This document shows, piece after piece, positions 1 through 64,000 of a DNA stretch of 64,000 nucleotides. The stretch lies in sequence record NC_105512.1; one strand, written 5' to 3'. The position numbers were made by a program, and so were the translations under genes. This DNA comes from Escherichia phage JLBYU43. The stretch's first letter is position 1; the number at the start of each line of letters is the position of its first letter. Below the pieces are notes generated by a model. That model was not told the DNA's origin. It saw nothing but the letters and a program-made list of their open reading frames with translations, and made no database searches.

Positions 1-97
1 CAATTCAGGTTTAGTAAAGTAGTCATTGATTTTCCTCTTTCTCACTATTTCAGGAATATTATAGCAAATCTGGTAGCGATTAGCAAGTAAAATTTCA

Positions 98-132
98 AAG
101 AAAAAGGAGACCCGAAGATCTCCTTGTTTTTA
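98..132. terminator. bidirectional Rho-independent terminator downstream of nrdA
   Basis: stem AAGGAGA(104-110)/TCTCCTT(119-125), loop cccgaaga; T-runs on both strands. Confidence 0.6.
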
Positions 133-2463
133 TTAAATAGTACAACCACCGGATGCACAACCGGCTGCTTCTTCTCCAGCACCTCCACCATTTGCGGTAT
201 TGAAGTTTGCATAGTAGAAAGTTTTCCACCCATACTTAACAGCAGTCATGAAATCACGAACTACTACTGGGCCAGGAATGATTTCATTCTCAAACTTGGT
301 GTAGTCATAGTACATATTCGTACTGATAGACTGACTGAAGAATTTCTGCATAGTTGCTACCCATTTGATCCACTCGATACGATCTACATCATAAGCCAGT
401 TTATAGCTCATTAACGTTTCCCAATCAGTTGCACCTGGAGCAATTGCAATTACTTTATTAACTGCACTACCCTTGATAGATACAATCTTACGAGGTGGTT
501 CGATAGAGTTAGTAACACCTAACAGAACAGAAGAACTTTCTCCCGGCATCTGAGCAGTCAGAACAGAGTTACGCATACCATATTTCAGAATATCTGCACG
601 CAGAGACTCCCAATCCATTTCTAGACCTACAGATACCAGTTCATCAACAGTTTTCTTGTACGTGTCGATTACCAGAATTCCTTTAGACGGTTTAGTACGA
701 TCAAACCACTCACATGCACCCTGTTCTTTAGCTAGGCGTACAGAGGCTTTATGCAGGAAGTAAGACAGTTTTTCAGCCTCACGGTGGATCCAGTTACGGG
801 CTTCAATACCTTCATAAGCCAGACCTTCTGCTGCCATTGCACCTGCTGCGTTCATTAGGCCAATACCAACATTACGACGTTTCTTAGCCGTATATTCCAT
901 AGTTGGGAACGGATAATCCTGAATTTCAATAATTGTATCAACGAATTTCAGGAGGATGTAGCAAGTTTTTTCCCACTCAGCCAGAGATTCCATGCGTCCA
1001 AGTACAACACCACCTAAGTTACACAGAGATACTTCACCAATATCCTCCGGCTTCATTTGATCAAGCTGCTCTTTTGTCTTATACAGTTCTGTGATATGAT
1101 GGAACGGGCGTGTAGGCTGAGTAATTTCAACACAAAGGTTTGTCATACGGATCGGATCAAGGAAGTTACCATGACGATTAGATTCCCCGATGTGATGAGC
1201 ATACATACGTCCTGTTTCCATTCGGATACGTAGCCAAGTATCTAGGATTTCTTTTGCGGAAACTTTAGGAGCTGCTGGAACTGTTTTTCCTTCATGATCG
1301 ATCTTTGTAAGAGATGCCACACGTTTCTCCGCTGCCACGTAGATTTCTTCAAATTTAGCCTCGTCATCACTATAAAACGCTTCATGAACTTCTGGAGCAT
1401 AGAAGTATGACATTAGCGTAATATCTTCGTTTTTAAGATAACGTTTTAACAAAAGATTGTTAAAGCTCAGAGAATAATCCATCTTATCGATTTTATTCTC
1501 ATCTGTAGCACGTTGTTGCTTAACCTGCATCAATTGAATGATTTCAGGGTCGAAGTATGGATAAGACACTGTGGCAGAACCACCACGAGTTTGCTGAGTA
1601 TTGGCCTTTACTGAGCGGTCAATGTGTCGATAATATGGCAGTTTTCCGGAATGCGGGAATGCCCCATTTCGCACCGGATCAGCAATTGATCGGCTTTCAA
1701 GATGATACCCGATTCCCGCTCTGGCTGCGACCATTTTGAAGACGATGTGCTCGGCGGTGTCGATTGAATCCAACGTGTCAGTGGAATCCACGAGGCAGCA
1801 ACTAGCAAATCCACGGTCACTAGAGCGCAGACCAACCAGTGGCGGCGTAGGAACGTTGATTTTGTGGAGTGACATTGCGTTGTAGAGGTCGATTGCATCT
1901 AGAATTGTCCAGTTAGGTTGAGATAGCATCGCCATTGCCATACCCATGTAGGCAAACTGCGGAGTTTCGTAAATTTCACCAGTGGCTATGTTGCGACGGG
2001 AATACTTATCAAAGAACTGCTTCAGTCCACCACTAGTAAAAAGACGATCACGATCATGGTCGATAACCTGATTCAGAGCTTCAAATTGCTCATCGGTAAT
2101 CCATGCACTCATGTCTTCCCATGCACCTACGCTAACCATATGGTCATGGAAGAAGCGTAGAGAAGGTGGTTCGAAAGAGTCATAGAGGCGCTTACGCATT
2201 TGCGCAAGACGTAATTCCTTTGCTGGCACATCGTATGCTGGGTTATCTTTAATAAGACTTTCAGCAGCTTTAATTAATGCATCCATCAGAGTGTCGGAAT
2301 CTACAACCCCTTTAGGCAGAGTTTTTTGAGCAGCCATAGTAATGGCTGACCAACTTACATCAACTGTTTTGCAACCATACTCTGCCCAACCATTGATTTT
2401 TTCAGGAGCAAAGTCTTCTACAGTACCGTCACGTTTAATTACTTTTTCAATGCGATGGCTCAT
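133..2463 (-). CDS. nrdA: ribonucleotide reductase class Ia large subunit (NrdA), 776 aa
   Basis: ATP-cone N-terminus MSHRIEKVIKRDGT, catalytic core, Cys-rich C-terminal tail; start moved to ATG 2463 (RBS AAAGGAAAG) from track start 2568. Confidence 0.9.
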   Translation of the reverse strand: MSHRIEKVIKRDGTVEDFAPEKINGWAEYGCKTVDVSWSAITMAAQKTLPKGVVDSDTLMDALIKAAESLIKDNPAYDVPAKELRLAQMRKRLYDSFEPPSLRFFHDHMVSVGAWEDMSAWITDEQFEALNQVIDHDRDRLFTSGGLKQFFDKYSRRNIATGEIYETPQFAYMGMAMAMLSQPNWTILDAIDLYNAMSLHKINVPTPPLVGLRSSDRGFASCCLVDSTDTLDSIDTAEHIVFKMVAARAGIGYHLESRSIADPVRNGAFPHSGKLPYYRHIDRSVKANTQQTRGGSATVSYPYFDPEIIQLMQVKQQRATDENKIDKMDYSLSFNNLLLKRYLKNEDITLMSYFYAPEVHEAFYSDDEAKFEEIYVAAEKRVASLTKIDHEGKTVPAAPKVSAKEILDTWLRIRMETGRMYAHHIGESNRHGNFLDPIRMTNLCVEITQPTRPFHHITELYKTKEQLDQMKPEDIGEVSLCNLGGVVLGRMESLAEWEKTCYILLKFVDTIIEIQDYPFPTMEYTAKKRRNVGIGLMNAAGAMAAEGLAYEGIEARNWIHREAEKLSYFLHKASVRLAKEQGACEWFDRTKPSKGILVIDTYKKTVDELVSVGLEMDWESLRADILKYGMRNSVLTAQMPGESSSVLLGVTNSIEPPRKIVSIKGSAVNKVIAIAPGATDWETLMSYKLAYDVDRIEWIKWVATMQKFFSQSISTNMYYDYTKFENEIIPGPVVVRDFMTAVKYGWKTFYYANFNTANGGGAGEEAAGCASGGCTI

Positions 2464-2501
2464 TTGGCTTTCCTTTTTATAGTTATCAGGATTTAAGGAA
2501 T

Positions 2502-2530
2502 ATTCTACTTTATTATCGGTCATTAGGCAA
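2502..2530 (-). promoter_or_regulatory. candidate sigma70-type promoter for nrdA
   Basis: minus-strand TTGCCT-17-TAGAAT. Confidence 0.35.
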
Positions 2531-2605
2531 ATAAAATTTTCTGATAGAAAAGGCCCGAGTATTTTCATACCCAGGCCCTGTGTATTACCAGTCTAGCTTT
2601 TTAGC

Positions 2606-2827
2606 TTATTCAATTACTTTAGCTCTAGCTACTTCTTTTAATAGAATATCTATGGAGGTGCTCAGCTCGTTATAATTGAATGGTTTATTTGGATTTGAGG
2701 TTACAATTTTCCACGCTAGGGTTGTCTTAGGACTTTCTTCCCCTTCCTTACGTGTAATAATATTAGCAGCACTCAGTGAAGTACGATGTATTTTAGTTTT
2801 ACGGCTCAGATGAACGACGTTTCCCAT
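2606..2827 (-). CDS. hypothetical small protein (74 aa)
   Basis: ORF between phoH and nrdA; ATG 2827 with RBS GGAAGG, start abuts phoH stop. Confidence 0.4.
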   Translation of the reverse strand: MGNVVHLSRKTKIHRTSLSAANIITRKEGEESPKTTLAWKIVTSNPNKPFNYNELSTSIDILLKEVARAKVIE

Positions 2828-2828
2828 A

Positions 2829-3581
2829 TTACACCTTCCCCATGTCTTTAAAAATACCATAGAATGCTTTAGACTCAACAGAACGAACGTTATCAATCAA
2901 TTCGATCATTGAGAATGGGGCATTTTCATATTTCTCATAGACTTCCATAAGGAGTGCTAGACCTGAGTCACCTTTAATGTCTTTCTGAGCTATATCTCCG
3001 CAGATAATTAAACGGCAGTCTTGTCCTACACGAGTTAGGAGACAAATCATTGCCTCAACGGAAATATTCTGAGCTTCATCGACAATTACATAGGAGTTGT
3101 TGAAAGTTCTGCCACGAGCATGTTCGATAGCCAAAAATTTAATTTTCTGACGTTCGACATATCCCTTATATGCATGATCTCCGATGGCCCATTTCATACC
3201 ATCAGCTATTGGCTCCAACCAAGGCTCTAGCTTTTCCGCTAGATCACCAGGAAGCATACCAAGAGACTTACCTAGAGGTTCATTAGGACGTACGAGGATC
3301 ACTTGCTCAATATCTGAGTGAATGTCTACGAGTTCCTGAGCTGCAAGAACGGACGGAATAAAGGTTTTACCAGTACCTGGCTCACCGATACCCACAGTCA
3401 CTGTGTTGTTCTTGATCATATTGATATATGATTTTTGCTCGCGGTTTTTACCTACTAGGGATTTAGCAACTGGGTTAGCGTAATCATTAGAAAAATCAGC
3501 CTGAATTACGTTATTCTCATATTTGTTGCCACGCTTTCTTGAACCATTGCGGTTCTCTCTTTTTTGACGTGCTTTTCCCAT
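2829..3581 (-). CDS. phoH: PhoH-like ATPase
   Basis: Walker A GEPGTGKT, Walker B VIVDEAQN; ATG 3581 with RBS GGAG. Confidence 0.85.
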   Translation of the reverse strand: MGKARQKRENRNGSRKRGNKYENNVIQADFSNDYANPVAKSLVGKNREQKSYINMIKNNTVTVGIGEPGTGKTFIPSVLAAQELVDIHSDIEQVILVRPNEPLGKSLGMLPGDLAEKLEPWLEPIADGMKWAIGDHAYKGYVERQKIKFLAIEHARGRTFNNSYVIVDEAQNISVEAMICLLTRVGQDCRLIICGDIAQKDIKGDSGLALLMEVYEKYENAPFSMIELIDNVRSVESKAFYGIFKDMGKV

Positions 3582-3657
3582 AAATAACACTCCTATAGTG
3601 TACTTCGCTTCTAACAGAGGATCAACAAAAAGATCTTGTTTATCAACTTACAAATAT

Positions 3658-3686
3658 ATTATACCAATATATGTGGGAGAAAGCAA
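3658..3686 (-). promoter_or_regulatory. early promoter for phoH
   Basis: minus-strand TTGCTT-17-TATAAT. Confidence 0.5.
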
Positions 3687-3730
3687 CTACAATTTTAAAT
3701 AAGCATATGATATTGCATTTAAATAAAAAA

Positions 3731-3759
3731 TTTGCTTGCTTATAGAGGCAGAAATATGA
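3731..3759 (+). promoter_or_regulatory. early promoter
   Basis: TTGCTT-17-TATGAT, AT-rich upstream. Confidence 0.45.
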
Positions 3760-3823
3760 TACTAGATAATCATTTATTTATACGCAAAATATTACAGTAT
3801 TAGATGACGAAAGAAAATTTTAA

Positions 3824-3852
3824 TTGACATAGTGGATAATGTTTAGTATAAT
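3824..3852 (+). promoter_or_regulatory. consensus sigma70 promoter
   Basis: TTGACA-17-TATAAT. Confidence 0.6.
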
Positions 3853-3880
3853 AGGTGTAAAAATTCTGTGGAGAAGGGGA

Positions 3881-4744
3881 ATGCCGAAAAAATTAACTCA
3901 AGAAGAAGTAGATAAATGCCTAGCCGAACGTGGTTTTACTATGGTGGATAAGCCTTACCAAAATTCTAGGTATAGGCATACGTATCAGTGTGAATATGGT
4001 CATCAATGGACATCTAAATTTGATGCTATTAGGAATGGAAAGACCAATTGTCCTACTTGTTCTATTAATAGCCGTAAACTAGATATCGATAAAATTAATA
4101 CTGTATTACAGGGTAGGGGTATTACATTGTTGGAGGGCTATAAAAATAGTGCCGATATAAATACTAAATTTAGGTGTGTTTGTGGTCATGAGTGGGCTAC
4201 TACACTTAATAGTATAATTAATAGAGGTAGTGGCTGCCCCTCTTGTGCTATTAATAAACAAAAACTTAGTATTAATACTATAAACGATCGTCTTACTGCT
4301 AGGAATATTAGAATAGTAGGTGAATATAGTAATGCGAATATTAAGACCACCTTTCTCTGTGGTGCAGGGCATCAGTGGGAAGCTACTCCAGGATCCGTGT
4401 TAGGAGGAAATGGTTGTCCTTACTGTAAGTATAGGGATTTAGAAAATACTAAGGTATATATTATGCATAGCCCTTCACATGGTGTTAAAATAGGAAGGTC
4501 TAACAATCCAGAGCGCAGACTTTTACATATTAAATCTAGTAGTCACCTTACTGATCTGGAAGTAATTAAAGTATTTGAAATTGGAGAATATAGTGATGCT
4601 GTTCAAATCGAAAAATTAGCTCATAATTACTTTAAAGAACAGAATTGCCAATACAAAGATTTTGATGGTGCTACGGAATTCTTCAATATTGAGCCAGAAG
4701 TAGCTATAAAATTTATCGAGGAAATAATCAATGACAGAAAATGA
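3881..4744 (+). CDS. homing endonuclease-like protein (zinc-finger repeats plus T5orf172/GIY-YIG-like C-terminal domain)
   Basis: three Y-x-C-x-x-GH-x-W...CPxC repeats; C-terminal GVKIGRSNNPERRL...EFF; RBS GGAGAAGGGGA before ATG 3881; paralogs at 52203 and 57019. Confidence 0.6.
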   Translation: MPKKLTQEEVDKCLAERGFTMVDKPYQNSRYRHTYQCEYGHQWTSKFDAIRNGKTNCPTCSINSRKLDIDKINTVLQGRGITLLEGYKNSADINTKFRCVCGHEWATTLNSIINRGSGCPSCAINKQKLSINTINDRLTARNIRIVGEYSNANIKTTFLCGAGHQWEATPGSVLGGNGCPYCKYRDLENTKVYIMHSPSHGVKIGRSNNPERRLLHIKSSSHLTDLEVIKVFEIGEYSDAVQIEKLAHNYFKEQNCQYKDFDGATEFFNIEPEVAIKFIEEIINDRK

Positions 4745-6557
4745 ACTAATTGAAAATTGCAAAGGTTTACTTACTCTAACTGCTGACAAAGACTTGCAGC
4801 ATAATAATGCTAATAAACCTAGCGAGATGTTTCATACACAGAGGGACTTACTAGCTGGAGAAATCAACAAGTATTTAGTAGCACAAGAATTACCTAAACA
4901 TTTATTAGACGCCCATAATCTAGGTAAAATACACATCCATGATATGGATTATAGAGCACAGGGGTACACTAACTGTTGTTTAGTAGACCTAGGTGGTATG
5001 TTGAAAAATGGTACTAAAATTGGTAATGCGAATATTGAAACTCCTAAATCTATAACTACTGCATGTGCGATTACTGCTCAGATTATTGCTCAGGTATCAG
5101 GCGCTCAGTATGGGGGTACTTCTATTGATCGTATTGATGAAGTTCTAGCTCCGTATGTTAGGAAGTCCTACAATAAACATCTGGGGCGTGGCCTACGTTG
5201 GCTTAAGGATGAGAGAAAAGCTGCTGTATATGCTACTGAACTTACTGAAAAAGAATGTTATGATGCATTCCAAGCTCTAGAGTATGAAACTAATTCATTA
5301 TTTAACTCTAATGGGCAGACTCCTTTTATTACGCTGGGCTTTGGATTAGGGCAGGAGTGGGAGGAAAGGATGATTCAGAAAGCCATCCTCCAAAATCGTA
5401 TTAAAGGTTTAGGTGCTGCTGAGTCAACTCCTATCTTCCCTAAACTAGTATTCTCAGTTAAAGAAGGGTTAAATAAAAATCCAGGTGATCCTAACTATGA
5501 TATAAAACAACTAGCACTTGAGTGTTCTGCTACTCGTATGTACCCAGACTATTTAAGTTACGAGAAAGTTGTAGCTGTTACTGGTGATTTTAAAGCCCCT
5601 ATGGGTTGTCGTAGTTTTTTATCTGCCATCCCCTCTGGAGAAATTGCAGGACGTAATAATTTAGGTGTTGTGTCTATCAATCTACCTATGGTTGCTGCTG
5701 AGGCAGATGGAGTTTTTGAAGATTTCTGGGATATTCTAGACAAATATGTGGATGAGGCTTTTGAAGCACATGACTTCTTCTTAAACAGACTGAAGAAAGT
5801 TAAGGCTAAACAAGCCCCTATTCTTTATATGCACGGTGGTTTTGGTGTACGTTTAGAAGGAGAAGAATATGTATGGCCTATTTTTGAGGGTAGATCTTCT
5901 GTATCTCTTGGGTATATTGGGGTCTATGAGATGTGCCAAATAATGTTTAGTTTACCACAGACTCATAGGGACTGTATTGAATTTACAGAGGAAGTTCTCA
6001 CTCACCTAAAAAATCGTTGCGAAGTTAAAGCTACTGAAACTAATCTTGGGTTTAGCTTGTATGCTACTCCTAGTGAGTCTCTGTGTAATCGCTTTAATAA
6101 ACTACTGGAGCGTAGATTCCCAGAGTATTCTTGGTTAGCAGATAAAGGTTATCTTACTAATAGCCATCATTTGGACGTGAGGGAGAAGGTAGCTCCAGAT
6201 ACTAAATTTGAGTATGAGGCTCATTTTACTAAAATAGCTAATGGTGGTAATATATCATTTGTGGAACTACCTCAAATGAAAAAGTTCCACAAAGCTCTTG
6301 AGTATGTGGTGGATAAGGGGCTAGAATGTAGTCATTATATTGGTGTTAATATACCAATTGATGAGTGCTTCAATTGTGGGTATATGGGTGAATCTATTGC
6401 TTCTGAGCGTGGGTTTGTATGTCCAAGTTGTGGGTCTGAAGAAATAGAGGTTACACGTAGGGTTTGCGGGTACCTGGGATCCCCTGGCAGTAGGCCTTTC
6501 AATTCTGGGAAACAAAAAGAAGTTCTTGGTAGAGTAAAACACTTAAATTTCAAGTAA
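4731..6557 (+). CDS. nrdD: anaerobic ribonucleoside-triphosphate reductase (NrdD, class III)
   Basis: glycyl-radical motif RVCGYLG near C-terminus, Cys-rich zinc site CFNCGY...CPSCGS; RBS GAGGAA. Confidence 0.9.
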   Translation: MTENELIENCKGLLTLTADKDLQHNNANKPSEMFHTQRDLLAGEINKYLVAQELPKHLLDAHNLGKIHIHDMDYRAQGYTNCCLVDLGGMLKNGTKIGNANIETPKSITTACAITAQIIAQVSGAQYGGTSIDRIDEVLAPYVRKSYNKHLGRGLRWLKDERKAAVYATELTEKECYDAFQALEYETNSLFNSNGQTPFITLGFGLGQEWEERMIQKAILQNRIKGLGAAESTPIFPKLVFSVKEGLNKNPGDPNYDIKQLALECSATRMYPDYLSYEKVVAVTGDFKAPMGCRSFLSAIPSGEIAGRNNLGVVSINLPMVAAEADGVFEDFWDILDKYVDEAFEAHDFFLNRLKKVKAKQAPILYMHGGFGVRLEGEEYVWPIFEGRSSVSLGYIGVYEMCQIMFSLPQTHRDCIEFTEEVLTHLKNRCEVKATETNLGFSLYATPSESLCNRFNKLLERRFPEYSWLADKGYLTNSHHLDVREKVAPDTKFEYEAHFTKIANGGNISFVELPQMKKFHKALEYVVDKGLECSHYIGVNIPIDECFNCGYMGESIASERGFVCPSCGSEEIEVTRRVCGYLGSPGSRPFNSGKQKEVLGRVKHLNFK

Positions 6558-6564
6558 GCTAATC

Positions 6565-6600
6565 AGCCAGGTTGCTAGTCGACCTGGCTTTTATTTTATT
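6565..6600 (+). terminator. Rho-independent terminator after nrdD
   Basis: stem AGCCAGGT/ACCTGGCT then TTTTATTTTATTT. Confidence 0.7.
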
Positions 6601-6628
6601 TGCTTTCAGCTAAAAATTTATGTATAAT
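6600..6628 (+). promoter_or_regulatory. T5-type early promoter
   Basis: TTGCTT-17-TATAAT followed by AGATTTATAAATTTAAGAGGAGGG box. Confidence 0.7.
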
Positions 6629-6655
6629 AGATTTATAAATTTAAGAGGAGGGTAT

Positions 6656-7015
6656 ATGAAATTAAAACCATTTATTGTTGTATCTAAACTAGGGCATTAT
6701 CACGTAGGAGTAGATACAATTCAGGAAGCTATTTTTGCTGCTACAGGTGATTACTCATTACTAGAAGGTATTGGGTATCCTACACTACTAGGCGACTTCG
6801 TAGAGCAAGAACTAGATATTACTGTCTATAATCCTATATATGAAGAACCTGAATACTTAAAAGAGACTCTAGAATTTGTATATTGGAACCACTTACAAGT
6901 ATTTAATGTTACCTCTAATGGCACAGAGGATTTCTCTTCTGTTATTAAATGCCATATTAAACAAGTTTACTACGATTATTTCTACGAGGATATTGGAGCG
7001 GAGCTAAAAGTATGA
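6656..7015 (+). CDS. hypothetical early protein (119 aa)
   Basis: strong RBS GAGGAGGG; start moved from track 6620. Confidence 0.6.
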   Translation: MKLKPFIVVSKLGHYHVGVDTIQEAIFAATGDYSLLEGIGYPTLLGDFVEQELDITVYNPIYEEPEYLKETLEFVYWNHLQVFNVTSNGTEDFSSVIKCHIKQVYYDYFYEDIGAELKV

Positions 7016-7215
7016 AAAACGTAAAACATCTTAAATATCGCTTAATTTACAACGGACGTATGGAAACAGAAGATCTAGCACAGCTAGCGATCAATTCAGA
7101 TGAAGTTACAGTTCGTGCTTTGTCCATTGAGAAGCTGCGTGCTTCTTACGAAAATCGTATTATGGAATTAGAGGAGAAACTTTATGGCATTCTCGAGTCA
7201 GAAGCTACCAAGTGA
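7012..7215 (+). CDS. hypothetical protein (67 aa)
   Basis: ATGA overlap with upstream stop. Confidence 0.45.
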   Translation: MKNVKHLKYRLIYNGRMETEDLAQLAINSDEVTVRALSIEKLRASYENRIMELEEKLYGILESEATK

Positions 7216-7429
7216 AAATGTTAGTCTTATTGACCTGAGTAAACTCAATGTAGAGTTTCAGGGGGTTTTAATGAAGCACTGGGAAACTGGCTATAAGGAT
7301 GGTGTTGAATCCTGTGCTACTATGCTAGAATTTATTGCTAATACCTTAGTGGAGAAAGGCAATAAAGAATTAGCTGAGCTGTTAGACAGTATTGGGCAAA
7401 ACTTCAGAGAGCAGGTGAAAAATGCGTAG
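7184..7429 (+). CDS. hypothetical protein (81 aa)
   Basis: RBS GAGGAG before ATG 7184. Confidence 0.5.
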   Translation: MAFSSQKLPSENVSLIDLSKLNVEFQGVLMKHWETGYKDGVESCATMLEFIANTLVEKGNKELAELLDSIGQNFREQVKNA

Positions 7430-8198
7430 ACTAATCATTGTTAGTGGTGCTGGTTTAAGTGTTGATAGTGGTATCCGTGCATTCCGTACAGATACTGCTA
7501 GTGGTAAAGCAATGTGGGACGAGTACGATCTAGAAGAGGTGTGTGATATTCATGCTTTTCGTGGCCAGTTCTACTGGAAAACCCACGAGTTCTACAACAA
7601 GCGTCGTCAGGAGTTGCGGACTGTTGAACCTAACATTGCGCACCTTCGTATTGGGGAATGGTTCCAGCGGTATCCAGAAGCGGTACTAAACATTACTACT
7701 AACGTAGATGACTTGCTGGAAAGAGCTGGTGTGCCGAAAAGTGAGGTTCTCCACGTTCATGGCTATTTACCGGAAGTTCGTATTAAGGAATTGCCAGACC
7801 GAAAAGAGTACATCCTAGATGTGGGCTATACTGCTATTGATCCTGATGAATTTTATTGGGCAAAGCCTAACGTTGTATTCTTTGGTGAAGCAGCCCCCGA
7901 ATATGCTCTGATGCATGCCACTTTTGATAGTCTTACAGCTAACGATATGGTTATCGTGGTTGGGTGTAGTAACCAAGTTATCAACTTCAACTGGGAACTT
8001 TTTCCTGCACTAGCTCGTGGTACTAAGATGATGGTTGTTAACCCAACTATTAACTACTTGGAACAATCCCTGTACGAAGAGCGTGGTGTTACTGTATGGC
8101 GTGCTGGGGCTGCCGAAGTTTTCGGTAACAAACACTTTATTGGCCAGGTAGAAGCTTTTATGGAAGGAACTATTTATGCCCCAGAAAAGCATGTGTGA
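7422..8198 (+). CDS. SIR2-family (sirtuin-like) NAD-binding protein lacking a zinc ribbon
   Basis: GAGLSVDSGIRAFR (GAGIS-ESGIP-FR motif), TTNVDDL (TQNID-like), VLHVHG catalytic His, PNVVFFGE; no CxxC pairs; RBS AGGTGA. Confidence 0.75.
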   Translation: MRRLIIVSGAGLSVDSGIRAFRTDTASGKAMWDEYDLEEVCDIHAFRGQFYWKTHEFYNKRRQELRTVEPNIAHLRIGEWFQRYPEAVLNITTNVDDLLERAGVPKSEVLHVHGYLPEVRIKELPDRKEYILDVGYTAIDPDEFYWAKPNVVFFGEAAPEYALMHATFDSLTANDMVIVVGCSNQVINFNWELFPALARGTKMMVVNPTINYLEQSLYEERGVTVWRAGAAEVFGNKHFIGQVEAFMEGTIYAPEKHV

Positions 8199-8215
8199 TC
8201 TTTTAGTATGGCCGG

Positions 8216-8245
8216 ACGGTAGTTGGTGCTACCGTTTCGAATTTG
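8216..8245 (+). terminator. candidate terminator after SIR2 gene
   Basis: stem ACGGTAG/CTACCGT then TTCGAATTT. Confidence 0.4.
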
Positions 8246-8338
8246 CTACCGATGACTTCTCATGGAAAAGTGATGATTTCTGCGTTATCTAAGAGGATAC
8301 AGCAGAATGGAAAGAGTTCCTTATTAAGGAGGGAGAGT

Positions 8339-8524
8339 ATGGTGAAGAAGATTTTTAAGGGTATCTGGAAGGGTCTATTATGGTTTGTCAACCTAATCGG
8401 TATGATTACCATTTATTCTCTGTTCCTATCTGTTATGTGGGGTAAAGGTGAACTGAAGGTTCCAGTTCCTTTTACTGATGAAGTTAAAGTCTGGACGTGG
8501 GATGCTACTGGTGGAAATAAGTAA
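8339..8524 (+). CDS. small membrane protein (61 aa)
   Basis: RBS AAGGAGGGAGAG before ATG 8339; hydrophobic helix LLWFVNLIGMITIYSLFLSVMW. Confidence 0.45.
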   Translation: MVKKIFKGIWKGLLWFVNLIGMITIYSLFLSVMWGKGELKVPVPFTDEVKVWTWDATGGNK

Positions 8525-8714
8525 TACTCCTGTGATTTTCCTGGATATTGATGGGGTGCTCAATTCGAGCATCTCTCACCATCATGCTCGAGATAATGAA
8601 AAGCTGTTCTTTGGCAGTGATTGGGTTTATAAGCCATTACTCCAGGCTTTTCAGAACTTCCTCAAACCTTCTCCAATAATGATTGTTGGGGTATCTTCAT
8701 GGTTTTCTGTATGA
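8502..8714 (+). CDS. HAD-like phosphatase, N-terminal part (motif I), ends at in-frame TGA
   Basis: FLDIDGVL matches HAD/NT5C motif I; start uncertain (ATG 8478/8502 or GTG 8532). Confidence 0.4.
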   Translation: MLLVEISNTPVIFLDIDGVLNSSISHHHARDNEKLFFGSDWVYKPLLQAFQNFLKPSPIMIVGVSSWFSV

Positions 8715-8720
8715 AATGAA

Positions 8721-9017
8721 ATGGAGAACGTTCAGATTATGACCGGACTCGGTTTGATCGATCGTTTTCTTGGTACAACAGATTTTACTGGAGGTGGTTT
8801 ATCTAGGGGTAATTCTGTTTTACGTTTTGTCGAAAAATATAAGCTCAAACATTGGTGTGTGCTGGATGATGCCGGTGCTATGATGTATCAGTATCCAACG
8901 GTTATAGTCAATGGTAGAACTGGGATAAATCTTCAAGATTTAAGAGCTGTTAGCTATATGTTAGAATTTAGTCCAGATCTTGAAATGTGTAAAGCCCTAC
9001 AGCAATTTAAGGTGTAA
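8721..9017 (+). CDS. HAD-like phosphatase, C-terminal part (same frame as 8502-8714)
   Basis: CVLDDAG resembles HAD motif IV; in-frame continuation six nt after TGA 8712-8714. Confidence 0.4.
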   Translation: MENVQIMTGLGLIDRFLGTTDFTGGGLSRGNSVLRFVEKYKLKHWCVLDDAGAMMYQYPTVIVNGRTGINLQDLRAVSYMLEFSPDLEMCKALQQFKV

Positions 9018-9019
9018 AT

Positions 9020-9448
9020 ATGTTTAATAATGTATTCTCTAAAGAAGCTAACCCAATTTTGGTTAACTTTTGGCGTACTCTCCCAGCTAGCCTGTATAAT
9101 GAGGCTATTAACTCTTTGAAAATATGGTGTGAGAATAACGAAATCTCCTTTGCTTTTAAAGATGATATTGATGAGGCCCCTTGTATTGGTTTAATTGTTC
9201 AGGTAGAGGAGGGTCTTGAAGAGATTGTCGGCTGGAAAGAGTTAGATGAAATGGGCTTAGTTTTTGCATTAAATTATAAGCTGTTTATGCCTGCTAAGCA
9301 TCGCCTCGTTGTTAACTATAAAACTAGTGAGTCTCCTGGTTTTCAGGTTAATGAACGTGAGGGCTGGTCATATTCGCCCGAGGAAGTAAATGAAGGGATT
9401 CAGAAACTTCGTCGTTTCGGGTATATGATCCCAGGTTTAACTGCTTAA
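9020..9448 (+). CDS. hypothetical acidic protein, paralog A (142 aa)
   Basis: shares W-x-EL-x-MGL ... PGL pattern with 9458-9853. Confidence 0.55.
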   Translation: MFNNVFSKEANPILVNFWRTLPASLYNEAINSLKIWCENNEISFAFKDDIDEAPCIGLIVQVEEGLEEIVGWKELDEMGLVFALNYKLFMPAKHRLVVNYKTSESPGFQVNEREGWSYSPEEVNEGIQKLRRFGYMIPGLTA

Positions 9449-9457
9449 GGAGGCAGA

Positions 9458-9853
9458 ATGGAACAAGTATTTTGGCGTCAGATAGATCCTAGTTTGGTAG
9501 AGCGTGCTGAGGGGCTCCTTGCACATTGGTTGGGGGTTGACAAGGTTAGTGTAACATTTCCGTTTACTTCTGTAACAGACCCTAGTGTAGGTGTATTTGT
9601 GGACGAAGATGAAGATGATGGTTGGGAAGCTGACTGGAATGAATTGTCCAGCATGGGCTTGATTGTTGCCATCAACTTCTCTATATTCCATCCACGTGGC
9701 TTAGCCATTACACGTGACCCCGAAACTGGTGAATCCCCTTATCTTTTGCAAGTAGAAGATGATATTTGGGAGTACACCGAAGATATTCTCGAAGAAGCTA
9801 AAGGTCAATTAAATCGCATTGGGATCTATGTTCCAGGCCTAAATGATGATTGA
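9458..9853 (+). CDS. hypothetical acidic protein, paralog B (131 aa)
   Basis: RBS GGAGG; paralog of 9020-9448. Confidence 0.6.
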   Translation: MEQVFWRQIDPSLVERAEGLLAHWLGVDKVSVTFPFTSVTDPSVGVFVDEDEDDGWEADWNELSSMGLIVAINFSIFHPRGLAITRDPETGESPYLLQVEDDIWEYTEDILEEAKGQLNRIGIYVPGLNDD

Positions 9854-9876
9854 TTTTCATTAGCCCAATCCTGATT

Positions 9877-9902
9877 ACCGAGTCATTTTGGCTCGGTTTT
9901 CT
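9877..9902 (+). terminator. Rho-independent terminator
   Basis: stem ACCGAG/CTCGGT then TTTTCTCTG. Confidence 0.5.
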
Positions 9903-9944
9903 CTGTGCTCAAAGACACTGATAGCACCTTCGTAAAAAATTTTG

Positions 9945-9973
9945 TTGCACGATGCTCAAAATCTTGGTATAAT
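9945..9973 (+). promoter_or_regulatory. promoter reading into a ~590 bp ORF-free region
   Basis: TTGCAC-17-TATAAT with TG immediately upstream; downstream ATTTATATTGAATTGAGAGAC box. Confidence 0.5.
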
Positions 9974-10566
9974 ATTTATATTGAATTGAGAGACATTAGT
10001 AAAAATTGATTTTGCTAATTTTTCTTAGTGAAGCTGACAATGGATTTACGGCGAGAGTGGTCGATGACCCGTAAATAGCTGCATAAGGTACGTTGCTAGA
10101 GCTTTATGAAAAAGTTTTTCTTGTTTACAATCCGCGATACGGAACAGTTAGGCTGCCCCATTAAGGGTTGTTTTAACTATTACTAGTGTTTATATTGCAT
10201 TAGTTAATCTTCAATTAAGTGATCTGTGTACCCTGAATTCGGAAAGGTAAATCCAAACCGTGCATATTTAGCTCGTTATATAGGCAGAGCTTTATATGGG
10301 GGTGCGAACGAAAAGAGCAGCGAATGGCGGCACGTACAGTAGTCACCTACCAATAGGATAGCGAGGACAAATAGAATCGGCTTAGCGGCCAATGACCTAG
10401 GTTCTATTCTGTATATGAGCGAAGAGAGCACAGCACTGAGATATGATAACTTATTCATATTGTTTGATGATAATTGATGTTTACGTAAATAGTAGTAATA
10501 GTTGTTCTATTCTTTCTGAATAGTCCTAAAGAAAAGATTTCGATTAATCAACACAGGAGTATTGTT
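9974..10566 (+). other. non-coding region: candidate structured RNA, long leader or replication origin
   Basis: no plausible ORF, local GC rise 10270-10440, inverted repeats ATTTACGG/CCGTAAAT and AATAGAA/TTCTATT. Confidence 0.3.
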
Positions 10567-13356
10567 GTGTTTTCTATCCTCCAAGGTCACGCCGGGTTTT
10601 CTCGTGATTTAGCAACAGGTATTTGGCGAGAAATCAAAGCGGAAGATTATACCTTTGCCAAACGATTCTCGAAAGAGCATCCAGAAGGTAAACCAGCTTC
10701 TATGCCCTTCAAATTTGATGTAATAGAAGAGCACGACCCACAAAGCCTTGCTGAAATGTTACCACTTATGAGACGTTTAACGTCTGACCCTCATATCGTT
10801 GTGGTACGAGGTCGATGTCTTGCACCTAAAAATAATGTGCGACGTAAGAAAGGTAACTTTAATGTATCCAACCCTAGCAATATTATTGCTATGGACGTGG
10901 ATGGTATCCTGGATACCGGTGGGTACGACAAGTTTAATCTTGTAGGTATGGCCCGTCACATTATTAAGATGTTGAATAGTATTAGTGAGGACATGTTTCC
11001 TCTTGATGCAGGGTTTATTGCTCATGCATCGTCTTCGGCTGGCCTAAAACCAGGTATCCGAATGCACTTAATGCTAGAATCTAACGTCAAGGTAACTCAA
11101 GGTCAGTTAAAGTTCTTATTTACGTCTATCAATGATAGTAGTAAGCAAAAATTCGGTTTTGATATTGCCGACTTAGCTTATTATTCATCTGTCCAGCTTC
11201 ACTATTTTGCCGACCCTTTATTTAGCGATGGTATTGTTGATCCGTTTAAAGCGGAGAGTAAGCCACGTCTGGTGTATGTTAAAGGTTCGAAAGTAAATTT
11301 GCCTAATAATCTGGTTGACTATGAAACAACTAGAGGGGAGTTTAAGGAAGAGTTTTATTCTTTACTTGATCAAATTAAAGGCAAAAAGATTGCTTCTGAT
11401 AAAGTAGAAGAAACCATCAGCGAATTGGAAGAAGCTGAGGATGGGGTGTACTTGCGTATTATCCCCAAACTATACCATAGAGCATTAGAGGATGGTGTTG
11501 ATTTCGCATGGCTAGAACGTGAGATTAAACCCGCTTTATCTGAATATATTGCAACTAAAGATAACAGTCGTAATATTCAAGATTACTTTAATAACGGTCG
11601 TAAGCAGGCTCTCAAAGCGTTTGTTAATAATTCTAAACGCGAGATTCCATTAAATCTGAAAGGTGTTCCTCTTAAGAAATTAGAAGTGGATTCTCCACCA
11701 GAAGTTCCATACCTGAAGATTAACATTGTGCCCCCAAAAGGGCATATAACATTTGTTAAGGCAAGTCTTGGTACTGGCAAAACTACGGCAGTAACTAAAT
11801 GGCTGGACGCAGGTGTTCTTCCTGGCAACTTTTTAGCAGTTACAAATACTAGAGCGCTGGTATCTTCAAACGCTAAGAAATTTAGCGCAGGACAATATGA
11901 TAAGTCTGTAGATATGCTCAACTTTAAACGTGGAGCTATTGATCGTATGTCCACAACTATTCACTCTTTGCATAAGTTCAAGAGTTTTATTGGTCAAATT
12001 GATGCAATCTTTATCGATGAATGTGATGCTGTAATGAATGACCTATTATTCGCCCCGGTTGTTAAACAGCGTCGTGAATGTATTCAAGTTCTACGTGACA
12101 TCCTCATGACAGCTAAAACTGTAATTCTATCAGATGGTGATATTAGTGCCGAAACTATTGAAGCATATGGTTCTCTAATTGATTTTGATAAACCAGTAGC
12201 ATTTTATAATCATCACCGTAAAATGCTGTCAAAAGCTCATGCTTATGAGTTCCCTGACGAATCCAGTATTTGGGTTGCACTTCAAACATCTCTAGAGATG
12301 GGTGAGAAGTCAATCCTAGTATCTGACTGTGGACCTGATGAATTAAATGAAAAGGGAATGGCATTACGTCGTAATACCGGTGCGTTAGTTAAAGAAATTC
12401 ACTCAAACTCTACGTCTGATGTAGATATCCGACGTATTCTGGATTATACAACTAATGAGCTAATTGATCAACAGATTGATTGTTTGTTATGTAGTCCATC
12501 TGTAACGAGTGGTGTTGACTTTAACTATTTTGATAACGTATTCGTAATCACTAGAACCTCAAACCAAGCGCCAAACATGCGTTTCCAAGCAATCAGGCGC
12601 GACCGTGGTGCTCAGAACATTTATTATTTTATTGATAAATCTACGAGTGGATTTTCTGCAGGTTCCGAGCAATATAATATTGACGAGGGTTGGATTGAGT
12701 TAGCCCAACAACTGTACGCACGTCGTCGTGAGCTGGAATCTAGAAACTATACCAGTACTTTGCGTTATTATCTTCTCGATCAAGGTGCAACTATTGATAT
12801 CTTCAGTGAAAGCTGGGGGACTATCGAAGGTGCAGGCAAAGAGTATACAGAAGAGCGAATCAAAGCCATTTTGTATTCAACTCCTGATTATTGTGCTCCA
12901 CGCCATGCAGATGCGTATGAAGCTAAACTACTTCTTGTTCGCTATTATCATCTTGAGTCTATTAAAGATGTAACAGTTGAGCATGTTGAGCAATATATCA
13001 AGGATAAACCTAATGATCGAGCTGCATTCTTCCATAAAATGCACGAGATGTTCTGGGAAGATATTAAGAAGTGTTCAAATGTCACTATCAAACCATTCAT
13101 AGAAGCTCTGAAAGGTAAGAAGAAAGATTTCTTCCTTAAAACAGGTCAGAGTGCTAACCCAAAATACGCCAGAATGTATCTTGGTATGATGGGTATTGGT
13201 AAGGATATGAACACGGAGAATATTGTAGACTGGTACAGAACCTATTGTAAAATCGAATGTATGCCAATCCCGTATAAGTTTATGACTGATGAGGAGAAAC
13301 ATATGCATGATGAAGCAATGGCAGAGCTAGGCGCTAGAAATGACAGTGAAGAATAA
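10567..13356 (+). CDS. large replication ATPase/helicase (929 aa), possible N-terminal primase-polymerase-like domain
   Basis: GTG start with RBS ACAGGAG; Walker A SLGTGKTT, Walker B IFIDECD; N-terminal IIAMDVDG and SSAG...HLML motifs. Confidence 0.55.
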   Translation: MFSILQGHAGFSRDLATGIWREIKAEDYTFAKRFSKEHPEGKPASMPFKFDVIEEHDPQSLAEMLPLMRRLTSDPHIVVVRGRCLAPKNNVRRKKGNFNVSNPSNIIAMDVDGILDTGGYDKFNLVGMARHIIKMLNSISEDMFPLDAGFIAHASSSAGLKPGIRMHLMLESNVKVTQGQLKFLFTSINDSSKQKFGFDIADLAYYSSVQLHYFADPLFSDGIVDPFKAESKPRLVYVKGSKVNLPNNLVDYETTRGEFKEEFYSLLDQIKGKKIASDKVEETISELEEAEDGVYLRIIPKLYHRALEDGVDFAWLEREIKPALSEYIATKDNSRNIQDYFNNGRKQALKAFVNNSKREIPLNLKGVPLKKLEVDSPPEVPYLKINIVPPKGHITFVKASLGTGKTTAVTKWLDAGVLPGNFLAVTNTRALVSSNAKKFSAGQYDKSVDMLNFKRGAIDRMSTTIHSLHKFKSFIGQIDAIFIDECDAVMNDLLFAPVVKQRRECIQVLRDILMTAKTVILSDGDISAETIEAYGSLIDFDKPVAFYNHHRKMLSKAHAYEFPDESSIWVALQTSLEMGEKSILVSDCGPDELNEKGMALRRNTGALVKEIHSNSTSDVDIRRILDYTTNELIDQQIDCLLCSPSVTSGVDFNYFDNVFVITRTSNQAPNMRFQAIRRDRGAQNIYYFIDKSTSGFSAGSEQYNIDEGWIELAQQLYARRRELESRNYTSTLRYYLLDQGATIDIFSESWGTIEGAGKEYTEERIKAILYSTPDYCAPRHADAYEAKLLLVRYYHLESIKDVTVEHVEQYIKDKPNDRAAFFHKMHEMFWEDIKKCSNVTIKPFIEALKGKKKDFFLKTGQSANPKYARMYLGMMGIGKDMNTENIVDWYRTYCKIECMPIPYKFMTDEEKHMHDEAMAELGARNDSEE

Positions 13357-13573
13357 AAAATGGGAAACAAGGAAGTTTCCAGTAAAAGAGCGTAAAGTTC
13401 CTGTTTACGACACTTCGGAAAAGCTATGTAGGGTGGTACCACACAGATTAGCTGGCATCCCTAACATATCCGAGTGGTTACTTAAACAACGGAAAACTAA
13501 CGTGTCTCTTCGCATCGGCTTTGAGTTAGATAAAGTCTATGCTGAACTTGCTTCTTTGCTCAAGGAACAATAA
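13340..13573 (+). CDS. hypothetical small protein (77 aa)
   Basis: ORF only, weak RBS, overlaps neighbours. Confidence 0.3.
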   Translation: MTVKNKKWETRKFPVKERKVPVYDTSEKLCRVVPHRLAGIPNISEWLLKQRKTNVSLRIGFELDKVYAELASLLKEQ

Positions 13574-14145
13574 TGTTTATAAGAATTCCCGAATTTCCTG
13601 ACTATGCAGTGAATGAAAATGGAGATGTATACTCTTTTCTCTCCAACAAATTTCTTGCTCCAGGTCAAAATACTGCGGGGTACTTACAAGTTAACTTAAT
13701 GAAAGATGGCTCCCCTATAAATGTGAGAGTGCATAGGCTAGTGGCTTATTGTTTTGGTCTACTTCCTGAGTTAGAATCAGAGTTGGTAGTAGACCATATA
13801 AATGATAATAAGTTAGATCCTAGATTAGTTAACCTACAGGTATTAACCCACAAAGCTAATGCAATAAAATTCCATAATAAAAACTGGAGAGAACATCCAG
13901 ATTTCTTAGCAGAGATTAAGAAATTAGAAAGTATGGGTATAACTAAAGCAGCTGCATCTTATAGGTGTAGGGCTATGTTTAAATATAATGTGGTTATTCC
14001 TTCCGGTGATACTCTAACCTTAGAGTTAATAGAATCTACATATCAGAAAACCAATTCTTGGAGAAAAACCGCGAGAGTACTTGGATTTAAAAGCGCTCCT
14101 GCCATTCTTTATAGATATAACAAGCTGAAAGCAGCTTCTTTATAA
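13573..14145 (+). CDS. HNH homing endonuclease (NUMOD4/HNH_3-like)
   Basis: HRLVA...VVDHINDNKLDPRLVNLQVLTHKAN; TAATG overlap. Confidence 0.7.
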   Translation: MFIRIPEFPDYAVNENGDVYSFLSNKFLAPGQNTAGYLQVNLMKDGSPINVRVHRLVAYCFGLLPELESELVVDHINDNKLDPRLVNLQVLTHKANAIKFHNKNWREHPDFLAEIKKLESMGITKAAASYRCRAMFKYNVVIPSGDTLTLELIESTYQKTNSWRKTARVLGFKSAPAILYRYNKLKAASL

Positions 14146-14151
14146 ATTTAT

Positions 14152-14180
14152 TTGCTTTCAGGAAAAAATTTCTGTATAAT
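14152..14180 (+). promoter_or_regulatory. strong early promoter, near-identical to T5 PN25
   Basis: TTGCTT-17-TATAAT then AGATTCATAAATTTGAGAGAGGAGTT; matches remembered PN25 sequence. Confidence 0.85.
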
Positions 14181-14211
14181 AGATTCATAAATTTGAGAGA
14201 GGAGTTTAAAT

Positions 14212-14916
14212 ATGGCTGGTTCTCGTAGAAAGAAACACATTCATGAAATCCCGGATGAAGTCTTTAAAAAGGTTATAGAGCATCTGGAGAACGGCGGTAC
14301 TAAGAAAGCAGCATGTGAAATGCTCGGCGTATCATCCAATCCAACTATGGAAAGGATGATTGAGGAATGGCAAGACCGCCAAATTCAAGTTGCCGAGATG
14401 AAGAAAAAGAAACGTGGCACACTCATTGAAGGCATTGAGTTAGCTAACGTTATTGAGCAGTATTTATCTGGTGATTCTTTTGAAGAAATTGCCGATCGTA
14501 ATTATCGTTCTGTAGCAATGGTTAAATCTGTTTTGGAACGCTATGGTGCTCTGCTTCGTTTGAACGATATTGTAGATCCATTGAATCCTCCAATTATTCC
14601 TGATGATGCTGTAGCAGAAGAATTTGAGGTTGGAGAACTAGTTTGGGTTCCTGGATACCAGTGTATTGGTGAAATCAAAAAAGCAATGGATAATCCTGTT
14701 GGTTGTTACCGTGTATGGCTTCTATCAGAAGGCAAACAACAGAACGTCCATTATATGAATTACGAGCTGGCTTCTGTTAAACATCTGGAAAAGCTAGGGG
14801 TTGATGTAAAATCTCTAGGGTATAAATGGACTCGTGAAGAAATTATTACGTTGATTAATGAAGCTGTTAAGGCTGCCCTGAAACTTGATAAAGAAAAAGG
14901 AAAACGCCGTGAGTAA
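14212..14916 (+). CDS. early protein downstream of PN25-like promoter (234 aa)
   Basis: RBS GAGAGGAG; N-terminus MAGSRRKKHIHE. Confidence 0.7.
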   Translation: MAGSRRKKHIHEIPDEVFKKVIEHLENGGTKKAACEMLGVSSNPTMERMIEEWQDRQIQVAEMKKKKRGTLIEGIELANVIEQYLSGDSFEEIADRNYRSVAMVKSVLERYGALLRLNDIVDPLNPPIIPDDAVAEEFEVGELVWVPGYQCIGEIKKAMDNPVGCYRVWLLSEGKQQNVHYMNYELASVKHLEKLGVDVKSLGYKWTREEIITLINEAVKAALKLDKEKGKRRE

Positions 14917-15145
14917 GCTAACTGATTTGCTTAAAGATGGGGATGTAAAATATCTTCAACGGGATAGCTGGGAGAATAATAAAGAGTATACTGTACTGTT
15001 AAAATTTGACGTAGACAGCAATACTGTACGTCAATACGTGTGGATGCCTCCAGATACTACGCTGCTGCCTAGTGATGAAGAGGTTGAATTAACCCTAGAC
15101 GAAGCTCTAGCGGATGATTGGGAGATTGTTGAGCTAGATGTGTAG
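14909..15145 (+). CDS. hypothetical acidic protein (about 79 aa)
   Basis: GTG 14909 preferred (RBS AAAAAGGAAAA) over TTG 14885. Confidence 0.4.
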   Translation: MSKLTDLLKDGDVKYLQRDSWENNKEYTVLLKFDVDSNTVRQYVWMPPDTTLLPSDEEVELTLDEALADDWEIVELDV

Positions 15146-15165
15146 CAATTACCGAAAAATTTCAG

Positions 15166-15194
15166 TTGCTTAATCCTATAATTCTTGATATAAT
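15166..15194 (+). promoter_or_regulatory. early promoter
   Basis: TTGCTT-17-TATAAT. Confidence 0.6.
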
Positions 15195-15251
15195 ATTCTC
15201 ATAGTTTGAAAGAACTATTCTGTTTAATTCTTAATTAAGGAAATATAAAAT

Positions 15252-15662
15252 ATGACTACTCCAACTCAGTGGACTGATGAACTGTTCGAAAAAATGTCTT
15301 CCGAATACGTTGCTCGTATGGAGCAATTCCCAGAGGATGAACGTCCGGGTGTTAGCATGGAAATTGTTAGCGAAATTGCCCAGGAAAATGGTGTAACTCC
15401 GAACGGTTTTCGTATGAAGCTGACTAAAGCAGGTTTGTATATCAAGAAAGCTGCTGGCTCTGCTTCTAAATCTAGTGCATCTACTGGAGAAAAAGCTTCT
15501 GGTGGTTCTCGCACTTCTAAAGCTCAAGCCCATGCCGACCTTCGTTCAGCATTCTCTGATGCTGGCCTAGCACCAGATTTTCTGGATGATGCAATTATTG
15601 ACAAACTGACCGGTAAAGCGGCTGCTCATCTGGCAGAAGCAATCCGAGCTATCACTAAGTAA
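15252..15662 (+). CDS. hypothetical protein (136 aa), high-expression codon usage
   Basis: RBS AAGGAA; E. coli-optimal codons. Confidence 0.6.
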   Translation: MTTPTQWTDELFEKMSSEYVARMEQFPEDERPGVSMEIVSEIAQENGVTPNGFRMKLTKAGLYIKKAAGSASKSSASTGEKASGGSRTSKAQAHADLRSAFSDAGLAPDFLDDAIIDKLTGKAAAHLAEAIRAITK

Positions 15663-15698
15663 TTTTTAGATAAATCCACCAACAAAAGGAACACAGTT

Positions 15699-15995
15699 AT
15701 GACCAAAGCTGAAATTATCGCACAATGTGAAAAATTTGGTGAGTTTTATCTTCATTACGAGAAACTTCGTCAGAAAGGAACCACGTACCTTCAGGGTACG
15801 ATGGAATTTGATCCAGCCCAAGATAAATATCTGGCTGAGCGTATTAAACGTGAACGTATTCGTAAAGCGAAAGATGATGAGATCCTTGTCTTCTCTCGTA
15901 CTAATGATAGCTTCCGTTTTATTCCTGTCGAGAAAGTCCGTCGTGTGACTAGCCTCCAATCAGAGTTAGATCGTGCTTCTCCAGTAGGCCGATAA
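15699..15995 (+). CDS. hypothetical basic protein (98 aa)
   Basis: RBS AAAGGAA. Confidence 0.55.
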   Translation: MTKAEIIAQCEKFGEFYLHYEKLRQKGTTYLQGTMEFDPAQDKYLAERIKRERIRKAKDDEILVFSRTNDSFRFIPVEKVRRVTSLQSELDRASPVGR

Positions 15996-16005
15996 GAAAC
16001 CAATT

Positions 16006-16028
16006 AGCCCCTATATGGGGCTTTTTGT
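16006..16028 (+). terminator. Rho-independent terminator
   Basis: stem AGCCCC/GGGGCT, loop TATAT, then TTTTTGTGTATTT. Confidence 0.7.
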
Positions 16029-16045
16029 GTATTTGGGATATGTAA

Positions 16046-16354
16046 ATGAGCGAACAGGTAAATCAAAACTATGAAGGACACGTTGATGACCAGTCCATCA
16101 TACTTTGGGAGAAGGAGGGAGAACAAGTAAGATTAACAGTATCTGAATTTCGTGGGAATCTATACATGGGTATTCGTTACTGGCTTCTTGATATTAATGA
16201 TGAATGGTTTCCAACGAAATCTGGCTTCTCTTTTCCTTACACCCTAGAAACAACATCACAGCTTTTCTATGCGTTTACACAGATTCTTAGTGAATCTGAG
16301 GTTTTACATGAAGTACAGAAACGAGCTGAAGAACTCAAAGCCAAGAATGCCTAG
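16046..16354 (+). CDS. PC4-like ssDNA-binding protein
   Basis: RLTVSEFRG...YMGIRYW...PTKSGFSFP matches PC4 C-terminal domain pattern. Confidence 0.5.
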   Translation: MSEQVNQNYEGHVDDQSIILWEKEGEQVRLTVSEFRGNLYMGIRYWLLDINDEWFPTKSGFSFPYTLETTSQLFYAFTQILSESEVLHEVQKRAEELKAKNA

Positions 16355-16368
16355 TTCTTGGCTTTTTC
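16340..16368 (+). terminator. Rho-independent terminator (stop codon in loop)
   Basis: stem GCCAAGAA/TTCTTGGC then TTTTTCTTT. Confidence 0.65.
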
Positions 16369-16381
16369 TTTATAAATGTAT

Positions 16382-16410
16382 TTGCTTTCAACTCAGTTTT
16401 ATTATATAAT
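16382..16410 (+). promoter_or_regulatory. early promoter
   Basis: TTGCTT-17-TATAAT then ATTTATATAAATTGATGAGAG. Confidence 0.65.
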
Positions 16411-16441
16411 ATTTATATAAATTGATGAGAGATATAAATAA

Positions 16442-17413
16442 ATGACTAATGTAAAAGACTTTATTAAACGTTGCCAAGAAGCGTATTACCAGGGAATGTC
16501 TTTAATCTCTGACGAAGAATATGATCGTCTGATTAAAAGATTTCCGTTAGAAGAAGAGATCGGGCCTAAGGGCGATATTCCACATCTGTATCGTATGTAT
16601 TCTTTACAGAAAGTTTACTTTGATCGTGGTGATAAAGCTCCGTTTACTACCCTTGATGATGTAGAAACTGATAAGTTAGATGGTTGTGCAATTTCTCTAC
16701 TGTATATCGACGGAACGTTTGTTCAAGCATTAACTCGTGGTAATGGTATTCTAGGAAATGATGTCACAAGCAACGTTAGATTGCTGAACATCCCGAAAAA
16801 GATTTCCCAAAAAGTACCAACTCAAATCACTGGTGAAGTTCTTATCACTAAAGAAGTAGAAAACAAACGTAACTACGCTTCCGGTGCTATTAACTTAAAA
16901 GAAGAAGATGACTTCATCGAACGTATTGCAGAAGGTGGCTTGATTTTTGTAGCGTACGGTATTCAGTGTTCAGAGGATTCTGTAGGTATTACAGGTTCTT
17001 ACTTAGATGATATGTCTTGGTTGGCTAACGAAGATTTTATCACTGTAATGAACATTAAAAACTACTTTAATTGGTATCCAACGGATGGTAAAGTAGTTCG
17101 TATTAATGACAACAACAAATTCTTCCGTGAAGGTTGGACAAATAAACATCCTCGTGGTGCTTATGCAATCAAACAAGATGAAGAAGGCGAAATTACAACT
17201 CTTCTCAAAGTTGAATGGCAGGTAGGGGCTTCTGGTAAAGTAACTCCAGTTGGTTATTTCGAACCGGTAATTATTGATGATGCTACAATTGTTAAGGCGA
17301 CTCTTAATAACGTTGATTATATTAACTCTCTTGATCTAGAGATCGGTTGCCAGATTCGAGTAATTCGTGCTGGTGGTGTAATCCCGTGTATAGTAGAGCG
17401 AGTATACGATTAA
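16442..17413 (+). CDS. NAD-dependent DNA ligase, N-terminal subunit (adenylation + OB domains)
   Basis: KLDG active-site lysine motif, TRGNG...G-DVT. Confidence 0.8.
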   Translation: MTNVKDFIKRCQEAYYQGMSLISDEEYDRLIKRFPLEEEIGPKGDIPHLYRMYSLQKVYFDRGDKAPFTTLDDVETDKLDGCAISLLYIDGTFVQALTRGNGILGNDVTSNVRLLNIPKKISQKVPTQITGEVLITKEVENKRNYASGAINLKEEDDFIERIAEGGLIFVAYGIQCSEDSVGITGSYLDDMSWLANEDFITVMNIKNYFNWYPTDGKVVRINDNNKFFREGWTNKHPRGAYAIKQDEEGEITTLLKVEWQVGASGKVTPVGYFEPVIIDDATIVKATLNNVDYINSLDLEIGCQIRVIRAGGVIPCIVERVYD

Positions 17414-17463
17414 TACATAACCCTTTGCTACCCATCTACCATATCGGAATTATAAAGTGGTTA

Positions 17464-17492
17464 TTGACATTTTCGCCGCTTAGGTATATACT
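17464..17492 (+). promoter_or_regulatory. promoter inside the ligase split
   Basis: TTGACA-17-TATACT. Confidence 0.5.
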
Positions 17493-17556
17493 ATTATCAT
17501 TCAGTTGAGGGATAGAAAGTTATGGCGAGGGTAAGCAAAGTTAGTTAAAATTGTAG

Positions 17557-17585
17557 TTGCTAAATGCTTAAATACTTGCTATAAT
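17557..17585 (+). promoter_or_regulatory. promoter for ligase C-terminal subunit
   Basis: TTGCTA-17-TATAAT then ATTTATATAAATTGATAAGGAAG. Confidence 0.6.
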
Positions 17586-17615
17586 ATTTATATAAATTGA
17601 TAAGGAAGAAATTTG

Positions 17616-18395
17616 ATGAAAATCGAAATTCCAACACAATGTCCCTCTTGTGGTTCTAAGCTAGATCTTGTCAACGGACAATTATTCTGTCGGAATAAGT
17701 CCAACTGTCCAGCGCAATCAAGTAAGTTAATTGAGAACTTCTGTACAAAAATGAAGTTAAAGGGCTTTGGTCCAAAAACTATTGAGAAGCTGGAGCTGAC
17801 GAAGATTTCAGAACTATTTTACCTAACCGAAGAAGATTTGGTTAGAGCCGTGGGTAGCAAGGTTGCCGCTAAGTTAATTAGCGAATTAAATACTAAAGTT
17901 CGCGGAGACATTGACTTTGGTTCAGTTCTCGGTTCTTTAGGAATCCCTCTAATCGGAGAGGTTGCAGCAAAGAAATTATCCCAAAATTGCACTAGCTTCC
18001 ACGATGTGAAGGCTGACGGCAAGGCTGGAGAAAATTATAAAGCCTGGCTAAATTCCCCACAAGGCAAGGATGTTATCGAATTACCGTGGAAATTTTCAAC
18101 TGGTATTAGGGGCACTAAAGCTAATATCATCATTACAGATGAATTAGTTGCCCAGCCAAATGGAATCGCGGTATGTATTACCGGATCTTTGCAAGATTTT
18201 GCAAATCGAACGGATGCAACAAACTATTTAGAAAGTCTAGGGTATACGGTTAAGAAATCAGTTACTAAAGACGTCAAATACCTAATCTGTGAGGATGAAT
18301 CAAAACGTTCTTCCTCATCTTATAAGAAAGCCGAAACGAATGGGATAGAAATCCTGTCGATTAAAGAACTATTGGAGAAAAATAATAATGTCTAA
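17616..18395 (+). CDS. NAD-dependent DNA ligase, C-terminal subunit (Zn finger, HhH, BRCT)
   Basis: four-Cys zinc finger CPSCGS...CRNKSNC, BRCT-like IAVCITGSL; RBS AGGAAG. Confidence 0.75.
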   Translation: MKIEIPTQCPSCGSKLDLVNGQLFCRNKSNCPAQSSKLIENFCTKMKLKGFGPKTIEKLELTKISELFYLTEEDLVRAVGSKVAAKLISELNTKVRGDIDFGSVLGSLGIPLIGEVAAKKLSQNCTSFHDVKADGKAGENYKAWLNSPQGKDVIELPWKFSTGIRGTKANIIITDELVAQPNGIAVCITGSLQDFANRTDATNYLESLGYTVKKSVTKDVKYLICEDESKRSSSSYKKAETNGIEILSIKELLEKNNNV

Positions 18396-19155
18396 ACTGA
18401 ACTGGAACGTAGAAGGTGTAACCGAGTCTCTGAAAGCAAAAGCCACTGCTCTGGGTGTTGCTGTAATCTCTCAAGAACAAGTAGCTGCTATCGCTGCTGA
18501 ACTGGCCGCTGAAACTGGCAAAGATGTTACCGCTCGCTCTGTTGGCTCTAAACTGCGTAAAGAAGGTTTTGAAGTACAGAAAGCTAATGAAGTACAGAAA
18601 TCTCCGTGGACTCCTGAGCAGGAAGCTGAACTGGTTGATTTCCTGAACGCTCATGCTGGTCAGTATACCTATGCTGAAATCGCTGCTGCTGTAGCTGGTG
18701 GTCAGTTCGGTGCTAAGCAGGTACAGGGTAAGATTCTGAGCCTGGAAATGACCGCTTCTGTTAAGCCAACCGAAAAAGCTGCCGCTGTTCGTTCCTTCAC
18801 TCCGGATGAAGAAACTGATTTTGTTAATCAGGTTGTTGCTGGTGCTACTATTGAAGCTATCGCTGCTCACTTCGGTCGTAATATCAAGCAGATCCGTGGT
18901 AAAGCTCTGAGCCTGCTTCGTGAAGGTCGTATCGCTGCTATGCCGGTACAGGAAACCTCAAGTGCTAAAACTCGTGAAGATCTGTTAGAAGGTCTGGATT
19001 TGGTTAACATGACTGTTGCTGAGATCGCCGAGAAAACTGGTAAGTCTGAGCGCGGTGTTAAATCTATGCTGTCTCGTCGTGGTCTGGTTGCTAAGGACTA
19101 TGATGGTGCCGCTAAGCGTGCTAAACTGGATGCAAAAGCTGCGGCTGCTGAATAA
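18388..19155 (+). CDS. putative DNA-binding protein with four tandem HTH-like repeats, high-expression codon usage
   Basis: four ~50-aa internal repeats (e.g. TYAEIAAAVAGGQFGAKQVQGKILSL); ctg/cgt/gaa/ggt bias. Confidence 0.55.
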   Translation: MSKLNWNVEGVTESLKAKATALGVAVISQEQVAAIAAELAAETGKDVTARSVGSKLRKEGFEVQKANEVQKSPWTPEQEAELVDFLNAHAGQYTYAEIAAAVAGGQFGAKQVQGKILSLEMTASVKPTEKAAAVRSFTPDEETDFVNQVVAGATIEAIAAHFGRNIKQIRGKALSLLREGRIAAMPVQETSSAKTREDLLEGLDLVNMTVAEIAEKTGKSERGVKSMLSRRGLVAKDYDGAAKRAKLDAKAAAAE

Positions 19156-19172
19156 TCTGGTAAATTAAACCT

Positions 19173-19205
19173 AAGGGGAGGGGGCTATGCTCCTTCCCCT
19201 TTTTG
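19173..19205 (+). terminator. Rho-independent terminator
   Basis: stem AAGGGGAGG/CCTTCCCCTT then TTTTTG; contains the track ATG 19187. Confidence 0.6.
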
Positions 19206-19237
19206 CATTTAGAAGGCACGAAAGCGTGCAAAGGAGA

Positions 19238-20710
19238 ATGACCTTGTTTAACGTGCAAGCTGTAGTGTTGAAGATGCTTCTAGCTTCTGAACAGAAGCAA
19301 ATAGCATTGGAAACATTCTCAAAACTGCATAAAGATCATTTTAATGACGCTTTCTCCTCAATTTACCAAGCCGTCCAGAATTATTATAAAAAATATAACA
19401 CAATGCCGTCCATTGACGCACTGATGCTTGAGGCTAATAGGAACGCCCGTCTTTCTCAAGCTCTAGTCGTCTTAGCTAACACTCAAATTCCAGAAGTGAG
19501 CATGGAACAGGCACTTGAAGTCCTAGAAGCAGAATATACACAGGATTTATTCCTGAAGCTTCTAGAAACAGACGTGCTTCAAGATTTAACAATGCTGGAT
19601 CAGGGAGAAATTCTCAACCGAGTTGCCTCCCTTCACTTAAAATTAGAAGAGAAAGTAACGAATACTGGAAAAGTATTCAACGCAGATAACATGCGTATTT
19701 TCCAGAGAGAAGAAGATACCAAACTGAACTTAATCGCTCTTGGTATTTGTAATGAGTTCGACGCTCAAATTGGTTTAGCTCGCACAGAAACGTTACTGCT
19801 TGGTGGTTGGCGTGGTACTGGTAAATCCATTATCTGTTCAAACATACAGGTTCAGCAATATTTGAATGGAGATATTGCTCCATACTTCTCAATTGAGATG
19901 AAAGAACATGAAGTATTTAGACGTAATCTAGCCATGTTAGCTGGTGTATCAGCATTAGCAATGCGTAATAACACTCTTGAAGGTGCTGCTCTGTTGAGAT
20001 TAGCCAGAACTAGGGCTAGGATGTTTAATGGTGGTGAAGAGCTTTTCGATAACTTCGTTAAGCAATACACTATGGCTAAAATGAGTGACTTCTATGATAT
20101 GGAAAGTAAACTCCTTGAAGGCTATGAGCTTCACACTCCTATGATCATCGTTTACGATCCTGAACTGTCTATTACGACTGTTGACGTAGAATTAAATAAA
20201 CTAGTTGCTAAATATGGTGATAAGGTTACTGTAGCTCTTCTAGACTATATTAACCAAACAAGACTTCCAGATTCAAAGACCATTGACATGTATGACTGGA
20301 AAGAACAGATGGTCGTTAGTTCATCTTTCAAATCTATCTGCCAGAAACATAACGTGGCTGGTGTAGCTCCTTACCAGATCGATCAAGATGGTAGAACACG
20401 TATGTCAAAGGGGATTCTTGATTCCGCAGACATGGCTGCTAATCTTAATGCTGCAAAAGCTGATAATGGTCAAGGTGCTATTATGTTTGACTTCGTTAAG
20501 ACTCGTTCTTCTGATAGCGTGAAGTTTATGCCTAAAATGAACTGGGAAACTCTGCGAATGGATAACACTACCAACCTAGCAATGGAAGATATATCTCAAA
20601 TGGAAGCTGAGTTCGTTATCCCTATTGAGAAGGATAAGCCGGCTCAACCTAAACGTGCTAAGAAAGACAAAACTGAAAATTCAACAGGTGAACAGGCCAG
20701 CGATATATGA
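19238..20710 (+). CDS. RecA-fold replicative helicase (DnaB-like)
   Basis: Walker A GWRGTGKS; RBS AAAGGAGA; start moved from 19187. Confidence 0.6.
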   Translation: MTLFNVQAVVLKMLLASEQKQIALETFSKLHKDHFNDAFSSIYQAVQNYYKKYNTMPSIDALMLEANRNARLSQALVVLANTQIPEVSMEQALEVLEAEYTQDLFLKLLETDVLQDLTMLDQGEILNRVASLHLKLEEKVTNTGKVFNADNMRIFQREEDTKLNLIALGICNEFDAQIGLARTETLLLGGWRGTGKSIICSNIQVQQYLNGDIAPYFSIEMKEHEVFRRNLAMLAGVSALAMRNNTLEGAALLRLARTRARMFNGGEELFDNFVKQYTMAKMSDFYDMESKLLEGYELHTPMIIVYDPELSITTVDVELNKLVAKYGDKVTVALLDYINQTRLPDSKTIDMYDWKEQMVVSSSFKSICQKHNVAGVAPYQIDQDGRTRMSKGILDSADMAANLNAAKADNGQGAIMFDFVKTRSSDSVKFMPKMNWETLRMDNTTNLAMEDISQMEAEFVIPIEKDKPAQPKRAKKDKTENSTGEQASDI

Positions 20711-21240
20711 TAACACAGGAAAGGCTAAAAGAGTTATTTGATTACTCCCCAGAAACTGGGGAGTTTACTAGAAAAGTATCTAGAGGCAATCAGAAAGCTG
20801 GGAGTATAGTAAATAGAAAAGACTCTAATGGCTATATAATTATTGGCATAGATGGCAAGGATTACAAAGCTCATCGTATGGCTTTTCTATTTATGGAGAA
20901 TACACTGCCTGAAAAAGTAGACCATGTAAACAGAATACCATTCGATAACAGATGGTGTAATCTAAGAGATGCCACAGCCCAGGAAAATAGTAGAAATAAA
21001 ACAGCATGTAGTAAATCTGGATACTTAGGAGTTGCTTGGGATAAGAAAAATCAAAAATGGGAAGTTAGAGTCAGGGATTATTTAGGAAATAAAAAATATT
21101 TCGGAAGATTTAACTATCTGGATTTACAATCAGCTGTTGAGATAGCTAATAAGGCCAGACTACAGTTACACGGAGAACGTGCTGTTATAGAGATTTTTGA
21201 TATATATAATTATCCTGCACTAGAGGAGCTAAACTCATGA
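20707..21240 (+). CDS. HNH homing endonuclease with AP2-like domain
   Basis: HRMAF...VDHVNR...NRWCNL; paralogs at 31086, 62111, 63411. Confidence 0.75.
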   Translation: MITQERLKELFDYSPETGEFTRKVSRGNQKAGSIVNRKDSNGYIIIGIDGKDYKAHRMAFLFMENTLPEKVDHVNRIPFDNRWCNLRDATAQENSRNKTACSKSGYLGVAWDKKNQKWEVRVRDYLGNKKYFGRFNYLDLQSAVEIANKARLQLHGERAVIEIFDIYNYPALEELNS

Positions 21241-22127
21241 GTAGAATAACAGAACTACTTGATCTGAAAGGCATCGAATATAAAGATACAGGTGGTGATA
21301 TTCTTATATGCTGTCTCAATCCAGATCACGATGATAAACACCCAAGTTTGCGTATTGATCCTGAAACAGGCATTATGCACTGCTTGAGTTGTGGCTTCGG
21401 TAAAGGTATACCGAGCATTTACCATTATTTTAATGAGACTCAGTACCGACAGTCTCCAAGACTATCGCAGGTACGTAAAAAGATTTCAGAGATTAGGAAT
21501 GGATCTACGAATCTTGCAATTCCTGAATCTGCTTACCTTTTCGAAGGTGATTTCCGAGGTATAAGTTCTAAGACCTTGAAGAAATATTTTGCTTTCCAAC
21601 ACCAAGCAGACTGGGAAGGCAGAATTGTATTTCCAATCACAGATGCTGTTGGACGTAATATCCTATTTTTGGGTCGTTCTATAAACAGTTCTGCCCCTCC
21701 TAAATACTTAGTAAAACCAAAACAAGTTTCACCACCGATTTTCCCTGTACGATATAATACTCCAGTTCTTATCTTAGTTGAGGGTATCTTTGATATGCTG
21801 AACCTAGAGGATAATGGTATAGACTATGCTTCTTGCTGCTTTGGTACACATCAGTTCACTTCAGATAACATTGCAGATAAGTTCAGTCCTTATATTATTG
21901 CTGGTGTAAAAGTTGTTGTTATCTTACTAGATAATGATGCTTCTGGTAATAAAGCTGCACAAGCGTTGGCCAAGTTAATTCGTACAAAAACGCGTTTAAC
22001 ACCTGTAATTGCTAACTTTCTCCTACCTGAAGGCAAAGATCCAGGTGATTTAAACAAAGATGAAATTGATATGTTAGCAAAACGTATTGAAATTTTAGTT
22101 GCTGAATCGCTTAAAGATTTGGTATAA
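21237..22127 (+). CDS. DnaG-like DNA primase
   Basis: CHC2 zinc finger C-x-H...C-x-x-C near N-terminus, TOPRIM-like region. Confidence 0.75.
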   Translation: MSRITELLDLKGIEYKDTGGDILICCLNPDHDDKHPSLRIDPETGIMHCLSCGFGKGIPSIYHYFNETQYRQSPRLSQVRKKISEIRNGSTNLAIPESAYLFEGDFRGISSKTLKKYFAFQHQADWEGRIVFPITDAVGRNILFLGRSINSSAPPKYLVKPKQVSPPIFPVRYNTPVLILVEGIFDMLNLEDNGIDYASCCFGTHQFTSDNIADKFSPYIIAGVKVVVILLDNDASGNKAAQALAKLIRTKTRLTPVIANFLLPEGKDPGDLNKDEIDMLAKRIEILVAESLKDLV

Positions 22128-22153
22128 TAGTCCTAAATAACTGAGGAGCTACT

Positions 22154-22483
22154 ATGGAATATGTATATATTTATGAGGATGTTCCAGTGTATGATAGTAT
22201 AACACGCAAAGAGGTTAAACTAGAGCGGTTTACAACACTGGAGTCCCTTAACAAACGAAAGAATTTCCATTTATTTGGTGATCCTAAATTACCTGCATCT
22301 TATATTTACTTTAAAGTAAAAGATACAGGTCAAGAGGTATACCTAACATATGATTGGGCTGTTGTAGAAAATACTGAGCAATCTATGAAAGCGCTAGATG
22401 CTTTTCTGCGTATAGATGAAGAATTTCGGGTACTAGAAAAGCATCGCAATGAAATGCGTAAATTACTTCACACCTATAAATAG
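22154..22483 (+). CDS. hypothetical protein (109 aa)
   Basis: RBS GAGGAG. Confidence 0.5.
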   Translation: MEYVYIYEDVPVYDSITRKEVKLERFTTLESLNKRKNFHLFGDPKLPASYIYFKVKDTGQEVYLTYDWAVVENTEQSMKALDAFLRIDEEFRVLEKHRNEMRKLLHTYK

Positions 22484-22486
22484 TAT

Positions 22487-22515
22487 TTGCTATTATCCCA
22501 ATATTTTGATATAAT
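22487..22515 (+). promoter_or_regulatory. promoter upstream of DNA polymerase
   Basis: TTGCTA-17-TATAAT. Confidence 0.55.
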
Positions 22516-22576
22516 ATATTGGTAAGTTAGAGAAGAAACACTGAAGTTATACTTACTTACCAAGAGGAGATTAAAT

Positions 22577-25144
22577 TTGAAAATCGCAGTAGTTGATAAA
22601 GCTCTAAATAACACTCGTTATGATAAACATTTCCAGCTATACGGCGAGGAAGTTGATGTATTCCATATGTGTAACGAGAAGTTATCTGGTCGTTTGCTTA
22701 AAAAGCACATTACTATTGGAACACCAGAAAACCCATTTGATCCGAATGATTATGATTTTGTTATACTAGTAGGTGCTGAACCTTTCCTGTATTTCGCAGG
22801 TAAGAAAGGCATTGGTGACTATACTGGTAAACGTGTAGAGTATAATGGATATGCTAACTGGATTGCGAGTATCAGCCCAGCCCAGTTACACTTTAAGCCC
22901 GAAATGAAACCAGTTTTTGATGCAACAGTAGATAATATCCACGATATTATCAATGGTCGTGAGAAGATTGCAAAAGCTGGTGATTACCGCCCTATTACTG
23001 ACCCTGATGAGGCAGAAGAATATATCAAGATGGTGTATAATATGGTTATCGGACCTGTAGCATTCGACTCCGAAACCTCAGCACTATACTGTCGAGATGG
23101 TTATCTGCTTGGTGTTTCTATGTCTCACCAAGAGTATCAGGGTGTGTATATCGATTCTGATTGTCTCACAGAGGTTGCAGTATATTATCTCCAGAAAATT
23201 CTGGATAGTGAAAACCACACTATTGTTTTTCACAACCTGAAGTTTGATATGCACTTTTATAAGTACCATCTGGGACTTACTTTTGATAAAGCACATAAAG
23301 AACGCAGGCTTCATGATACTATGTTGCAGCATTATGTTCTAGATGAGCGTCGTGGTACTCATGGCTTGAAATCTCTAGCAATGAAGTATACCGATATGGG
23401 TGACTATGACTTTGAACTAGATAAGTTCAAGGAGGATTACTACAAAGCACATAAAATCAAGAAAGAAGATTTCACTTATGATTTAATTCCGTTTGATATT
23501 ATGTGGCCTTACGCTGCAAAAGATACCGATGCCACCATACGTTTGCACAACTTCTTCTTACCAAAAATTGAGAAGAATGAAAAACTTTGCAGTCTGTATT
23601 ATGATGTTCTAATGCCTGGTTGTGTATTCCTCCAGCGTGTTGAGGATCGTGGTGTACCAATTTCTATTGATCGCCTGAAAGAAGCACAGTACCAGTTAAC
23701 TCATAATCTGAATAAAGCTCGTGAAAAGCTGTATACTTACCCAGAAGTCGTTCAGCTAGAGAAAGATCAGAACGAAGCGTTTAACCCAAACTCTGTTAAA
23801 CAACTCCGTGTTCTTCTGTTTGATTATGTTGGGTTAACTCCAACAGGTAAATTGACAGATACTGGAGCGGACTCTACAGATGCAGAAGCTCTGAACGAAC
23901 TGTCTACGCAGCATCCAATTGCTAAAACTCTGCTAGAGATTCGTAAGCTGACTAAGCTGATCTCTACTTACGTTGAGAAGATTCTTCTGAGCATTGATGC
24001 TGATGGTTGCATTCGTACTGGCTTCCACGAACACATGACTACTTCTGGTCGTCTGAGTTCTTCTGGTAAACTGAACCTGCAACAGTTACCTCGTGATGAA
24101 TCTATTATCAAGGGTTGTGTAGTAGCTCCTCCCGGGTATCGTGTAATCGCATGGGACTTAACAACTGCGGAAGTTTATTATGCTGCTGTTCTATCTGGTG
24201 ATAGAAATATGCAACAAGTATTTATCAACATGAGAAATGAACCAGATAAATACCCTGACTTCCACTCTAACATCGCACACATGGTATTTAAGCTCCAATG
24301 CGAACCTCGTGATGTTAAAAAGTTATTCCCAGCCCTGCGTCAAGCAGCTAAAGCAATCACTTTTGGTATTTTGTATGGTTCTGGCCCGGCTAAAGTAGCT
24401 CATTCTGTTAATGAGGCTCTTTTGGAACAAGCTGCTAAGACAGGCGAACCGTTTGTAGAGTGTACTGTTGCAGATGCTAAAGAGTACATTGAAACTTACT
24501 TCGGCCAGTTCCCGCAGCTTAAGCGTTGGATTGATAAGTGCCACGATCAGATCAAGAATCATGGATTTATCTATAGTCACTTTGGTCGTAAACGTCGTCT
24601 GCATAATATCCACTCTGAAGACCGTGGTGTTCAGGGTGAAGAAATCCGTTCTGGATTTAACGCAATCATTCAGTCTGCTTCTTCTGATAGTCTCCTTTTA
24701 GGTGCTGTAGATGCAGATAATGAGATCATTTCTCTTGGCCTAGAACAAGAGATGAAGATTGTTATGCTGGTTCACGACTCAGTAGTTGCTATTGTTCGTG
24801 AGGATTTGATCGACCAATACAATGAAATCCTGATTCGTAATATCCAAAAAGACCGTGGTATCAGTATTCCTGGCTGTCCGATTGGTATTGATTCTGATTC
24901 TGAAGCTGGAGGTTCTCGTGACTACTCTTGTGGTAAGATGAAGAAGCAGCACCCATCAATCGCTTGTATTGATGATGATGAATATACTCGTTATGTCAAG
25001 GGTGTATTACTTGATGCAGAATTCGAGTATAAGAAATTAGCTGCAATGGATAAAGAGCATCCAGATCATAGCAAATACAAGGATGATAAGTTTATTGCTG
25101 TATGTAAAGATTTGGATAATGTGAGAAGGATTCTCGGTGCTTGA
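22577..25144 (+). CDS. family A DNA polymerase with 3'-5' exonuclease (T5-type, 855 aa)
   Basis: TTG start with RBS AAGAGGAGA; exo and pol motifs; N-terminus MKIAVVDKALNN as remembered for T5 pol. Confidence 0.95.
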   Translation: MKIAVVDKALNNTRYDKHFQLYGEEVDVFHMCNEKLSGRLLKKHITIGTPENPFDPNDYDFVILVGAEPFLYFAGKKGIGDYTGKRVEYNGYANWIASISPAQLHFKPEMKPVFDATVDNIHDIINGREKIAKAGDYRPITDPDEAEEYIKMVYNMVIGPVAFDSETSALYCRDGYLLGVSMSHQEYQGVYIDSDCLTEVAVYYLQKILDSENHTIVFHNLKFDMHFYKYHLGLTFDKAHKERRLHDTMLQHYVLDERRGTHGLKSLAMKYTDMGDYDFELDKFKEDYYKAHKIKKEDFTYDLIPFDIMWPYAAKDTDATIRLHNFFLPKIEKNEKLCSLYYDVLMPGCVFLQRVEDRGVPISIDRLKEAQYQLTHNLNKAREKLYTYPEVVQLEKDQNEAFNPNSVKQLRVLLFDYVGLTPTGKLTDTGADSTDAEALNELSTQHPIAKTLLEIRKLTKLISTYVEKILLSIDADGCIRTGFHEHMTTSGRLSSSGKLNLQQLPRDESIIKGCVVAPPGYRVIAWDLTTAEVYYAAVLSGDRNMQQVFINMRNEPDKYPDFHSNIAHMVFKLQCEPRDVKKLFPALRQAAKAITFGILYGSGPAKVAHSVNEALLEQAAKTGEPFVECTVADAKEYIETYFGQFPQLKRWIDKCHDQIKNHGFIYSHFGRKRRLHNIHSEDRGVQGEEIRSGFNAIIQSASSDSLLLGAVDADNEIISLGLEQEMKIVMLVHDSVVAIVREDLIDQYNEILIRNIQKDRGISIPGCPIGIDSDSEAGGSRDYSCGKMKKQHPSIACIDDDEYTRYVKGVLLDAEFEYKKLAAMDKEHPDHSKYKDDKFIAVCKDLDNVRRILGA

Positions 25145-25634
25145 TTTCAAATTGCCCGTATATGCTTTACGGGCATTTGTATCAATTGAGCAAGAAGGTG
25201 ATTATTCCGTAATTACAACAAGATATAATAAATATGTGCTAGATAACAGGAAGTTGCCTGGTACGTTTTCTCAACGTAGGCTTATTCTATTTGAGAAACG
25301 GAAAGAATTACCATACAAGCTCTATCCTATTAGAGGTAGAATATCAATGTTGTCTCAATTAGTTGGGTCAAAGCGTAGCCAATTTATAGATTCTGATGGA
25401 AATCTTATTAACTGGAAGAAAACTACGTTCTATGATGTTGTCACCTCTAAAGTTTTACATTCAGCTAGAATTTATAACGGAAAATACCAATGCTATGTAG
25501 CTAAAGTTCCATACCCATTTGTATTATCCTATGTTCCAGCTTATATAAGCTATATTCTGGTAAATAATAGCCCTGTTATTTATCAAGCCCATCAAGAGGA
25601 GCCTGAAATTCCTAGACTTAGAATAAAATTATGA
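25137..25634 (+). CDS. hypothetical protein (165 aa)
   Basis: GTG start, RBS GAGAAGGA. Confidence 0.4.
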   Translation: MLDFKLPVYALRAFVSIEQEGDYSVITTRYNKYVLDNRKLPGTFSQRRLILFEKRKELPYKLYPIRGRISMLSQLVGSKRSQFIDSDGNLINWKKTTFYDVVTSKVLHSARIYNGKYQCYVAKVPYPFVLSYVPAYISYILVNNSPVIYQAHQEEPEIPRLRIKL

Positions 25635-26983
25635 AGGTTGTTATATCTAATAAAGCCTATTTCAAGCCCGATGATGAACTTTGGGATTATTGTAGTAAGC
25701 AAACCACTTATCACATTGAGACAATGACTAGTAAATACCCTATTATGTATAAGAATAGTGGTGTTGTTGCCAAAGAGATTAAGTGGATTCCTATCACGCG
25801 TCTGGATTTATTAGATGCTAAAGGAGTAAAATACGAATTAGTTGATAAACGCACACTAGCTCCGGTAGATATACCAAAACCTAAGTTCAAACTGCGTGAA
25901 GAAGACCAGCTCCCAATATATGAAGAGTGTGATGATACCTGTATTATTAATGGTAAGCCTGGATTCGGTAAAACTATCCTAGCCCTTGCACTTGCATATA
26001 AATTTGGCCAGAAAACTTTGGTAATTTGTACTAACACATCTATTCGTGAAATGTGGGCGGCAGAAGTTCGTAAATGGTTTGGGTTTGAACCGGGTATCAT
26101 AGGTTCTGGGAAATACAATATTGATCCACCAATTGTGGTCAGTAATATTCAAACAGTGAATAAACATGCGAATAATCTTTCTAAAGTATTCGGTACTGTT
26201 ATAGTTGATGAAGTTCACCATTGTGTGGCTACAACTTTCACTAACTTCCTAGAAATATCATGTGCTCGCTATAAGATTGGACTATCTGGAACATTAAAAC
26301 GTAAAGATGGTCTACAAGTTATGTTCAAAGATTTCTTTGGATATAAGATCTTTAGCCCACCGGTTAATAATACTGTTGCACCTACAATCCATAGGTACTC
26401 CGTGCCTGTTGAGTTATCGGGAAACCAAAACGTACCATGGGCATTACGTGCTAATGATGTGTACAACCATCCTGAATATCGAGAGACTATTATAAATCTA
26501 GCACATTTATATGTGAATATGGGGCATAAGGTACTCATTGTAAGTGACAGAACAGAGTTAATCCAAACAGTACTAGAAGCTCTTGCACAGCGTGGTGTTA
26601 CAACATACGAAATTATAGGGGCAACCCACTTGGATGACCGATTAAAAATTCAGGAAGATATAGCAAAAGGTGGACCTTGTGTACTTGCAGCAGCTCAAAG
26701 TATCTTCTCTGAAGGTATTTCTCTTAATGAGTTGTCTTGTTTAATAATGGGAAGTCTCATTAATAATGAATCTCTCATTGAACAGCTTGCAGGTCGTGTT
26801 CAACGTATTGTTGAGGGTAAACTCGACCCGATTGTTGTAGATCTAATTATGAAAGGTGGCACTGGACTAAGGCAGGCTTCTGGACGTATGGCAGTATATC
26901 GTAACAACGGGTGGAAAACTATTACCATGACTCCGGAGAAAGCAGTTCAATTAGCTAAAATTGCATTTGGCAACAGCTCATAA
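25631..26983 (+). CDS. SF2 DNA helicase (T5 D10-like)
   Basis: Walker A GKPGFGKT, DEAH-like VIVDEVHH. Confidence 0.8.
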   Translation: MKVVISNKAYFKPDDELWDYCSKQTTYHIETMTSKYPIMYKNSGVVAKEIKWIPITRLDLLDAKGVKYELVDKRTLAPVDIPKPKFKLREEDQLPIYEECDDTCIINGKPGFGKTILALALAYKFGQKTLVICTNTSIREMWAAEVRKWFGFEPGIIGSGKYNIDPPIVVSNIQTVNKHANNLSKVFGTVIVDEVHHCVATTFTNFLEISCARYKIGLSGTLKRKDGLQVMFKDFFGYKIFSPPVNNTVAPTIHRYSVPVELSGNQNVPWALRANDVYNHPEYRETIINLAHLYVNMGHKVLIVSDRTELIQTVLEALAQRGVTTYEIIGATHLDDRLKIQEDIAKGGPCVLAAAQSIFSEGISLNELSCLIMGSLINNESLIEQLAGRVQRIVEGKLDPIVVDLIMKGGTGLRQASGRMAVYRNNGWKTITMTPEKAVQLAKIAFGNSS

Positions 26984-26995
26984 ATGATGTATAAT
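26967..26995 (+). promoter_or_regulatory. promoter, copy 1
   Basis: TTGGCA-17-TATAAT then ATATACATAAATTTGAGAGAG. Confidence 0.5.
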
Positions 26996-27068
26996 ATATA
27001 CATAAATTTGAGAGAGAGAAAGTTTCGGATTGATAAGAAAGTCCGAAGCAGAAAAATAAAAATTTTAG

Positions 27069-27098
27069 TTGCTAAATTCTCTCGAAATCTAGTATAAT
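27069..27098 (+). promoter_or_regulatory. promoter, copy 2
   Basis: TTGCTA-18-TATAAT then ATATACATAAATTCGAGGAG. Confidence 0.55.
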
Positions 27099-27205
27099 AT
27101 ATACATAAATTCGAGGAGAAAACAAAAATTAAATTCTTCGATTATGAAAAGCTATACTTACTAGCTAGAGGAAATTCCGACCTAATTATTAAGCTATTCA
27201 AAAGA

Positions 27206-27490
27206 ATGCTTACAGAGCCTGATGCTCACCAATTATTGGTCGGTCCCTCATTCATTTTGAATGAATCAACAATAGTTGATAATCCAAATAAATTGTCTAA
27301 TAGACAACTGGCAGAATATCTAGGAATTTTAAGTCTACGAAATTATGCCGAATACAAGTTTACAAACGATCCTAGTCTGGACATGCAATATGTTCCAGTA
27401 TGGATACCACGTTTAGTAATCGACACTAACCCACTAATCGCAATTAACAAATCGAAATTAATCTTTAAAGAGGAAATAAAATATGGCTAA
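27206..27490 (+). CDS. hypothetical protein (94 aa)
   Basis: ORF only, weak RBS. Confidence 0.3.
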   Translation: MLTEPDAHQLLVGPSFILNESTIVDNPNKLSNRQLAEYLGILSLRNYAEYKFTNDPSLDMQYVPVWIPRLVIDTNPLIAINKSKLIFKEEIKYG

Positions 27491-28256
27491 GTCTTGGGGC
27501 GAAACTACTGGTGGTTCTAACGATAAAATCGAATTCCTGAAGTTCAACAACGGTATCACTCGTGTTCGTATCGTTTCTGGTGTTCTTCCACGTTATGTTT
27601 ATTGGCTGACTAATAAAGATGGTAACGCAGCTCCTTTCGAATGTCTCCGTTTTAACCGTGACAAAGAGAGTTTTGTTCGTGGTAAAGCTGATCCGGTTCA
27701 TGAGATGGGCTTCTTCGAGAAAGAGCTGGATAAAGATGGTAATCGTGTTCCGCTGAAACCGAAGAAAAACTATATCGCTTTTGTTATTGACCGTTCTGAT
27801 AACAAACTGAAAGTAATGGAAGTTAAGGCTACTATTCTGAAAGGCATTCAGTCTATCATGAAGCAGTTGAGTCTGGCAACTCCGTTTGATATTGATATTT
27901 CTATCGAGAAAAAAGGTAAAGGTTTCGATACTGAGTATGATGTACAGCAGATTGCTGCTATGCAGTTCCAGATTAAGCTGCAAGATCCTAACAGTGCGGA
28001 ATCTAAGCAATATGCTGCGGATGTCGATCTGATCGGTGAAGCTATGTGTGATGAAGATGGCGACATCATTAAGTTCGAAAAAGTTCCTTCTCTGGAACAA
28101 ACCTATCCGGTTCCTACCTATGAAGAGCAGAAAGAAGCAATTCTAGCCTTCATGGAGGGTCGTGAGAATAAAGATGATGATGCCAAATCTGGTAATAGCA
28201 ATGCAGGTTCCCAGAAAGGTATTGACTCAGAAGCTGCAAGCGATCTGGACGACTAA
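27483..28256 (+). CDS. acidic-tailed protein, possible ssDNA-binding protein (D11 position)
   Basis: RBS AAAGAGGAAA; acidic C-terminus DSEAASDLDD; optimal codons. Confidence 0.5.
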   Translation: MAKSWGETTGGSNDKIEFLKFNNGITRVRIVSGVLPRYVYWLTNKDGNAAPFECLRFNRDKESFVRGKADPVHEMGFFEKELDKDGNRVPLKPKKNYIAFVIDRSDNKLKVMEVKATILKGIQSIMKQLSLATPFDIDISIEKKGKGFDTEYDVQQIAAMQFQIKLQDPNSAESKQYAADVDLIGEAMCDEDGDIIKFEKVPSLEQTYPVPTYEEQKEAILAFMEGRENKDDDAKSGNSNAGSQKGIDSEAASDLDD

Positions 28257-28263
28257 TAAATAG

Positions 28264-28287
28264 AGGGGCTTCGGCCCCTTTCTTTTT
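28264..28287 (+). terminator. Rho-independent terminator
   Basis: stem AGGGGC/GCCCCT, loop TTCG, then TTTCTTTTT. Confidence 0.75.
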
Positions 28288-28292
28288 AACCA

Positions 28293-29270
28293 ATGAGAAT
28301 ATTATTTAGTGCTGATCATCATATCAAACTAGGACAAGATAAAGTTCCAAAGGAATGGCAGAAGCGTCGCTTTCTGATGCTAGGAGAACGGTTAAATGAT
28401 ATATTCCATAATCATAACTGTGATCTTCATATTGCTGGTGGTGATATACTTGATGTTGCCGACCCGTCGTCAGAAGAAATAGAACTGCTTGAACAGTTCA
28501 TGTCAAGACTTGACCATCCAGGCAAAATCTTTACTGGAAATCATGAAATGTTAACTAAAACCATTTCATGTCTATATCATTATGCAGGAGTTATTAATAA
28601 AGTAACAAGTGGTAAGTGGGAAGTAATTACCAAACCATATCGTTCCCCTGAATTTGATATTGTTCCGTACGATGAAATCCATAAATCTAAGTGGAAACCA
28701 TCTGAATCAAAACTATGTTTCACGCATGTTCGTGGTGAAATCCCTCCACATGTAAAACCAGAAATTGATCTAACTAAGTACAACTGTTATGATACTGTAA
28801 TTGCTGGAGATTTACATTCTTATACTAATAGCCAGACTATCGGGTCTACTAGACTCCTCTACCCAGGGTCTCCATTAACTACATCGTTCCATAGAGAACG
28901 CACAAAAGGTACAAATGGTTGCTTTATCGTTGATACCGACACATTAAAAGTAGAATGGATTGAACTCGGTGATTTACCACAACTGATTCGTAAAACAATT
29001 GGAGCTGGTGAAGAGATGGAACCTAGTGATTATGATCGTGTAGTCTATGAAGTTACTGGTGACGTTGTTCAATTAAAGTCTATTAAAGACTCTGATTTAT
29101 TAGATAAGAAGATTAACCATCGAGTTACTAAAGATGCTAAGTTAAATCTTGTTGATCTTGATATGTTAGGTGAACTTGAACTTTACTTCCGTGAAGTCGA
29201 GAAGCTATCTCAAGGCGACATTGATAGAATCTTGGCTAGAGCTGCGAAATATGTCAAAGATTACAATTAA
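28293..29270 (+). CDS. SbcD/Mre11-like nuclease (T5 D12-like)
   Basis: phosphoesterase motifs DHH, GDILD, GNHE. Confidence 0.8.
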   Translation: MRILFSADHHIKLGQDKVPKEWQKRRFLMLGERLNDIFHNHNCDLHIAGGDILDVADPSSEEIELLEQFMSRLDHPGKIFTGNHEMLTKTISCLYHYAGVINKVTSGKWEVITKPYRSPEFDIVPYDEIHKSKWKPSESKLCFTHVRGEIPPHVKPEIDLTKYNCYDTVIAGDLHSYTNSQTIGSTRLLYPGSPLTTSFHRERTKGTNGCFIVDTDTLKVEWIELGDLPQLIRKTIGAGEEMEPSDYDRVVYEVTGDVVQLKSIKDSDLLDKKINHRVTKDAKLNLVDLDMLGELELYFREVEKLSQGDIDRILARAAKYVKDYN

Positions 29271-31089
29271 GACACTAAAATTTAGTAACGTTATGTCTTA
29301 CGGTAAGGACATCGTAATTCATTTCGATAAGAATCCAGTTACTCAACTAATTGGCGGCAATGGACTAGGGAAATCTACAATTGCCACTGTTATTGAAGAA
29401 CTCTTTTATAATAAGAACTCACGCGGTATTAAGAAGGATGCTCTGTTCTCCTGGTCTTCTCCGAAAAAAGAATACGATATGCACGCTTACTTCTCGAAAG
29501 ATGAAGATGAATACGAACTGCATAAAGTAGTTAAGTCAACTGCCAAAGTAACTCTTATTAAGAACGGAGAAGATATTAGTGGACACACGGCAACTCAAAC
29601 GTACAAGATGGTTGAAGAGATTATGGGAGGTGACTTCCAAACATTCACCAAACTAATTTATCAATCAGTGGGTTCCAATCTAGACTTTCTAAAAGCAACA
29701 GATGCAACACGTAAGGCTTTTCTTGTTAACTTGTTCAATCAAGAACAGTACAAAGAAATGTCAGAAACTATTAAGGCTGACCGTAAAGAAATAGCAAATA
29801 CCTTAAATAATTTGCAGGGCCAAATGGCTGTAATTACGAAAATCCTTAATGGGAAGAATAATCTGGGAACTTTGCAGGAACCGGTAGAAGTACCAGAGTT
29901 TGATGAAGAGCCATTAGCACAAGAACTTACTGAATCGAAAATTAAGGCGGCATTAGCCAAGTCTCAAGAGGCTAATATTACTAAATTGCGTAATTTGGAC
30001 AAAGCTGTACAAGTTGCCGAACAATCTTTCGAGCCTTTCAAAAATTTGCCTGCGCCCATTGACCAAAATGAAGAGATCTCAAGTGTTACGCGTGACCTAA
30101 CGATTGTGACCTCACGTGCGGGCGAAGTCAAGAAACGTTATCAGAAGTTCAAGCAAGAAGCTTCAAATACTGAATGTCCTACTTGTGGTACTCATCTGGA
30201 TACAACTGCTGCTCAAAAAGCAATGGATATGGCTAGAACAGAATATGATCCTCTGTTCAAAGAGAAGCAATCTCTTGAAACCAAGCTAGAACAACTGAAG
30301 AAAGAACAACTTGAGTACGTTGCATATACTAGAGCAAAGGATGCTTTGGATAAAGCAGTGGTAGCTAGAGACGAGTTCAAAAATTCAATGAGTGATGCTT
30401 CTTTTGAAGAACTCAATGTGCAAATCCTACAGGTGCAAATCCGACAATTAGAACAGGAAATCGCTGATGGCCGTTCTAAGGTTGCAATTGCCAAAGAGCA
30501 TAATGCAAATGTTGAATTAGCCAATGCAAAATATAAAGCGAAACTAGAACAGATTGAGAAAGCTGAGGCAGAAATGTCTGAGATTACTTCCAAACTGGAT
30601 GGAGTATCAGAAGCTGTTGCTGATCTCGATATTCTGATCGCCGCATTGAAAAATCTGGTAGGGTATAAACTAGAACATAGTGTGAAAGTATTTGAAGAGC
30701 TTATTAATAAATACCTTTCTATTATGACTGGTGGTAAATTCGCACTTGGATTTGAACTTGATGAAACAAAATTACAAGTAGTAATCTTCAATGATGGAAA
30801 CCGCACCAGTATGGAGAACTGCTCTACAGGTCAGCAGAGTAGAATTAACCTAGCAACTCTGTTAGCTATTCGAATGCTGTTAACATCTATTAGTAAAGTT
30901 AATATTAATCTTCTGTTCCTTGACGAAGTTATTAGCTTTATTGATACGAAAGGACTTGATACTCTCGTTGAATTATTAAATGAAGAAGATAGTCTGAATT
31001 CTATCATTGTTTCTCATGGGCACTCTCACCCGCTGGCCCATAAGATTACAGTTAAAAAAGATGCAGAAGGATTCTCCTATTTAGAATGA
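29251..31089 (+). CDS. SbcC/Rad50-like ATPase (T5 D13-like)
   Basis: Walker A GGNGLGKST, coiled-coil middle, C-terminal ABC signature; ATG 29251 preferred over track 29170. Confidence 0.7.
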   Translation: MSKITIKTLKFSNVMSYGKDIVIHFDKNPVTQLIGGNGLGKSTIATVIEELFYNKNSRGIKKDALFSWSSPKKEYDMHAYFSKDEDEYELHKVVKSTAKVTLIKNGEDISGHTATQTYKMVEEIMGGDFQTFTKLIYQSVGSNLDFLKATDATRKAFLVNLFNQEQYKEMSETIKADRKEIANTLNNLQGQMAVITKILNGKNNLGTLQEPVEVPEFDEEPLAQELTESKIKAALAKSQEANITKLRNLDKAVQVAEQSFEPFKNLPAPIDQNEEISSVTRDLTIVTSRAGEVKKRYQKFKQEASNTECPTCGTHLDTTAAQKAMDMARTEYDPLFKEKQSLETKLEQLKKEQLEYVAYTRAKDALDKAVVARDEFKNSMSDASFEELNVQILQVQIRQLEQEIADGRSKVAIAKEHNANVELANAKYKAKLEQIEKAEAEMSEITSKLDGVSEAVADLDILIAALKNLVGYKLEHSVKVFEELINKYLSIMTGGKFALGFELDETKLQVVIFNDGNRTSMENCSTGQQSRINLATLLAIRMLLTSISKVNINLLFLDEVISFIDTKGLDTLVELLNEEDSLNSIIVSHGHSHPLAHKITVKKDAEGFSYLE

Positions 31090-31595
31090 AAAAGCAAGAT
31101 ATAACTGTAGAGTTCCTACAGGATAGGTATGAAATTAGAGACGGTACTCTATTTCATAGAAAATCAGTAGGATCAGCTAAGAAAGGATCTAGAGTCGGAT
31201 CCCTGTCTAAAGATGGGTATTATAGAACAAGTATTAAAGGGACAGAATACAGAGTATACGATTTAATTTACTTTATGGCCAACGGTACCTGGGCAGACTC
31301 AGTGGATCATAAAGATAGAAATAGGCAAAATGATATTCCAGATAACTTACGTAATGCTTCTAAGTCTCAGCAAGCTCAAAATAGATCTTCTAGGTCTAAG
31401 GCTACTAAGTATAAAGGTTTAGATTTCCCTAACGGTAGAGATGGTAAACCCAGGGCTAGAATTAAGAACCCTAATACTGGTATTAGAGAAAACTTAGGAT
31501 CTTTTAATACTCTAGAGGAGGCCGCCAGAGCCTATGATATTAAAGCAAAAGAATACTTCGGAGATTTCGCAGTATTAAATTTCCCAGAGGAATAA
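31086..31595 (+). CDS. HNH homing endonuclease with AP2-like domain
   Basis: VDHKDRNRQNDIPDNL; ATGA overlap. Confidence 0.7.
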   Translation: MKKQDITVEFLQDRYEIRDGTLFHRKSVGSAKKGSRVGSLSKDGYYRTSIKGTEYRVYDLIYFMANGTWADSVDHKDRNRQNDIPDNLRNASKSQQAQNRSSRSKATKYKGLDFPNGRDGKPRARIKNPNTGIRENLGSFNTLEEAARAYDIKAKEYFGDFAVLNFPEE

Positions 31596-32077
31596 TGGCA
31601 ATTGATAGTAGAGAAAAAGGAAAGAGAGCAGAGTATCAAGTTAGGGATATTTTAAGAGAGCGTACAGGTCTTGAGTGGGAGCGTGTACCTGGCTCAGGTG
31701 CTTTCGGTCAAAGTCATGGGTTGAAAGGTGACATCTATCTCCCGCCCCAAACAGGTAAAATCAGCAAGTATTGTTTTGAAGTAAAACATTACAAAGATGA
31801 CGCATTATCAAGTAATTTATTTAATGTTGGTGAATCCACTTTAGAGAAGTGGTGGCAGCAGTGCTCACGTGAAGGTGAGCAGATGAACTCCAAACCTGCA
31901 TTAATATTCAAAAAAGACAGAGGACAGTGGTTAATAGCTTTGGATAGCTCAGACCCGATGGTTGACAACTTAATGAGTCGTACCCATATGGTGTTAAATA
32001 AGAAAGACATGGAAATCGTAATTGGTTTATTTGAGCCGTGGCTACATCATGCATCTGTTGAGGACTTAATTAAATAA
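31595..32077 (+). CDS. Hjc-like Holliday junction resolvase
   Basis: GKRAEYQVRDIL...GDIYLP...CFEVKH (E...D...E-x-K); RBS GAGGAA. Confidence 0.5.
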   Translation: MAIDSREKGKRAEYQVRDILRERTGLEWERVPGSGAFGQSHGLKGDIYLPPQTGKISKYCFEVKHYKDDALSSNLFNVGESTLEKWWQQCSREGEQMNSKPALIFKKDRGQWLIALDSSDPMVDNLMSRTHMVLNKKDMEIVIGLFEPWLHHASVEDLIK

Positions 32078-32952
32078 TGAGTAAATCCTGGGGAAAATTT
32101 ATTGAAGAAGAGGAAGCTGAAATGGCTTCCCGTCGTAACCTAATGATTGTCGATGGAACTAACTTAGGCTTTCGCTTCAAACATAACAATAGTAAAAAAC
32201 CATTTGCCTCAAGTTATGTTTCCACTATTCAGTCTCTTGCAAAATCTTATTCTGCTAGAACTACAATAGTTTTAGGAGATAAAGGGAAGTCTGCATTCCG
32301 CCTAGAGCATCTCCCCGAGTATAAAGGGAACCGAGATGAGAAGTACTCGCAGCGTACGGAGGAGGAGAAAGCGTTAGATGAGCAGTTCTTCGAGTATTTG
32401 AAAGATGCTTTCGAATTATGTGAAACTACATTCCCAACTTTCACTATTCGGGGCGTAGAAGCAGACGACATGGCAGCTTATATTGTTAAGCTCATCGGGC
32501 ATCTATATGATCACGTTTGGTTGATTTCTACTGACGGTGACTGGGATACTTTATTAACTGATAAAGTTTCTCGCTTCTCTTTCACAACACGTCGTGAATA
32601 TCATCTTCGTGATATGTATGAGCATCATAATGTTGACGATGTAGAGCAGTTTATCTCCCTGAAAGCAATTATGGGTGATTTAGGGGATAATATCCGAGGT
32701 GTTGAAGGTATTGGGGCAAAGCGTGGGTATAATATTATTCGTGAATTTGGTAACGTTCTGGATATTATTGATCAGCTCCCACTACCTGGAAAACAGAAAT
32801 ATATACAGAATTTAAATGCTTCAGAAGAATTGCTTTATCGAAACCTAATTCTGGTTGATTTACCTACCTACTGTGTGGATGCTATTGCTGCTGTAGGTCA
32901 AGATGTATTAGATAAGTTTACAAAAGATATTTTGGAGATTGCAGAACAATGA
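32077..32952 (+). CDS. 5'-3' flap endonuclease (T5 D15-like, 291 aa)
   Basis: MSKSWGKFIEEEEAEMASRRNLMIVDGTNLGFRFKH matches remembered T5 D15. Confidence 0.9.
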   Translation: MSKSWGKFIEEEEAEMASRRNLMIVDGTNLGFRFKHNNSKKPFASSYVSTIQSLAKSYSARTTIVLGDKGKSAFRLEHLPEYKGNRDEKYSQRTEEEKALDEQFFEYLKDAFELCETTFPTFTIRGVEADDMAAYIVKLIGHLYDHVWLISTDGDWDTLLTDKVSRFSFTTRREYHLRDMYEHHNVDDVEQFISLKAIMGDLGDNIRGVEGIGAKRGYNIIREFGNVLDIIDQLPLPGKQKYIQNLNASEELLYRNLILVDLPTYCVDAIAAVGQDVLDKFTKDILEIAEQ

Positions 32953-33395
32953 TTAAAATTAAATTAACTCATCCAGATTGTATGCCTAAGATTGGTTCCG
33001 AAGATGCCGCAGGTATGGATTTGCGAGCGTTCTTTGGTACTAATCCTGCCGCAGATTTACGTGCTATTGCACCAGGCAAATCCTTAATGATTGACACCGG
33101 TGTCGCGGTAGAAATTCCGCGAGGTTGGTTCGGTTTGGTAGTTCCTCGCAGCTCTTTAGGTAAGCGTAAACTAATGATCGCAAATACCGCAGGAGTGATC
33201 GACTCAGACTACCGTGGTACTATTAAGATGAACCTGTTTAACTACGGTTCTGAAATGCAAACTCTGGAGAATTTCGAGAGACTTTGTCAGCTAGTGGTAC
33301 TACCACACTACTCAACCCATCATTTTGAAATCGTTGACGAACTAGAGGAGACTGATCGTGGAGAAGGTGGCTTTGGAAGTTCAGGAAGCAAATAA
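32949..33395 (+). CDS. dut: dUTPase
   Basis: AGMDLRA, IANTAGVIDSDYRG, GEGGFGSSG motifs. Confidence 0.85.
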   Translation: MIKIKLTHPDCMPKIGSEDAAGMDLRAFFGTNPAADLRAIAPGKSLMIDTGVAVEIPRGWFGLVVPRSSLGKRKLMIANTAGVIDSDYRGTIKMNLFNYGSEMQTLENFERLCQLVVLPHYSTHHFEIVDELEETDRGEGGFGSSGSK

Positions 33396-33621
33396 TTTTA
33401 CTGATCCTAATACGGTAGGTGTTGATACTAATACATTAACTTACCAGAGTAAAACTACTGAACCAGAAACGTTTGTGCTAAAAACAGATAAAGAGGGTAA
33501 TGTTACCTTCTGGGATCCTGAAGGTTTTGTAGAGCTTTGTACTAATACAGATAATGAGCAGTTAAAATTACTACTAACTATTTATAATCTTGGTATTATA
33601 GAAGGTTGTAGAAGCGAATAA
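33358..33621 (+). CDS. hypothetical protein (87 aa), last early gene
   Basis: GTG start with RBS GAGGAG. Confidence 0.4.
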   Translation: MEKVALEVQEANNFTDPNTVGVDTNTLTYQSKTTEPETFVLKTDKEGNVTFWDPEGFVELCTNTDNEQLKLLLTIYNLGIIEGCRSE

Positions 33622-33625
33622 TAGA

Positions 33626-33665
33626 AAAACCCCAGTGGATTTTGTCCACTGGGGTTTCTCTTTTA
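33626..33665. terminator. bidirectional terminator at early/late boundary
   Basis: 11-bp stem ACCCCAGTGGA/TCCACTGGGGT, loop TTTTG, U-tracts on both strands. Confidence 0.8.
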
Positions 33666-36600
33666 TTGTGCCTTATTTGCTAGTAGAGAATTAACTACTA
33701 ACGTTAGGTCTGCAATTTGCTTTTTAAGATCAGATACTTCTGATTCTAGGGCTGTGATTCTGCTATCAGATTCTCTGCCTGCTTGTACTAACAGACCTGT
33801 TATAGCCGCATAGTCAACAGAATAGAAACGTTCCTCGCCAACTAGTTGCTCACCAGTAAGTGTAGGCCCTTCAAGATCTGTATATTTTGTAAATCCACTT
33901 ACAGCCTCCGGTAGCGCTTCCATCACTTCCTGAGCTATAACACCAGCGTAAGGCATCCCATTTTTCTTAAGGGTATAAGTATAGCCTTTCATTTTGCGCA
34001 ATGATTCAGTGGCGTTTTGGATTTCCTCAATATTATCCTTCAGATCTCTATCGGATGACTGAGTAATGTTTGTTACTTCAACGCTTCCATTAACATTAAA
34101 AACACGGGATCCATCAGTGCTTTGCTGAGCATAGAACAAATAACCATCTGGTAGCTTGCATTCAACAACAGATGGCCTAGTAGTACTACCCCATAGCAGG
34201 ATAGAAGCATTTTTTGCTGCCGTCATGGTATTCTCATATTTGAATTCACGACCATTACTTCTTCTAACGGAAATACCACTACCATCAGCAAATATTCCAC
34301 CGTTATAGCTAGGAGTTCTTAATGTGATATCATCACTTACAGTTAGAGTACTGCCGTTCATATCGTTATGTAGGATAACATCCTTAGCAGCCCCACCTTT
34401 TCCCACGTACCACAGTCTAGCAGAATCTGTTCTACATGCTAAATAACCAACTTGAGACGTATCGGTTCCGGTAAGTCTTATTGATAAGGCCTCACCAGCT
34501 TTAGCTATCGAAACAGGCACACCAAAATCAGCAAATTTATCTGTAATTAATCTGTTCCATGTTCCAATAGTACCGCCCTCAATACTTCTAGCCCAAAACT
34601 TGGAGTTACGGCCAGCAAATTGGGTAGCATAATTACCACTAAACCCTACATGAACTCCACCATATACAACATTATTTTCCGGAGTATTAACTTGACCCGC
34701 AATACCATAAAACTTATTGACAGTGTTATGTTGTGTATTCCAATCTACACCAGTGGAGGATAAAATACCGGAAGGAGCTGAAAAGGTCCCCTCTTTATTG
34801 AAATTAAAGAATTGGTGGTTAGTACCGGTGGGGTCTCTAACAACAACTTGACCCGCATTTTCACTAGCTCTAAACTCCGCACCATATACCGTATTTCCTA
34901 CTCTATACCTAGAATAGAAGGTGGCATTAGATACAGATATACCGTCAGCAATAACACCATTACCCGCCCCTATAGTACCGCTAAAACTAATCTTAGGAGC
35001 ATATAAAGACAGTTCATCTCCCACGTTCATACCATTAGAAAGAACTATACGCTCACCATTTCCTATATAGTAGTTTCCTTCCGTTGTTGCTTGATAGAAA
35101 CCTATACGGTTTAAAGAAAAATCAAACATAGTAAGAACATCAGTTGAATCTGTTGCAGGATTAGCGGTCCCCCATGCGTAAGTTGTATTTTTATACGTAA
35201 AGTTTGACGTTGGTACAGTTACCTCACAGAATGCAGGAACACGTAACTGGACAGGAAAACCACGGGCCTCAATATAAATTGCAACATATCTTTCAGCATC
35301 TTTGGAGGAAGAAAGAATACATTTCATTGCAATCTCATTTCTCGCATAGTTATTGAAGTATCCGTACCCACCATCTTTACTATCACTCCAACCCCCACAT
35401 CTAATAAAACCATTGAAACTACAACAGTTCATAGGGTCACTGCCTATAGAGGATCGTGTTTTTACATCAATAAAAGCTCCAGATGCATATAGTGAGCTAT
35501 AAGCAAGGTCAATAATAACAGGGTAGTATTTACCCTCCTCAACACCCGCAGGTGCATTAAGTGTTAACCATTCACCACCGCCTATAGATGGTATCTGAAG
35601 ATTTGTTTTGGCTTCAGATATAGATAAGCCTCCAGTACCCCCCTGAGTTATAGGTAGGGCTATAAGTCTTTTTAATTCTTTATCATAAGCCCCCCAATTT
35701 TTATTATCTGTAATAAAAATTTGAGCTGTACCGGCATGGTTTACTACATGTGTTTCACCTGTAGCCTGTACGAACCTATTTACCTGTAGGTTTACTTTAG
35801 AAGTGGCTACATCTGACAAGCTTATAGCATTACCAATAAAATTACCGTTTATCTGGAAATTACCGTCAATACTTAAGCCAGCATATTTATTGGTATTAGC
35901 ATCAGATTGTAGGTGTAGTGTCAACCAAGCTTTGTTATCCCCACGTATTTCTGAGTAAATCCTACTACGAGCTCTCTGTACTCCAGAAGTATCCCGTAAG
36001 AACTGACTAAGTATTCCAGAAGAAGCTTGTGCAGAGTCATTTTCAACAAGAAGCTGTAAATGCGCAAACGTTGGAGAACTGCTACGTCCTAATCCTAGAT
36101 TTGTACGAGCGTCATCGGTGGTAACTCCTCCCGTACCACCCTGAGCTACGGCGAGGGGTTGCCATCTACTAGCTTTAGGGTTAAACGCACCCCACTGACC
36201 ATCAGCATCAACCTGTAAGTAACAGCCGTCCTTCTGAACGTCAGTGGACAAAATGATAGTTCTTGTATCACTAGAACGCTGAAAACGGTTTATCTGTAGG
36301 TTATTTCTTGCTTCCGCAGCTGATCTACCTCCAGTACCTCCTTGTCCTACTGCAAGAGGTATATATGCTCTATTCTCTATATCATAAGCTCCCCAAAGTT
36401 TACCACTAGTAATAACGATTTTAGCATTATTGCCCGGGTTTAACAACTGGGTCTCAGAGCTAAGCTGTACAAGCCTGTTTACATCATCTATTCTAGCATT
36501 TTTAGTCCATAAGGGTCCACTCTCCGGTCTCCAGCGATATGAGTATATTGCTCTAGTAGATGAACCTACAAAGAGACCAGCAAAGGAAGGTACACCATCA

Positions 36601-37412
36601 GTACCTGAAATAAATCCGGTAAGAACTGTTTCACCTACTGCTATACTAGGAAAACCTGTAGCCGTTTCGTATATTCTTAGAAACCCCAGAAAATTGGAAG
36701 GATTACCAGAAATATCCGGACAATCTCTTGGGGATTCCCCAAGACCTATAGAGGCTTTCATACCAGAAGCTACATTTTCAGCTTTAGTAGCAGATGCCGC
36801 CGCATTAGTTTCTGATGTTTTAGCATTGGTTTCTGATTCTTTAGCAGCACTAGCACTGTTAGCAGCAGCAGTTTTACTACTATTAGCGTTAGTTTCAGAG
36901 GTTTTGGCCGCAGAAGCAGATGCTGCAGCATTAGTTTCTGAAGTTTTAGCAGCTGATGCAGAAGCAGCCGCAGCAGTTTTGCTACTATTAGCATTGGTCT
37001 CAGAAGTTTTAGCCGCTGTTTCACTAGCTTTTGCGTTAGTTTCTGAAGTTTTTGCAGCCGTCTCACTAGCTTTTGCATTGGTCTCAGAAGTCTTAGCAGC
37101 TTTAGCACTATTAGCAGAAGCAGTAGCAGAAGAAGCAGACTGAGTTGCAGATTGCTGGGAAGATGCCGCAGAAATTTCTGCTTCATTTTCAGAATCTTTG
37201 GCATTTAGTTCCGACTGTTTAGCATTAATCTCTGATTGTTTGGCTGCTGCAGCAGATGCTTTAGAGGACTCTATAGCAGAGGTTAGCTCCGCAGCAGTAA
37301 TAGAGCTAATTGTATTTCCCAGAACTATAGTATATTTAGGATACTTACTTGCAGTTACACTATTTTGGTCCATAGTGACCATTTGCTGTAGAATTATTTT
37401 AGTTATAGCCAT
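33663..37412 (-). CDS. ltf: L-shaped tail fibre (T5 pb1-like) with C-terminal intramolecular chaperone domain
   Basis: 1249 aa; N-terminal heptad repeats; C-terminal SDRDLKDNIEEIQNATESL S74-type chaperone motif. Confidence 0.8.
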   Translation of the reverse strand: MAITKIILQQMVTMDQNSVTASKYPKYTIVLGNTISSITAAELTSAIESSKASAAAAKQSEINAKQSELNAKDSENEAEISAASSQQSATQSASSATASANSAKAAKTSETNAKASETAAKTSETNAKASETAAKTSETNANSSKTAAAASASAAKTSETNAAASASAAKTSETNANSSKTAAANSASAAKESETNAKTSETNAAASATKAENVASGMKASIGLGESPRDCPDISGNPSNFLGFLRIYETATGFPSIAVGETVLTGFISGTDGVPSFAGLFVGSSTRAIYSYRWRPESGPLWTKNARIDDVNRLVQLSSETQLLNPGNNAKIVITSGKLWGAYDIENRAYIPLAVGQGGTGGRSAAEARNNLQINRFQRSSDTRTIILSTDVQKDGCYLQVDADGQWGAFNPKASRWQPLAVAQGGTGGVTTDDARTNLGLGRSSSPTFAHLQLLVENDSAQASSGILSQFLRDTSGVQRARSRIYSEIRGDNKAWLTLHLQSDANTNKYAGLSIDGNFQINGNFIGNAISLSDVATSKVNLQVNRFVQATGETHVVNHAGTAQIFITDNKNWGAYDKELKRLIALPITQGGTGGLSISEAKTNLQIPSIGGGEWLTLNAPAGVEEGKYYPVIIDLAYSSLYASGAFIDVKTRSSIGSDPMNCCSFNGFIRCGGWSDSKDGGYGYFNNYARNEIAMKCILSSSKDAERYVAIYIEARGFPVQLRVPAFCEVTVPTSNFTYKNTTYAWGTANPATDSTDVLTMFDFSLNRIGFYQATTEGNYYIGNGERIVLSNGMNVGDELSLYAPKISFSGTIGAGNGVIADGISVSNATFYSRYRVGNTVYGAEFRASENAGQVVVRDPTGTNHQFFNFNKEGTFSAPSGILSSTGVDWNTQHNTVNKFYGIAGQVNTPENNVVYGGVHVGFSGNYATQFAGRNSKFWARSIEGGTIGTWNRLITDKFADFGVPVSIAKAGEALSIRLTGTDTSQVGYLACRTDSARLWYVGKGGAAKDVILHNDMNGSTLTVSDDITLRTPSYNGGIFADGSGISVRRSNGREFKYENTMTAAKNASILLWGSTTRPSVVECKLPDGYLFYAQQSTDGSRVFNVNGSVEVTNITQSSDRDLKDNIEEIQNATESLRKMKGYTYTLKKNGMPYAGVIAQEVMEALPEAVSGFTKYTDLEGPTLTGEQLVGEERFYSVDYAAITGLLVQAGRESDSRITALESEVSDLKKQIADLTLVVNSLLANKAQ
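36767..37265 (-). repeat. 21-bp (heptad) tandem repeat array inside ltf
   Basis: about 15 units AKTSETN / AKASETA; explains spurious ORFs on both strands. Confidence 0.85.
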
Positions 37413-37834
37413 TATTGAGTTACCCCATCACTAATATAAACCTTGCCTTCCATAATACGGAAAGAACTAGCAGCACTACCAACAGCTGTTCTAGTAATAA
37501 TTACATCATAGTACCCAGCTAATCTCTGTCGAGGGTTATATCTATCTCTTTCTTTAGATGCTTTGGAAGCAATAGTAGTTACGGCATTAACAGGTAGACT
37601 TATAGATGCTACTCCTTGATTCGCATCAATAATAGATGTAGTAAAAGATGCTAAAGTTTCAGCTCCATCTTCTAAGCTACTTTTAATACTTCCCCTAAGA
37701 GAGAAGCCAGTAAGATCTACTGGCTTAGATGTAGCAGGATAAACACTATCATCTACATCCATAAATTGCATAAGTAAACCATAAGGTACGTTCTCATCTA
37801 CTACTAAATCAATAACTCTATTTTCTGTACTCAT
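37412..37834 (-). CDS. tail collar protein (p132-like, 140 aa)
   Basis: size and position between pb4-like and ltf; TAATG coupling. Confidence 0.5.
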
Positions 37835-37838
37835 TATT

Positions 37839-39896
37839 TTACCTTATATGGATATACCCGTTTTGCAGGTCTATCTTCATTTTGTAAGATCCCTCTGGAT
37901 TAGAGGATAGTGCTGCTGCACGATCATATATAATATTTACACCAATTTGTGATAAGAAAGCGTTATTAGCAACAATCTTACTAGCAGTTACTGTACCATT
38001 AACTATCATATCACCATGTAAAATCATTGCAGGGCTAGCCCATGCTGAACCATTCCATTGTCTAGTAAATGCTGTTTGCGGAGCATTACTATTAAACTCA
38101 GTTAATACATCGTATTTAACAGGTGGGGAACCAAAATTACTTTGGAAGAAGGAGTTAGCACGACTATCGTCCCATCCTCCTAACCCGGCCACTCCAAGAG
38201 AATACATGCCCGGACCTCTCTGGCCATCCGCACCAATAGTACCTTCAGTACCACTCCACTGAACCACATCAGACCAGCTAGTACCTTCAAGAAGTTTGTT
38301 AGTAACTGGGTCAAGTGTACCCGTAGTAGCATAGATATTTTGTGTCATATCTGTACGATTAGGTGGAGTTTTTGACCAACCAGGGGGTGGATAATCTTGT
38401 TCTAGCGGTTTAGCTGGTAGAGATGTTGCTAACTTATAAACAAATACTGTTTGTTTACCCTGTAATCCAGTACCAATATCTACGTCACCATTTGGTGTTC
38501 CAATTACTACACCACTAGAAATACGTAGGGTGGTACCATCATAACGTATCCATTGTGTAGCATTACCAATATCTAATTTAGCTTTGGCAGAGGTATTATC
38601 CACGCCCATCCAAATACCAGAGTTATTATCTCCCCAAGTTTTACCTTGAGTATAGATTGCTGGGTTATCTTGGCCAGTTAGATTAGTCATTACAAAGTTA
38701 GCAGCATTGATAGTTTTGGTTATAACACTACCATCAACGTTAACTATCTTTTTAATAGGATCGAAAGATATTGGTGCTTTTCCTTTTGCATCCAGAAGAC
38801 CTATATTAATAGCACCAGTAGCGGCATCAATTAAAAATGTTTGCTTCCACGTAGAGCCATCTTTAATCTTACCTTTAATATACGCATAGTTTACTTCGAT
38901 ACCAGTTTCATTAACAAAACTATTATCAAGAGGAGTATCCTCATTTAGTATAAAAGTCTGTACTGCAGAATCTGTTACATCTTTAGCATCTGGCCCCCAC
39001 GCTATAGAGGAGACTTTAAATTTATGCTCAATTTTCCACGGAAACGATATAATAGTTGCCGCTTGTGCAGCACCTACGTTAATTTTTTGGGCCTTAGTCC
39101 ATCCAGTTCTTGCAAATTCTGCGGAGTCTATATAAGAAACGACAAATTCACGAACATTGGCTCCAGACCCCCTATTCCAATCCCATTGCACACGTAAATC
39201 ATAACGTTCTTTACCATCTGCAATTCTTGCAGCCTTGAAGGTAATATTGCTAGGAGCAGTGGGAGGTACAAAGTTATACTCTACAACAAGAACTTTAGAA
39301 AACTCAAAGTATCCAGAGGAGTCTACAGTTACACCATCAGGCATAGTAACTTGCCCTGATATACGTACTTTATAATCCCCAATAGGAACACCACCAAATC
39401 TAATAGTTGGGGATAGTGGGCCTATATAATACTTTACCCACGGGCTATTTGAAGGTTGAGTACTTTTTAACTCAATAGTACAATAACTAGCTTCTCCTGT
39501 AGTTTCTATAACTACTATAGGAGCACCTACGCCCACATCTACTGGATCAGCTTCTGATCTAGCGGCAGTAATAGTAGGTTTTCTCTTAGTACTAAAGGTA
39601 GTTTTATTGGATAAGTTTATACCAATTTTAGCCTCTAGTAATTCAGAATCTATAATAGAATCATAAAAAGCCCCTTGAACTTCATAAGAGGTTGAAGGGG
39701 TTAGATTATTAATCATTACGAAGAAAGTATCTATACCAGTATAATCACGTCTATCTATACTTTCTCCTATCTTTAACCAAAATGATCTACCAATAACGTC
39801 ATAGTCAGTATATATAGAGTGCTGGACATACGCCATTGTATATCCAGTCATTATACTATTTAAGACCATTTTGGCTGGTGCATTATTCGAAATCAT
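37839..39896 (-). CDS. baseplate/tail-tip protein (pb4-like)
   Basis: 685 aa from ATG 39896 (TAATG with pb3 stop); track GTG 39911 alternative. Confidence 0.6.
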
Positions 39897-42745
39897 TAAA
39901 TGGATGCCCACTCCACAGACTGTTCTCCATCATCTCCTTCTGCTCTAATACGAAAATATAGTTTTCTATTGATCCCTAGAGCACCACTGTTATGAAGAGC
40001 AAAATCTGCCTTATTATACATTAATAAATAGTCATAAGTATATTGATTTTCAATGCGTACACTTCTTAGCATTCTATTCTGAGAATCATAGATCTCCAGA
40101 GTGTAGAATATACTTTCTATTATATCTTCTTCCGGTATCCTATCCCAAGCTAGTTTTACATCCGGGCCGACAAACTCAGTTACATCTCCAGAGGCCGTAT
40201 TAGTTACTCTAAAATTAGATACTACGCTTAGGTTTTTAGCAGAGTTAAGTTCTATAGATAATGTTACTGGAGAACTTCTTCTACCGTTTATATCCACAGC
40301 TCTTATTTCAAATATTGCTAAACCTGCAGGCTCTCCAATTATCTCTTGGATCATGCGTTCATTGGGATTTGTTTCTAGTTGCTGCACAATATAAGGCTCA
40401 GCATGACCGGAATGCACAATAGAGTAATAAACTACGTTATTAGTTAAACTTGGAAGCCAAGATAGCTCACCATTTTTTCCTATAGAGCCAACTAAACCAC
40501 CGGGTGTAGGAGTATATTTAAAATCTCTAGGAGGAAGAACATTGTTACTAATATCTGGTATATCATTACCACTATTATCTACTTGATCAGAGTTGATAAA
40601 TACATCTTCTCCATACTCCTGTAGGGTGACGTTTATCTTTCCTTCTCTAGAGTTTTCTACTTCATCTACTAAAAAGTATTTCTTATCCCATCCATAACGG
40701 TCATATGTAAATGCAATAGCATCATTAGGCTCAATACCAATGAATTGATATGGCAAAGAAAATGAGAGGGTTCTAGAATATCTAGATTTTTTAAGCTCTC
40801 TGTCTGCAAAACTTCTAGCAGTATAGTAGTTAGTTATATTTGCAAAAGATAACTGTAATTTTTTGTCTAGATTTTTATCTTGCTCTTTATATTTAGAGTT
40901 GTAAAAGGTAATAGCATTAGTTTTCCAGCTAAGAGCAGGATCTACGATAGATGCTTGAACTGAGTTGAATTTATTTCTACCAGTAGTATCTGATAGCTCT
41001 AAATCACCATAAGTATCCAGAAAATTAATCTCTAATGGAGTATTAGAGTATTTTTCTACAGTAATCCTATACTGGCCAGATAAGTTGTTAATAGCCCCAC
41101 CGTAGGACTCTAGCAAACCTTGCACGTTTTTAAATACTGATTCAGACGTATCTAGAATAGTATTCATCTGTACTATTTGTCTATTTTCTGCTAATGGATC
41201 AGTCCACCCAACATATCTCCAGTATGGCTGCCAGGATACTTGGTAAGATTCATCTATAATATCTAAGATAGCAGCTTCTTGTACCAATTGTTGGAGAGGG
41301 AACTGATCAATAGCAATGTTTGCACCATACCTATCTGAAGTTAAGTAGTCAAGTGTTTGCCAAATACCGTTTAAACTAGTATTATTAGCAGTTACTCTAC
41401 CATCAGAATGATAGATTTTTATCTTCTTACCCTGAATCTCAGCACTAACTTCTGGAATCTCAGTTCTATTTTCATTAATAGTAAAGCGTACTACCGCGTA
41501 TGCAGTATCTAATAGTTTATATCTAGCATCCCAGTACTCAGGCCCATTACCGTTCATATTTTGGAGGTAGAACCCACGTTCCTTCGCTATATTTACTAAT
41601 ACTTCAGAAGCCGTTTGATCAGCTTTTCCATGATAAGTCCAAATCCTTATATCACCATTACCATCATTATACTTATATTCCTGACCATGCACAGAATGAC
41701 TACTAGAAGATATTCCTGACGCTATTCTTTGCATGGTGTCTCCGGCTACTTTTTTAACACCGAAGCAGGTTCTAGCAGAGCTATCATTAGAATCCATACA
41801 AATCATGGGATTATCACCAAAGGAAAAGTCAAGAAAACCGTCTATCTCTCCTTCAGCAAAAGCATATACTACATAAACTATATTAGGATTGTGTAATTCC
41901 GTATCCGCAAAAATAGGTATTCCCGGTATTTTCTGTACACCATAAACTACTGGTATATACTTAGCAGCAAGGTTAAAATCTATATCTACTTCTTTAGTAA
42001 CAGTCTCGTAATACTTTTTAAGACTATAACTTCTAGATAGTCCAAATAGCTTTTTCTTAGACTTTAGCTTGTATCTTTCTTCCTGTACCTGATACTTTGC
42101 TAGAATAGAGATACTTTTATTGGCGTGAAAGAAACCGTAGTCTTCTTGGTACTCAAGTCTTTTAGCCCCATTAGATGGAACTAATTGCCCTGCTACAACC
42201 TCAAGCCCCCTATGAGAAGCATCATCAGTAAATCTACCGTTAACCCTATCAAAATCATAGAATTGGTTAGAACAATTCCAAGTAATTGTAGAGGTTCCAA
42301 CCCCAGAAGTACTAATATTGTCCTTAATACCTCCACCAGTAATTCTCCCTCTAAAGTATAATAAAGGGCCATTTGTGTCTGGGTCTACAGGTAAAATAGA
42401 ACCATCCTCTGTAATAATTGCTTGGTGGATTGATACTAGTCTATCTAAAAAGGATACACCATTCTGCACTAATTTCAGTACTTCATCCTGTGCTGTACCT
42501 GTAATAGTAAAAGATAGGCTGCCAATAGATAAATCTCTATTTTGTTTATGTGTGCTAATAGACTTAACTTTACCGGCCTGGTACAAAATACCATTATATA
42601 GTACATCTCTAAAATAGTCAGTTAAGTAAATAAAAGCAGTACTAGTACCAGTAGAGCCGGGTAATTCTAGAGAAATTAGACTAGCAGTTTTTATTCTGCT
42701 ATTATTTTTTAAGTAGTTTCTAGCACTATCTAATATTTTTTTCAT
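39896..42745 (-). CDS. baseplate hub protein (pb3-like, 949 aa)
   Basis: size and position between Dit and pb4. Confidence 0.7.
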   Translation of the reverse strand: MKKILDSARNYLKNNSRIKTASLISLELPGSTGTSTAFIYLTDYFRDVLYNGILYQAGKVKSISTHKQNRDLSIGSLSFTITGTAQDEVLKLVQNGVSFLDRLVSIHQAIITEDGSILPVDPDTNGPLLYFRGRITGGGIKDNISTSGVGTSTITWNCSNQFYDFDRVNGRFTDDASHRGLEVVAGQLVPSNGAKRLEYQEDYGFFHANKSISILAKYQVQEERYKLKSKKKLFGLSRSYSLKKYYETVTKEVDIDFNLAAKYIPVVYGVQKIPGIPIFADTELHNPNIVYVVYAFAEGEIDGFLDFSFGDNPMICMDSNDSSARTCFGVKKVAGDTMQRIASGISSSSHSVHGQEYKYNDGNGDIRIWTYHGKADQTASEVLVNIAKERGFYLQNMNGNGPEYWDARYKLLDTAYAVVRFTINENRTEIPEVSAEIQGKKIKIYHSDGRVTANNTSLNGIWQTLDYLTSDRYGANIAIDQFPLQQLVQEAAILDIIDESYQVSWQPYWRYVGWTDPLAENRQIVQMNTILDTSESVFKNVQGLLESYGGAINNLSGQYRITVEKYSNTPLEINFLDTYGDLELSDTTGRNKFNSVQASIVDPALSWKTNAITFYNSKYKEQDKNLDKKLQLSFANITNYYTARSFADRELKKSRYSRTLSFSLPYQFIGIEPNDAIAFTYDRYGWDKKYFLVDEVENSREGKINVTLQEYGEDVFINSDQVDNSGNDIPDISNNVLPPRDFKYTPTPGGLVGSIGKNGELSWLPSLTNNVVYYSIVHSGHAEPYIVQQLETNPNERMIQEIIGEPAGLAIFEIRAVDINGRRSSPVTLSIELNSAKNLSVVSNFRVTNTASGDVTEFVGPDVKLAWDRIPEEDIIESIFYTLEIYDSQNRMLRSVRIENQYTYDYLLMYNKADFALHNSGALGINRKLYFRIRAEGDDGEQSVEWASI

Positions 42746-43356
42746 AGACTTTCCCGTAAATTTAATGAGATGTTGGAGTATGTTCCGTTATTATTTAGTG
42801 TAGATCCAAAAGCATCACCATTCATGAGTTTTGTTCTAAATAGTATTCCATTAAATACTGGCTTCTCCGCTCCAGTAGTAGTTATAAATAAATCAGGATA
42901 TAAGTTTATGTACCATGTATTACCTGATTTGCTGAATGATGTTATTTTATATACTTTTGGGTGGCTAGACAGTTTAAATAAATCCCCAGGTTTTGGAGTA
43001 CCTGTGAGAAGTCCCTTTGTATCCATGGTTATATTAGAACCTTTCTGTCCAGCAGGTATATTTACTAGATTAGTATTACCTCTAACTCTGAAAGCTTCGT
43101 ATTGAGGTAGTATAACATCTATATAACCACCAGTCCTTTTGTACTCTAGAATAAAAGCATCTAGAACACTATATTCATCTGGAAATAATTCTGGATAAGA
43201 AATATTTATACCCCAGTATTGAGCAGATACCTTAACTTCGTTAACTTTACCATTTGGTAACTCATCACGAATTACTGGGTCATTATCAATCAGGTTAACA
43301 CTTTCGAATCCTAATCCTGAAAGTTCTGGATTCGTGTATGGGTCTGGTAATCTCAT
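42742..43356 (-). CDS. distal tail protein Dit (pb9-like, 204 aa)
   Basis: follows tape measure gene; RBS AAAGAGGAGAAA. Confidence 0.6.
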   Translation of the reverse strand: MRLPDPYTNPELSGLGFESVNLIDNDPVIRDELPNGKVNEVKVSAQYWGINISYPELFPDEYSVLDAFILEYKRTGGYIDVILPQYEAFRVRGNTNLVNIPAGQKGSNITMDTKGLLTGTPKPGDLFKLSSHPKVYKITSFSKSGNTWYINLYPDLFITTTGAEKPVFNGILFRTKLMNGDAFGSTLNNNGTYSNISLNLRESL

Positions 43357-43383
43357 AGTTAATTTCTCCTCTTTAATAACAAT

Positions 43384-43412
43384 ATTATAATAGTATTAGA
43401 AAATTTTATCAA
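43384..43412 (-). promoter_or_regulatory. candidate promoter upstream of Dit gene
   Basis: minus-strand TTGATA-17-TATAAT. Confidence 0.35.
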
Positions 43413-43426
43413 GAAATTTTTATTTT

Positions 43427-43457
43427 TCCATAAAGAAAAGGAGGACTCAAAGTCCTC
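43427..43457 (-). terminator. Rho-independent terminator after tape measure gene
   Basis: stem GGAGGACT/AGTCCTCC then TTTTCTTTATGG on minus strand. Confidence 0.6.
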
Positions 43458-43465
43458 CTCCAGTT

Positions 43466-46400
43466 TTAAGAATTCCCTAATGTTTTCAGACTAGCACCGT
43501 TCTCATTCAGAGCTAATTCTACTGCGTCTCTTAGAGCACCACTATTACTAGAAGCAAACTCTCTAAAACTTGCAGCATCCATAGCACTAATATTCAAGAT
43601 GATAGGTCTTCCTGAAGTTGAGTTAGATGAGGTTTTTAGCTCATCATTAGGTGTAGCTTTCATAGGAACCATAGGTGTAACTACTTCTGTACCATGCTCA
43701 CCCATTTGATAGCTAACCCCAGGGTACATATTACCGCCCTCAGCACGAGGAACGAAAGAGTTAGCACCACCTATACCTTTATCGCCTCTGATATAAGATA
43801 ATTCACCAGCATTAGCAGACATAGACACATCTATATTCTTCTGACGTTCTCCTAAGGTTAGGTAACTAGTTGTATCCGCTCCAGAATCAGCAATACTTGA
43901 CATACTAGAAGCAGAAGATGCTTGAGCAAGAGCTAAGGCACCCGCCAAACCTGCCGCAACCATTAGTGGAATAGAGAACGGATATGGAACAGCGGTGGCC
44001 GCCTGCATTACAGCTACTGCAGTTTGGATAATAATCTGCTTCTTAGCTGCGTCTTGTTGAATCTTCAACTTTTCAGCTTCTAGTTTCTTCAACTTAGCTT
44101 TAGATGCTTCTGATTTACCATCACGTTTCTGCTCTGCTGCAATAGCCTGATCAATTGCACTAACCTGTTGACTAGTACTATATTGAATCATAGAGGCCAC
44201 AGTCTGCATACCTGCTGCGATAGTGGAAGTAGTGTCTAAAGACCCCATAGAGAACTGAATCATAGCATTGGTTAAATTACCAATGCTTTGAGCTACAGCA
44301 GTTGCTTCGGAATTTAACTCAGATAGTTTAGAAATTGCCTGATCATAAGAAGCCATTCTATTTCCCATATCAGCAAAATCTTTATCTTCTCCAGATAGTC
44401 CAGTTGTAGGGGTGTACACAGCACCTAAAGAAGATCCAACAGAAGCTTGCATCTCCGCATTTCTCTGTGCCCTTAAACCTGCTAGTTGTGCCCTAGTTTC
44501 AGCTATCTTTTTATTATATTCCGCTTGTGCCGCAGCATTACCTAATGTTTTCTGCTTTAAGTCTTCATATAATTTTAGCTGTTCCTGTAAGCGCTCCGCA
44601 TTTCCCATTAATGGTTTAGCAGTAAATTGTCTTTGCTGTTCTTCCTCTCTACCAGCAGCCATTGAAGCAATCTGATCTTGGCGGAATTTCCAGATTTCAC
44701 GTTCAATTTGGGCTTGAGCACGTCTAGACTGCTCCATCTTAGCTTGGCCATTTTCTTGTTTAGAATATAGCTCAGTTTTTTCCCTCTCTAACTGTAGCTC
44801 TAGGTTTAGCTGTGCTAAACGATACTGAGTATCAGTCATAGTACGGTTATTTAAAAGGGCTATTTCTCTATCAACGCCAAGAATTTTATCTGTCTGATCT
44901 TTAACTTTCTTAGCATTCTCGAATCCCTGGGCTTTAGTATTAAGAATTTCTGTCTCTATCTTAGCCACCTGTTTTAATGCCTCAGGATCATTAGGGTTAA
45001 TGGCTAGCAACGCTTTTGCTGCCGTAAGCTGTTCTTGTTGTTGACGTAATAATACTTCTCTAGCTGCTGCCTCAGCCTTAGCCTTATCCTTAGTCTGGGC
45101 GTAAACCTCATCCTTACGTTTAGCTACCTCTAGTGCATTCTGCTCAGTTTTATCCATAGCAGCTGCATACTCTGCTAGACCTTTCTGAGTAGTCTTCATT
45201 TGGTCTAGATTTTGAAAACCTAGATTTAGATTCTTAACTAAAGTATCTGTACTTTGTCCAGTTACTTTAGCAGTATCTTCTACTGCTTTTATAGAACTAG
45301 CTAAGTCACCGGCAGCTTTTTTAGCGTTAGTAATATTACCTGCCGCCATTTTTATATTATTTGCAGTATCACTAGAGCTTTTCTTTAGTTGGTCATAGTT
45401 CTTCTGTATCTCTGCAACAGCTTTGAGATTCTTAGGATCAACTTCGAATACTCCTGTTTCTCCCGGAATAGCAGTGGCAGCATACTTCATATTAGCTCCT
45501 AACTGCTTAGCTAGATTGCCATTACGTAGCAACGCCTCTCCAGTATCCTGCACTGCTTGTTTTAGAATCTTCTCAGTTTGAGCGCGTTCTTCTATTTCTT
45601 GGTTTTGACGAGCCAATTCATTAGTAAGTTGTACTACTAACTTATTACTTTCATCACCACCAATACCAAAAGCAGTCAATGCGTTGGCGAAAGGAGCAGT
45701 AGCCGCTTGTTTTGCTTTAAGATCATCTAACTGCTGTTTAATCTCCTGAGCTTTCTTAATACGAGCGTCACTTTCCTTAAGGTATGTATCTAGATCTTCT
45801 TGAGCCCCTACAGCATTCTCTATGAGAGCCGTAACATTTTCAGTAGGAGTGGTTTTAGCAGATGCACTACGTGCCATCGCAGAAACCCTCATCTGGGAAG
45901 ATTTAGTTTGGTACAAGAAAGTATTGATAGTATCAATAACTGGAGTTAAGTATGTTGCAGCACTTTGCTGTAGGCTTCTTAGGGCAGAGTTGGCGTTAGT
46001 AGCAAATTGTTCCCAAGAAGTTGCTCTAAGAGCATCATCTAGGTATCCAAATCTACGAGTAGACTCTGCAATAACTTCATTTGCGTACGCCTGTTGTCTC
46101 TGATATGTAGTTAAGCTATCCACAGTATATTTAATACCTGTACTAGTAGCATTTAACTGTTTAACGTAGTTTGCATACGCATCGTTAAGACGAATAGTAA
46201 CACCAAGTTCATCCAGAAGTTCAATTTCTTGTTTTGATACACCCTTAATTACACGGTTAAGTGCATCAGTCATATCAACACCAAGAACAGCGGCAGCACG
46301 ACGAGCTACTAAACCAAACTGCTCTAATTGCTCACTGTCAAATCCGTAGGCTGAAGCAGTAGATGCTTGACGCATAGCTTCTTCAAAGGATACAGCACCA

Positions 46401-47125
46401 TTAGTAGCATTTTGTAGTGCTAGAGCTAGTGTCTGTACTGGTGTACCTGTCATAGAGCCAACAATAGTACCAAACTGTTCCAATCTGTTTAGCTGATCAC
46501 CTACTTTTAGATTATCAAGAGCAGACTGAAGAACGAATATATTAGAAGCAAAAGCTGCGTATAATATAGGTAAACCACCACCTACTTTAGCCATTGCTGC
46601 GAAGTCACGAGTAGCTCCGCGTGCTGAACCAGAAGTATTACCAATAGCTCTAGAAGCTCTACTTGCGGCACCTGCTGTGTTATTAAATCCTTTAGCAGTA
46701 CCACCTAAAACCCTGTTAGTATCGTATAATCTATCATAGACTTTTTCTGTTGCAGCTGCAACATCATTACCCATTGCTTTAACAGACCTAGATACTCCAT
46801 TAAATCCAACTTCTAGTTTGTCTGCTACTTCAATCATTGTAATAGCTAAGTCATCCAGCTTAGCACCTATATCATTAATAGATTTAGTAACGCTAAGCAT
46901 ACCTCTACTAGCTTGCATTTTAGTAAGACTTTTTGCTGCTCTATCCGCTGCCCTCTCAATGGAGTAAAGGGTTTTGGGCATTTTACCTAACTGCTCATTT
47001 GTCAGTTCGGAAGCAGCAGCAGCATTTTCCAACGCATCAGATACGTTTTCAATAGACTTTGCAGTACGAGTTGCCCCCTTCTGTTTAACGTCTATTAGTA
47101 ATTCTCGTATTAGCTTATCAGTCAT
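43466..47125 (-). CDS. tail tape measure protein (pb2-like, 1219 aa)
   Basis: long coiled-coil protein, Gly/Ala-rich hydrophobic segment near C-terminus. Confidence 0.85.
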   Translation of the reverse strand: MTDKLIRELLIDVKQKGATRTAKSIENVSDALENAAAASELTNEQLGKMPKTLYSIERAADRAAKSLTKMQASRGMLSVTKSINDIGAKLDDLAITMIEVADKLEVGFNGVSRSVKAMGNDVAAATEKVYDRLYDTNRVLGGTAKGFNNTAGAASRASRAIGNTSGSARGATRDFAAMAKVGGGLPILYAAFASNIFVLQSALDNLKVGDQLNRLEQFGTIVGSMTGTPVQTLALALQNATNGAVSFEEAMRQASTASAYGFDSEQLEQFGLVARRAAAVLGVDMTDALNRVIKGVSKQEIELLDELGVTIRLNDAYANYVKQLNATSTGIKYTVDSLTTYQRQQAYANEVIAESTRRFGYLDDALRATSWEQFATNANSALRSLQQSAATYLTPVIDTINTFLYQTKSSQMRVSAMARSASAKTTPTENVTALIENAVGAQEDLDTYLKESDARIKKAQEIKQQLDDLKAKQAATAPFANALTAFGIGGDESNKLVVQLTNELARQNQEIEERAQTEKILKQAVQDTGEALLRNGNLAKQLGANMKYAATAIPGETGVFEVDPKNLKAVAEIQKNYDQLKKSSSDTANNIKMAAGNITNAKKAAGDLASSIKAVEDTAKVTGQSTDTLVKNLNLGFQNLDQMKTTQKGLAEYAAAMDKTEQNALEVAKRKDEVYAQTKDKAKAEAAAREVLLRQQQEQLTAAKALLAINPNDPEALKQVAKIETEILNTKAQGFENAKKVKDQTDKILGVDREIALLNNRTMTDTQYRLAQLNLELQLEREKTELYSKQENGQAKMEQSRRAQAQIEREIWKFRQDQIASMAAGREEEQQRQFTAKPLMGNAERLQEQLKLYEDLKQKTLGNAAAQAEYNKKIAETRAQLAGLRAQRNAEMQASVGSSLGAVYTPTTGLSGEDKDFADMGNRMASYDQAISKLSELNSEATAVAQSIGNLTNAMIQFSMGSLDTTSTIAAGMQTVASMIQYSTSQQVSAIDQAIAAEQKRDGKSEASKAKLKKLEAEKLKIQQDAAKKQIIIQTAVAVMQAATAVPYPFSIPLMVAAGLAGALALAQASSASSMSSIADSGADTTSYLTLGERQKNIDVSMSANAGELSYIRGDKGIGGANSFVPRAEGGNMYPGVSYQMGEHGTEVVTPMVPMKATPNDELKTSSNSTSGRPIILNISAMDAASFREFASSNSGALRDAVELALNENGASLKTLGNS

Positions 47126-47140
47126 GTTTTATTTTTCCCA

Positions 47141-47173
47141 ATAAAAAAGGCTCTGGGCAAATCACCCAGAGCC
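47141..47173 (-). terminator. Rho-independent terminator
   Basis: stem GGCTCTGGG/CCCAGAGCC then TTTTTTATT on minus strand. Confidence 0.65.
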
Positions 47174-47208
47174 AAGCCTCATCGTGGAACGCCCATTGGA
47201 GGAAACTT

Positions 47209-47577
47209 TTACCGTGCACGAGATCTAGCATGTGGCTTAACGTTAGGAATCCTTCCGTTTTGCGGTTTATGCTTCTCAGCACGTTTACGTGCAGCATCTA
47301 CAGCTTTAGCATCAAATATATTGATAATGTGTAGAACAAATTCTTTTTCTATAGGATCAGTAATCCCATAAATATCAAATAAAACACCTAGAGCAGCTTT
47401 GTCTTTACCTATAAAGATAGGGAAGTCACCAGGTATGAAACAGTCAATTAGACTATTATAAATATTCATACTAGTAGCTACAATAGGTGGAAAGTCTTCA
47501 AGTTCAACAGGCATGGCCTTAGGATCAGGCTCTATACCCATTGATTCACAAAGTATTAAATATTGTTGTTTAGTCAT
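47209..47577 (-). CDS. putative tail assembly chaperone, T-like ORF
   Basis: immediately upstream of tape measure; no SD; frame open upstream to 47664. Confidence 0.4.
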   Translation of the reverse strand: MTKQQYLILCESMGIEPDPKAMPVELEDFPPIVATSMNIYNSLIDCFIPGDFPIFIGKDKAALGVLFDIYGITDPIEKEFVLHIINIFDAKAVDAARKRAEKHKPQNGRIPNVKPHARSRAR

Positions 47578-47638
47578 TTTAGATGCTGAGCTTTTAATAC
47601 ACTTATCTGCAAAATCAGCAACAGCATCTAGTAATTCT

Positions 47639-48043
47639 TTACGCTTTTGAGCTACGAAAAGTATCTAAGTGGAACACTGTCTGGTTGATCCAAGAATCAA
47701 ACGCAGCAGAGTTCTGCATAAGCATTACAGCATTATCACGACTAAATGGAACTTCAGTAGCAGGATCGGCATCTGTTTCGATCAGCATCAGTTTTTCAAC
47801 GTCACCTACGGTCAAACCAGTCCAACCTTTAATCGCAGCATCAACGAAGGCTTCAATGAACTTATCATCATCCTGTACCTGAATCAAAGTACCATTAACC
47901 CACTCATCACGCTTAGCAGAAGTGATAACTCGTTTAGAAGTAGCACGAGACATATAATTAAGCTCTAGCTTAAAGTTCGGCATACCTGGGTATGAAAGAG
48001 TGACAGTACGAGTTTCAAGGGTAATATCTTTTAAATTGATCAT
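47639..48043 (-). CDS. putative tail assembly chaperone, G-like ORF (134 aa)
   Basis: position between tail tube region and tape measure; ATGA coupling. Confidence 0.45.
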   Translation of the reverse strand: MINLKDITLETRTVTLSYPGMPNFKLELNYMSRATSKRVITSAKRDEWVNGTLIQVQDDDKFIEAFVDAAIKGWTGLTVGDVEKLMLIETDADPATEVPFSRDNAVMLMQNSAAFDSWINQTVFHLDTFRSSKA

Positions 48044-48939
48044 TTCTTTATTTCTCCAAAGAAGTCGATTCTTACCGGATCAGAGTCTGCAGTAGGGATT
48101 ACATCCCATTCAACTCTGTATATATCCGAGAATTGTAGGCGTTTTGTTATACGTGCTGAAGGGAAGTCAATCGAAATATGTTCATTCCGGATGGTTAATG
48201 GTATGTCAGTTTCGGGTTCAATATTATAAAACATATCACCAGCAAATCGCTTAGTGTAGTAAAATGCAATTGTTGCCGAAGCATTCATTTCATTAACATA
48301 AGCTCTCTTATTATTATATATTTTGTTTATGTCAAATACGCTTTTATCTTCCCTCCAAGAACATTGTTGCTGGAATGACATAGAAGCGGATAAAAGAGCT
48401 GGTAAAACATTACTATTGGTGGATACTCTAGGAGGACTATATGATATAACTTCACCCTGAACAATAGAACCAGCAGGATTAAAAGTAGACACCTCAGAGA
48501 ACTTACCAGATTCAATTCCTACGTTTAGGATAGGAACGCTTTTGTCTAGAGAAAAGTCTACAGTAGATACATAGCAATTCTCAAAGTACACACAGTTATT
48601 ATCTTTATTAACTATGTATATATTAAACATTGTTGGCTCAATATTTGTACTATAAAGTGGTAGTAAGAATGTATTACCCTCTCGGTCAAAGCCCATCCAT
48701 TCAAAGAAGTTAGCTTCAGTAAGGGTATTACTAAAATTTATAGCCAGTGATATTGAAGATGGAGTTTGTGCATTAATAATAGAGTCAGCATAGTTGGTTC
48801 TACGATGGATAGTCCTACGAAGAGTTTTAAATTCCTCATAGGACGTATTGATATCATAATTTGACAGGGCATCAAAATGATACGCCCTGCCATCGTATTC
48901 GACAACTATTTTAGACTCTCGCATGAGAGCATAAAACAT
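48040..48939 (-). CDS. tail protein (p140-like, 299 aa)
   Basis: position just downstream of tail tube gene. Confidence 0.45.
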   Translation of the reverse strand: MFYALMRESKIVVEYDGRAYHFDALSNYDINTSYEEFKTLRRTIHRRTNYADSIINAQTPSSISLAINFSNTLTEANFFEWMGFDREGNTFLLPLYSTNIEPTMFNIYIVNKDNNCVYFENCYVSTVDFSLDKSVPILNVGIESGKFSEVSTFNPAGSIVQGEVISYSPPRVSTNSNVLPALLSASMSFQQQCSWREDKSVFDINKIYNNKRAYVNEMNASATIAFYYTKRFAGDMFYNIEPETDIPLTIRNEHISIDFPSARITKRLQFSDIYRVEWDVIPTADSDPVRIDFFGEIKK

Positions 48940-48949
48940 TATTTATTCC

Positions 48950-50347
48950 TTAAGCAGTAATGGTGATAATCTTAGTACCCTTAACACCAGAACCGTCTTT
49001 AGCTAGAGCTTGAACAGTTACTGTACCAGTCTTCGTAGCATCAGCGGATAGCATACCAGTAGTACTGATAGTAGCTGCGGTGCCACTAACGATAGACCAA
49101 GTTACAGTCTTATTAGTAGCTCCAGCAGGTTCAACAGCAACACTCATCTGAAGAGTTTGGCTATTCCGAAGAGTAGCTACATTACCAGCAGAATTAACAG
49201 TAATCTTAGTTACTGCAATGGGTCCTGATTTACCGCCGTCACCAGTTGCAATCAGATTTGCAATAGTAGTTTTGGTGTACTTATTAGAGAAACCAAGGTA
49301 ACCTTCATCACCAGTATCCAGATCAGTAGGAATTGCTTTGAATTCTACAGAAGTACCAAGTACATCGTCAGTCTCAATAGTCGGGATGTTGACGTGAGCT
49401 TGCTTAGCAACTAGAACAGCAGCAGGGCGCTCATCATCATATTCACCACCAAGTACTAGAGCTATTTCGAAACGGTTAACTACTTTCAGGGTCTTAGCTA
49501 GATCTTTGTACAGATCCATAGAACCTAGAGCTTTATCGTTAAGATACGCAGTTAGAGAACCAGTTAATTCGAATGCACCAGTGAATGAACCAATTGGGAT
49601 GTTAACACGGGACATGACGTTAGGAGTCAGATAGGTGATGTTGTTGTTGATTGTAAAGCTACCACCAGTGATCGGAATGTCATATGCCTTACCAGTATCC
49701 ATATCCTTAATTTTGAGGATAGTCAGTTTGTTCTTGATATAAGAACCCTGGATAGTCATGTAAGTTTCATCATCAATACCTACAGTATCAGGATCAAATG
49801 GAGCAGCATCCAGAGGGATCAGCTGGTTACCATTACCTGACCAAGTTACACGACCGATATCTTCAATATCAACGTTTACTTCAGCCTGGTTGATCTGACA
49901 GGAATCAATATAGCTCCATGCTCTATCAGTAAGGATGTAAATATGTAGCATTGCCAGCTCGTGGTATGCGTTATCCTTAAAGTTAACCATGAAGTTAGCT
50001 CCATTAGTGTGAGCACCTGTATCACCATCTAGGTTGATAGGCTTACCACTAGAAAGAGCATGCCACAGCATGTAGTCCGGAACGATCTGCTTACTAGTAG
50101 TCTTATCTAAGTAAGGCAGTATGTAAGTAGAGAAACTCCACTCAGCTGCGTTCAGGGAGTCGTTGAAACGTTTTGAACCACGAGTTGGACGCGGACCAGC
50201 TTCACTAACAGTAATATCGGTTGAGTTACTGTCCTGACCCCAAGAAATATCATCTTGAACTAGAATCTCTTGCGTGTTGGTCTTATTGTGACCAGTCTTA
50301 ACCGTAGACACGAAGATTCGAGTATTACGTAATAGTTGTAAAGACAT
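48950..50347 (-). CDS. major tail tube protein (pb6-like) with C-terminal Ig-like domain
   Basis: 465 aa; C-terminal Big_2-like segment. Confidence 0.75.
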   Translation of the reverse strand: MSLQLLRNTRIFVSTVKTGHNKTNTQEILVQDDISWGQDSNSTDITVSEAGPRPTRGSKRFNDSLNAAEWSFSTYILPYLDKTTSKQIVPDYMLWHALSSGKPINLDGDTGAHTNGANFMVNFKDNAYHELAMLHIYILTDRAWSYIDSCQINQAEVNVDIEDIGRVTWSGNGNQLIPLDAAPFDPDTVGIDDETYMTIQGSYIKNKLTILKIKDMDTGKAYDIPITGGSFTINNNITYLTPNVMSRVNIPIGSFTGAFELTGSLTAYLNDKALGSMDLYKDLAKTLKVVNRFEIALVLGGEYDDERPAAVLVAKQAHVNIPTIETDDVLGTSVEFKAIPTDLDTGDEGYLGFSNKYTKTTIANLIATGDGGKSGPIAVTKITVNSAGNVATLRNSQTLQMSVAVEPAGATNKTVTWSIVSGTAATISTTGMLSADATKTGTVTVQALAKDGSGVKGTKIITITA

Positions 50348-50373
50348 TTATTTATATTCTCCTAATCTGTAAC

Positions 50374-50862
50374 TTATCTGCGAAGTGACCTACGTGGAGG
50401 CTGATACCTCACTGTTACATTTATTTCCGCTAAACCATATGGGGCCAGTAGACCCTCATCTGTAGCTACTGAGGTGATGCTCATATCAGTTGCCTCACAT
50501 GGGAAGGTCGATCCATTAGGTTTACTAACAGTATATTCTAAATTTCCACCTGTGTCAATGACGGTTTTTATGTCAGCTACGAGTTTTTCCAGAGAAGTTT
50601 GAATATCACCATCTTTCTCTTTGTCATACACGAGGATTGGAAGTTCTAAAAACATCCACTGTTGGCCTGAGGGAAGATACTGCCCAGTTTCAGTTCCGAT
50701 ATGGACTGCCACATAAGGAAATTCTCGGATTTCCTCGAATTTATAAGTTTGACGAGAAACGTTTCCATAAAGGTTATTGAAATACTCGTCAGGTTGTGAA
50801 CCATCCATTTGTGTGGCGATTCGGTCAACCACTGCTTGTGCAATACTTGTTCTGTGATCCAT
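50374..50862 (-). CDS. tail terminator/completion protein
   Basis: position between neck and tube genes. Confidence 0.4.
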   Translation of the reverse strand: MDHRTSIAQAVVDRIATQMDGSQPDEYFNNLYGNVSRQTYKFEEIREFPYVAVHIGTETGQYLPSGQQWMFLELPILVYDKEKDGDIQTSLEKLVADIKTVIDTGGNLEYTVSKPNGSTFPCEATDMSITSVATDEGLLAPYGLAEINVTVRYQPPRRSLRR

Positions 50863-50865
50863 TTA

Positions 50866-51633
50866 TTAGGTTCCTTGATTAACCTTGATTTTATATCTAG
50901 AGTGAATCAGGTCTCTTGCAGCTTTTGCGATTGCTTCCCCAATAAGTTTTTGAGGGTTTCGAGCGCCAGGGTAAGGTCGTAGAGAAAGTCTTCGATATGT
51001 AGAAACTGCGGGGTTGAACACAGAGTAAGGACGAACCATATAGTTATACGTCACATTCAGCTCTGGAGCACCTTTACTAGTTTCTGCATCACGTAGCATA
51101 ACGTCTTTAATCTTTAAGGAGTTAGCAAAGCGACCAGTTCTGAACTTCAATGGTGCCCCTGCTTTTTTCATATCCTTGATTAAATATTCCTTAGCTACTA
51201 TCTCAAGAATAGCACGCATGTTACTATTTGATACGAAACGACCGGAAGCACCTGTTACTGCACCTGAATAGCCATCTTCAGTATCTCTAGGATCTCCAAA
51301 GTTTACTTGAACTCTACCGGTAGAACGTTTTTTACCAACAGCAGAACGTTTGCCTGCGGTTGCTTGAATTAAATTCTCTAGAGCGCCTAAATCACCGGAA
51401 AGATCTAAGTTAGAAGAAACAGCCTTCAGTATAGATGCTGTCCTAACATTTAATAAGTCTTGTGATACTGGTTTTGAGAATTTGAAAGATACCTGTGCAA
51501 CTGTGCCATCTCTTGTAGGATCCTTCAAACCAGTCTCAACTGTATATACAACAGTATTCTTATTATTCTCAGATCGTCCTGCAGTATCTAGCTGCTCTTT
51601 AATAATTTGTCTAGCTAGATCAGAAAGAGCCAT
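50866..51633 (-). CDS. neck/head-completion protein
   Basis: position in connector module. Confidence 0.4.
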   Translation of the reverse strand: MALSDLARQIIKEQLDTAGRSENNKNTVVYTVETGLKDPTRDGTVAQVSFKFSKPVSQDLLNVRTASILKAVSSNLDLSGDLGALENLIQATAGKRSAVGKKRSTGRVQVNFGDPRDTEDGYSGAVTGASGRFVSNSNMRAILEIVAKEYLIKDMKKAGAPLKFRTGRFANSLKIKDVMLRDAETSKGAPELNVTYNYMVRPYSVFNPAVSTYRRLSLRPYPGARNPQKLIGEAIAKAARDLIHSRYKIKVNQGT

Positions 51634-52145
51634 TACACTCTCCTATATACTTCGACGATTGTACGAATATGTTCTGGAATACCAGACTTAGTACTATTAA
51701 ACGTAATTGTCTCCCCGCCAATAGTCTTAGCTTGACGATAATCTTGCTTATGCCAGTGATCTACTAACAGGCATGCTGCCAGCTTAAGATCTTCAGGCAT
51801 TGGATTGAAACCACCTTGAGTATATTCTACATCCATATACCCTTCTGGTGGACTAAATTTAAGGAGAATAACACCATCTGGGTACAGCTTAAACTGTTCT
51901 GAGGCTATTTCATTCTCATTAATAGTCATCTTTGTAATAGATGTGGCTGAAGGAGAACTCAGGAAATATTTCCTACGGCTAGGTTTTGTGGTAATTAATT
52001 GATCTACCGCATCTGCATCATCCATACCTAGAAGGCTTGTAATCAGCGTATTGGCAGCTTTAATCATCATCTCAACCTGAGTTTCCATATCAGGACGTTT
52101 TAAATTCCCATATAGTTTATAATCTTCAACAGTGATGATTTGCAT
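51633..52145 (-). CDS. head-tail adaptor protein
   Basis: RBS AGGAAA; position. Confidence 0.45.
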   Translation of the reverse strand: MQIITVEDYKLYGNLKRPDMETQVEMMIKAANTLITSLLGMDDADAVDQLITTKPSRRKYFLSSPSATSITKMTINENEIASEQFKLYPDGVILLKFSPPEGYMDVEYTQGGFNPMPEDLKLAACLLVDHWHKQDYRQAKTIGGETITFNSTKSGIPEHIRTIVEVYRRV

Positions 52146-52160
52146 TTATTTTTCCTAATA

Positions 52161-52188
52161 ATAAAAAAGGAGAGCCGAAGCTCTCCTT
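52161..52188 (-). terminator. Rho-independent terminator after inserted endonuclease gene
   Basis: stem AAGGAGAGC/GCTCTCCTT, loop TTCG, then TTTTTTATT on minus strand. Confidence 0.7.
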
Positions 52189-52202
52189 ATCGGCTGAAAA
52201 GC

Positions 52203-52802
52203 CTAACTAAACATATAGTCATAAACTATTTCTTTTATATCTGGTAAATATTTTTCTAAACAAGTCTCAGTATACCCATCAGGTAGTAAAGCAGGTGTAA
52301 GAAAGGATGAAGGGATTATTTCCTTTACTATATTTTCTATATCTAGAGCGTACTCCTTACTATATAATTCTATAGCAAAGATTATGTTATGAGTATACTT
52401 TGAATTCTTAGACTGTTCTGAAAGTCTCTTTTCTACACTTCTAGTAGTAATCCCATACTTTAAGGCTGAGTGTGAAGTACAACTTAATTTTTGTAAATAA
52501 AAGTAAGTGGGAGTAGAGTTAGTATTTATATTCTTACAATTAGTATTTAATAAGCATCTATTTTGAAAGCATTTCGGGCATCTAGATCCATTAGTAATAA
52601 AATTACGAATACTAGGAGTCCATACATTTCCATCAATGTTACATTTAAGTTGTATTTTAGACTCTGCATTTTTAAAAGTATATACTAGTCCTTCATAAGT
52701 ATAATTCTCTTTAGTGCATATATCTAAAATCTGAGATTCTCTAATCTCGTACGGAATTGCTTTTCCAGACATTAGTGTTATATCCTTAATGTTAGTATAC
52801 AA
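52203..52802 (-). CDS. homing endonuclease-like protein (T5orf172-like) inserted between capsid and adaptor genes
   Basis: CPKC zinc motif, LKYGITTRSVEKRLSEQ; track start is TTG 52802, ATG 52772 with RBS AAGGA is the alternative. Confidence 0.5.
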   Translation of the reverse strand: MYTNIKDITLMSGKAIPYEIRESQILDICTKENYTYEGLVYTFKNAESKIQLKCNIDGNVWTPSIRNFITNGSRCPKCFQNRCLLNTNCKNINTNSTPTYFYLQKLSCTSHSALKYGITTRSVEKRLSEQSKNSKYTHNIIFAIELYSKEYALDIENIVKEIIPSSFLTPALLPDGYTETCLEKYLPDIKEIVYDYMFS

Positions 52803-52850
52803 TAGCTACTAAATATAATAGCTATTGTATACACCTCTTATAAGAGGTGT
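52795..52850. repeat. two adjacent perfect palindromes
   Basis: 14-bp inverted repeat GTATACAATAGCTA / TAGCTATTGTATAC (10-nt spacer), then 20-bp palindrome ACACCTCTTATAAGAGGTGT. Confidence 0.8.
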
Positions 52851-52859
52851 ATTTTATTA

Positions 52860-54236
52860 TTAAGATGCAGCGTAAGCACCAGATACAACGCCGTTTTCGA
52901 AGTAACGTTGCAGGTTAACACGCTGGGTAACGTAGTATGCGTCACGCTGTTTGCCAGCTTGGCGCTCACGTTCAACAGTAACGGCACGCTGACGCGGCAT
53001 TACAAAGTTATCTTTATAAACAATAACTGCGAATTCAGCGGAAGCAGCTTTAGCTGGGAAGTACTCAGAAACTACAACCGGCAGACCGTAAATACGACCA
53101 ACCTGACCCTGCAGTTTAACAGCATCGTTACCAACCTGGGCAACATCCTGCCATTCTTCATCTTCCAGCAGATCGTAGTAAGCATCCATAGATACGATCA
53201 GTACCAGTTTGCTCAGTTTCAGACCGTGACGGCCCAGTTTACGACGCAGCTTGGAGATAGTCTTAGCAGTTACCAGAACAGAACCGTCAGCTTTAGCTTC
53301 GGTAACAACCTTAGCACCATCATCAGCAGCCAGTTTCAGCAGACCCTTAGGCTGACCAGTACCATTACCGGACATGAAAGCTTCTTCGATAGAAACAGCG
53401 TGTGCTTCGATCAGACGCTTACGCAGCAGAGGCAGCAGGGAGAAGATTGCATCTTCTTCAGTTTCATCAGTGATGAAGGATTTAGCAGCCAGCTTGTAAG
53501 TTTTGAAGCTGATTTCAGTCAGTTGACCTTTAACTTCGTCACCAACAGTTTCGTCAGTACCGAATTTGGAAGCATCTACCCAAGTAGCACGACCAGCTTC
53601 TGGTTCAACGAGCATAGTAAGGATTTTGCTGGACATTGGCAGTTCATCGAACAGTGCACCAACTACCAGTTCCTTCTGCAGGTCACGGATAATACGGGTA
53701 GAGAAGATAGTTTCGTATGCTTCGCTAGACATGGAAACGGAAGAAGAACCGTTAACAGCTTTAACGTGAGCCTTACCATGTTCAGTTTCAAATACGTCCT
53801 TCTCCATCATATAAGACAGAAGAACCAGTTTTTCAACTTCATCTTCAAAAGCTTCCTGAGTACCATACAGTGCTTTAGCTACGCTATCACCGACGAAGGA
53901 ACGTCCTTCACGAGCTGCCAGCAGAGATTTGATTTCGTCCTGAAGACCAACAATAGTTTCCTGCTGTTTTTCTACAGTCTGTGCAAACAGTTCTGCGCTC
54001 TTCTTAGATTTTTCATCCAGGGATTTAACCAGTTCCAGAGCTTCTTCTAGCTTCTGACGATCTTCGCCAACTGCTTTAGAAACCAGATCATTCATACGAG
54101 CCAGTTCTTTTTCTTCCTGCTCTTTACGCATACGTTCAGCTTCAGCAGCTTTCTGAGCAGCGGTAAGACCTTCCAGAGATTTAGCCAGATCACCCAGACC
54201 AAGTTCTTCTTTCAGCTTATTAATATCAATAGTCAT
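52860..54236 (-). CDS. major capsid protein precursor (HK97 fold, pb8-like, 458 aa)
   Basis: N-terminal coiled-coil scaffold-like segment, HK97-like core; optimal codons. Confidence 0.9.
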   Translation of the reverse strand: MTIDINKLKEELGLGDLAKSLEGLTAAQKAAEAERMRKEQEEKELARMNDLVSKAVGEDRQKLEEALELVKSLDEKSKKSAELFAQTVEKQQETIVGLQDEIKSLLAAREGRSFVGDSVAKALYGTQEAFEDEVEKLVLLSYMMEKDVFETEHGKAHVKAVNGSSSVSMSSEAYETIFSTRIIRDLQKELVVGALFDELPMSSKILTMLVEPEAGRATWVDASKFGTDETVGDEVKGQLTEISFKTYKLAAKSFITDETEEDAIFSLLPLLRKRLIEAHAVSIEEAFMSGNGTGQPKGLLKLAADDGAKVVTEAKADGSVLVTAKTISKLRRKLGRHGLKLSKLVLIVSMDAYYDLLEDEEWQDVAQVGNDAVKLQGQVGRIYGLPVVVSEYFPAKAASAEFAVIVYKDNFVMPRQRAVTVERERQAGKQRDAYYVTQRVNLQRYFENGVVSGAYAAS

Positions 54237-54253
54237 TTTTAAATAATTCTCCG

Positions 54254-54886
54254 TTATTCTTTAACGTAGCCTAAAGCTATCGCAAGTTTTTCTAGTTCAG
54301 AAAGATTACGTTCTTGAGCTGGGACAGCTTTAGAACTTATTGCAGTAAAAGATTTACGCCATTCAGTATAATCATGACCATTCATACTCTTAGCGAGGTT
54401 GAATGTTGAGTCCTGATTACAAGGTACAGAAACTACCGAAACTTCGTATAGTTCTAAATCTTTAATAATAAATATATCAGTAGCTTCATCCCACTCTGCA
54501 TCTAGGCAGCGGAATCCGATACTAAAAGTTTTCAGTACACCGTTTTTAATTAGTGAAAAGATAGCCGGATCAGAACTTTCATAGATCTCGCATTCGATTT
54601 CGAGACCCATTTCAGTAGGGTTAAGATCAATACACTTGCCGATTGGACGACGATGGTCGTGTCCGAAAAGAATAATCGGGTTTTTCATGTAGTTAGCAAG
54701 TGCATTAGATGTTTTCCATGCCGAAGCAGGAATTACATCACCAGCGCGATCTTTACTAATTGTATTAGCGAATCCACGGATTTTTACAACACCCTCTTTG
54801 GATTCGCTATCAATAGATTTAATATAAGCATCTAAATGAACCGGTGCTGATTTTAACTTGTTATAGTCAATAGCAGCTTGTGTCAT
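54254..54886 (-). CDS. prohead protease (pb11-like, 210 aa)
   Basis: HK97-family protease pattern with GHDH. Confidence 0.8.
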   Translation of the reverse strand: MTQAAIDYNKLKSAPVHLDAYIKSIDSESKEGVVKIRGFANTISKDRAGDVIPASAWKTSNALANYMKNPIILFGHDHRRPIGKCIDLNPTEMGLEIECEIYESSDPAIFSLIKNGVLKTFSIGFRCLDAEWDEATDIFIIKDLELYEVSVVSVPCNQDSTFNLAKSMNGHDYTEWRKSFTAISSKAVPAQERNLSELEKLAIALGYVKE

Positions 54887-54889
54887 TTA

Positions 54890-55378
54890 TTAGCCTCCAA
54901 CACCAGGTGCAGTTGGGGTAGCTTTTACTGCTGCAGACTTAGTAGATTCTCCCGCCCCATTAACAGCTACTGCCTGGAAAGTATACTCTTTTGCTTCTAG
55001 GGTAGAAATAGTACCTGTTTTAGAAGACCCAGAATTATGGGTTTTTGGAGTAGTTCCATCAGTATAGTATACTTTATACTGGGTGATTGGTGAGCCGGTA
55101 TTAGTACCATCAGTAATTGTATAAGTTACTGAGTTTTCACCCGGAGTTACCTGCAACGTAGGGGCTCCAGGGACAACGTCTACTGGACCAGCCTTACCAT
55201 AAGCCTCTACAAATTTCTTCCATACTTTGCGGTTAGTATGCGCAGATGAAAGTCCCAATTCTCTACGCAGAAAAGCATAGCTAGGAACATATTTATGCGC
55301 AGCAACCGTAGCAAAGAAGATATGAGATTCTGGCAGTTTTTCACCAAAAATGGTCTTTAGACCACTATAATCAATCAT
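54890..55378 (-). CDS. head decoration protein (pb10-like)
   Basis: C-terminal Ig/FN3-like Thr/Gly-rich domain. Confidence 0.55.
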   Translation of the reverse strand: MIDYSGLKTIFGEKLPESHIFFATVAAHKYVPSYAFLRRELGLSSAHTNRKVWKKFVEAYGKAGPVDVVPGAPTLQVTPGENSVTYTITDGTNTGSPITQYKVYYTDGTTPKTHNSGSSKTGTISTLEAKEYTFQAVAVNGAGESTKSAAVKATPTAPGVGG

Positions 55379-56592
55379 TCTTTATCTCCCTCGGTGGAAC
55401 CTTGAGGTCTACCACCTTCTTGACCAGATACGCCTGTTGCAGAACCAGCAACGTTAGCAGGAATACGAATCTTATTCATCTGCTCATCATCTAAAGGTTC
55501 AAGGTTCAGCTCTAAACGAGCTTCGTTACCAGTTATAATACCATTATTAACCAATGAGGTTAAATGTTTAGCCTCAGATTCTTTATCTGGTGTTAATGCA
55601 GCTACTTCCTTAGTATTAGGAGTAATCTTATAACCAAAAAAGAAAGTAAGAGAACTAGTCAGTTTGTTCAGCATAGGGATGATAGTCATATAATAGAACA
55701 GTTCGATGTTTGGTCGAATGTTCGCATTATTACCCCCATCAAGTAGCACCTGCGGAACACCAAAGGCTAGACAGATAGATTTATTAAATCCTTCGATGTC
55801 TTCCTTAAAGTCTAGATCTTTAAAAGAGGATATTTGGGAGTACGGTTTAGCTTTCATACCACCATCTAGAATCAGGACAGAGGACTGACCAGTACTAGGA
55901 TTATAATCTAGTTGTAATTCTTCTTGTTTACGCTCACGCAATTTCTTGTTCAGGATTTCATCCGTCTCAAGAATAAGACCAATCACGGTTCCGTTATCTA
56001 GGAACTTCTCTTTAAAGTTAAGCATCTTAGAACGCTTCTCCAGAGAATCAATAACAGTAGCAACACGAGATTGTCCAGAAATTTGAGAATTTGTGCCGCA
56101 CACGTAACTGTTATCCTTTATAAAGATAATCTCATCTACGCGATAGTCTATCTGATTATTAAATATAAATTTTTTGATAAACTTATTGGCATCTGCCTCT
56201 ACTTGCATTAATGCAGCAGGGACATGGTAAAGTGCTGTGCCATCCCAATAGATGTATGCACAACCTTCAAAAAGTAGGTCAGTGACTACAAGTCTACGGA
56301 ATGTGCTTATATCCATGAATGGATTAGGTCGTACATTTAAGAGAGTGTCTAGAGTCTTTGCCTTGACGCCGTTAGCGTACGTGACAATATTATATTTATC
56401 TCCGACAGTATAAGAACACTCCGCCGCACTATCTATAACCATATTAGCAGTTCTATTGAGAATCTCAATTTTACTGTAGGCTTGTCCAGTGGTAAAAGGC
56501 TTACGGTTAGTGCGATGACTAACTGGTTCCATGTCTCTTATAATACGTTGACCCGGATTTAGCTTTTCAGTAATCCAGCTTTTAAAACCCAT
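55375..56592 (-). CDS. portal protein (pb7-like, 405 aa)
   Basis: size and position between terminase and protease. Confidence 0.8.
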   Translation of the reverse strand: MGFKSWITEKLNPGQRIIRDMEPVSHRTNRKPFTTGQAYSKIEILNRTANMVIDSAAECSYTVGDKYNIVTYANGVKAKTLDTLLNVRPNPFMDISTFRRLVVTDLLFEGCAYIYWDGTALYHVPAALMQVEADANKFIKKFIFNNQIDYRVDEIIFIKDNSYVCGTNSQISGQSRVATVIDSLEKRSKMLNFKEKFLDNGTVIGLILETDEILNKKLRERKQEELQLDYNPSTGQSSVLILDGGMKAKPYSQISSFKDLDFKEDIEGFNKSICLAFGVPQVLLDGGNNANIRPNIELFYYMTIIPMLNKLTSSLTFFFGYKITPNTKEVAALTPDKESEAKHLTSLVNNGIITGNEARLELNLEPLDDEQMNKIRIPANVAGSATGVSGQEGGRPQGSTEGDKE

Positions 56593-57029
56593 TATAAGAA
56601 CCTTGCGAATCCTGATTTTGTTTCAGTCTTGACTTGTGTCTTTTCTTGAGGATTCTGTAATTTGTCTTTCTGCTTTTGAACCCACACTTTTTGCTTATTA
56701 GCAGAAAATAAAGGAGGTTCTTTTGTGTAAACCTTATGTAATAATTGGTGATGATGCTGGCATAATGTTACTACGTCTCTAACTAATTCATGCTCATATT
56801 TCTTATAGAATGCTTCCCTATTTGAAAGGACGATATTCTCATCAGTGAAATCCAGCTGGAGTTCTTTAGCAAAATTTTTAATTAGTTGAGATATAGTATG
56901 ATAGTGATGAAGTTCTAGGGCTTCATCACTACCGCATATAGCACAGCAACCATCCTTACTATACCTAGATTTTATACCATCCCTCATTATGGAAATGGCA
57001 TCACGTTTGTACTTAGTATTAGTGGCCAT
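56592..57029 (-). CDS. HNH endonuclease
   Basis: CAICGS...LELHHYH...CQHHHQLLH; ATG 57029 with RBS GGAGG. Confidence 0.7.
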   Translation of the reverse strand: MATNTKYKRDAISIMRDGIKSRYSKDGCCAICGSDEALELHHYHTISQLIKNFAKELQLDFTDENIVLSNREAFYKKYEHELVRDVVTLCQHHHQLLHKVYTKEPPLFSANKQKVWVQKQKDKLQNPQEKTQVKTETKSGFARFL

Positions 57030-57693
57030 ATTCCTCCAATCCAAAGTTACTTAGAAAGACTACTATATCCTCTGGAGCAACATTAAAAAATTCTGTGCTT
57101 CCTGTAAATTTTGAAAACCCACAGTTTTTATTATAATATTCTCTATGGACTTCTTTTTCTAAATCTAGAGCAGTTTCTCTATCAGGTAAGTGATACGTGG
57201 TAAATAAGTATAGATCTGAAAATCCAGACTCTCTTTTAACCTCGTTCAATCGCTTCTCGGGGTATAAACTTATACCTACTTTAGTACCCATAGAAGAGGA
57301 CATGATATAGAGAAATCCACCATTATCCCATTTAAGGGAGCAATAAGGACATCTTCTACCTTGCGTCAACCCATCTAAGGTAATATAGCATTCATGACCA
57401 TTATTACAGCGTAGATGTAGTTTTGTTTTTGCATTAGTATAGTTATTTAACAGTGTATACCCTATACTGGATATCCTGTTATTAACTTCATCTAGCAATA
57501 TAGTATTAGGTGCGCAGTGTGGGCAACCCCTCTTAATATGGAGTATAGAATGTGGCGTTGCTTCCCAAACGTGTGCTCTTTGGCACTTAAATACTGTTTT
57601 TGTACGTTGGTTTACATATTCACCGACAATTTGGATTCCACGATCAGCTAATCTAGTATTTATATCTTTTATTGTTAGCTTTTGTCGACCCAT
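57019..57693 (-). CDS. homing endonuclease-like protein (zinc-finger repeats + T5orf172-like domain)
   Basis: CPHC/CPYC motifs, C-terminal GTKVGISLYPEKRL...EFFNV; paralog of 3881-4744. Confidence 0.6.
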   Translation of the reverse strand: MGRQKLTIKDINTRLADRGIQIVGEYVNQRTKTVFKCQRAHVWEATPHSILHIKRGCPHCAPNTILLDEVNNRISSIGYTLLNNYTNAKTKLHLRCNNGHECYITLDGLTQGRRCPYCSLKWDNGGFLYIMSSSMGTKVGISLYPEKRLNEVKRESGFSDLYLFTTYHLPDRETALDLEKEVHREYYNKNCGFSKFTGSTEFFNVAPEDIVVFLSNFGLEEYGH

Positions 57694-57826
57694 AGAATCT
57701 CCTACACTCCGTATAGAGCACTAATTTTTCTTGTTTACGTTCTATTAGGGGAGAAGTTCTCCCGATCAATGAATATAGTATACATAATCATGTCGAATTT
57801 GTAAAGGGGATTTTAAAATGCAGGAA

Positions 57827-57852
57827 TGGGATACCAACTGAGTAGTATCCCA
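57827..57852 (-). terminator. hairpin downstream of terminase gene
   Basis: 8-bp stem TGGGATAC/GTATCCCA; weak U-tract. Confidence 0.3.
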
Positions 57853-57864
57853 TCCTATACTTAC

Positions 57865-59181
57865 TTATTTACCACGGGAAATAGAGTAAATTCCGTAGCG
57901 CAGCGCATCACAAAGGTGAGAGTTAGCATCATGACGTGGTTTTTCACGTGATAATTTTTCCTCACCTTCTTGGAAATCCCACTTATAGTTCTGCAATGCA
58001 TGGATTAGTGAGGAACATGAAGCATCTACAATAATCTTACCCTGTTGGAATAGTGCTTGTAAACATGCTAGACCGTCTAGGACAGACTTTTTAGCTGGAG
58101 CTGATGCAATTTCATGTTCATAGGCTAAGTCCTGGCGGAACTGAGCTGCGGCAGAGTCAACAAAAACACGATCAACTTTATAGCGATCTATGCAGTGCTG
58201 AATATAAGCAGCATGCTGAGCTGTAGTTTTCTCTGCCTGCTGGTACTCTTCTAGTACATAGTAAGTATCTGTATCATAATGATACTTGATAGTAAGAACT
58301 GCTGTAGGATCACGATAACCAACGTCAATACCAAGCAACGTTTCGAATGCTTCATCATCTTTAAAGAAGTGACGCATACCTTTAAGGTCTTTAACATGAT
58401 CAATAGCATTAAAGGTATCAAAGATCTGACCTTCGAATACAGAGAAGTCAGCCTCGTATTCTTGGCGGAAGTAGTTTTTACTAACAGTACGACGTGCTTC
58501 CTCAATATCATTCAGGTCAGCACGTGGATTATCACGATATGTACCATGAATAGATACCCAGTTAGGCAACGTATCATCAAACCCATAGGCATAAAATTCT
58601 TTAAACCAGTTACCGCCACGAGGGGTAGAGATAAATAGAGCCTTAGAATTAGGTTTATCTAGGGTAGGACGCAACTGAACCCTGAAGGCATCACCACCCA
58701 CATCAGAAATTGCCGCCTCGTCAAAGATGATAAAGTCATATGAACGTCCAACTGCGGAGTCAGCCTGAGCTGCAGAAGCTAGTTTAAACAGTGAGCCGTT
58801 TGCCAACTCAATTTCTTTATCTTTAGCATTCTCACGTTCAGTTTGTAGGCCGTACTTTTTAATAAGACCACGAATCTGAGACCACCCGATGTTGGCCAGT
58901 GAGTAGTTAGGGGCAACTACTAGCACCTTCACATTAGGTTCCAGCAATTTTAGGAACCCAAGGGTATACGCGATGAAGGATTTACCTACACGGCGTGATA
59001 CACACGCTGTTACAAAACGATGTCTAGGGTCCTCTAGAGCATTAATAATTGCTATTTGAGGACCATTAGGTGTAATACCTTCTTGTGCTAGTATTCCCGA
59101 AACAGGTAGACGAAAGAAACGTTTATCTATTCCGAAATCAATAACATCTACTGTGTTAACGTAGGGTCTTGATACTTCCAT
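57865..59181 (-). CDS. terminase large subunit (438 aa)
   Basis: Walker A VSRRVGKS, C-terminal nuclease fold. Confidence 0.9.
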   Translation of the reverse strand: MEVSRPYVNTVDVIDFGIDKRFFRLPVSGILAQEGITPNGPQIAIINALEDPRHRFVTACVSRRVGKSFIAYTLGFLKLLEPNVKVLVVAPNYSLANIGWSQIRGLIKKYGLQTERENAKDKEIELANGSLFKLASAAQADSAVGRSYDFIIFDEAAISDVGGDAFRVQLRPTLDKPNSKALFISTPRGGNWFKEFYAYGFDDTLPNWVSIHGTYRDNPRADLNDIEEARRTVSKNYFRQEYEADFSVFEGQIFDTFNAIDHVKDLKGMRHFFKDDEAFETLLGIDVGYRDPTAVLTIKYHYDTDTYYVLEEYQQAEKTTAQHAAYIQHCIDRYKVDRVFVDSAAAQFRQDLAYEHEIASAPAKKSVLDGLACLQALFQQGKIIVDASCSSLIHALQNYKWDFQEGEEKLSREKPRHDANSHLCDALRYGIYSISRGK

Positions 59182-59663
59182 TACTTCTTACCTCCCGTAG
59201 CTAGGGAAGTAATTAAGTCCATATAGTTTTGATCCCCAGCTCCAGCAATAATATTATTCTGGATGTTGGTCTGATTGGCTGGAGTACGGGCTGCTGCCTT
59301 CACTTTCTCCAATTCTACCATCATTTTCATCTCTTCCATCTTCATTTTATGTGCTTTCCAGAGAATATCCATAATATCTTGGTCAGAACCCATGCCGGTT
59401 TCTTCCAGTTCCTCCAGCTTACGCTTAATAACTTCATCCAGAACACCGAACAAACGGTCTCTGTTACGGAAACCACTCTCCATAAAAATATCATTTAAGT
59501 AGTTCTTAACTTCACTACGATTCATAATATCTCGGAAAGCAATTTCTGACATTCCAAGACTACGTGCGGCAGAAGGCACATCGCTGCCACACTGTAAATA
59601 AGCTTCAATCACATCCATCCCTTCAGGGGACATAAGATCTGGTACTAATACATCATTTGCCAT
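59181..59663 (-). CDS. putative terminase small subunit
   Basis: HTH-like [20 protein letters not shown]; immediately upstream of TerL. Confidence 0.45.
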
Positions 59664-59673
59664 ATTTCCTCCT

Positions 59674-61431
59674 TTAGGTAAGGCGTTGAACTGTTACTCT
59701 TAATCTAGGTAGGAAAACCGCACTACCTAAACTTACGTGCATAACTACCCCTAACTCTACATTCCCATTTCCTAGATTTTTAACTGTATATATGAAACTA
59801 TTCCTACTTAGTGCGTTATTAGGTGTGTATCTAAATGCAGATGTAGTATGAAATGGTACTAAGTAACCTACAGGTAGCGTTAAAATCTGGTGGAATATTG
59901 CATCTCCATTACTATAGCTATAAGCCCTTCTTCCCTGCACCTGAAATACACCGTTATTCCATGTATTAGCCGGAACACCTGCACAGTTAAGATTACCAGA
60001 TATAACTTCAGTAGTAAGAATAACAGTAGCATTACCTCCTGGAATTCCTAGTCCAATAGTAGATAGAGCCACGTATCTATCTCCAGTTCCGGGGTAGTAA
60101 GGAGTAATATCATCTCCCATGTAAGAACTACCAACATTTCCACTAAAAAGTCTCAGAGGAACTGAAGAAGGTCCCCAAACAACACCATGTTCGTTACCAA
60201 TAGTATTATTACTTGAGTTTACGTACCATTGCTTACCAGCTCCGAATTTGTAAATACTAATTTGAGACTTAGCCCCTCCATAGTCTACAGGAGACCATAA
60301 ACTCCCGTTACTAGAACCTACAAGTTCGCACCTTGCGGTGGTATCTCCAAAGGCTCCAGTGTACGCTGCGTTATTTCCGACGTATTCCATATCTGGCCTA
60401 TAACCTAAGTTACCAAAAGCATTCTGGTTAATAAACTTATACCCAGTATTAGGAAGACTAACCCCTTTTATAGTAAAATTAGAGGGTGAGATAAGAATAT
60501 CTGAACCAGTAAAAGGATTACCAGAGATACCCATATTACCATTAGAATACCTCAGATTAAGTACATACCAAATAACCTTAGTAGGAGTTATGTTATACCA
60601 ATCCTGTAGTATTGTAGAATCACCAGATTGATTAGCTAAATTAGTTGTAGAACCCCTACAAACAAATCTGTTACCCCCATCGTGGTACATAGTATTTACA
60701 TTGCCAGGAAGACCTTGTCTTACCCCGCCATACCCACGTATGTTAGAGCTACAAACATAGAACCAATCGTGTCCTCTGTGTGCTGATCCTAAAGGAGACA
60801 TCCATCCCGGGTCCCAGTAATATTGGTTATTACCATCTATAGGTACTGTACTACTATTAGTAGGAAAACCCAACTGTGCAAAAGCTTTTGCAACAGTAAT
60901 ACCTACTGGAGCTTCTGCACCTGGCCTAACTATACCATGATAAGTACTATGTAGGGTAGTTCCCCCAGTACCATTTCTAGAGATAGATTCTTCATGCCCT
61001 ATAGATGGGTTATAGTTATATGTTCCAGATGCCAGGCTATTACCAAATGCAAATCCACTAGTTTGGGAAACGCTAGCAAAAGATCTAAAAGGATCTGCTT
61101 GAGTGGCAACTATAGTTTGACCAACTTTACTCTGAGTACCATTAAGAAAAGCTCTGTGAGTACCATTTATCTCAATAGCAGTTAGTATAACTCTACCAGG
61201 ATCGTTAGATTTAATATTTATTATGTCAGCGGGCATTTGACATACAAAAAACCCATTACCGGCATCACCTAATCCAGACTCATAAGTACCATCAACTAGG
61301 ACGAAAGGCATATCGGAGTGGAAGATACTATTAGTATTTGGAGAATAGTGCTCACCAGTATCACCACCATTAGCAGCGTTTAGAGATAATACAGTTTTAC
61401 CATCACTAAATTTTCCTGCGAAAAAACTCAT
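59674..61431 (-). CDS. receptor-binding tail protein (pb5-like, 585 aa)
   Basis: N-terminus MSFFAGK; divergent orientation to llp; RBS AAGGAGA. Confidence 0.7.
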
Positions 61432-61455
61432 ACAATCTCCTTCTTTAAAAATGTA

Positions 61456-61484
61456 TTTGCTTAGATCCCTCTATTTTGCTATAA
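61456..61484 (+). promoter_or_regulatory. promoter for llp
   Basis: TTGCTT-17-TATAAT. Confidence 0.6.
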
Positions 61485-61514
61485 TATATTTATAAATTAA
61501 ACAGAGGAACGATT

Positions 61515-61781
61515 ATGAAAAAGTTACTAGCTATCGTAGTTGCAGCAGTAGTGTTGACTGGTTGTGTACCAGCTCCCGAGCCATTCTGTAAGGCATACGT
61601 GAAGTCTTATGGACATGTTGGTGAAGAACACTACGCTTTAGATATTCGAGAAGCACGTACTGTGGGCTACCGATTCCCTAAAACTCAGTTACGCACTAAG
61701 TTTGGGTGGTGGGATTTGTCACAGTTTGATCTCAAATATGGTGATTGCAAATTTAAACTAGAACAATCTGGTCACTTGTAA
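61515..61781 (+). CDS. llp: Llp-like lipoprotein (superinfection exclusion)
   Basis: signal peptide with lipobox LTGC; RBS GAGGAA; divergent from RBP gene. Confidence 0.7.
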   Translation: MKKLLAIVVAAVVLTGCVPAPEPFCKAYVKSYGHVGEEHYALDIREARTVGYRFPKTQLRTKFGWWDLSQFDLKYGDCKFKLEQSGHL

Positions 61782-62110
61782 TTAGTATAAAGTAAAAAGA
61801 TCTCGAAGTAAACAAAAATTTTTATTTCTGGGATGAGGTACAGGTAGCAAACACAATGCAAGATGAAGAAAAGTCCTTTCAGGAACCTGTTAACTTTGAA
61901 ATAAATCCCAGGAATAAAAAGCAATACATGATGCAATTGATGAAATCATTCAAGACGTCATAGAAGATACAGTAGAAGACGTGATGGGAACATCCTTCTT
62001 ACTAGAAGAATCCGGCTTCGACGAAGTAATGGATCTAATCGGGACAGTCGTAATGGTTCGTGCAATTGCTAGGGTATTCCAAATACCAGGACTACAGGAG
62101 AAGCAAAGAG

Positions 62111-62650
62111 ATGTCAGACGATAATAGAAGAAGGCAAGAGGAATTAAAAAGACTCTATGACTATAATCCAGAGACGGGAATTTTTATCCAGAAAACTACA
62201 CGTGGAGGTAAAATAGCAGGTAGTATTGCTGGATCACTCCACTCTAGTGGGTATATACATATAAGGTTTGAGGGCAAGCCTCAGAAAGCACATAGATTAG
62301 CCTTCCTATTTATGGAAGGATATATCCCAGAAGAAGTTGATCATATAAATAGAGTACGTAATGATAATAGATGGACTAACTTAAAAGAATCCTCCAGGTC
62401 TGAAAACAATAGTAATGTAAAACGTAAAAACAAATCTGGATATTCAGGAGTTCACTGGAATAAGAGAGATTTAGGATGGCAAGTCACCATTAGGAAAAAG
62501 GGAATTAGTTATTCAAATGGATTTTTTGAATACTCTGAACTACCACAAGCGGTTGAAGCTGCTAATAAACTTAGGTTAGATTTATATGGCAAATCAGCTC
62601 TGATAGAAGAATTCGACGGAAAGTTACCAAGTATTGAGGATTTAGTATGA
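62111..62650 (+). CDS. HNH homing endonuclease with AP2-like domain
   Basis: ATG 62111 with RBS AGGAGAA; VDHINR...NRWTNL. Confidence 0.7.
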   Translation: MSDDNRRRQEELKRLYDYNPETGIFIQKTTRGGKIAGSIAGSLHSSGYIHIRFEGKPQKAHRLAFLFMEGYIPEEVDHINRVRNDNRWTNLKESSRSENNSNVKRKNKSGYSGVHWNKRDLGWQVTIRKKGISYSNGFFEYSELPQAVEAANKLRLDLYGKSALIEEFDGKLPSIEDLV

Positions 62651-62751
62651 AAAAGGTAATAGATGCGTGGATAAATAGTTTCGGATTCGGAACTGTATTA
62701 TTCTTTATCTTTGTACTCTTTTGGTTAGCAGCTATGGCGGGGTGGATTTAA
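62647..62751 (+). CDS. tiny membrane protein 1 (34 aa)
   Basis: ATGA overlap with HNH stop; hydrophobic FGFGTVLFFIFVLFWLAAMAGW. Confidence 0.35.
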   Translation: MKKVIDAWINSFGFGTVLFFIFVLFWLAAMAGWI

Positions 62752-62906
62752 TGGAATGGGTAATTATTGGCATATTCGTCTTATTGATACTTCTCTTTGT
62801 AGGCTTACGTGTAATAGATACCTCTGTAACCCAAACAGAAATTAAATTAATGCAGTTGAGCAATAGATTATCTAGAATTGAAACTTTATTAGAGGAGCGT
62901 AAATAA
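62751..62906 (+). CDS. tiny membrane protein 2 (51 aa)
   Basis: TAATG overlap; RBS GGGGTGGA; MEWVIIGIFVLLILLFVGL...RIETLLEERK. Confidence 0.45.
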   Translation: MEWVIIGIFVLLILLFVGLRVIDTSVTQTEIKLMQLSNRLSRIETLLEERK

Positions 62907-63013
62907 TGGAATGGGTAATTATTGCACTACTGGGGATTGTGATTATTGGGCAGTGTATTCTAGATAATCACTTAGCTAGAATTGAAACCTTACTATCGGA
63001 GAAACGTAAATGA
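62906..63013 (+). CDS. tiny membrane protein 3 (35 aa)
   Basis: TAATG overlap; first 19 nt identical to protein 2; RIETLLSEKRK. Confidence 0.4.
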   Translation: MEWVIIALLGIVIIGQCILDNHLARIETLLSEKRK

Positions 63014-63204
63014 TGGAAGTGGCAATTACACTAATGGTAATATTAGTCTGGGTAATCCTCATTGTCTCTCGTATCGTGTATCTCCGCCTAAAAACTCTAG
63101 AAGCCCAGGTAAAACAACAACAAGTTATTCTAGAAAAGCTAGTACTACTGCAACGTTGTGATAGCACCCGTATTCTGCAAATTGAGAGGGAATTAGATGT
63201 TTAG
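63013..63204 (+). CDS. tiny membrane protein 4 (63 aa)
   Basis: TGATG overlap; MEVAITLMVILVWVILIV then coiled charged tail. Confidence 0.45.
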   Translation: MEVAITLMVILVWVILIVSRIVYLRLKTLEAQVKQQQVILEKLVLLQRCDSTRILQIERELDV

Positions 63205-63421
63205 TATTGTAATTGCTTTTATTATCGGGATACTCGCGGGAGTTTTCGGGACGACTGCGGCAATTAACAAGCATCGTAAATATATTGCGGGAGTGTCGCG
63301 GGAAATTGCGGAAAGGGAGCGGAAGTTTGATGAGAAACGTGCGGAGTTTGAGCGAGAATGGTCGGATGGATCTCGGGCGTCGCGGAGGAGATTTAGGGCA
63401 AAGGTGAGCGATGAAGAATAA
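63197..63421 (+). CDS. tiny membrane protein 5 (74 aa), GC-rich codons
   Basis: RBS GAGAGGGAA; FSIVIAFIIGILAGVF then Arg/Glu-rich tail; gcg/cgg/ggg codons atypical for this genome. Confidence 0.45.
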   Translation: MFSIVIAFIIGILAGVFGTTAAINKHRKYIAGVSREIAERERKFDEKRAEFEREWSDGSRASRRRFRAKVSDEE

Positions 63422-63947
63422 CTTAAGTATACAGGACATAGAAGAAGCATTTGCTTATGATCCCGAAACTGGAGTTTTCACCTGGAAAAGCGGCAATCGT
63501 AAGGATAAAGAAGCAGGTACTTTAAATAGGGGGTATAGGCAGCTTAAATATCGAGGATTTAAAGCTTATGCACATCAAGTAGCTTTTGTTATTATGGAAA
63601 ATAGGTGGCCAGAGGAATGTGTAGACCATATAGATAGGAATAAGCTAAATAATAGGTGGTCAAATCTGCGAGAAGCTACAATTACGGAAAATAATCGTAA
63701 CGGTAGAACCTCAAAAACATCCTCAGGCTACCTAAATGTTACGTGGCATAAGGGACTTCAGAAATGGATGGTAAGATTACATGATAAGCATGGACTTATA
63801 AATGGTACTACTAAGTATTTTTCCTATGACAGATTGGAAGACGCAGTAAATTATGCGAATTTACTAAGAAAGAAATTTCATGGCAGCTTTGCAGTACAAG
63901 AGGCATTCAAAGGGAATATACCAGATGTTGTTCAGTTAAACAGTTAA
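63411..63947 (+). CDS. HNH homing endonuclease with AP2-like domain
   Basis: RBS AAAGGTGAG; VDHIDRNKLNNRWSNL; C-terminal half similar to 20707-21240. Confidence 0.7.
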   Translation: MKNNLSIQDIEEAFAYDPETGVFTWKSGNRKDKEAGTLNRGYRQLKYRGFKAYAHQVAFVIMENRWPEECVDHIDRNKLNNRWSNLREATITENNRNGRTSKTSSGYLNVTWHKGLQKWMVRLHDKHGLINGTTKYFSYDRLEDAVNYANLLRKKFHGSFAVQEAFKGNIPDVVQLNS

Positions 63948-64000
63948 TTAGCACTAAAATGACTTTTGCCAAATTCTTTGGATTACGTACGCGTGGGTGG

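Follow-up and report, generated by a model that had tools for sequence, protein, structure and literature searches.

Introduction

Enzymes of the HAD superfamily that have no cap domain usually act on macromolecular substrates, an association that reportedly goes back to the HAD classification made by Burroughs and co-workers in 2006. One Pfam family, HAD_SAK_2 (PF18143), is described as the "HAD domain in Swiss Army Knife RNA repair proteins". In T5-like phages, T5.105 and its Tequintavirus and Epseptimavirus homologues occupy a shared gene order, in which a Sir2-like gene is followed by two small ORFs, the HAD gene, and two DUF7415 genes. When a premature stop codon interrupts a gene, translation can restart downstream, with T4 rIIB and lacI as the classical examples. 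In enterobacteria, UGA leaks more than any other stop codon, and substitution errors in deep consensus sequences are rare relative to homopolymer indels.

Escherichia phage JLBYU43 is a T5-like phage (Demerecviridae, Markadamsvirinae). We analyzed a stretch of 64,000 nucleotides from its sequence record (NC_105512.1), called the window below. A first-pass annotation of this stretch, made from the letters alone, had pointed to a HAD-like phosphatase reading frame interrupted by an in-frame TGA, and had listed a pseudogene, a sequencing error, UGA read-through, and two genuinely separate genes as possible explanations. The 1.1-kb stretch around the HAD gene is matched by 437 related phage records. 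The gene order of the T5.105 homologues is shared by JLBYU43, but its copy of the HAD gene is broken by TGA at codon 68.

Results

The interrupted HAD_SAK_2 gene

The two ORFs lie in the same frame, as first described: one, at 8478-8714, is closed by the TGA at 8712-8714, and the other, at 8721-9017, begins six nucleotides further on. The motifs noticed earlier are also where they had been placed, FLDIDGVL in the first ORF and CVLDDAG (ca. 8856-8876) in the second. Both ORFs and their joined translation were compared with the HAD_SAK_2 profile, whose curated gathering cut-off is 27.5 bits. The first ORF matched profile positions 1-54 (E = 1.9e-8, 35.2 bits), and the second matched positions 70-138 with a score under the cut-off (E = 1.3e-4, 22.8 bits), while the joined translation spanned positions 1-138 of 139 (E = 5e-18, 66.3 bits). 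Judged by sequence, the side-by-side ORFs are halves of one domain and not a chance juxtaposition. The joined score, together with the single CDS present in relatives, bears out the earlier reading of one small HAD-type phosphatase gene with an in-frame TGA. The nucleotidase-like (NT5C) label attached to that reading has to be dropped: a Pfam scan at E <= 1 returned HAD_SAK_2 and no NT5C family, the only other match being a spurious one to rOmpB.

Across 18 family members, with identities as low as 36%, no variation is seen in motif I (FLDIDGVLN, window 8538-8564), motif II (SSWF), GG..RG, or the DD of motif IV. The reading frame as a whole holds all HAD motifs, including S62/S63, R99 in GGGLSRG, and D119-D120. 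Of these, motifs I and II precede the TGA at 8712 and motifs III and IV follow it, and the encoded product is an incomplete HAD domain. A motif set complete within one ORF, the arrangement that the first-pass annotation had named as speaking against a single interrupted gene, is found in neither half.

A Rossmann-like alpha/beta core is present, as seen in an AlphaFold model of the intact homologue P0002 (pLDDT 94.6). In this model, the loop that holds codon 68 (residues 61-69) connects the motif-II strand (57-60) to helix 70-79. Distant homologues carry insertions near this loop, and at residue 68 they have S, K, G, or other amino acids. A search of solved structures by sequence gave no match to the HAD protein. 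We conclude that the protein is a minimal, stand-alone, capless HAD-superfamily phosphatase of the HAD_SAK_2 family. At the level of a prediction from the name, the family designation suggests a polynucleotide-end (RNA or DNA) phosphatase. No ligase or kinase partner adjoins the HAD gene, the neighbors being the Sir2-like gene, the DUF7415 genes, and small ORFs. When the ORFs next to distant homologues (L033-L038) were judged by eye, none resembled Sir2 or an RNA ligase.

Gene start, protein length, and surroundings

The features of the locus are collected in Table 1. The ATG at 8478, given earlier as the beginning of the first ORF, does not hold as the gene start: it is only the longest mechanical start, and homology to T5-type relatives begins at 8512. 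Upstream of this point the sequence of these relatives is unrelated, and their ATG, which follows AAGGGA, aligns with GTG 8511 of the window. GTG 8511 is therefore the probable start, with ATG 8502 and ATG 8478 as in-frame alternatives. In relatives, a single CDS of 168-171 aa is annotated from the equivalent of 8502 or 8511 to 9017. Because these starts match 8511 or 8502, the intact protein is 168-171 aa long, and when the protein is numbered from 8511, the stop is codon 68.

The ATG at 8721, with which the second ORF begins, corresponds to a Met codon inside the gene of intact relatives. Another such ATG (8739) sits 12 nt past a GGAG at 8723-8726, and is chosen as the start by gene callers in SP01 and PHROG 18062. 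A 153-aa protein of SE3 and a 92-aa protein of SP01 were considered as truncations and rejected: in both phages the ORF is intact, and the shortness of the product reflects a choice made in annotation.

The HAD gene belongs to an early-gene cluster with a terminator-like hairpin at either end (6565-6589 and 9877-9897). The gene order runs from the Sir2-like gene through two small ORFs, the HAD gene, and the two DUF7415 genes to a gene for a replication-origin-binding protein. The DUF7415 paralogues are ca. 30% identical to one another.

Table 1. Features of the HAD_SAK_2 locus of JLBYU43 and of related frameshift alleles (window coordinates unless another sequence is named)
Feature	Position	Strand	Remarks
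Sir2-like gene	7422..8198	+	PHROG 2162, E = 1.6e-105; two small ORFs upstream of HAD gene, same direction
61-aa gene overlapping HAD gene start	8339..8524	+	PHROG 11166; annotated in relatives
HAD_SAK_2 gene 5' fragment (T5.105 homologue)	8511..8714	+	67 aa, motifs I and II, up to premature TGA; start probable
HAD motif I FLDIDGVL	8538..8561	+	D12 nucleophile, D14 acid/base of DxD signature
Private change in codon 27, CCA (Pro) to CGA (Arg)	8589..8591	+	Pro in 31/31 distinct relative sequences
HAD motif II region S62-S63-W64	8694..8702	+	End of second core strand; SSWF invariant
Premature opal TGA, codon 68	8712..8714	+	From CGA (Arg), C-to-T transition at 8712
HAD_SAK_2 gene 3' fragment	8721..9017	+	98 aa from ATG 8721
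GGGLSRG motif, in 3' fragment	8790-8810	+	
Motif IV VLDDAG, in 3' fragment	8859-8876	+	
Two tandem DUF7415 paralogues	9020-9448 and 9458-9853	+	Directly downstream of HAD gene
Frameshift ORFs of PMBT26 and misterkot	L043 and L044, 265-630		

A single nonsense change found only in JLBYU43

Codon 68 is a sense codon in all 33 relatives that could be aligned across it, and no indel occurs there. Among distinct relative sequences it is AGG (n=16), AGA (n=8), CGA (n=7), or AAA (n=1); the residue is thus Arg in 31 sequences and Lys in one. The whole ORF is open in ca. 30 of the 33 relatives. These counts refute the proposal of two genuinely separate genes, and homologues with the same two-gene boundary, which the first-pass annotation had suggested looking for, do not occur among them: in intact relatives the gene is one CDS.

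A 41-mer centered on T8712, in which any 28-base megablast seed must include that base, was searched against 50,697 phage records. With T at 8712 there were no matches, whereas with C at the same position 98 records matched at >= 99% identity. Searches for the TGA allele by exact pattern in IMG/VR, GTDB genomes, and JGI metagenomes found none. Thus, the interruption is a single CGA-to-TGA transition, unique to the JLBYU43 genome. UGA read-through as a designed feature accordingly finds no support, the stop being found in JLBYU43 only, and recoding at a conserved site is excluded.

Three codon changes in the gene are private to the window: P27R, one synonymous change, and R68*; there are no indels. 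P27R is the sole private non-synonymous change besides the stop, and two non-synonymous changes against one synonymous are too few to show relaxed selection. The joined protein is 87-92% identical to the closest intact proteins (168-184 aa), and its named homologues include those of TrudiGerster (88%) and phiR2-01 (74%). A gene with a single disabling change, three private changes in all, and no indels is not a long-decayed pseudogene. The earlier suggestion of a pseudogene therefore stands in part: a very recent nonsense allele is possible, and long-term decay is not what the gene looks like.

State of the rest of the window

To place the stop in context, 69 annotated SP01 proteins were compared with the window by tblastn, and ca. 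60 had a close counterpart. None of these counterparts contains a mid-gene stop or a frameshift, so that no gene other than the HAD gene was seen to be broken in this comparison of ca. 60. We conclude that the assembly is clean, which argues against a sloppy consensus and leaves room for a single wrong base. Taken with the two other private changes in the HAD gene, the intactness of ca. 60 other genes indicates that the event is either very recent or an error. None of the other long ORFs in the window is interrupted by TGA.

Two candidates for a second broken gene were rejected. The endonuclease gene at 57004-57693 ends six codons before that of SP01 (CAA to TAA), and its product is merely 6 aa shorter at the C terminus. 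A tail protein has a C-terminal domain that is divergent yet open.

Several other features of the window were noted in the course of the comparison. The endonuclease gene at 57004-57693 (- strand) is one of a set of paralogous genes of the homing-endonuclease type, the others lying on the + strand at 3881-4741, 20707-21237, 62135-62644, and 63423-63944. A 199-aa ORF with CxxC motifs (52203-52802, - strand) lies between the genes for the major head protein and the head-tail adaptor. The corresponding gap in SP01 is just 60 nt long, and the ORF probably represents an insertion of a homing-endonuclease-like gene. In the tail or head-associated protein encoded at 54890-55378 (- strand), the N-terminal 76 aa match SP01 gp023, while the C-terminal half is unrelated to it, Thr/Gly-rich, and Ig/FN3-like, which suggests a domain swap. 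A mosaic region on the + strand comprises 6620-7015, a 131-aa ORF without an SP01 counterpart, and 7422-8198, the Sir2-like gene, whose product shares only 61% identity with its SP01 counterpart, against 91-99% for flanking genes.

Broken alleles in related phages

Counting that of JLBYU43, there are four independent broken alleles of the HAD gene. In Salmonella phage SP_Thor (L039 1501-1854), a TGG codon just before motif IV is changed to amber TAG, with a 117-aa product. Salmonella phages misterkot and PMBT26 have a common +1 frameshift, A5 to A6, at the equivalent of window position ca. 8833; their product ends in ...VEKI* and has lost motif IV. The two were deposited as separate isolates, PMBT26 coming from German sewage, and a frameshift common to two independently deposited isolates is real and not a sequencing artefact. 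In Shigella phage SHSML-45, a deletion of ca. 1.4 kb between CA(C)TGG microhomologies, corresponding to window ca. 7281-8700, begins upstream of the Sir2-like gene and takes out this gene, both small ORFs that follow it, and the HAD gene's N half. What is left (L031 1429-1818) is a 129-aa in-frame fusion of the first 25 aa of the upstream gene, the homologue of window ORF 7184-7429, to the HAD C half. Since null alleles recur in viable isolated phages, a functional HAD copy is dispensable in relatives of JLBYU43.

Discussion

We consider it likely that, in JLBYU43, an accessory gene which T5-like phages can do without has very recently acquired a nonsense mutation. A C-to-T change at 8712 would have converted Arg codon 68 from CGA to opal TGA, and translation from GTG 8511 (or ATG 8502) would stop after 67-70 residues. 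The truncated product would keep motifs I and II, and would be without GGGxxRG and the Mg-binding DD of motif IV; judging by this motif content, the enzyme would be inactive or almost so. Translation may restart at ATG 8721, 6 nt past the stop, or initiate at ATG 8739 behind GGAG, yielding a C fragment of 92-98 aa that would have no nucleophile. With motifs I and II only in the N fragment and motifs III and IV only in the C fragment, neither would be expected to be a phosphatase alone. Near-cognate reading of UGA by host tRNA-Trp may also produce a small fraction of full-length R68W protein, and since distant members of the family do not conserve position 68, this protein could be active. JLBYU43 would tolerate the stop because the gene provides an accessory function that T5-like phages can lose. 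The premature stop could also exert polarity on the downstream DUF7415 genes (9020..9853).

The other explanations have to be weighed against this one. The T at 8712 may be a sequencing, assembly, or consensus error, or a minority variant that entered the consensus, in which case the true phage has CGA and an intact gene. The change is one base, the T allele is absent from all collections searched beyond JLBYU43, and the remainder of the HAD gene shows no decay, as such an error would predict. We nevertheless consider an error unlikely: the absence of another broken gene among the ca. 60 compared in the 64-kb window shows that the assembly is not error-prone, the site is outside any homopolymer, and real null alleles circulate, for example the frameshift in the separately deposited misterkot and PMBT26. 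That the TGA is instead a boundary between two separate genes is almost certainly wrong. GenBank does have two CDS for JLBYU43, but all relatives aligned across the boundary have one ORF, the intact ones are annotated as one CDS, and the full HAD motif set is found in neither half.

Two further proposals would rescue a working enzyme. A C fragment restarted at ATG 8721 or 8739 might pair non-covalently with the N fragment to rebuild an active HAD fold. Such a split enzyme would fit with a stop that lies in a surface loop bearing insertions in distant homologues, with an in-frame ATG 6 nt on and a GGAG ahead of ATG 8739, and with the internal start that gene callers independently choose in SP01. 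The arrangement is, however, found in no relative, ATG 8721 has no Shine-Dalgarno sequence, the break would part strands of one central beta-sheet, and synonymous conservation near the internal ATGs is no lower than in the remainder of the gene; we regard this proposal as very improbable. An embedded internal-start element was rejected on the same conservation data: synonymous diversity at codons 70-78 is 0.058 versus a mean of 0.20, but codons 13-21 show an equal dip, and Met accounts for two of the nine codons from 70 to 78. Programmed recoding of the UGA, by a suppressor tRNA or as selenocysteine, would yield full-length protein by design, and it draws on the leakiness of UGA in enterobacteria and on a possible hairpin at 8723-8770 (-19.8 kcal/mol, z = -2.6). 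Against it, the stop is conserved in no relative, homologues have Arg, Lys, Ser, or Gly at codon 68 and never Cys, and the other long ORFs of the window are free of TGA interruptions. The hairpin sequence is also found in all relatives with sense codons; 11 of its 20 pairs are invariant, and most changes break pairs. Because its sequence is kept in relatives and yet shows no covariation, this hairpin within the HAD coding sequence is probably incidental, and there is no Rfam match in 8300-9200. No tRNA genes were found in the 64-kb window, the tRNA region of JLBYU43 itself being outside it, and neither an opal suppressor nor a tRNA-Trp is among the 22 tRNAs of the relative SP01. We regard recoding as more improbable still than a split enzyme.

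Returning to a recent nonsense allele, the repeated inactivation of the HAD gene in the T5 group may reflect neutral loss; host-driven selection is another explanation, of low probability. A selected loss on some hosts, with the JLBYU43 allele as an escape mutation, strikes us as decidedly doubtful; under such a reading, a bacterial defence system, for example, might sense the HAD protein or a Sir2-HAD module.

In the deposited record, the 78-aa and 98-aa products of JLBYU43 each bear the name "putative RNA repair protein", and these two CDS should become one disrupted gene. The finding matters little beyond annotation. It concerns either a commonplace loss-of-function allele or an error in base calling, and not recoding. 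That a conserved accessory gene of the T5 group can be lost is useful for phage engineering or for function hunting. Separately, the HAD gene and its 92-aa C-terminal fragment (PHROG 18062; in RefSeq, for example, NC_017969 orf108) are widely labelled "Sir2 (NAD-dependent deacetylase)". The label is wrong; it appears to have been taken over from the genuine Sir2-like gene close by and then propagated as an annotation error.

A literature search on HAD_SAK_2, T5.105, and JLBYU43 found no relevant paper, and none on an RNA-repair activity in this phage clade. The joined JLBYU43 translation covers nearly all of the PF18143 profile, but unlike the "Swiss Army Knife" repair proteins, in which the domain is part of a multidomain protein, the JLBYU43 HAD is a stand-alone domain. 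With capless (C0) HAD phosphatases such as MDP-1 (1u7o/2wm8), it shares the Rossmann-like core and the DxD, S/T, basic, and DD motifs, although sequence identity to these enzymes is only 13-18%. The CTD phosphatases Scp1/FCP1, also capless HAD enzymes, are more distant than MDP-1, as are the phosphatase domains of T4 Pnkp and mammalian PNKP, which were among the Foldseek matches. In place of the usual Lys of motif III, the HAD_SAK_2 protein appears to use the Arg within GGGxxRG. With respect to its stop codon, JLBYU43 may be likened to the restart phenomena of T4 rIIB and lacI, in that an in-frame ATG follows the premature stop within a few nucleotides. With respect to its fate, the HAD gene resembles other accessory phage genes with null alleles, being dispensable and independently inactivated in relatives.

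Follow-up and report, generated by a model that had tools for sequence, protein, structure and literature searches.

In the RNA-primed, R-loop origins of ColE1 (RNA II) and phage T4 (oriF and oriG), a dedicated promoter makes a non-coding transcript of several hundred nucleotides within the replication region, and for RNA II the fold of the transcript matters for function. In RSF1010, the ssiA and ssiB sites are isolated DNA hairpins of about 40 nt inside an iteron-type oriV, and are recognised by the AEP primase RepB'. Structured mRNA leaders and translational operators include those of T4 genes 32 and 43 and the rpoS leader, while the phi29 pRNA, of about 170 nt, is made from an early promoter and acts in packaging. 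GOLLD and ROOL are Rfam families of large (0.5-0.8 kb and above), modular RNAs from phages and bacteria, frequently adjacent to tRNA genes, for which the function is unknown. Although phage T5 has been a model phage for seventy years, its origin and initiation mechanism are still undefined (PMC3632103, PMC10055335). We analysed a 64,000-nt stretch of the T5-like Escherichia phage JLBYU43 (NC_105512.1; hereafter the window), in which about 590 nt without a conserved ORF lie in front of the gene for the replication helicase. T5 itself (NC_005859) has the same gap, with only 'terminator' and 'promoter' annotated.

A promoter-driven gap upstream of the T5-type helicase gene

The original prediction described a terminator, an early-type promoter, a stretch of about 590 bp without a credible ORF, a local GC rise and several inverted repeats, ending at the ribosome-binding site of a GTG-start helicase-like gene. 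Each of these elements is present, with small coordinate offsets, and the observation is thus confirmed. The Rho-independent terminator (9877-9902, + strand) ends the upstream operon of DUF7415 genes, and consists of a hairpin at 9877-9897 (9 pairs, 5 G-C) followed by TTTTCTCTG; it is annotated as a terminator at the same place in T5 and is conserved in the alignment of relatives. The T5-type early promoter (9933-9973, +) comprises an A/T tract, a -35 element TTGCAC (9945-9950), a 17-nt spacer, TG at 9965-9966 and a -10 element TATAAT (9968-9973). A simple promoter scan missed it, as TTGCAC matches TTGACA at only 3 of 6 positions. However, T5 annotates a promoter here, and a TTGCnn-17-TATAAT promoter sits at a constant distance from the gene in all T5-like, Klebsiella-like and Providencia-like loci (about 38 loci). 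The downstream box predicted to be shared with other early promoters was also found: TATAAT-N(8-18)-TTGAGAG occurs 3 times in the window (9968, 14175 and 26990), against 0.1 expected. GC content rises to 0.47-0.52 at 10250-10400, against 0.25-0.39 around it. Of the two inverted repeats, ATTTACGG (10044-10051) / CCGTAAAT (10069-10076) lies inside an optional insert, while AATAGAA (10371-10377) / TTCTATT (10402-10408) is the stem of the most conserved hairpin. The Shine-Dalgarno sequence AGGAG (10555-10559) precedes the GTG start codon at 10567. The region is conserved in 522 phage records, far beyond chance.

A conserved ORF emerging from alignment with related phages had been named beforehand as a refuting outcome, and none was found. 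The longest ORFs are 38 aa (+) and 60 aa (-). All small ORFs carry stops or frameshifts in close relatives (related loci L004 or L028/29) and show no codon-phase bias, and no ORF is shared by the two versions of the core described below, termed types A and B. A protein-coding gene or small peptide was therefore rejected. Several deposited genomes nevertheless place small 'hypothetical proteins' or N-terminally extended helicase genes over this region, annotations which the present analysis corrects. ARAGORN found no tRNA gene in the 64-kb window, and no tmRNA was found. Covariance-model searches with Rfam 15 (which includes GOLLD, ROOL, group I and II introns, 6S, tmRNA and riboswitches) of window positions 9000-11500 at E up to 10 gave five sub-threshold matches, the best scoring 21.6 bits against a gathering score of 56.4 and lying on the terminator; in ten related loci, searched at E up to 1, nothing was found in the gaps. 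A repeat search of 9854-10566 gave a single 18-nt pair at 83% identity and no repeat family, hence no iterons. A degenerate homing-endonuclease gene or mobile element was also rejected, as the free-standing HNH gene in phages K15 and MM-2 lies outside the RNA, upstream of its promoter and with a promoter of its own, and the optional 97-nt insert described below is single-copy and specific to this locus. Literature searches for a T5 transcript map or a described RNA at this locus found nothing in the papers searched.

The downstream gene (10567-13356, +) encodes a 929-aa protein corresponding to the T5 'D2' bipolar helicase (T5.108, 'replication origin binding'), a proposed initiator (PMC3632103). 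The SF2 UL9-like core spans approximately residues 389-708, with a PF02399 match carrying Walker A and B motifs at residues 389-533 (E 1.5e-7, 30.4 bits against a cut-off of 20). The protein also matches PHROG 3712 and, below its cut-off, NCBIfam CyRepA1. Sequence searches of the N-terminus against PDB and Pfam gave nothing, a homologue search with the truncated protein returned only 2 fragments, and single-sequence structure prediction of this region was uninformative (pLDDT 39). An AF2 model (pLDDT 89) gave AEP fold hits, including RepB' (3h20), suggesting an unrecognised primase-polymerase-like domain at approximately residues 1-250. Residues D110, D112, S155, S157, H167 and D202 are invariant in 58 sequences down to 23% identity, consistent with a conserved acidic DxD motif, a histidine motif and a third acidic residue, although the assignment of these residues to catalytic motifs is our inference.

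Covariation supports a large structured RNA on the + strand

In the type A alignment of 19 T5-type sequences, 138 consensus pairs are 99.7% paired. Thirteen pairs changed on both sides, against 4.1±1.4 in shuffles (0 of 500) and 0-1 when partners are slid; type B has 8 such pairs. The signal is asymmetric between the strands: 19 of the 138 consensus pairs are G.U, which would be A.C on the other strand, and the folding z-score is -2.5 on the + strand against -1.0 on the - strand. The predicted structured non-coding RNA occupies 9980-10566 (+), with the 5' end inferred at about 7 nt after the -10 box. The 3' end is not defined, and transcription probably reads into the helicase gene. The RNA is about 490 nt in T5 and about 590 nt here because of an optional 97-nt expansion (10019-10115) bounded by the direct repeat TTTTTCTT, which adds two hairpins, including ATTTACGG/CCGTAAAT. 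The expansion is absent from T5 but present in both type A and type B genomes, and occurs in 49 phage records, one copy each, always at this locus. The RNA core is 98.9% identical between the window and T5, against 75.1% for the upstream gene.

The predicted fold begins with a 5'-terminal hairpin P1 (9985-10029), in which UUGAGAGA... pairs with ...UUUUUCUU in both MFE and centroid structures; a 5'-terminal hairpin of different sequence is present in every lineage folded. Hairpin H2 (10127-10171) carries the motif GAACAGUUAGGCUGC, and CAGUUAGGC is also present in the Klebsiella version and that of related locus L083. A long-range helix H3/H4 of about 35 bp, detected as an inverted repeat and showing one-sided and two-sided changes, pairs 10174-10214 with 10464-10504 and closes a multi-branched core of about 290 nt. 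A comparably long-range closing helix of different sequence is predicted in the type B consensus fold. Within the core lies a three-way junction (10334-10414), formed by the closing helix H13, hairpin H14 (C-AAUA-G loop) and the island hairpin H15/H16. The latter contains the invariant mini-hairpin GGCU[UAGC]GGCC (10379-10390), with the UAGC loop (10383-10386) closed by a U.G pair. The island sequence CTTAGCGG is invariant in all enterobacterial lineages, with 2-3 copies, each in a hairpin loop, in the Aeromonas phage RNAs. Hairpin H17 (10440-10461; AUAUGA/UCAUAU) has two compensatory pairs within type A, and its position is occupied in type B by a hairpin of different sequence (GGGG or GUGG stem) with a U-A to G-C change. 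Hairpin H18 (10507-10523; CUAUUC/GAAUAG) belongs to an invariant 3' block shared by types A and B, and a related GUUCUAUyC...GAUAG occurs in Klebsiella phages.

Plain MAFFT alignments could not keep helices in register across lineages, and iterated covariance models (R1, R2 and R3) were used instead. These hit exactly one site per locus, on the + strand and at the expected place, in types A and B and in Klebsiella, Erwinia, Providencia and Pectobacterium phages and locus L074. The junction was thereby found at the same site in 7 or more lineages, and is the only strong R3 hit in the window (61.7 bits, E 6e-12). The cross-lineage junction alignment is 92.6% paired, against 71.4% in shuffles; 15 of 23 pairs changed on both sides, against 9.4±1.5 in shuffles (0 of 500) and 5-9 when partners are slid, with a covariation score of 0.615 against 0.20. 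Twelve representatives show different but complementary stems. Gene-free gaps of 430-1590 bp lie upstream of the helicase homologue in every lineage examined, and Vibrio and Aeromonas relatives have their own promoter-driven structured RNAs at this position. The Aeromonas RNA, up to about 1.3 kb, has 409 pairs, 92 of them covarying (9-12 when partners are slid), an energy z-score of about -15, and a consensus energy of -356 on the + strand against -278 on the reverse complement. The Vibrio group has 28 covarying pairs (4-6 when slid) and an energy of -105, against -27±6 in shuffles. Models R1-R3 failed to link the Vibrio and Aeromonas RNAs to the T5 junction; one 20-bit hit in Vibrio locus L056 (989-1058) is AT-rich, lacks the island and is considered doubtful.

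Possible roles of the predicted RNA

The original prediction offered a structured leader, a standalone small RNA, or an origin with its initiator alongside, and this interpretation is only partly supported. A structured RNA is strongly supported by compensatory changes, strand asymmetry and a conserved promoter, but it is large rather than small. In T5-like phages no terminator separates it from the helicase gene, so there it would physically be the leader of that mRNA. The origin reading was not confirmed: besides the lack of iterons, long-range compensatory pairing cannot be explained by double-stranded DNA, and a published strand bias, which suggests replication mainly from one end, argues against a dominant central bidirectional origin (PMC10055335). 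An RNA-dependent origin function next to the initiator gene remains possible, and is the mechanism we favour.

We consider the analysis to show that the gap is the template of a large structured non-coding RNA on the + strand, which starts at a strong early promoter directly after a terminator and runs without a terminator into the helicase gene. The arrangement of promoter, predicted RNA and helicase gene is kept across the Demerecviridae lineages examined, while the RNA sequence turns over almost completely and its size ranges from about 320 nt to about 1.3 kb. The function, by contrast, is inferred, as are transcript ends, any binding by the protein and any initiation at this site. Most likely the RNA acts in cis with this initiator, in origin activation, initiator recruitment or control of its synthesis. 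In the favoured mechanism, the RNA would work in cis with the protein encoded next to it, a predicted AEP-like primase domain fused to a UL9-like helicase and related to plasmid and viral initiators. Early transcription would produce a folded RNA at the initiator's own locus, and conserved hairpins such as the UAGC hairpin would be bound by the initiator or a partner. This would recruit or load the initiator, or provide a primer or R-loop, so that the locus serves as an RNA-dependent replication start site. In line with a link to the initiator, the A or B core version tracks the helicase variant. We place the explanation as a whole at roughly 55%, and the favoured mechanism itself at 35-40%. 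A more far-reaching and doubtful possibility is that Demerecviridae share a previously unrecognised class of very large structured RNAs (0.3-1.3 kb) that is an obligatory partner of their primase-helicase initiator. In this view the RNA, through hairpins such as Y-U[UAGC]G-G, would recruit or load the initiator or prime DNA synthesis at its own locus. This would be an RNA-defined replication origin of a kind not described for tailed phages, and would finally locate a T5 origin.

The next most likely reading, which remains tentative, is a purely regulatory 5' leader that sets the stability or translation of the helicase mRNA, for example through feedback by the protein or another early factor binding the leader, with no role in initiation; it shares with the favoured mechanism the structured RNA itself. 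No terminator lies between the RNA and the gene in T5-like, Klebsiella and Providencia phages (nor in the window, locus L045 or locus L048), and the RNA is always immediately upstream of the same gene. GTG or TTG start codons and a partly paired Shine-Dalgarno sequence in many lineages suggest restrained translation, and a predicted helix pairs UUCUUGU (10118-10124) with ACAGGAG (10553-10559) over the Shine-Dalgarno sequence. However, this helix shows no change on both sides, with only one pair varying, on one side. Simple masking of the Shine-Dalgarno sequence was tested and not supported, as its pairing probability is about the same with the full RNA as with a 45-nt leader in most of 12 lineages, and the partners are mostly local. 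Furthermore, L045 has a perfect second promoter about 40 nt before the gene, and Aeromonas phage TS3 has a promoter-like site about 200 nt before it, so in L045, and probably in TS3, the gene does not need the long leader. Sizes of 0.3-1.3 kb with many domains are also far more than known translational operators need.

A standalone trans-acting RNA, such as a GOLLD- or ROOL-like scaffold or an anti-defence decoy whose position is merely historical, appears unlikely. The strong promoter, the 5' stabilising hairpin, the separate promoters in L045 and TS3, and a hairpin followed by a T-run before the gene in locus L015 (2175-2230) are in its favour, as is the large, modular organisation with expansion segments, which resembles other large bacterial and phage RNAs of unknown function. 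However, adjacency to, and the same orientation as, the helicase gene is kept from T5 to Aeromonas phages (26% protein identity), while the neighbouring genes and even the direction of nrdD change. The lack of any Rfam match in the window region and ten related loci, the lack of tRNA genes in the window, and the tracking of core version with helicase variant, also argue against this reading. Less likely still, the fold could be adopted by single-stranded DNA: when the locus is unwound, or an R-loop forms, the displaced + strand would fold into hairpins that act as single-strand initiation signals for the AEP-like domain, as ssiA and ssiB do for RepB'. Covariation cannot tell RNA from same-sense DNA, the strand displaced in an R-loop made from this promoter would be the + strand, and the conserved hairpin is about 40 nt, like ssi sites. 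However, about 14% of consensus pairs are G.U, typical of RNA and poorly tolerated as G.T in DNA, helices span 300-1260 nt in multi-branched domains whereas known ssi elements are single hairpins, and a strong conserved promoter sits exactly at the 5' end of the fold in every lineage. Finally, a classical double-stranded origin or a functionless gene or mobile-element remnant is very unlikely, despite the adjacent putative initiator gene, an AT-rich stretch at 10450-10549 (GC 0.25, comprising the 3' strand of H3/H4 plus H18) and the HNH gene inserted nearby in some relatives, given the lack of iterons and conserved ORFs, the covariation and strand asymmetry, and a conservation exceeding that of the flanking coding sequence.

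Comparison with described RNAs and origins

The T5 locus would add a new large structured RNA family from a well-studied, genetically tractable system, which is rare and is attractive for structural work of the kind recently done on other large RNAs. It also provides a testable candidate for how the T5 primase-helicase is directed or controlled. As T5 early promoters are widely used tools, a strong promoter followed by a natural stabilising 5' hairpin may have practical use as well. In common with phi29 pRNA, the predicted RNA is phage-encoded, structured and placed behind an early promoter, and pRNA serves as a component of a phage DNA-handling machine; it is, however, unrelated in sequence, and no protein partner has been shown for the T5-family RNA. 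As for the T4 operators and the rpoS leader, the RNA would be located in the 5' untranslated part of the mRNA of a replication protein, and autoregulation by the encoded nucleic-acid-binding protein would be possible, although it is ten-fold or more larger than phage operators. As with the RSF1010 ssi sites, a conserved hairpin of about 40 nt lies next to a replication protein, here with a predicted AEP-type primase fold, and would offer a sequence- and structure-specific start site, but in the T5 family the hairpin is one element of a 0.5-1.3 kb fold with G.U-rich helices that begins at a promoter. GOLLD and ROOL share the size class, phage origin, many covariation-supported helices and modularity with variable segments, but no covariance-model match was found in the window or in 10 related loci, and the T5-family RNA differs in its fixed synteny with a primase-helicase gene and its Gammaproteobacterial hosts. 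With ColE1 RNA II and the T4 oriF/oriG transcripts, the locus shares a promoter, conserved here, directing transcription into the candidate region; T5 also encodes a UvsW-like helicase, D10 (PMC12746101). No persistent hybrid, RNase H site or DNA start has been shown here, and there is no sequence or Rfam relationship. The T5-family RNA is larger, multi-branched and has much deeper covariation, and it sits upstream of, and is probably co-transcribed with, the initiator gene.

The gap upstream of the T5 helicase gene and its variation in T5-like phages

The region matched 442-522 phage records at 80-99% identity, all of them T5-like (Tequintavirus, Epseptimavirus and relatives, family Demerecviridae). 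In T5 itself (NC_005859) the same gap lies at 58,928-59,544, between T5.107 and T5.108, and carries only two annotated features, a 'terminator' and a 'promoter'. The gene downstream (window 10567-13356, GTG start, 929 aa) matches Pfam PF02399 at residues 389-533, and by its motif positions corresponds to the biochemically characterised T5 'D2' bipolar helicase, proposed by its authors as a replication initiator (PMC3632103). Naming of this gene is inconsistent: the PF02399 protein is 'D2' in PMC3632103 and 'replication origin binding' (T5.108) in NC_005859, where 'D2' labels the short T5.111, while in phage DT571/2 (KM979355) it is 'repA / D1'.

To verify the original prediction of a promoter-driven region devoid of ORFs, each of its elements was examined, and all were found to be real. 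The terminator hairpin is located at 9877-9897 and is followed by a T-rich tail. The promoter, TTGCAC-17-TATAAT, lies at 9945-9973 and has an extended -10 TG and an upstream A/T tract. The downstream box TTGAGAG is shared with two other early promoters in the window, at 14175-14199 and 26990-27014 (3 matches against 0.1 expected). The first of these corresponds in position to the promoter annotated as P-N25 in T5 NC_005859; in P-N25 the GAGAG run continues into the ribosome-binding site, whereas at 9980 it is sequestered in the predicted 5' hairpin of the RNA. GC content rises to 0.47-0.52 at 10250-10400, both predicted inverted repeats are present, and AGGAG is found at 10555-10559, before the GTG. 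The longest ORFs in the gap are 38 aa (+) and 60 aa (-). In close relatives these carry stop codons or frameshifts, and variable sites show no codon periodicity. Several deposited annotations nevertheless cover the RNA with an N-terminally extended helicase CDS or with 30-55-aa 'hypothetical proteins' (Salmonella phage Spc35, NC_015269, locus L007 1008-1205; protein P0022, 964 aa; Escherichia phage MM-2, locus L009 657-809 and 906-1022; and locus L014 1721-2345). Given the covariation and the decay of ORFs in relatives, these are probably annotation artefacts.

An alignment of the gap from ten T5-like genomes revealed a mosaic. A conserved terminator and promoter are followed by an invariant ~45 nt after the -10 box, an optional 97-nt insert bounded by the direct repeat TTTTTCTT (window 10019-10115), an invariant ~90 nt, a ~300-nt core that exists in two almost unalignable versions, type A (the window and T5) and type B, and finally an invariant ~75-nt 3' block up to the RBS. 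The two core versions share an island, GGCTTAGCGGCC, flanked by stems that differ in sequence but stay complementary. The 97-nt insert was found in 49 of the roughly 500 matching phage records, once in each, always at this locus and in both core types. It is an expansion segment as opposed to a dispersed mobile element, and looks to have been gained or lost by slippage between the repeats. In two genomes, Salmonella phage Kenya-K15 (locus L008 740-1192) and MM-2 (L009 117-569), a free-standing 150-aa HNH endonuclease gene with its own promoter is inserted between the terminator and the RNA promoter, at a point corresponding to window ~9903-9932, and therefore lies outside the RNA. The -35 region and spacer of the RNA promoter are replaced in these genomes, but the transcribed part is intact.

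Compensatory changes and strand asymmetry support a folded RNA

For 19 distinct type A sequences, RNAalifold predicts 138 pairs in 18 helices. Of all alignment cells at these pairs, 99.7% are standard pairs, compared with 34-51% when partners are slid. Thirteen pairs changed on both sides, against 4.1±1.4 in shuffles (0 of 500) and 0-1 when slid, and the one-sided changes are G-C/G.U/A-U transitions. Nineteen of the 138 consensus pairs are G.U, which would be A.C mismatches on the opposite strand, so the + strand is the folded one. The single-sequence folding energy agrees, with z = -2.5 for the + strand and -1.0 for the - strand. Type B gives the same topology, with 8 pairs changed on both sides.

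In window coordinates, the predicted fold begins with the 5' hairpin P1 (9985-10029), followed by hairpin H2 (10127-10171). A ~35-bp long-range helix, H3/H4, pairs 10174-10214 with 10464-10504 and was also found independently as an 18-nt inverted repeat. It is accompanied by a multi-branched core and a three-way junction at 10334-10414, which is made of closing helix H13, hairpin H14 and island hairpin H15/H16, with the UAGC loop at 10383-10386. Hairpins H17 (10440-10461) and H18 (10507-10523) follow. The RNA core is 98.9% identical between the window and T5, compared with 96.8% for the helicase gene and only 75.1% for the upstream gene. The latter is the second of two paralogues upstream of the terminator (window 9020-9448 and 9458-9853), both of which carry DUF7415 (PF24187), and the contrast with the adjacent RNA indicates a recombination boundary at the terminator.

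Structured gaps in other Demerecviridae lineages

A gene-free gap lies upstream of the helicase homologue in every lineage examined: 598 bp in Klebsiella phages, 711 bp in Providencia, 820 bp in the loci designated L045/46, 590 bp in Pectobacterium My1, 627 bp in Erwinia KEY, 431 bp in the metagenomic phage locus L083, about 700-1100 bp in Vibrio phages and 1590 bp in Aeromonas TS3. In the T5-like, Klebsiella-like and Providencia-like loci scanned, a TTGCnn-17-TATAAT promoter sits 516-528 nt before the start codon, plus 97 with the insert and about 645 in Providencia. My1, KEY and L083 have promoter-like matches at other distances. The island lies 304-351 nt from the predicted 5' end in every lineage without the insert, and 401-405 nt from it where the insert is present. 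A manual comparison of 12 representatives shows H13, H15 and H16 paired in each, with different sequences in each lineage. In the case of H15, the stems include AAAUAGAAUC/GGUUCUAUU, GCAAAUCU/GGAUUUGU, CCACA/UGUGG, UGUGGU/ACCACG, GGUAGU/ACUACU, AUACGG/UCGUAU, CACCU/AGGUG and CCACG/CGUGG.

As MAFFT could not align these regions in register, covariance models were iterated. The first model (R1), built from type A only, found the junction in type B and in the Klebsiella loci L010 and L042, corresponding to 12 loci with one + strand hit each and no false positive at E ≤ 0.1. A second model (R2), built from those hits, found Erwinia KEY (40 bits, E 1e-7), locus L074 (E 1e-4), locus L044 and Providencia, all ahead of any spurious hit. 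On the resulting alignment of 15 sequences from 7 lineages, 92.6% of cells pair, compared with 71.4% in shuffles and 34-52% when slid. Fifteen of 23 pairs changed on both sides (9.4±1.5 in shuffles; 0 of 500), with a covariation score of 0.615 against 0.20. This alignment is fitted to the model, which favours the structure, but the margin is large. A third model (R3) gives a single strong hit in the window (10334-10414, 61.7 bits), and recovers locus L082, My1 and, weakly, L045 at the right sites. The junction is dispensable in at least one lineage: L083 (1680-2000; helicase 62% identical) is a ~320-nt version that keeps the terminator, promoter, 5' hairpin, the CAGUUAGGC motif and the 3' GAAUAGUC motif, but has no three-way junction or UAGC hairpin.

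The models do not reach the Vibrio or Aeromonas phages, but those gaps are structured in their own right, and their RNAs may be either homologous or analogous to that of T5. A single 20-bit R3 hit (E about 0.07) on the + strand of the Vibrio phage locus L056 (989-1058), about 1.1 kb upstream of the helicase homologue, is AT-rich and lacks the UAGC island; it could be a remote homologue of the junction or a chance match. In three Aeromonas-type loci (L015 975-2235, L065 615-1934 and L079 615-1934; 64% identity between the two clades), the consensus fold has 409 predicted pairs at -356.5 kcal/mol, whereas column shuffles give -196.7±10.2 and the reverse complement -277.6. Ninety-two pairs changed on both sides, against 9-12 when slid and at most 46 in shuffles, and helices span up to 1260 nt. 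These RNAs start at a conserved promoter and contain two or three copies of the Y-U[UAGC]G-G motif, each predicted in or beside a hairpin loop. At about 1.3 kb, this would be among the largest structured non-coding RNAs reported in a phage, if confirmed. A Vibrio group shows a TTGACA-17-TAAAAT promoter, a 5' hairpin and 28 pairs changed on both sides (4-6 when slid), with an energy of -105 against -27±6.

Possible function and the neighbouring protein

Rfam 15 yielded no known family for the window at E up to 10, or for ten related loci at E up to 1, and there are no tRNA genes in the window. Literature searches found no description of an RNA or a mapped origin at this locus. The original observation is confirmed. 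Its interpretation, as an ncRNA or a replication origin, is partly right: on present evidence the gap specifies an RNA, and one that is large and elaborately structured, representing an undescribed RNA family in a classic model phage; the function of this RNA is now directly testable.

What the analysis establishes is a conserved, promoter-driven, + strand fold that is syntenic with the helicase gene across the family; everything beyond that, including any action on the initiator or on replication, we infer. Five observations point to a functional link with the initiator rather than an unrelated RNA. Adjacency and orientation are kept from T5 to Aeromonas phages while the neighbouring genes change. 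The A or B core version tracks the helicase variant, with type A accompanied by 92-100% N-terminal identity to the window and type B by 87-88%, although linkage alone could produce this. A pure leader role is weakened by the second perfect promoter directly before the gene in L045, and also by a promoter-like site, plus a hairpin with a T-run, before the gene in TS3. Finally, SD pairing does not depend on the long RNA. We favour, at about 35-40%, an RNA that acts in cis at the initiator's own locus, where it would recruit or load the initiator, prime synthesis, or form an R-loop. Older electron microscopy, cited in PMC3632103, is reported to have shown multiple internal origins. A regulatory leader, for example with autoregulation, is a possible alternative and only slightly less likely. 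A trans-acting RNA is more doubtful, and a same-sense ssDNA fold acting as a single-strand initiation signal is unlikely. A classical duplex origin or junk sequence is the least likely of these readings.

The helicase core of the neighbouring protein matches PHROG 3712 and, below the curated cut-off, the CyRepA1 plasmid replication protein family (E 6.5e-35). The first ~380 residues have no Pfam or PDB sequence match. However, using a 58-sequence alignment, the AlphaFold model reaches pLDDT 89, and the unannotated N-terminal domain (residues 1-388, window 10567-11730) as modelled appears to resemble archaeo-eukaryotic primase-polymerases. D110, D112, S155, S157, H167 and D202 are invariant down to 23% identity. 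While the published characterisation treated the protein as a helicase only, we therefore regard it as a probable primase-like domain fused to a UL9-like helicase, an architecture typical of viral and plasmid initiators.

Follow-up and report, generated by a model that had tools for sequence, protein, structure and literature searches.

Among model phages T5 is a classic, and T5-like phages find wide use in phage therapy and food safety. To our knowledge, neither the initiation of T5 replication nor the T5 origin has so far been defined in molecular terms. The locus described here lies in a window of 64,000 nucleotides of Escherichia phage JLBYU43 (NC_105512.1), the whole stretch of DNA that was analysed. 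It raises the question whether a replication protein of such a phage carries a primase in front of its helicase, and whether it acts at the non-coding region beside its own gene. The gene and its start are as follows.

10555 to 10559, plus strand: AGGAG, the ribosome-binding site, with a spacing of 7 nt to the GTG, read from the sequence
10567 to 13356, plus strand: gene of a D2-type replication protein of 929 aa, GTG start, stop codon included, from the open reading frame list

The product of 10567–13356 is the ortholog of the phage T5 D2 helicase, which has already been characterised. The gene shows 96% nucleotide identity to T5-like phages (523 records), its protein matches PHROG 3712 over the full length, and the N-terminal 390 residues are 99% identical to an IMG/VR contig. 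Several GenBank records of D2 carry the gene name 'DNA primase' or 'DNA primase C', and some start it 135 nt downstream of the GTG. A first, sequence-only reading had placed a 929-residue frame with a GTG start at 10567 behind a good ribosome-binding site, which agrees with the frame list and with AGGAG at 10555–10559, kept as (C/T/A)AGGAG in relatives. Several lines of evidence support this GTG: the start position is conserved as GTG, ATG or TTG in Providencia, Klebsiella and Erwinia phages; residues 1–45 are conserved in the homologue alignment and form confident β-strands in the predicted model; and Wong et al. 2013 expressed active T5 D2 from the same GTG (PMC3632103). T5 D2 also has the same K405 and PF02399 region. 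The T5 gene lies in the same place, upstream of the D2/D3/ligase/D5/DnaB-like/primase/polymerase block, and nothing essential differs.

The C-terminal two-thirds of the protein contain the motor.

11734 to 12666, plus strand: UL9-like superfamily 2 helicase core with two RecA-like lobes, aa ~390–700
11761 to 11784, plus strand: Walker A, ASLGTGKT (K405), aa 399–406
12010 to 12027, plus strand: Walker B, FIDECD, aa 482–487
12691 to 13329, plus strand: all-helical C-terminal domain, aa 709–921, from the full-length AF2 model (pLDDT about 90)

Helicase motifs had been read in this part, and they are indeed found there: Walker A (GTGKTT, aa 402–407) and Walker B (aa 482–487) occur together with arginine-finger motifs, and Pfam PF02399 (Herpes_ori_bp) matches above its curated cut-off. 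In a set of 62 homologues reaching down to 31% identity, G402, T403, G404, K405 and T406 are invariant, as are F482, D484, E485 and D487 of Walker B, and R720, E724, R779 and H780 of the C-terminal domain are conserved. The helicase role proposed at first holds; the match to the known T5 D2 helicase had been missed. By analogy with this near-identical ortholog, we infer that the JLBYU43 protein unwinds DNA in an ATP-dependent manner. The ATPase of T5 D2 is stimulated by DNA, and the enzyme unwinds DNA in either polarity, 3'–5' being dominant; both its ATPase and helicase activities are abolished by K405E (PMC3632103).

The helicase nearest to that of D2 is UL9, the herpes simplex virus initiator (PF02399; PDB 9hgi/9hgj). 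Its alignment to D2 extends over 418 residues, past both RecA lobes and about 100 residues beyond generic helicases. UL9 is reported to be unidirectional (3'–5') and to bind specific origin boxes, whereas T5 D2 is bipolar (PMC3632103). The N-terminal part of UL9 matched no archaeo-eukaryotic primase (AEP) in the searches made here; in D2, by contrast, an AEP-like domain and then a helical bundle precede the helicase core, which starts near residue 390. The NCBIfam model NF042913 CyRepA1, a cyanobacterial plasmid replication protein, aligns with aa 392–708 (model positions 2–317 of 595, E 6.5e-35). D2 is not a member of this family, since it scores 121.1 bits, short of the 200 set as curated cut-off, and the model covers the helicase part only.

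We then considered what precedes the motor.

10567 to 11316, plus strand: divergent AEP-like alpha/beta domain, aa 1–250
11347 to 11634, plus strand: helical bundle separating the AEP-like domain from the helicase, aa 261–356

Structure prediction, named as a check when a primase-like N-terminus was first suspected, gave an AEP-like fold for the N-terminal third. The confident AlphaFold model of the front domain (pLDDT 89.6) resembles AEP primases among alpha/beta folds, with modest scores. Among the best 50 PDB matches returned by Foldseek, 47 came from eight different AEP proteins, the top one being LigD (E 7.9e-4, probability 0.99). The fold matches comprise human PrimPol, poxvirus D5/E5, LigD, pRN1, S-2L PrimPol, Prim-PolC and the archaeal NHEJ polymerase. 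The family sharing this front domain amounts to 96 clusters at 50% identity. Relatives that share only the front domain carry it N-terminal to PriCT-2, D5_N, DUF5906/Pox_D5 or VapE-like helicases.

Three candidate AEP motifs were located within this domain.

10882 to 10905, plus strand: IIAMDVDG, candidate AEP motif I (D110, D112), aa 106–113, at the end of β-strand 104–114
11026 to 11076, plus strand: ASSSAGLKPGIRMHLML, candidate AEP motif II (S155, S157, G159, H167), aa 154–170
11161 to 11223, plus strand: DIADLAYYSSVQLHYFADPLF, candidate AEP motif III (D202), aa 199–219, with conserved Y/F206, Q210 and P217

We aligned 44 diverse relatives sharing 22–56% identity with the D2 query. D110 and D112 are present in all 44, and are also invariant in the 62 homologues. 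IIAMDVDG fits the motif I pattern hhhhDxD/E, and the two residues are equated with AEP motif I from their order and context. The motif II candidate, SSSAGLKPGIRMH, combines small residues with a histidine (sxH) and in the model runs from a loop into strand 164–176; it includes the SSAG...HLML segment (aa 156–170) noted previously. S155 is found in 40 of the 44 sequences (Thr in four), S157 in 40 and G159 in 41, while H167 is found in 38 and replaced by Arg in the other six, a substitution that speaks against the AEP-primase reading. In the motif III candidate (third catalytic Asp, pattern hD), D202 and P217 are strictly conserved (44/44 each), Y/F206 nearly so (42/44) and Q210 less (33/44). 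The residues first singled out by eye, DVD and the His of HLML, thus coincide with conserved ones in this alignment, and the key residues of all four motifs named in the sequence-only reading are invariant in the 62 homologues. Candidate motifs I–III follow the AEP order and occupy the expected strand and loop context in the model. This order and context, the three aspartates conserved in 44/44 and the nearly invariant Ser/Gly/His together argue for an AEP active site.

Since all fold scores are modest, the AEP resemblance could be due to chance, the domain having another fold such as that of HUH rolling-circle Rep endonucleases, which share an RRM-like core. AAV2 Rep68 was weakly matched in Foldseek (probability 0.41–0.51) and sequence methods are silent, as such a reading would have it. 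Eight AEP proteins nevertheless rank above Rep in two independent fold-search methods, and the partner domains of the family are those of primases. The motifs led us to reject the HUH fold: there is no His-hydrophobic-His, H167 being followed by L-M-L, and no invariant Tyr, position 206 being Y in 26 sequences and F in 16. We consider a chance resemblance very improbable.

Sequence-profile methods, in contrast to the fold, revealed no AEP similarity. HMM searches had been proposed at the outset to verify the primase-like N-terminus, and on this point it found no confirmation in Pfam, NCBIfam, PDB profiles, hhalign or HMMER; the sequence-only reading had itself named this outcome as one that would count against it. 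Residues 1–390 drew no match in Pfam or NCBIfam, and local phmmer and hmmsearch runs with the front domain gave no AEP signal. The profile of the front-domain family had no match among PDB sequences at E up to 10, and hhalign of the family against the AEP domain of S-2L PrimPol returned a probability of 0.3%. At E up to 10, Pfam searches with the 44 members of the family yielded only scattered chance matches, including one AEP-TOTE at E 0.28. Word-indexed homologue searches returned two matches for the N-terminal 390 residues and ten for the family profile; none of them carries Pfam domains, so they provide no bridge from D2 to known AEPs. The profile test is however of low power, since the AEP domain of S-2L PrimPol, although proven, likewise escapes Pfam. 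The primase-like N-terminus first suspected from the letters is thus backed by fold, conservation and the architecture of distant relatives, but not by any sequence-profile similarity. We infer from the model that residues 1–250 form a divergent AEP domain, whose link to AEPs is visible at the fold level only.

Conservation also bears on whether such a domain would be active. It might be a catalytically dead AEP relic that binds DNA or a partner, for example in origin recognition or polymerase recruitment, D2 being then just a helicase or initiator. We found no AEP, PrimPol or primase activity in the literature on T5-like phages, and Wong et al. 2013 report neither primase nor polymerase activity for T5 D2. 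The domain is too divergent for AEP profiles, and the K405E mutant of T5 D2 retains DNA binding (PMC3632103), which implies that DNA is also bound elsewhere in the protein. Against this, the three acidic residues are kept in all 44 relatives despite differing helicase types and an identity to the query as low as 22%, and the Ser/Gly/His of motif II are nearly invariant. Dead enzymes usually lose their catalytic residues. A dead relic therefore appears distinctly unlikely.

The AEP-fold assignment of aa 1–250 is new with respect to the 2013 study of T5 D2. Wong, Sayers and Sanders (NAR 2013) predicted there only coiled coils and an HTH at aa 308–329, which falls inside the helical bundle (PMC3632103). 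Fusions of All3500-family AEPs to UL9-like superfamily 2 helicases are a published precedent (Kazlauskas et al. 2018, PMC5862659). D2 has the same domain order, AEP, helical module and helicase, as these fusions, poxvirus D5/E5, pRN1 ORF904 and S-2L PrimPol. It differs from the AEP-helicase fusion replicases in that none of their tested sequence profiles matched its front domain, and in the unusually long spacing of its motif II, S-S-S-A-G-x-K-P-G-x-R-x-H. No Zn-binding or PriCT signature was found when searched for in D2, and PriCT-2 (PF08707) was rejected at the sequence level as an identity for the helical bundle (hhalign probability <1%, aa 255–390 being compared).

Taken together, these data lead us to propose, with a probability of roughly 70%, that D2 is a single-chain primase-helicase of the T5 type, with an AEP-like front and a UL9-like superfamily 2 motor. 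In this enzyme the catalytic metals would be bound by D110, D112 and D202, and the incoming nucleotide by the SSSAG loop together with H167. The AEP-like domain would prime the single-stranded DNA exposed by the attached helicase. The helical bundle (aa 261–356), placed like PriCT/helix-bundle modules of other AEP primases, may bind the initiating nucleotide or else the template. From D2, the primer would be handed to the T5 family A polymerase (22577–25144). A DnaG-like primase and a DnaB-like helicase had been reported elsewhere in the genome, and both are present, as a DnaG/Toprim primase at 21237–22127 and a DnaB-like helicase at 19187–20710; this separate pair would serve the moving fork. 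It is not obvious why the phage would need a second primase beside its DnaG-type one, which speaks against the AEP-primase reading. If the AEP primase is active, the only characterised 'initiator helicase' of T5 would really be a primase-helicase, and T5-like phages would combine priming of the bacterial type (DnaG) with that of the archaeo-eukaryotic type. The front domain would also mark a broad AEP family, the 96 clusters mentioned above, that current domain databases miss.

The dedicated DnaG/DnaB pair would equally suit an AEP-derived, PrimPol-like polymerase or re-priming enzyme that travels with the bipolar helicase and works in repair or restart, for instance where forks stall or where T5 DNA is naturally interrupted in one strand, and that plays no part at an origin. 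The best structural neighbours of the front domain include human PrimPol, the LigD polymerase domain, Prim-PolC and the archaeal NHEJ polymerase; the bipolar D2 helicase, active in a low oligomeric state (PMC3632103), resembles repair helicases; and origin-like features are absent beside the gene. Initiation nevertheless fits better with the amber mutants assigned to D2, in which no net DNA is made (PMC3632103). Moreover, among helicases the initiator UL9 comes closest, and the distant relatives have the architecture of replicative primase-helicases from mobile elements (PriCT-2, D5-like, VapE-like). We thus regard a pure repair enzyme as unlikely.

Action of the protein at the adjacent non-coding region, as first supposed, was not borne out. 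An iteron array is absent from this region, whose repeats are weak and occur in two copies only, and no AT-rich stretch stands out clearly as an unwinding element; no repeated boxes were found near the gene. A promoter-like site and a structured, RNA-like leader are found there instead.

9877 to 9903, plus strand: intrinsic terminator of the preceding gene (ACCGAGTCATTTTGGCTCGGT followed by a T-run), from a terminator scan
9945 to 9973, plus strand: promoter-like site TTGCAC-17 nt-TATAAT, read from the sequence and conserved in T5-like phages
10136 to 10504, plus strand: conserved structured element of ~370 nt in the D2 leader, from RNAalifold on 29 distinct sequences
10136–10162, plus strand: leader helix H1 (RNAalifold)
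10174–10183/10495–10504, plus strand: leader helix H2 (RNAalifold)
10219–10228/10429–10436, plus strand: leader helix H3 (RNAalifold)
10371–10407, plus strand: leader H5/H6 hairpin, whose tip is the invariant GCTTAGCGGC (10380–10389)

In the structured element, 26 of the 39 pairs show compensatory changes, and pairing reaches 94.8% compared with 30–50% in controls. The G-U bias of the structure points to the sense strand. A covariance model matched 10364–10481 with 91.9 bits, as a single copy in the window. In five representative phages, no Rfam 15 family matched the element with an E of 1 or less, and no tRNA or tmRNA was found in the leader. Like other large structured RNAs, such as long mRNA leaders and large phage-associated non-coding RNAs, the ~370-nt element has long-range helices, conserved loops and variable stems; it differs from those in Rfam in that no family there matches it. 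With its unusually clean covariation, it is a candidate new RNA motif. It probably regulates the expression of D2 and would provide a handle on the control of this initiator gene. A more speculative proposal, which we hold to be rather unlikely, is that T5-like phages have in the D2 locus an initiation module complete in itself, made of an AEP primase-helicase of an unclassified family and this undescribed ~370-nt leader RNA. The latter would then be an autoregulatory binding site for D2 or a transcript resembling ColE1 RNA II, serving as origin or pre-primer. If so, the locus would mark the T5 replication origin.

The site at 9945–9973 would drive both the leader and D2. It was missed by a simple promoter scan because only 3 of the 6 positions of its −35 hexamer match. 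Klebsiella, Erwinia and Providencia phages have an equivalent TTGCAA/TTGCCA-N17-TATAAT, followed by ATATTCAT. The single Rfam match, Hrs1 (E 0.15, minus strand, 9812–9904), overlaps the terminator and was rejected as a chance match. The ACCGAGTCATTTTGGCTCGGT terminator itself is near-identical in five phages, with one substitution in oselot.

The window comes from a T5-like phage (Demerecviridae). Its 929-aa replication gene matches 523 phage records, with 96% nucleotide identity to Escherichia phage slur09, and its product covers PHROG 3712 end to end. The product is variously recorded as 'replication origin binding protein', 'DEAD-like helicase', '5'-3' and 3'-5' helicase', 'DNA primase C' or 'hypothetical'. 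Its T5 ortholog is the D2 protein of Wong, Sayers and Sanders (PMC3632103), a ssDNA-stimulated ATPase and bipolar helicase with stronger 3'-5' polarity, which works in a low oligomeric state and is inactivated by K405E. The same authors proposed an initiator role from its similarity to UL9 and RepA and from the lack of net DNA in amber mutants (PMC3632103). Public records conflict on the name: some genomes give 'D2 protein' to a 234-aa ORF (14212-14916, +) with a weak HTH_28 match, whereas D2 in Wong et al. is the 929-aa helicase (10567-13356). Because of this conflict, the old genetics of D2 amber mutants without DNA synthesis may not point unambiguously to the helicase.

The D2 gene and its neighbours
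7422-8198 (+), SIR2-family (NAD-dependent deacetylase-like) gene, so annotated in relatives
10555-10559 (+), AGGAG ribosome-binding site, 7 bases 5' of the D2 GTG
10567..13356 (+), D2 ORF, 929 aa, GTG start
13573-14145 (+), HNH_3 endonuclease ORF
19187-20710, DnaB-like helicase
20707-21240 (+), HNH_3 endonuclease ORF
21237-22127, DnaG/Toprim primase
22577-25144, family A polymerase

The GTG-initiated ORF and its ribosome-binding site are present as the sequence-only reading had claimed, and the DnaG-like primase and DnaB-like helicase that it mentioned were both located as genes separate from D2. The start position is kept as GTG, ATG or TTG in Providencia, Klebsiella and Erwinia phages, residues 1-45 are conserved among 62 aligned full-length homologues and form confident β-strands in the predicted model, and active T5 D2 was produced from the same start (PMC3632103). 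The GTG start is thus trustworthy. Some GenBank records use an internal ATG 135 nt downstream, for example that of phage vB_EcoD-Elw (locus L001, 6136-8790); such a start would truncate the AEP-like (archaeo-eukaryotic primase) domain, removing the 45 conserved residues and its first β-strands. The two HNH_3 ORFs lie among the replication genes. The first separates the D2 gene from the next conserved gene and is probably a mobile homing endonuclease, since it is missing there in vB_EcoD-Elw. The SIR2-family gene precedes the replication module by a few genes.

The full-length D2 model comprises an α/β domain (aa 1-250), a helical bundle (aa 261-356), two RecA-like lobes (aa ~390-700) and an all-helical domain (aa 709-921). 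Pfam PF02399 (Herpes_ori_bp) matches aa 389-533 with 30.4 bits (cut-off 20), the sole significant PDB sequence match is UL9, and the NCBIfam model CyRepA1 matches aa 392-708 below its cut-off, all in agreement with the helicase assignment of the T5 D2 paper. The predicted Walker A (GTGKTT) and Walker B (FIDECD) motifs were found at aa 402-407 and 482-487; G402-T406 and F482/D484/E485/D487 are invariant in the 62 homologues, down to 31% identity.

The N-terminal third was said to contain IIAMDVDG and SSAG...HLML, reminiscent of AEP motifs I and II. Both motifs are present (aa 106-113 and 156-170), and D110, D112 (candidate motif I), S155, S157, H167 (II) and D202 (III) are among the residues invariant in the same 62 homologues. 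Pfam, NCBIfam and PDB sequence searches gave no match for aa 1-400, whereas an AEP fold holds for the modelled domain, by structure only. An unrelated fold, on whose side the empty searches would count, is given hardly any weight.

HMMER, run exhaustively over 1.84 billion representative proteins, recovered 96 relatives of the N-terminal domain, about 35 of them D2-like proteins or their fragments. The others (E 1e-8 to 1e-3) vary in length and resemble D2 over aa ~30-255 only, with the same signature as D2 in their consensus, RR..F..DxD..SSSAGxKPGxRxHLWFWL..D..VQxHYTAxPxF..DP..R. The domain could be an inactive AEP remnant with a binding function, which we regard as quite improbable; in the trimmed family alignment (44 sequences, 22-56% identity to the query), D110, D112, D202 and P217 occur in 44/44, S155 and S157 in 40/44, G159 in 41/44 and H167 in 38/44. 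Arginine replaces H167 in 6 of the 44 relatives, which keep the three aspartates and may form a sub-family with altered nucleotide handling.

None of the 44 members is covered by a Pfam model over this domain. The domain that follows it in relatives is VapE-like (14/59), a DUF5906/D5-type SF3 helicase (13) or PriCT-2 (5), and also D5_N or Pox_D5. These partners are diagnostic: relative P0119 has the classic AEP primase-helicase order, with a D2-N-like domain (16-248) in the AEP slot, then PriCT-2 (246-323), D5_N (414-567), DUF5906 (599-711) and Pox_D5 (775-862). With such partners on record, a PrimPol-like role of the D2 domain in repair or re-priming is unlikely. We file the domain as an AEP family outside curated domain libraries. 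In the PrimPol of cyanophage S-2L (locus L002, 20825-23038), Pfam-A detects only the VapE-like domain and misses the crystallographically proven AEP domain, so curated AEP models are blind to some phage AEP families.

The most likely reading, with a probability of about 0.7, is that D2 is a primase-helicase. Its UL9-type motor would open up single-stranded DNA, an activity demonstrated for T5 D2; the AEP domain would prime on the exposed strand, the primer would be handed to the T5 polymerase, and the DnaB-like/DnaG-like pair would serve fork progression. A literature search found no AEP domain or primase activity assigned to T5 D2 or T5-like phages. AEP domains joined to UL9-like SF2 helicases are known from the All3500 family (Kazlauskas et al. 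2018, PMC5862659), the helicase activity is published and 'DNA primase' stands in a few database records; we thus file D2 with the known AEP-helicase fusions.

The 700 bp upstream of D2 (9857-10566) contain the most original by-product of this analysis, a structured leader.

The region upstream of D2
9877-9903, terminator of the preceding gene
9945-9973, conserved promoter TTGCAC-17-TATAAT
~10024-10120, 97-nt block, present or absent between phages
10136-10504 (+), conserved structured leader element of ~370 nt, downstream of the promoter, with strong covariation support
10136-10162, helix H1
10174-10183/10495-10504, helix H2
10219-10228/10429-10436, helix H3
10371-10407, helices H5/H6
10380-10389, hairpin tip GCTTAGCGGC, invariant 10-mer
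10276-10458 (-), 60-aa ORF wholly within the leader

The proposal that D2 acts at this adjacent region found no support: no iteron array was seen in 9857-10566, which holds the terminator, the promoter and the structured element. A gap of 600-700 nt is kept upstream of the D2 homologue in Klebsiella, Erwinia and Providencia phages; its sequence is almost wholly diverged except for islands such as GCTTAGCGGC. The 97-nt block occurs in the window and HildyBeyeler, is lacking in T5_ev219 and saus47N, and is mostly missing in oselot, where TTTTGCTAA repeats annotated as repeat_region take its place.

We recorded the leader in the window and at relatives' loci L003-L009, L011-L040 and L043-L046, and collected 57 further loci from IMG/VR. 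At loci that match the D2 N-terminal region with 58% identity or more, GCTTAGCGGC is exact in all but three. The 29 distinct leaders form six lineages, 36-59% identical to one another, for which RNAalifold predicted a 5' hairpin, a hairpin with GCTTAGCGGC at its tip and two long-range helices, one of which forms the closing stem. In a controlled count over 39 pairs, 94.8% of cells were paired against 29.5-49.6% with partners slid, compensatory changes affected 26 pairs against 6-11, and the covariation score was 0.378 against at most 0.11; none of 500 shuffles matched the structure on any of five measures. G-U accounts for 15.5% of cells and A-C for 0.6%, and pairing would drop to 80% on the opposite strand. 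This assigns the structure to the sense strand and points to RNA.

With a covariance model of its core, the element was detected once in the window (10364-10481, 91.9 bits). The same roughly calibrated model gave only a weak score to the version in Pectobacterium phage My1 (19.8 bits, E 0.063), whose hairpin tip, ACUUAGCGGU, carries a compensatory change in a pair fixed everywhere else. The element occurs in enterobacterial T5-like phages; the model gave no match in Vibrio-type relatives, and no Rfam family, tRNA or tmRNA matched the element. Its simplest reading is a regulatory leader of the D2 mRNA, an origin role being speculation.

The covariation seen in this stretch and its existence in two divergent sequence versions make it most likely that the minus-strand 60-aa ORF is spurious. 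Among close T5 relatives, the leader interior (~10186-10485) exists in two very different versions, one in the window, T5_ev219 and oselot, the other in HildyBeyeler and saus47N. Their helices are the same, suggesting that sequence was replaced by recombination while the structure stayed under constraint.

Follow-up and report, generated by a model that had tools for sequence, protein, structure and literature searches.

Comparative evidence for a probable programmed +1 frameshift at a conserved UUU_CGN cassette in the tail assembly chaperone genes of the T5-like Escherichia phage JLBYU43

The closest described counterpart of the genes considered here is the gpG/gpGT chaperone pair of phage lambda (Levin et al. 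1993; Xu et al. 2004, 2013, 2014, as reviewed in PMC5009743), in which the two products stand in a G:GT ratio of 30:1 (PMC5009743). Shifts of the +1 type are also on record in the tail modules of other phages, namely SPP1 gp17.1* (PMC9022992), the haloarchaeal HSTV-2 G-T pair (PMC5009743) and the TAC joins of SEA-PHAGES (PMC10885494). As for the shift sites themselves, influenza A virus PA-X is made at the +1 site UCC_UUU_CGU (Jagger 2012 and Firth 2012, as cited in PMC5009743), and the amalgavirus +1 motif is UUU_CGN, the influenza site having a measured efficiency of about 1-2% (PMC5052127), a value that lies within the range of the lambda ratio. In the literature searched UUU_CGN is reported from eukaryotic RNA viruses only; in bacteria, UUU_Ynn is notably prone to +1 slippage and does not require a stop codon (PMC5009743). 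Phage T5 has long served as a model for how tails are assembled and DNA is ejected; according to a genome announcement, its tape measure chaperone carries no predicted frameshift signal (PMC6256483), and apart from this negative remark a frameshift in the chaperones of the T5 family is undescribed in the literature searched. In almost all of some 900 related genomes these chaperone genes are annotated as two unrelated small proteins.

The DNA analysed here is a stretch of 64,000 nucleotides from Escherichia phage JLBYU43 (NC_105512.1; hereafter the window), which belongs to a T5-like phage with 96.6% identity to phage BB1 and encodes no phage tRNA genes within these 64 kb. All the features discussed lie on the minus strand, where the gene order is pb6, p140, ORF1, ORF2 and pb2. 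The pb6-like tube gene (48950-50347) lies 5' of the p140-type baseplate tube gene (48040..48939, 299 aa in the list of open reading frames, counterpart T5.144), the latter being interposed between the tube gene and ORF1; its product matches Pfam PF23779 (Baseplate_Tube_p140) with an E value of 6.3e-142, and its TGA overlaps the ATG of ORF1 as ATGA. The preliminary description of this locus had placed two small ORFs of 134 and 122 aa between the tail-tube region and the tape measure gene, and they are indeed there. ORF1 (47639..48043, 134 aa, 15.1 kDa, counterpart T5.143) starts at an ATG with GGAG upstream and matches the PHROG family phrog_313, annotated as tail assembly chaperone, with an E value of 3.5e-34, which makes it G-like; ORF2 (47209..47577, 122 aa as counted from ATG 47577, counterpart T5.142) matches phrog_3914 with an E value of 7e-57 and also positions 170-258 of phrog_313, and constitutes the T-like domain. 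Downstream lies the gene for the pb2-like tape measure protein (43466..47125, 1219 aa in the same list, counterpart T5.140), which is presumably the client of the ORF1/ORF2 chaperones. The gap between the pair and this gene holds a hairpin with a T tract resembling an intrinsic terminator (47139..47173, 11 bp, 7 G-C pairs), and a matching putative terminator is annotated in T5, Spivey and PR1.

No GGAG-, GAGG- or AGGA-like element occurs in the 24 nt that precede ATG 47577 (AUUAAAAGCUCAGCAUCUAAA), as had been noted beforehand, nor is there any ATG, GTG or TTG upstream of 47577 in the ORF2 frame. Translation of 47209-47667 reads *ILFVAQKRKELLDAVADFADKCIKSSASKMTKQQ..., that is, the upstream end of the frame is closed by the TAG at 47667-47665 and the frame is open from 47664 onwards, which bears out the overlap of eight codons with the end of ORF1 (...GAU ACU UUU CGU AGC UCA AAA GCG UAA). 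By their codon phases, the ORF2 frame lies one base 3' of the ORF1 frame, so that joining the two requires a +1 or a -2 shift; the -1 frame of the ORF1 end is closed almost immediately (GUA AAG AAU UAC UAG), in agreement with the earlier statement that the usual -1 shift would not serve, and the overlap has no canonical -1 heptamer X_XXY_YYZ. Any such shift would have to fall within 47642..47664, which opens just past the +1-frame TAG and closes with the final sense codon of ORF1, ahead of its UAA (47641-47639). A 29-codon open stretch is of no significance by itself; it is the comparative data that supply evidence beyond chance.

The first of these data concern the sequence between the two genes (47578..47638, about 61-62 nt, KELLDAVADFADKCIKSSASK), which is annotated as a spacer. 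Among 34 distinct T5-like sequences its variable sites fall on +1-frame codon positions 1/2/3 in the numbers 5/1/15 (chi-square p about 0.001), and the change is purely synonymous in 13 of the 16 variable codons, with multi-step codon switches such as AGC<->TCY (Ser) and TTA<->CTN (Leu) among the synonymous changes. This pattern, together with the synonymous changes, indicates that the linker evolves as +1-frame coding sequence, and tblastn alignments with phages that are only 33-53% identical already begin at residues 1-4 of the extension. The ATG at 47577 is invariant in all 34 T5-like sequences; elsewhere its place is taken by Ile in Spivey, Leu in PG07 and Phe in Gary, so that Met is found in four of seven aligned lineages and is replaced in the remaining three. 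These replacements and the lack of a Shine-Dalgarno element mark this ATG as dispensable. The linker also contains a predicted hairpin (47580..47630) with a perfect 9-bp stem (UAGAUGCUG / CAGCAUCUA) that ends 2 nt before ATG 47577, and two variable positions in its arms (TCA/TCG, GCA/GCG) retain pairing as G-U in T5-like relatives. The fold of a 121-nt segment with this hairpin is not significant (z = -1.5), and at about 27 nt from the proposed shift site the stem is too distant for a stimulator.

The second line of evidence concerns the overlap itself, whose conservation in relatives had been set in advance as a test of the frameshift proposal. In all 49 Demerecviridae loci compared at first, ORF2 is in the +1 frame and open through an in-frame UUU_CGN; with My1, Aeromonas phages and five metagenomic lineages then added, the +1 placement of ORF2 and the in-frame UUU_CGN are invariant in 16 lineages whose T-domain identity falls to about 30%, and the flanking codons vary. 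The distant relatives were found by tblastn of GenBank phages as well as by a full HMMER scan with contig look-ups. Single-protein scans of IMG/VR returned near-identical loci only, a word-indexed protein search with the fusion gave no match although the collection contains relatives, and conserved blocks of 7-10 residues were too few for an alignment-driven locus search. In JLBYU43 the candidate cassette reads ACU_UUU_CGU (47654..47662, with UUU at 47659-47657 and CGU at 47656-47654). The third base of CGN varies among relatives (CGU, CGA and CGC are all observed), and yet the motif is kept at synonymous positions, since UUC and AGR never occur in the lineages compared. Given local codon usage, the chance of UUU in all 11 lineages considered for this calculation is 1.4e-3 and that of CGN is 1.7e-4, and UUU-CGN is depleted in the other genes of the window (4 observed vs 10.6 expected). 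Phe129 is the last invariant ORF1 residue in 14 lineages. The conservation of the Phe-Arg pair could in part reflect a protein-level constraint on G. The E-site codon varies, being ACU in this phage and AAC in many lineages, and My1 and one metagenomic locus (L053) carry the full UCC_UUU_CGU.

Several observations bear on where within the overlap the frame would change. In Vibrio phage 70E37-3 and in My1 the shift is confined to 3-4 codons, (AAC) AAC/UCC UUU CGU, in which UUU->UUC is the sole re-pairing possibility. None of the six frame-0 third positions after UUU is variable, as against 90 of 130 (69%) in the body of ORF1. The sole variable site of the overlap, 47650, changes the residue in frame 0 (S/P/A) and is synonymous (Ala) in frame +1, which places the shift upstream of 47650. 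The evidence points to UUU_C (47659-47656) as the putative shift site and not to the AAA_G nearer the stop. Upstream of UUU there is no SD-like or purine-rich element, and downstream RNA structure near the site is not significant in any of nine lineages (z -1.3 to +1.2).

If the frame does change there, the product would be a GT-like fusion of 277 aa and 31.1 kDa, encoded by complement join(47657..48043, 47209..47655), with the junction ...HLDTF-VAQKRKE..., residues 156-277 corresponding to ORF2 and an AspN peptide predicted across the junction, DTFVAQKRKELL. This predicted protein aligns with phrog_313 in one collinear stretch, residues 1-262 to positions 12-258 of 258, with an E value of 2e-53, and for Salmonella phage Sw2 the RefSeq record YP_009812293.1 has this very junction and fusion annotated. 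Of 144 cluster representatives none is a natural in-frame fusion near 270 aa, from which it follows that the split architecture is itself conserved. Two long database matches, P0006 (1455 aa) and P0135 (554 aa), were rejected as repeat-driven, and P0034, a 94-aa fragment with an in-frame 'fusion', was set aside because it resembles an assembly error. A comparison by hhalign of the 14-lineage ORF1 profile with lambda gpG gave a probability of 0.1%, hence no detectable homology; a profile search of PDB sequences produced chance matches only, with no solved tail assembly chaperone; and the single-sequence AlphaFold model of ORF1 was discarded at a pLDDT of 40.6.

Family-wide conservation and the constraint on the linker lend computational support to the earlier proposal that a +1 shift links a G/GT-type pair, and on these comparative grounds we regard it as very probable that ORF1 and ORF2 are expressed as a chaperone pair of the lambda kind through programmed +1 ribosomal frameshifting. 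According to this model, the majority of ribosomes would read ORF1 to its UAA and yield the 134-aa G-like protein, while in a minority peptidyl-tRNA-Phe (anticodon GAA) would rest on UUU 47659-47657 while CGU occupies the A site, and would re-pair +1 on UUC 47658-47656, thereby exchanging a G-U wobble for a Watson-Crick pair. Reading would resume at GUA 47655-47653 and run through the linker and ORF2, giving the 277-aa GT-like fusion ...HLDTF-VAQKRKELLDAV.... If lambda is taken as the model, the G portion common to both products may coat pb2, the tape measure protein, while the T extension, being rare, may recruit the tube protein, and the G:GT ratio may be set by a low frequency of shifting.

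This proposed mechanism can be set against the +1 shift of E. coli prfB (RF2), with which it would share a P-site slip on an enterobacterial ribosome. The prfB shift depends on an A-site stop codon together with an SD-like element located 3 nt upstream, whereas the JLBYU43 site has neither; with CGU as the A-site codon, the UAA five codons downstream and no SD-like stimulator, a mechanism of the prfB type was rejected.

The resemblance to lambda G/GT lies in the arrangement of two small ORFs directly upstream of the tape measure gene, in a second ORF without start signals of its own, in a long product that shares its N-terminal part with the short one, in near-equal sizes (about 140 and 280 aa), and in the fact that one PHROG profile covers both ORFs (phrog_32165 in lambda, phrog_313 in JLBYU43). 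On the other hand, the JLBYU43 pair would shift +1 and without an X_XXY_YYZ heptamer whereas lambda shifts -1, ORF1 has no detectable sequence similarity to gpG, p140 intervenes between the tube gene and ORF1, and the terminator-like hairpin lies between ORF2 and the tape measure gene. With the +1 shifts of SPP1, HSTV-2 and SEA-PHAGES the locus has in common that such events occur in tail-module genes, chaperone pairs included, but the genes, hosts and motifs are others, and none of those cases is in Demerecviridae or has a documented UUU_CGN.

At the level of the site, the likeness to PA-X extends to the same core, with UUU and CGU in the P and A sites, a +1 direction and re-pairing of tRNA-Phe on UUC; the differences are that the translation system of JLBYU43 is bacterial, that the E-site codon is not conserved in the phage lineages, that CGU is not rare in JLBYU43, and that the phage product would be a structural-assembly chaperone whereas PA-X is a host shut-off factor. 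The plant amalgaviruses (Nibert, Pyle and Firth 2016, PMC5052127) have the same UUU_CGN consensus with a variable N, conserved throughout the family and standing as the sole recognisable signal in the ORF1/ORF2(+1) overlap; they are, however, eukaryotic dsRNA viruses whose fusion is of the capsid-RdRp type. Of the 686 Arg codons in the genes of the window 318 are CGU, more than any other; by this codon usage the A-site codon is not rare, and the account based on a slow A-site codon, as given for the eukaryotic viruses, is not obviously applicable. An enterobacterial parallel is Yersinia YopN-TyeA (PMC5009743), where tRNA-Phe slips +1 on a UUU that precedes a pyrimidine, no stop codon being adjacent, and two neighbouring gene products of a member of the Enterobacteriaceae are joined into a low-abundance fusion. 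The gene system there is another one, that of a type III secretion regulator, and no conserved need for CGN has been described for it.

A further comparison comes from five more distant lineages in which ORF2 lies in the -1 frame and a slippery site falls on the homologous Phe codon. In four of these (L056, L058, L059 and L060) the homologous Asn-Phe codons carry a canonical A_AAU_UUY heptamer, and the fifth (L057) has U_UUC. Taken together with the invariance of UUU_CGN, this leads to a wider proposition that, in our judgement, could go either way: that UUU_CGN is a universal, intrinsically +1-prone cassette which acts on bacterial ribosomes as in influenza and the amalgaviruses and needs no rare A-site codon, that the Demerecviridae, T5 among them, set their chaperone ratio by it, and that sister lineages swapped the direction of the shift and kept the site.

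Among the other explanations for this locus, the one that survives best is that both routes operate in T5-like phages, the +1 shift yielding GT and ATG 47577 serving as the start of a free T-domain protein. The strict conservation of this ATG within the T5-like group and the Met found at its position in four of seven aligned lineages speak for such a free protein, but Met may be merely a conserved residue, the codon has been lost from three lineages, there is no Shine-Dalgarno element before it, and the 9-bp hairpin ending 2 nt upstream would impede ribosome entry; we consider this dual expression possible, if unlikely. It is improbable that two separate proteins are all that is made, with ribosomes starting ORF2 at ATG 47577 either weakly and independently of an SD element or by re-initiation once they have terminated at the UAA of ORF1. 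This reading is in keeping with the invariance of the ATG in 34 T5-like sequences, with the two CDS annotated in nearly all GenBank records and with the report of no predicted frameshift signal in T5 (PMC6256483). What it leaves unexplained is purifying selection in the +1 frame on the 61 nt before the ATG, protein-level conservation of the linker at 33-53% identity, the loss of the ATG from Spivey, PG07 and Gary, the invariant UUU_CGN and the canonical -1 heptamers on the same codons in other lineages; the missing Shine-Dalgarno element counts against it too.

A fusion might also come about by another event than a slip at UUU_C, either a +1 slip of tRNA-Lys at AAA_G (47647-47644), where AAA->AAG re-pairing is possible close to the UAA, or a -2 shift, since +1 and -2 are formally inseparable from sequence alone. 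We hold both to be highly improbable. The AAA_G motif is missing from most other lineages, and codon 47652-47650 (GCU/GCC/GCG), being synonymous in the +1 frame, is already translated in that frame upstream of AAA_G; a -2 shift from UUU would land on CUU, ACU or AAC-type triplets, which re-pair poorly, and 70E37-3 and My1 have no alternative site of either kind. Slippage of RNA polymerase at the T run (TTTT, 47660-47657), which would place the shift in the mRNA instead of on the ribosome, is scarcely credible despite the four consecutive T in T5-like genomes, for most lineages have only three (AAC TTT CG), the homopolymer runs known for transcriptional slippage are far longer than that, and to reach the +1 frame the RNA would have to lose 1 nt or gain 2 nt.

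A programmed +1 shift at UUU_CGU, if it takes place as proposed, has consequences for both annotation and mechanism. Recognition of the conserved +1 site would fix the annotation of a large phage family much used in phage therapy work and would add a predicted 31-kDa assembly factor to studies of T5 tail assembly. The site would offer a genetically tractable E. coli system for a UUU_CGN +1 signal that has hitherto been described only in eukaryotic RNA viruses, and the fact that CGU is the commonest Arg codon here bears directly on a question posed in PMC5052127, namely whether CGN favours slippage through something other than tRNA scarcity. The +1 and -1 solutions on homologous codons amount to a natural experiment in the evolution of recoding signals. 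A separate observation concerns the Shenzhenvirus genomes, in which TAG is a candidate sense codon and a phage tRNA-CUA occurs.

The tail genes on the minus strand of the window follow the T5 order: tube protein pb6 (48950-50347), p140 (48040-48939; Pfam Baseplate_Tube_p140, E 6e-142), ORF1 (47639-48043, corresponding to T5.143), ORF2 (47209-47577, corresponding to T5.142), the tape measure protein pb2 (43466-47125, 1219 aa) and, next in order, pb9 and pb3. The region shares 96.6% identity with Escherichia phage BB1, and 443 T5-like records exceed 80% identity to it. A strong terminator-like hairpin (47139-47173, minus strand; 11 bp, 7 G-C pairs, T tract) separates the chaperone pair from the tape measure gene; annotations of T5, Spivey and PR1 include this element as well, and in T5 the gene T5.141, annotated 'endonuclease' and absent from the window, sits between it and pb2.

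The preliminary description had proposed that ORF1 and ORF2 form a tail assembly chaperone pair coupled by a +1 frameshift, a proposal that sequence comparison supports. The coordinates and lengths it gave for the two ORFs (134 and 122 aa) are exact, and ORF1 does end in GAU ACU UUU CGU AGC UCA AAA GCG UAA; likewise, the ORF2 frame, one base 3' of that of ORF1, is closed by TAG at 47667-47665 and open from 47664, and ATG 47577 has no SD-like element upstream, ORF1 by contrast having GGAG. At the end of ORF1 in the window the -1 frame is shut within five codons. Taken alone, the open stretch of 29 codons could be explained by chance; the overlap of frames is nevertheless kept in relatives, as the description had suggested checking, with ORF2 in the +1 frame in all Demerecviridae loci examined.

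Among 34 distinct T5-like sequences (85-100% nucleotide identity), variable sites at codon positions 1/2/3 number 28/6/90 in the ORF1 body and 18/12/74 in ORF2, and the 61 nt from the ORF1 stop to ATG 47577 give 5/1/15 in the +1 phasing (chi-square p ~0.001). Changes are purely synonymous in 13 of the 16 variable linker codons, including switches that each require several substitutions, AGC to or from TCC/TCT (Ser) and TTA to or from CTN (Leu). The linker thus codes for protein in the ORF2 frame, which upstream of 47577 contains no ATG, GTG or TTG. When the extended ORF2 is used in tblastn, alignments begin at extension residues 1-4 in Klebsiella, Vibrio, Proteus and Providencia phages (33-53% identical). 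Additional initiation at ATG 47577 is possible. A perfect 9-bp stem within the linker, UAGAUGCUG / CAGCAUCUA (47580-47630, minus strand), ends 2 nt before this ATG and could work against independent initiation there; at the two arm positions where T5-like phages differ, pairing is maintained as G-U, and the stem does not reach statistical significance.

Database comparisons give the predicted fusion independent support. ORF1 matches positions 12-141 and ORF2 positions 170-258 of phrog_313 (258 positions), and the predicted 277-aa fusion gives one continuous match over 12-258 (E 2e-53). One annotation already anticipates the joined product: in Salmonella phage Sw2 a joined CDS is named 'Tape Measure Chaperone Frameshift Product', and exact-sequence look-up gives ...HLDTF|VAQKRKQ..., the junction inferred for the window. 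It is the sole 277-aa sequence in a 90% cluster of 40 members; other records carry two annotated CDS, and one genome announcement states that T5 has no predicted frameshift signal (PMC6256483). A word-indexed protein search with the fusion returned no match, although that collection contains the exact Sw2 fusion as well as dozens of relatives of 115-122 aa, and negatives from that search are therefore not evidence of absence.

The comparisons point to UUU_C (47659-47656, minus strand) as the shift site. An in-frame UUU CGN within the permitted stretch, together with ORF2 in the +1 frame, occurs in every one of 49 Demerecviridae loci (35 T5-like, plus Sugarlandvirus, Pogseptimavirus, Novosibvirus, Priunavirus, Thalassavirus and a further Vibrio group). 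Adding My1 (a Pectobacterium phage), three phages of Aeromonas and five lineages from metagenomes brings the total to 16 lineages, across which UUU and CG never change; what varies is the preceding codon (ACU, AAC, UCU, UCC, ACC, CGA or ACG), the last base of CGN and how far away the frame-0 stop lies (1-13 codons). From local codon usage, the probability that 11 lineages would all have UUU is 1.4e-3, and that all would have CGN rather than AGR, 1.7e-4. The shift is possible only inside AAC AAC UUU CGU in Vibrio phage 70E37-3 and only inside AC UCC UUU CGU in My1, the sole re-pairing in both being UUU to UUC. The My1 ORF1 (L065, NC_018837, ~810-830) ends GAC UCC UUU CGU UAA, in which UCC_UUU_CGU matches the influenza A PA-X cassette in all nine bases and has the stop codon directly after it. 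An alternative position, AAA_G, lies nearer the ORF1 stop. In the T5-like group, however, only one site in the overlap varies, 47650; its variants alter the frame-0 residue (UCA/CCA/GCA; Ser/Pro/Ala) but leave Ala unchanged in the +1 frame (GCU/GCC/GCG). The six frame-0 third positions 3' of UUU are all constant, versus 69% variable in the body of ORF1. Reading in the +1 frame therefore begins upstream of AAA_G.

The best reading of a shift at UUU_C is a P-site slip: with CGN occupying the A site, peptidyl-tRNA-Phe would exchange a G-U wobble on UUU for Watson-Crick pairing on UUC, and decoding would resume at GNN, which is GUA in the window and GUN, GAR or GCN in other lineages. No SD-like stimulator is found at the window site, and no significant downstream RNA structure among nine lineages. 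Rarity of the A-site codon is an unlikely cause, since this phage uses CGU more than any other Arg codon, which echoes the remark that CGN may promote slippage for reasons besides tRNA supply (PMC5052127). UUU followed by a pyrimidine is markedly +1-prone in bacteria even where no stop codon is involved and probably underlies the YopN-TyeA fusion, and UCC_UUU_CGU is the influenza PA-X site (Atkins et al. review, PMC5009743); the amalgavirus consensus is UUU_CGN, and measurements on the influenza site gave ~1-2% efficiency (PMC5052127), which would fit a lambda-like 30:1 ratio of G to GT. Across the window's 43 ORFs that start with ATG and reach 150 aa or more (17287 codons), UUU-Cnn (43 observed vs 66 expected) and UUU-Tnn (43 vs 70) are depleted and the matching UUC pairs enriched, and UUU-CGN occurs 4 times in the other genes of the window where 10.6 are expected; the depletion of UUU_Y is consistent with avoidance of a +1-prone sequence.

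In architecture and inferred function the pair is of the G/GT type, with predicted products of 15.1 and 31.1 kDa. ORF1 has no sequence relationship to lambda gpG. The window pair lacks the canonical -1 heptamer that distant homologues possess; its site is not prfB-like and has the sequence features of the UUU_CGN +1 cassette, codon rarity excepted. The pair would carry this signal into a classical E. coli phage and is hence of moderate interest. Support for the +1 shift at UUU_C is comparative throughout.

A HMMER scan covering all 1.84 billion cluster representatives turned up 144 relatives of the T domain. All genuine matches fall between 67 and 178 aa, which leaves no natural in-frame fusion among them, and the split itself is therefore conserved; two longer matches were rejected as repeat artefacts. 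The 94-aa metagenomic fragment P0034 (...HLDTFRSSKRKLLDAVADFADKCIK...) joins ORF1 to the linker in frame at the AAA_G position; it lacks one residue, has a divergent tail and most likely reflects an error of sequencing or assembly rather than a natural fusion. Contig look-ups revealed a second class with ORF2 in the -1 frame (five loci, L056, L057, L058, L059 and L060), four of which carry a canonical heptamer, A_AAU_UUU or A_AAU_UUC, on the Asn-Phe-homologous codons, while L057 has U_UUC. As Phe129 is the last invariant ORF1 residue (14 lineages), the same Phe codon appears to be the recoding site in both directions. Where the upstream gene is visible in the -1 class (L056, L058), a 372-375-aa gene, matching Phage_tube_2 in L058, directly precedes ORF1 with no intervening p140-type gene, which is present in the +1-class contigs L053 and L054; the direction of frameshifting may therefore mark two different tail-module lineages. 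Some ORF1 homologues (L054, L058, L061) have precomputed matches to PF27119 (Phage_YdaY), and the window ORF1 has no match in the Pfam copy searched.

In the Aeromonas T5-like phages of the genus Shenzhenvirus (Akh-2, L038, MK318083; vB_AdhS_TS3, L063, OP820700; AhSzw-1, L064/L066/L067, NC_047950), ORF1 and the T domain are interrupted by several in-frame stops, every one of them TAG and several at identical alignment positions across the three genomes, TAA and TGA being confined to expected gene ends. The AhSzw-1 RefSeq record has fragmented ribonucleotide reductase, ligase, primase and helicase genes, and the phage encodes 34 tRNAs, one with anticodon CUA (L067, 15691-15765). It looks as though amber codons are read as sense genome-wide in this cultured genus, and the UUU_CGA shift motif is retained.
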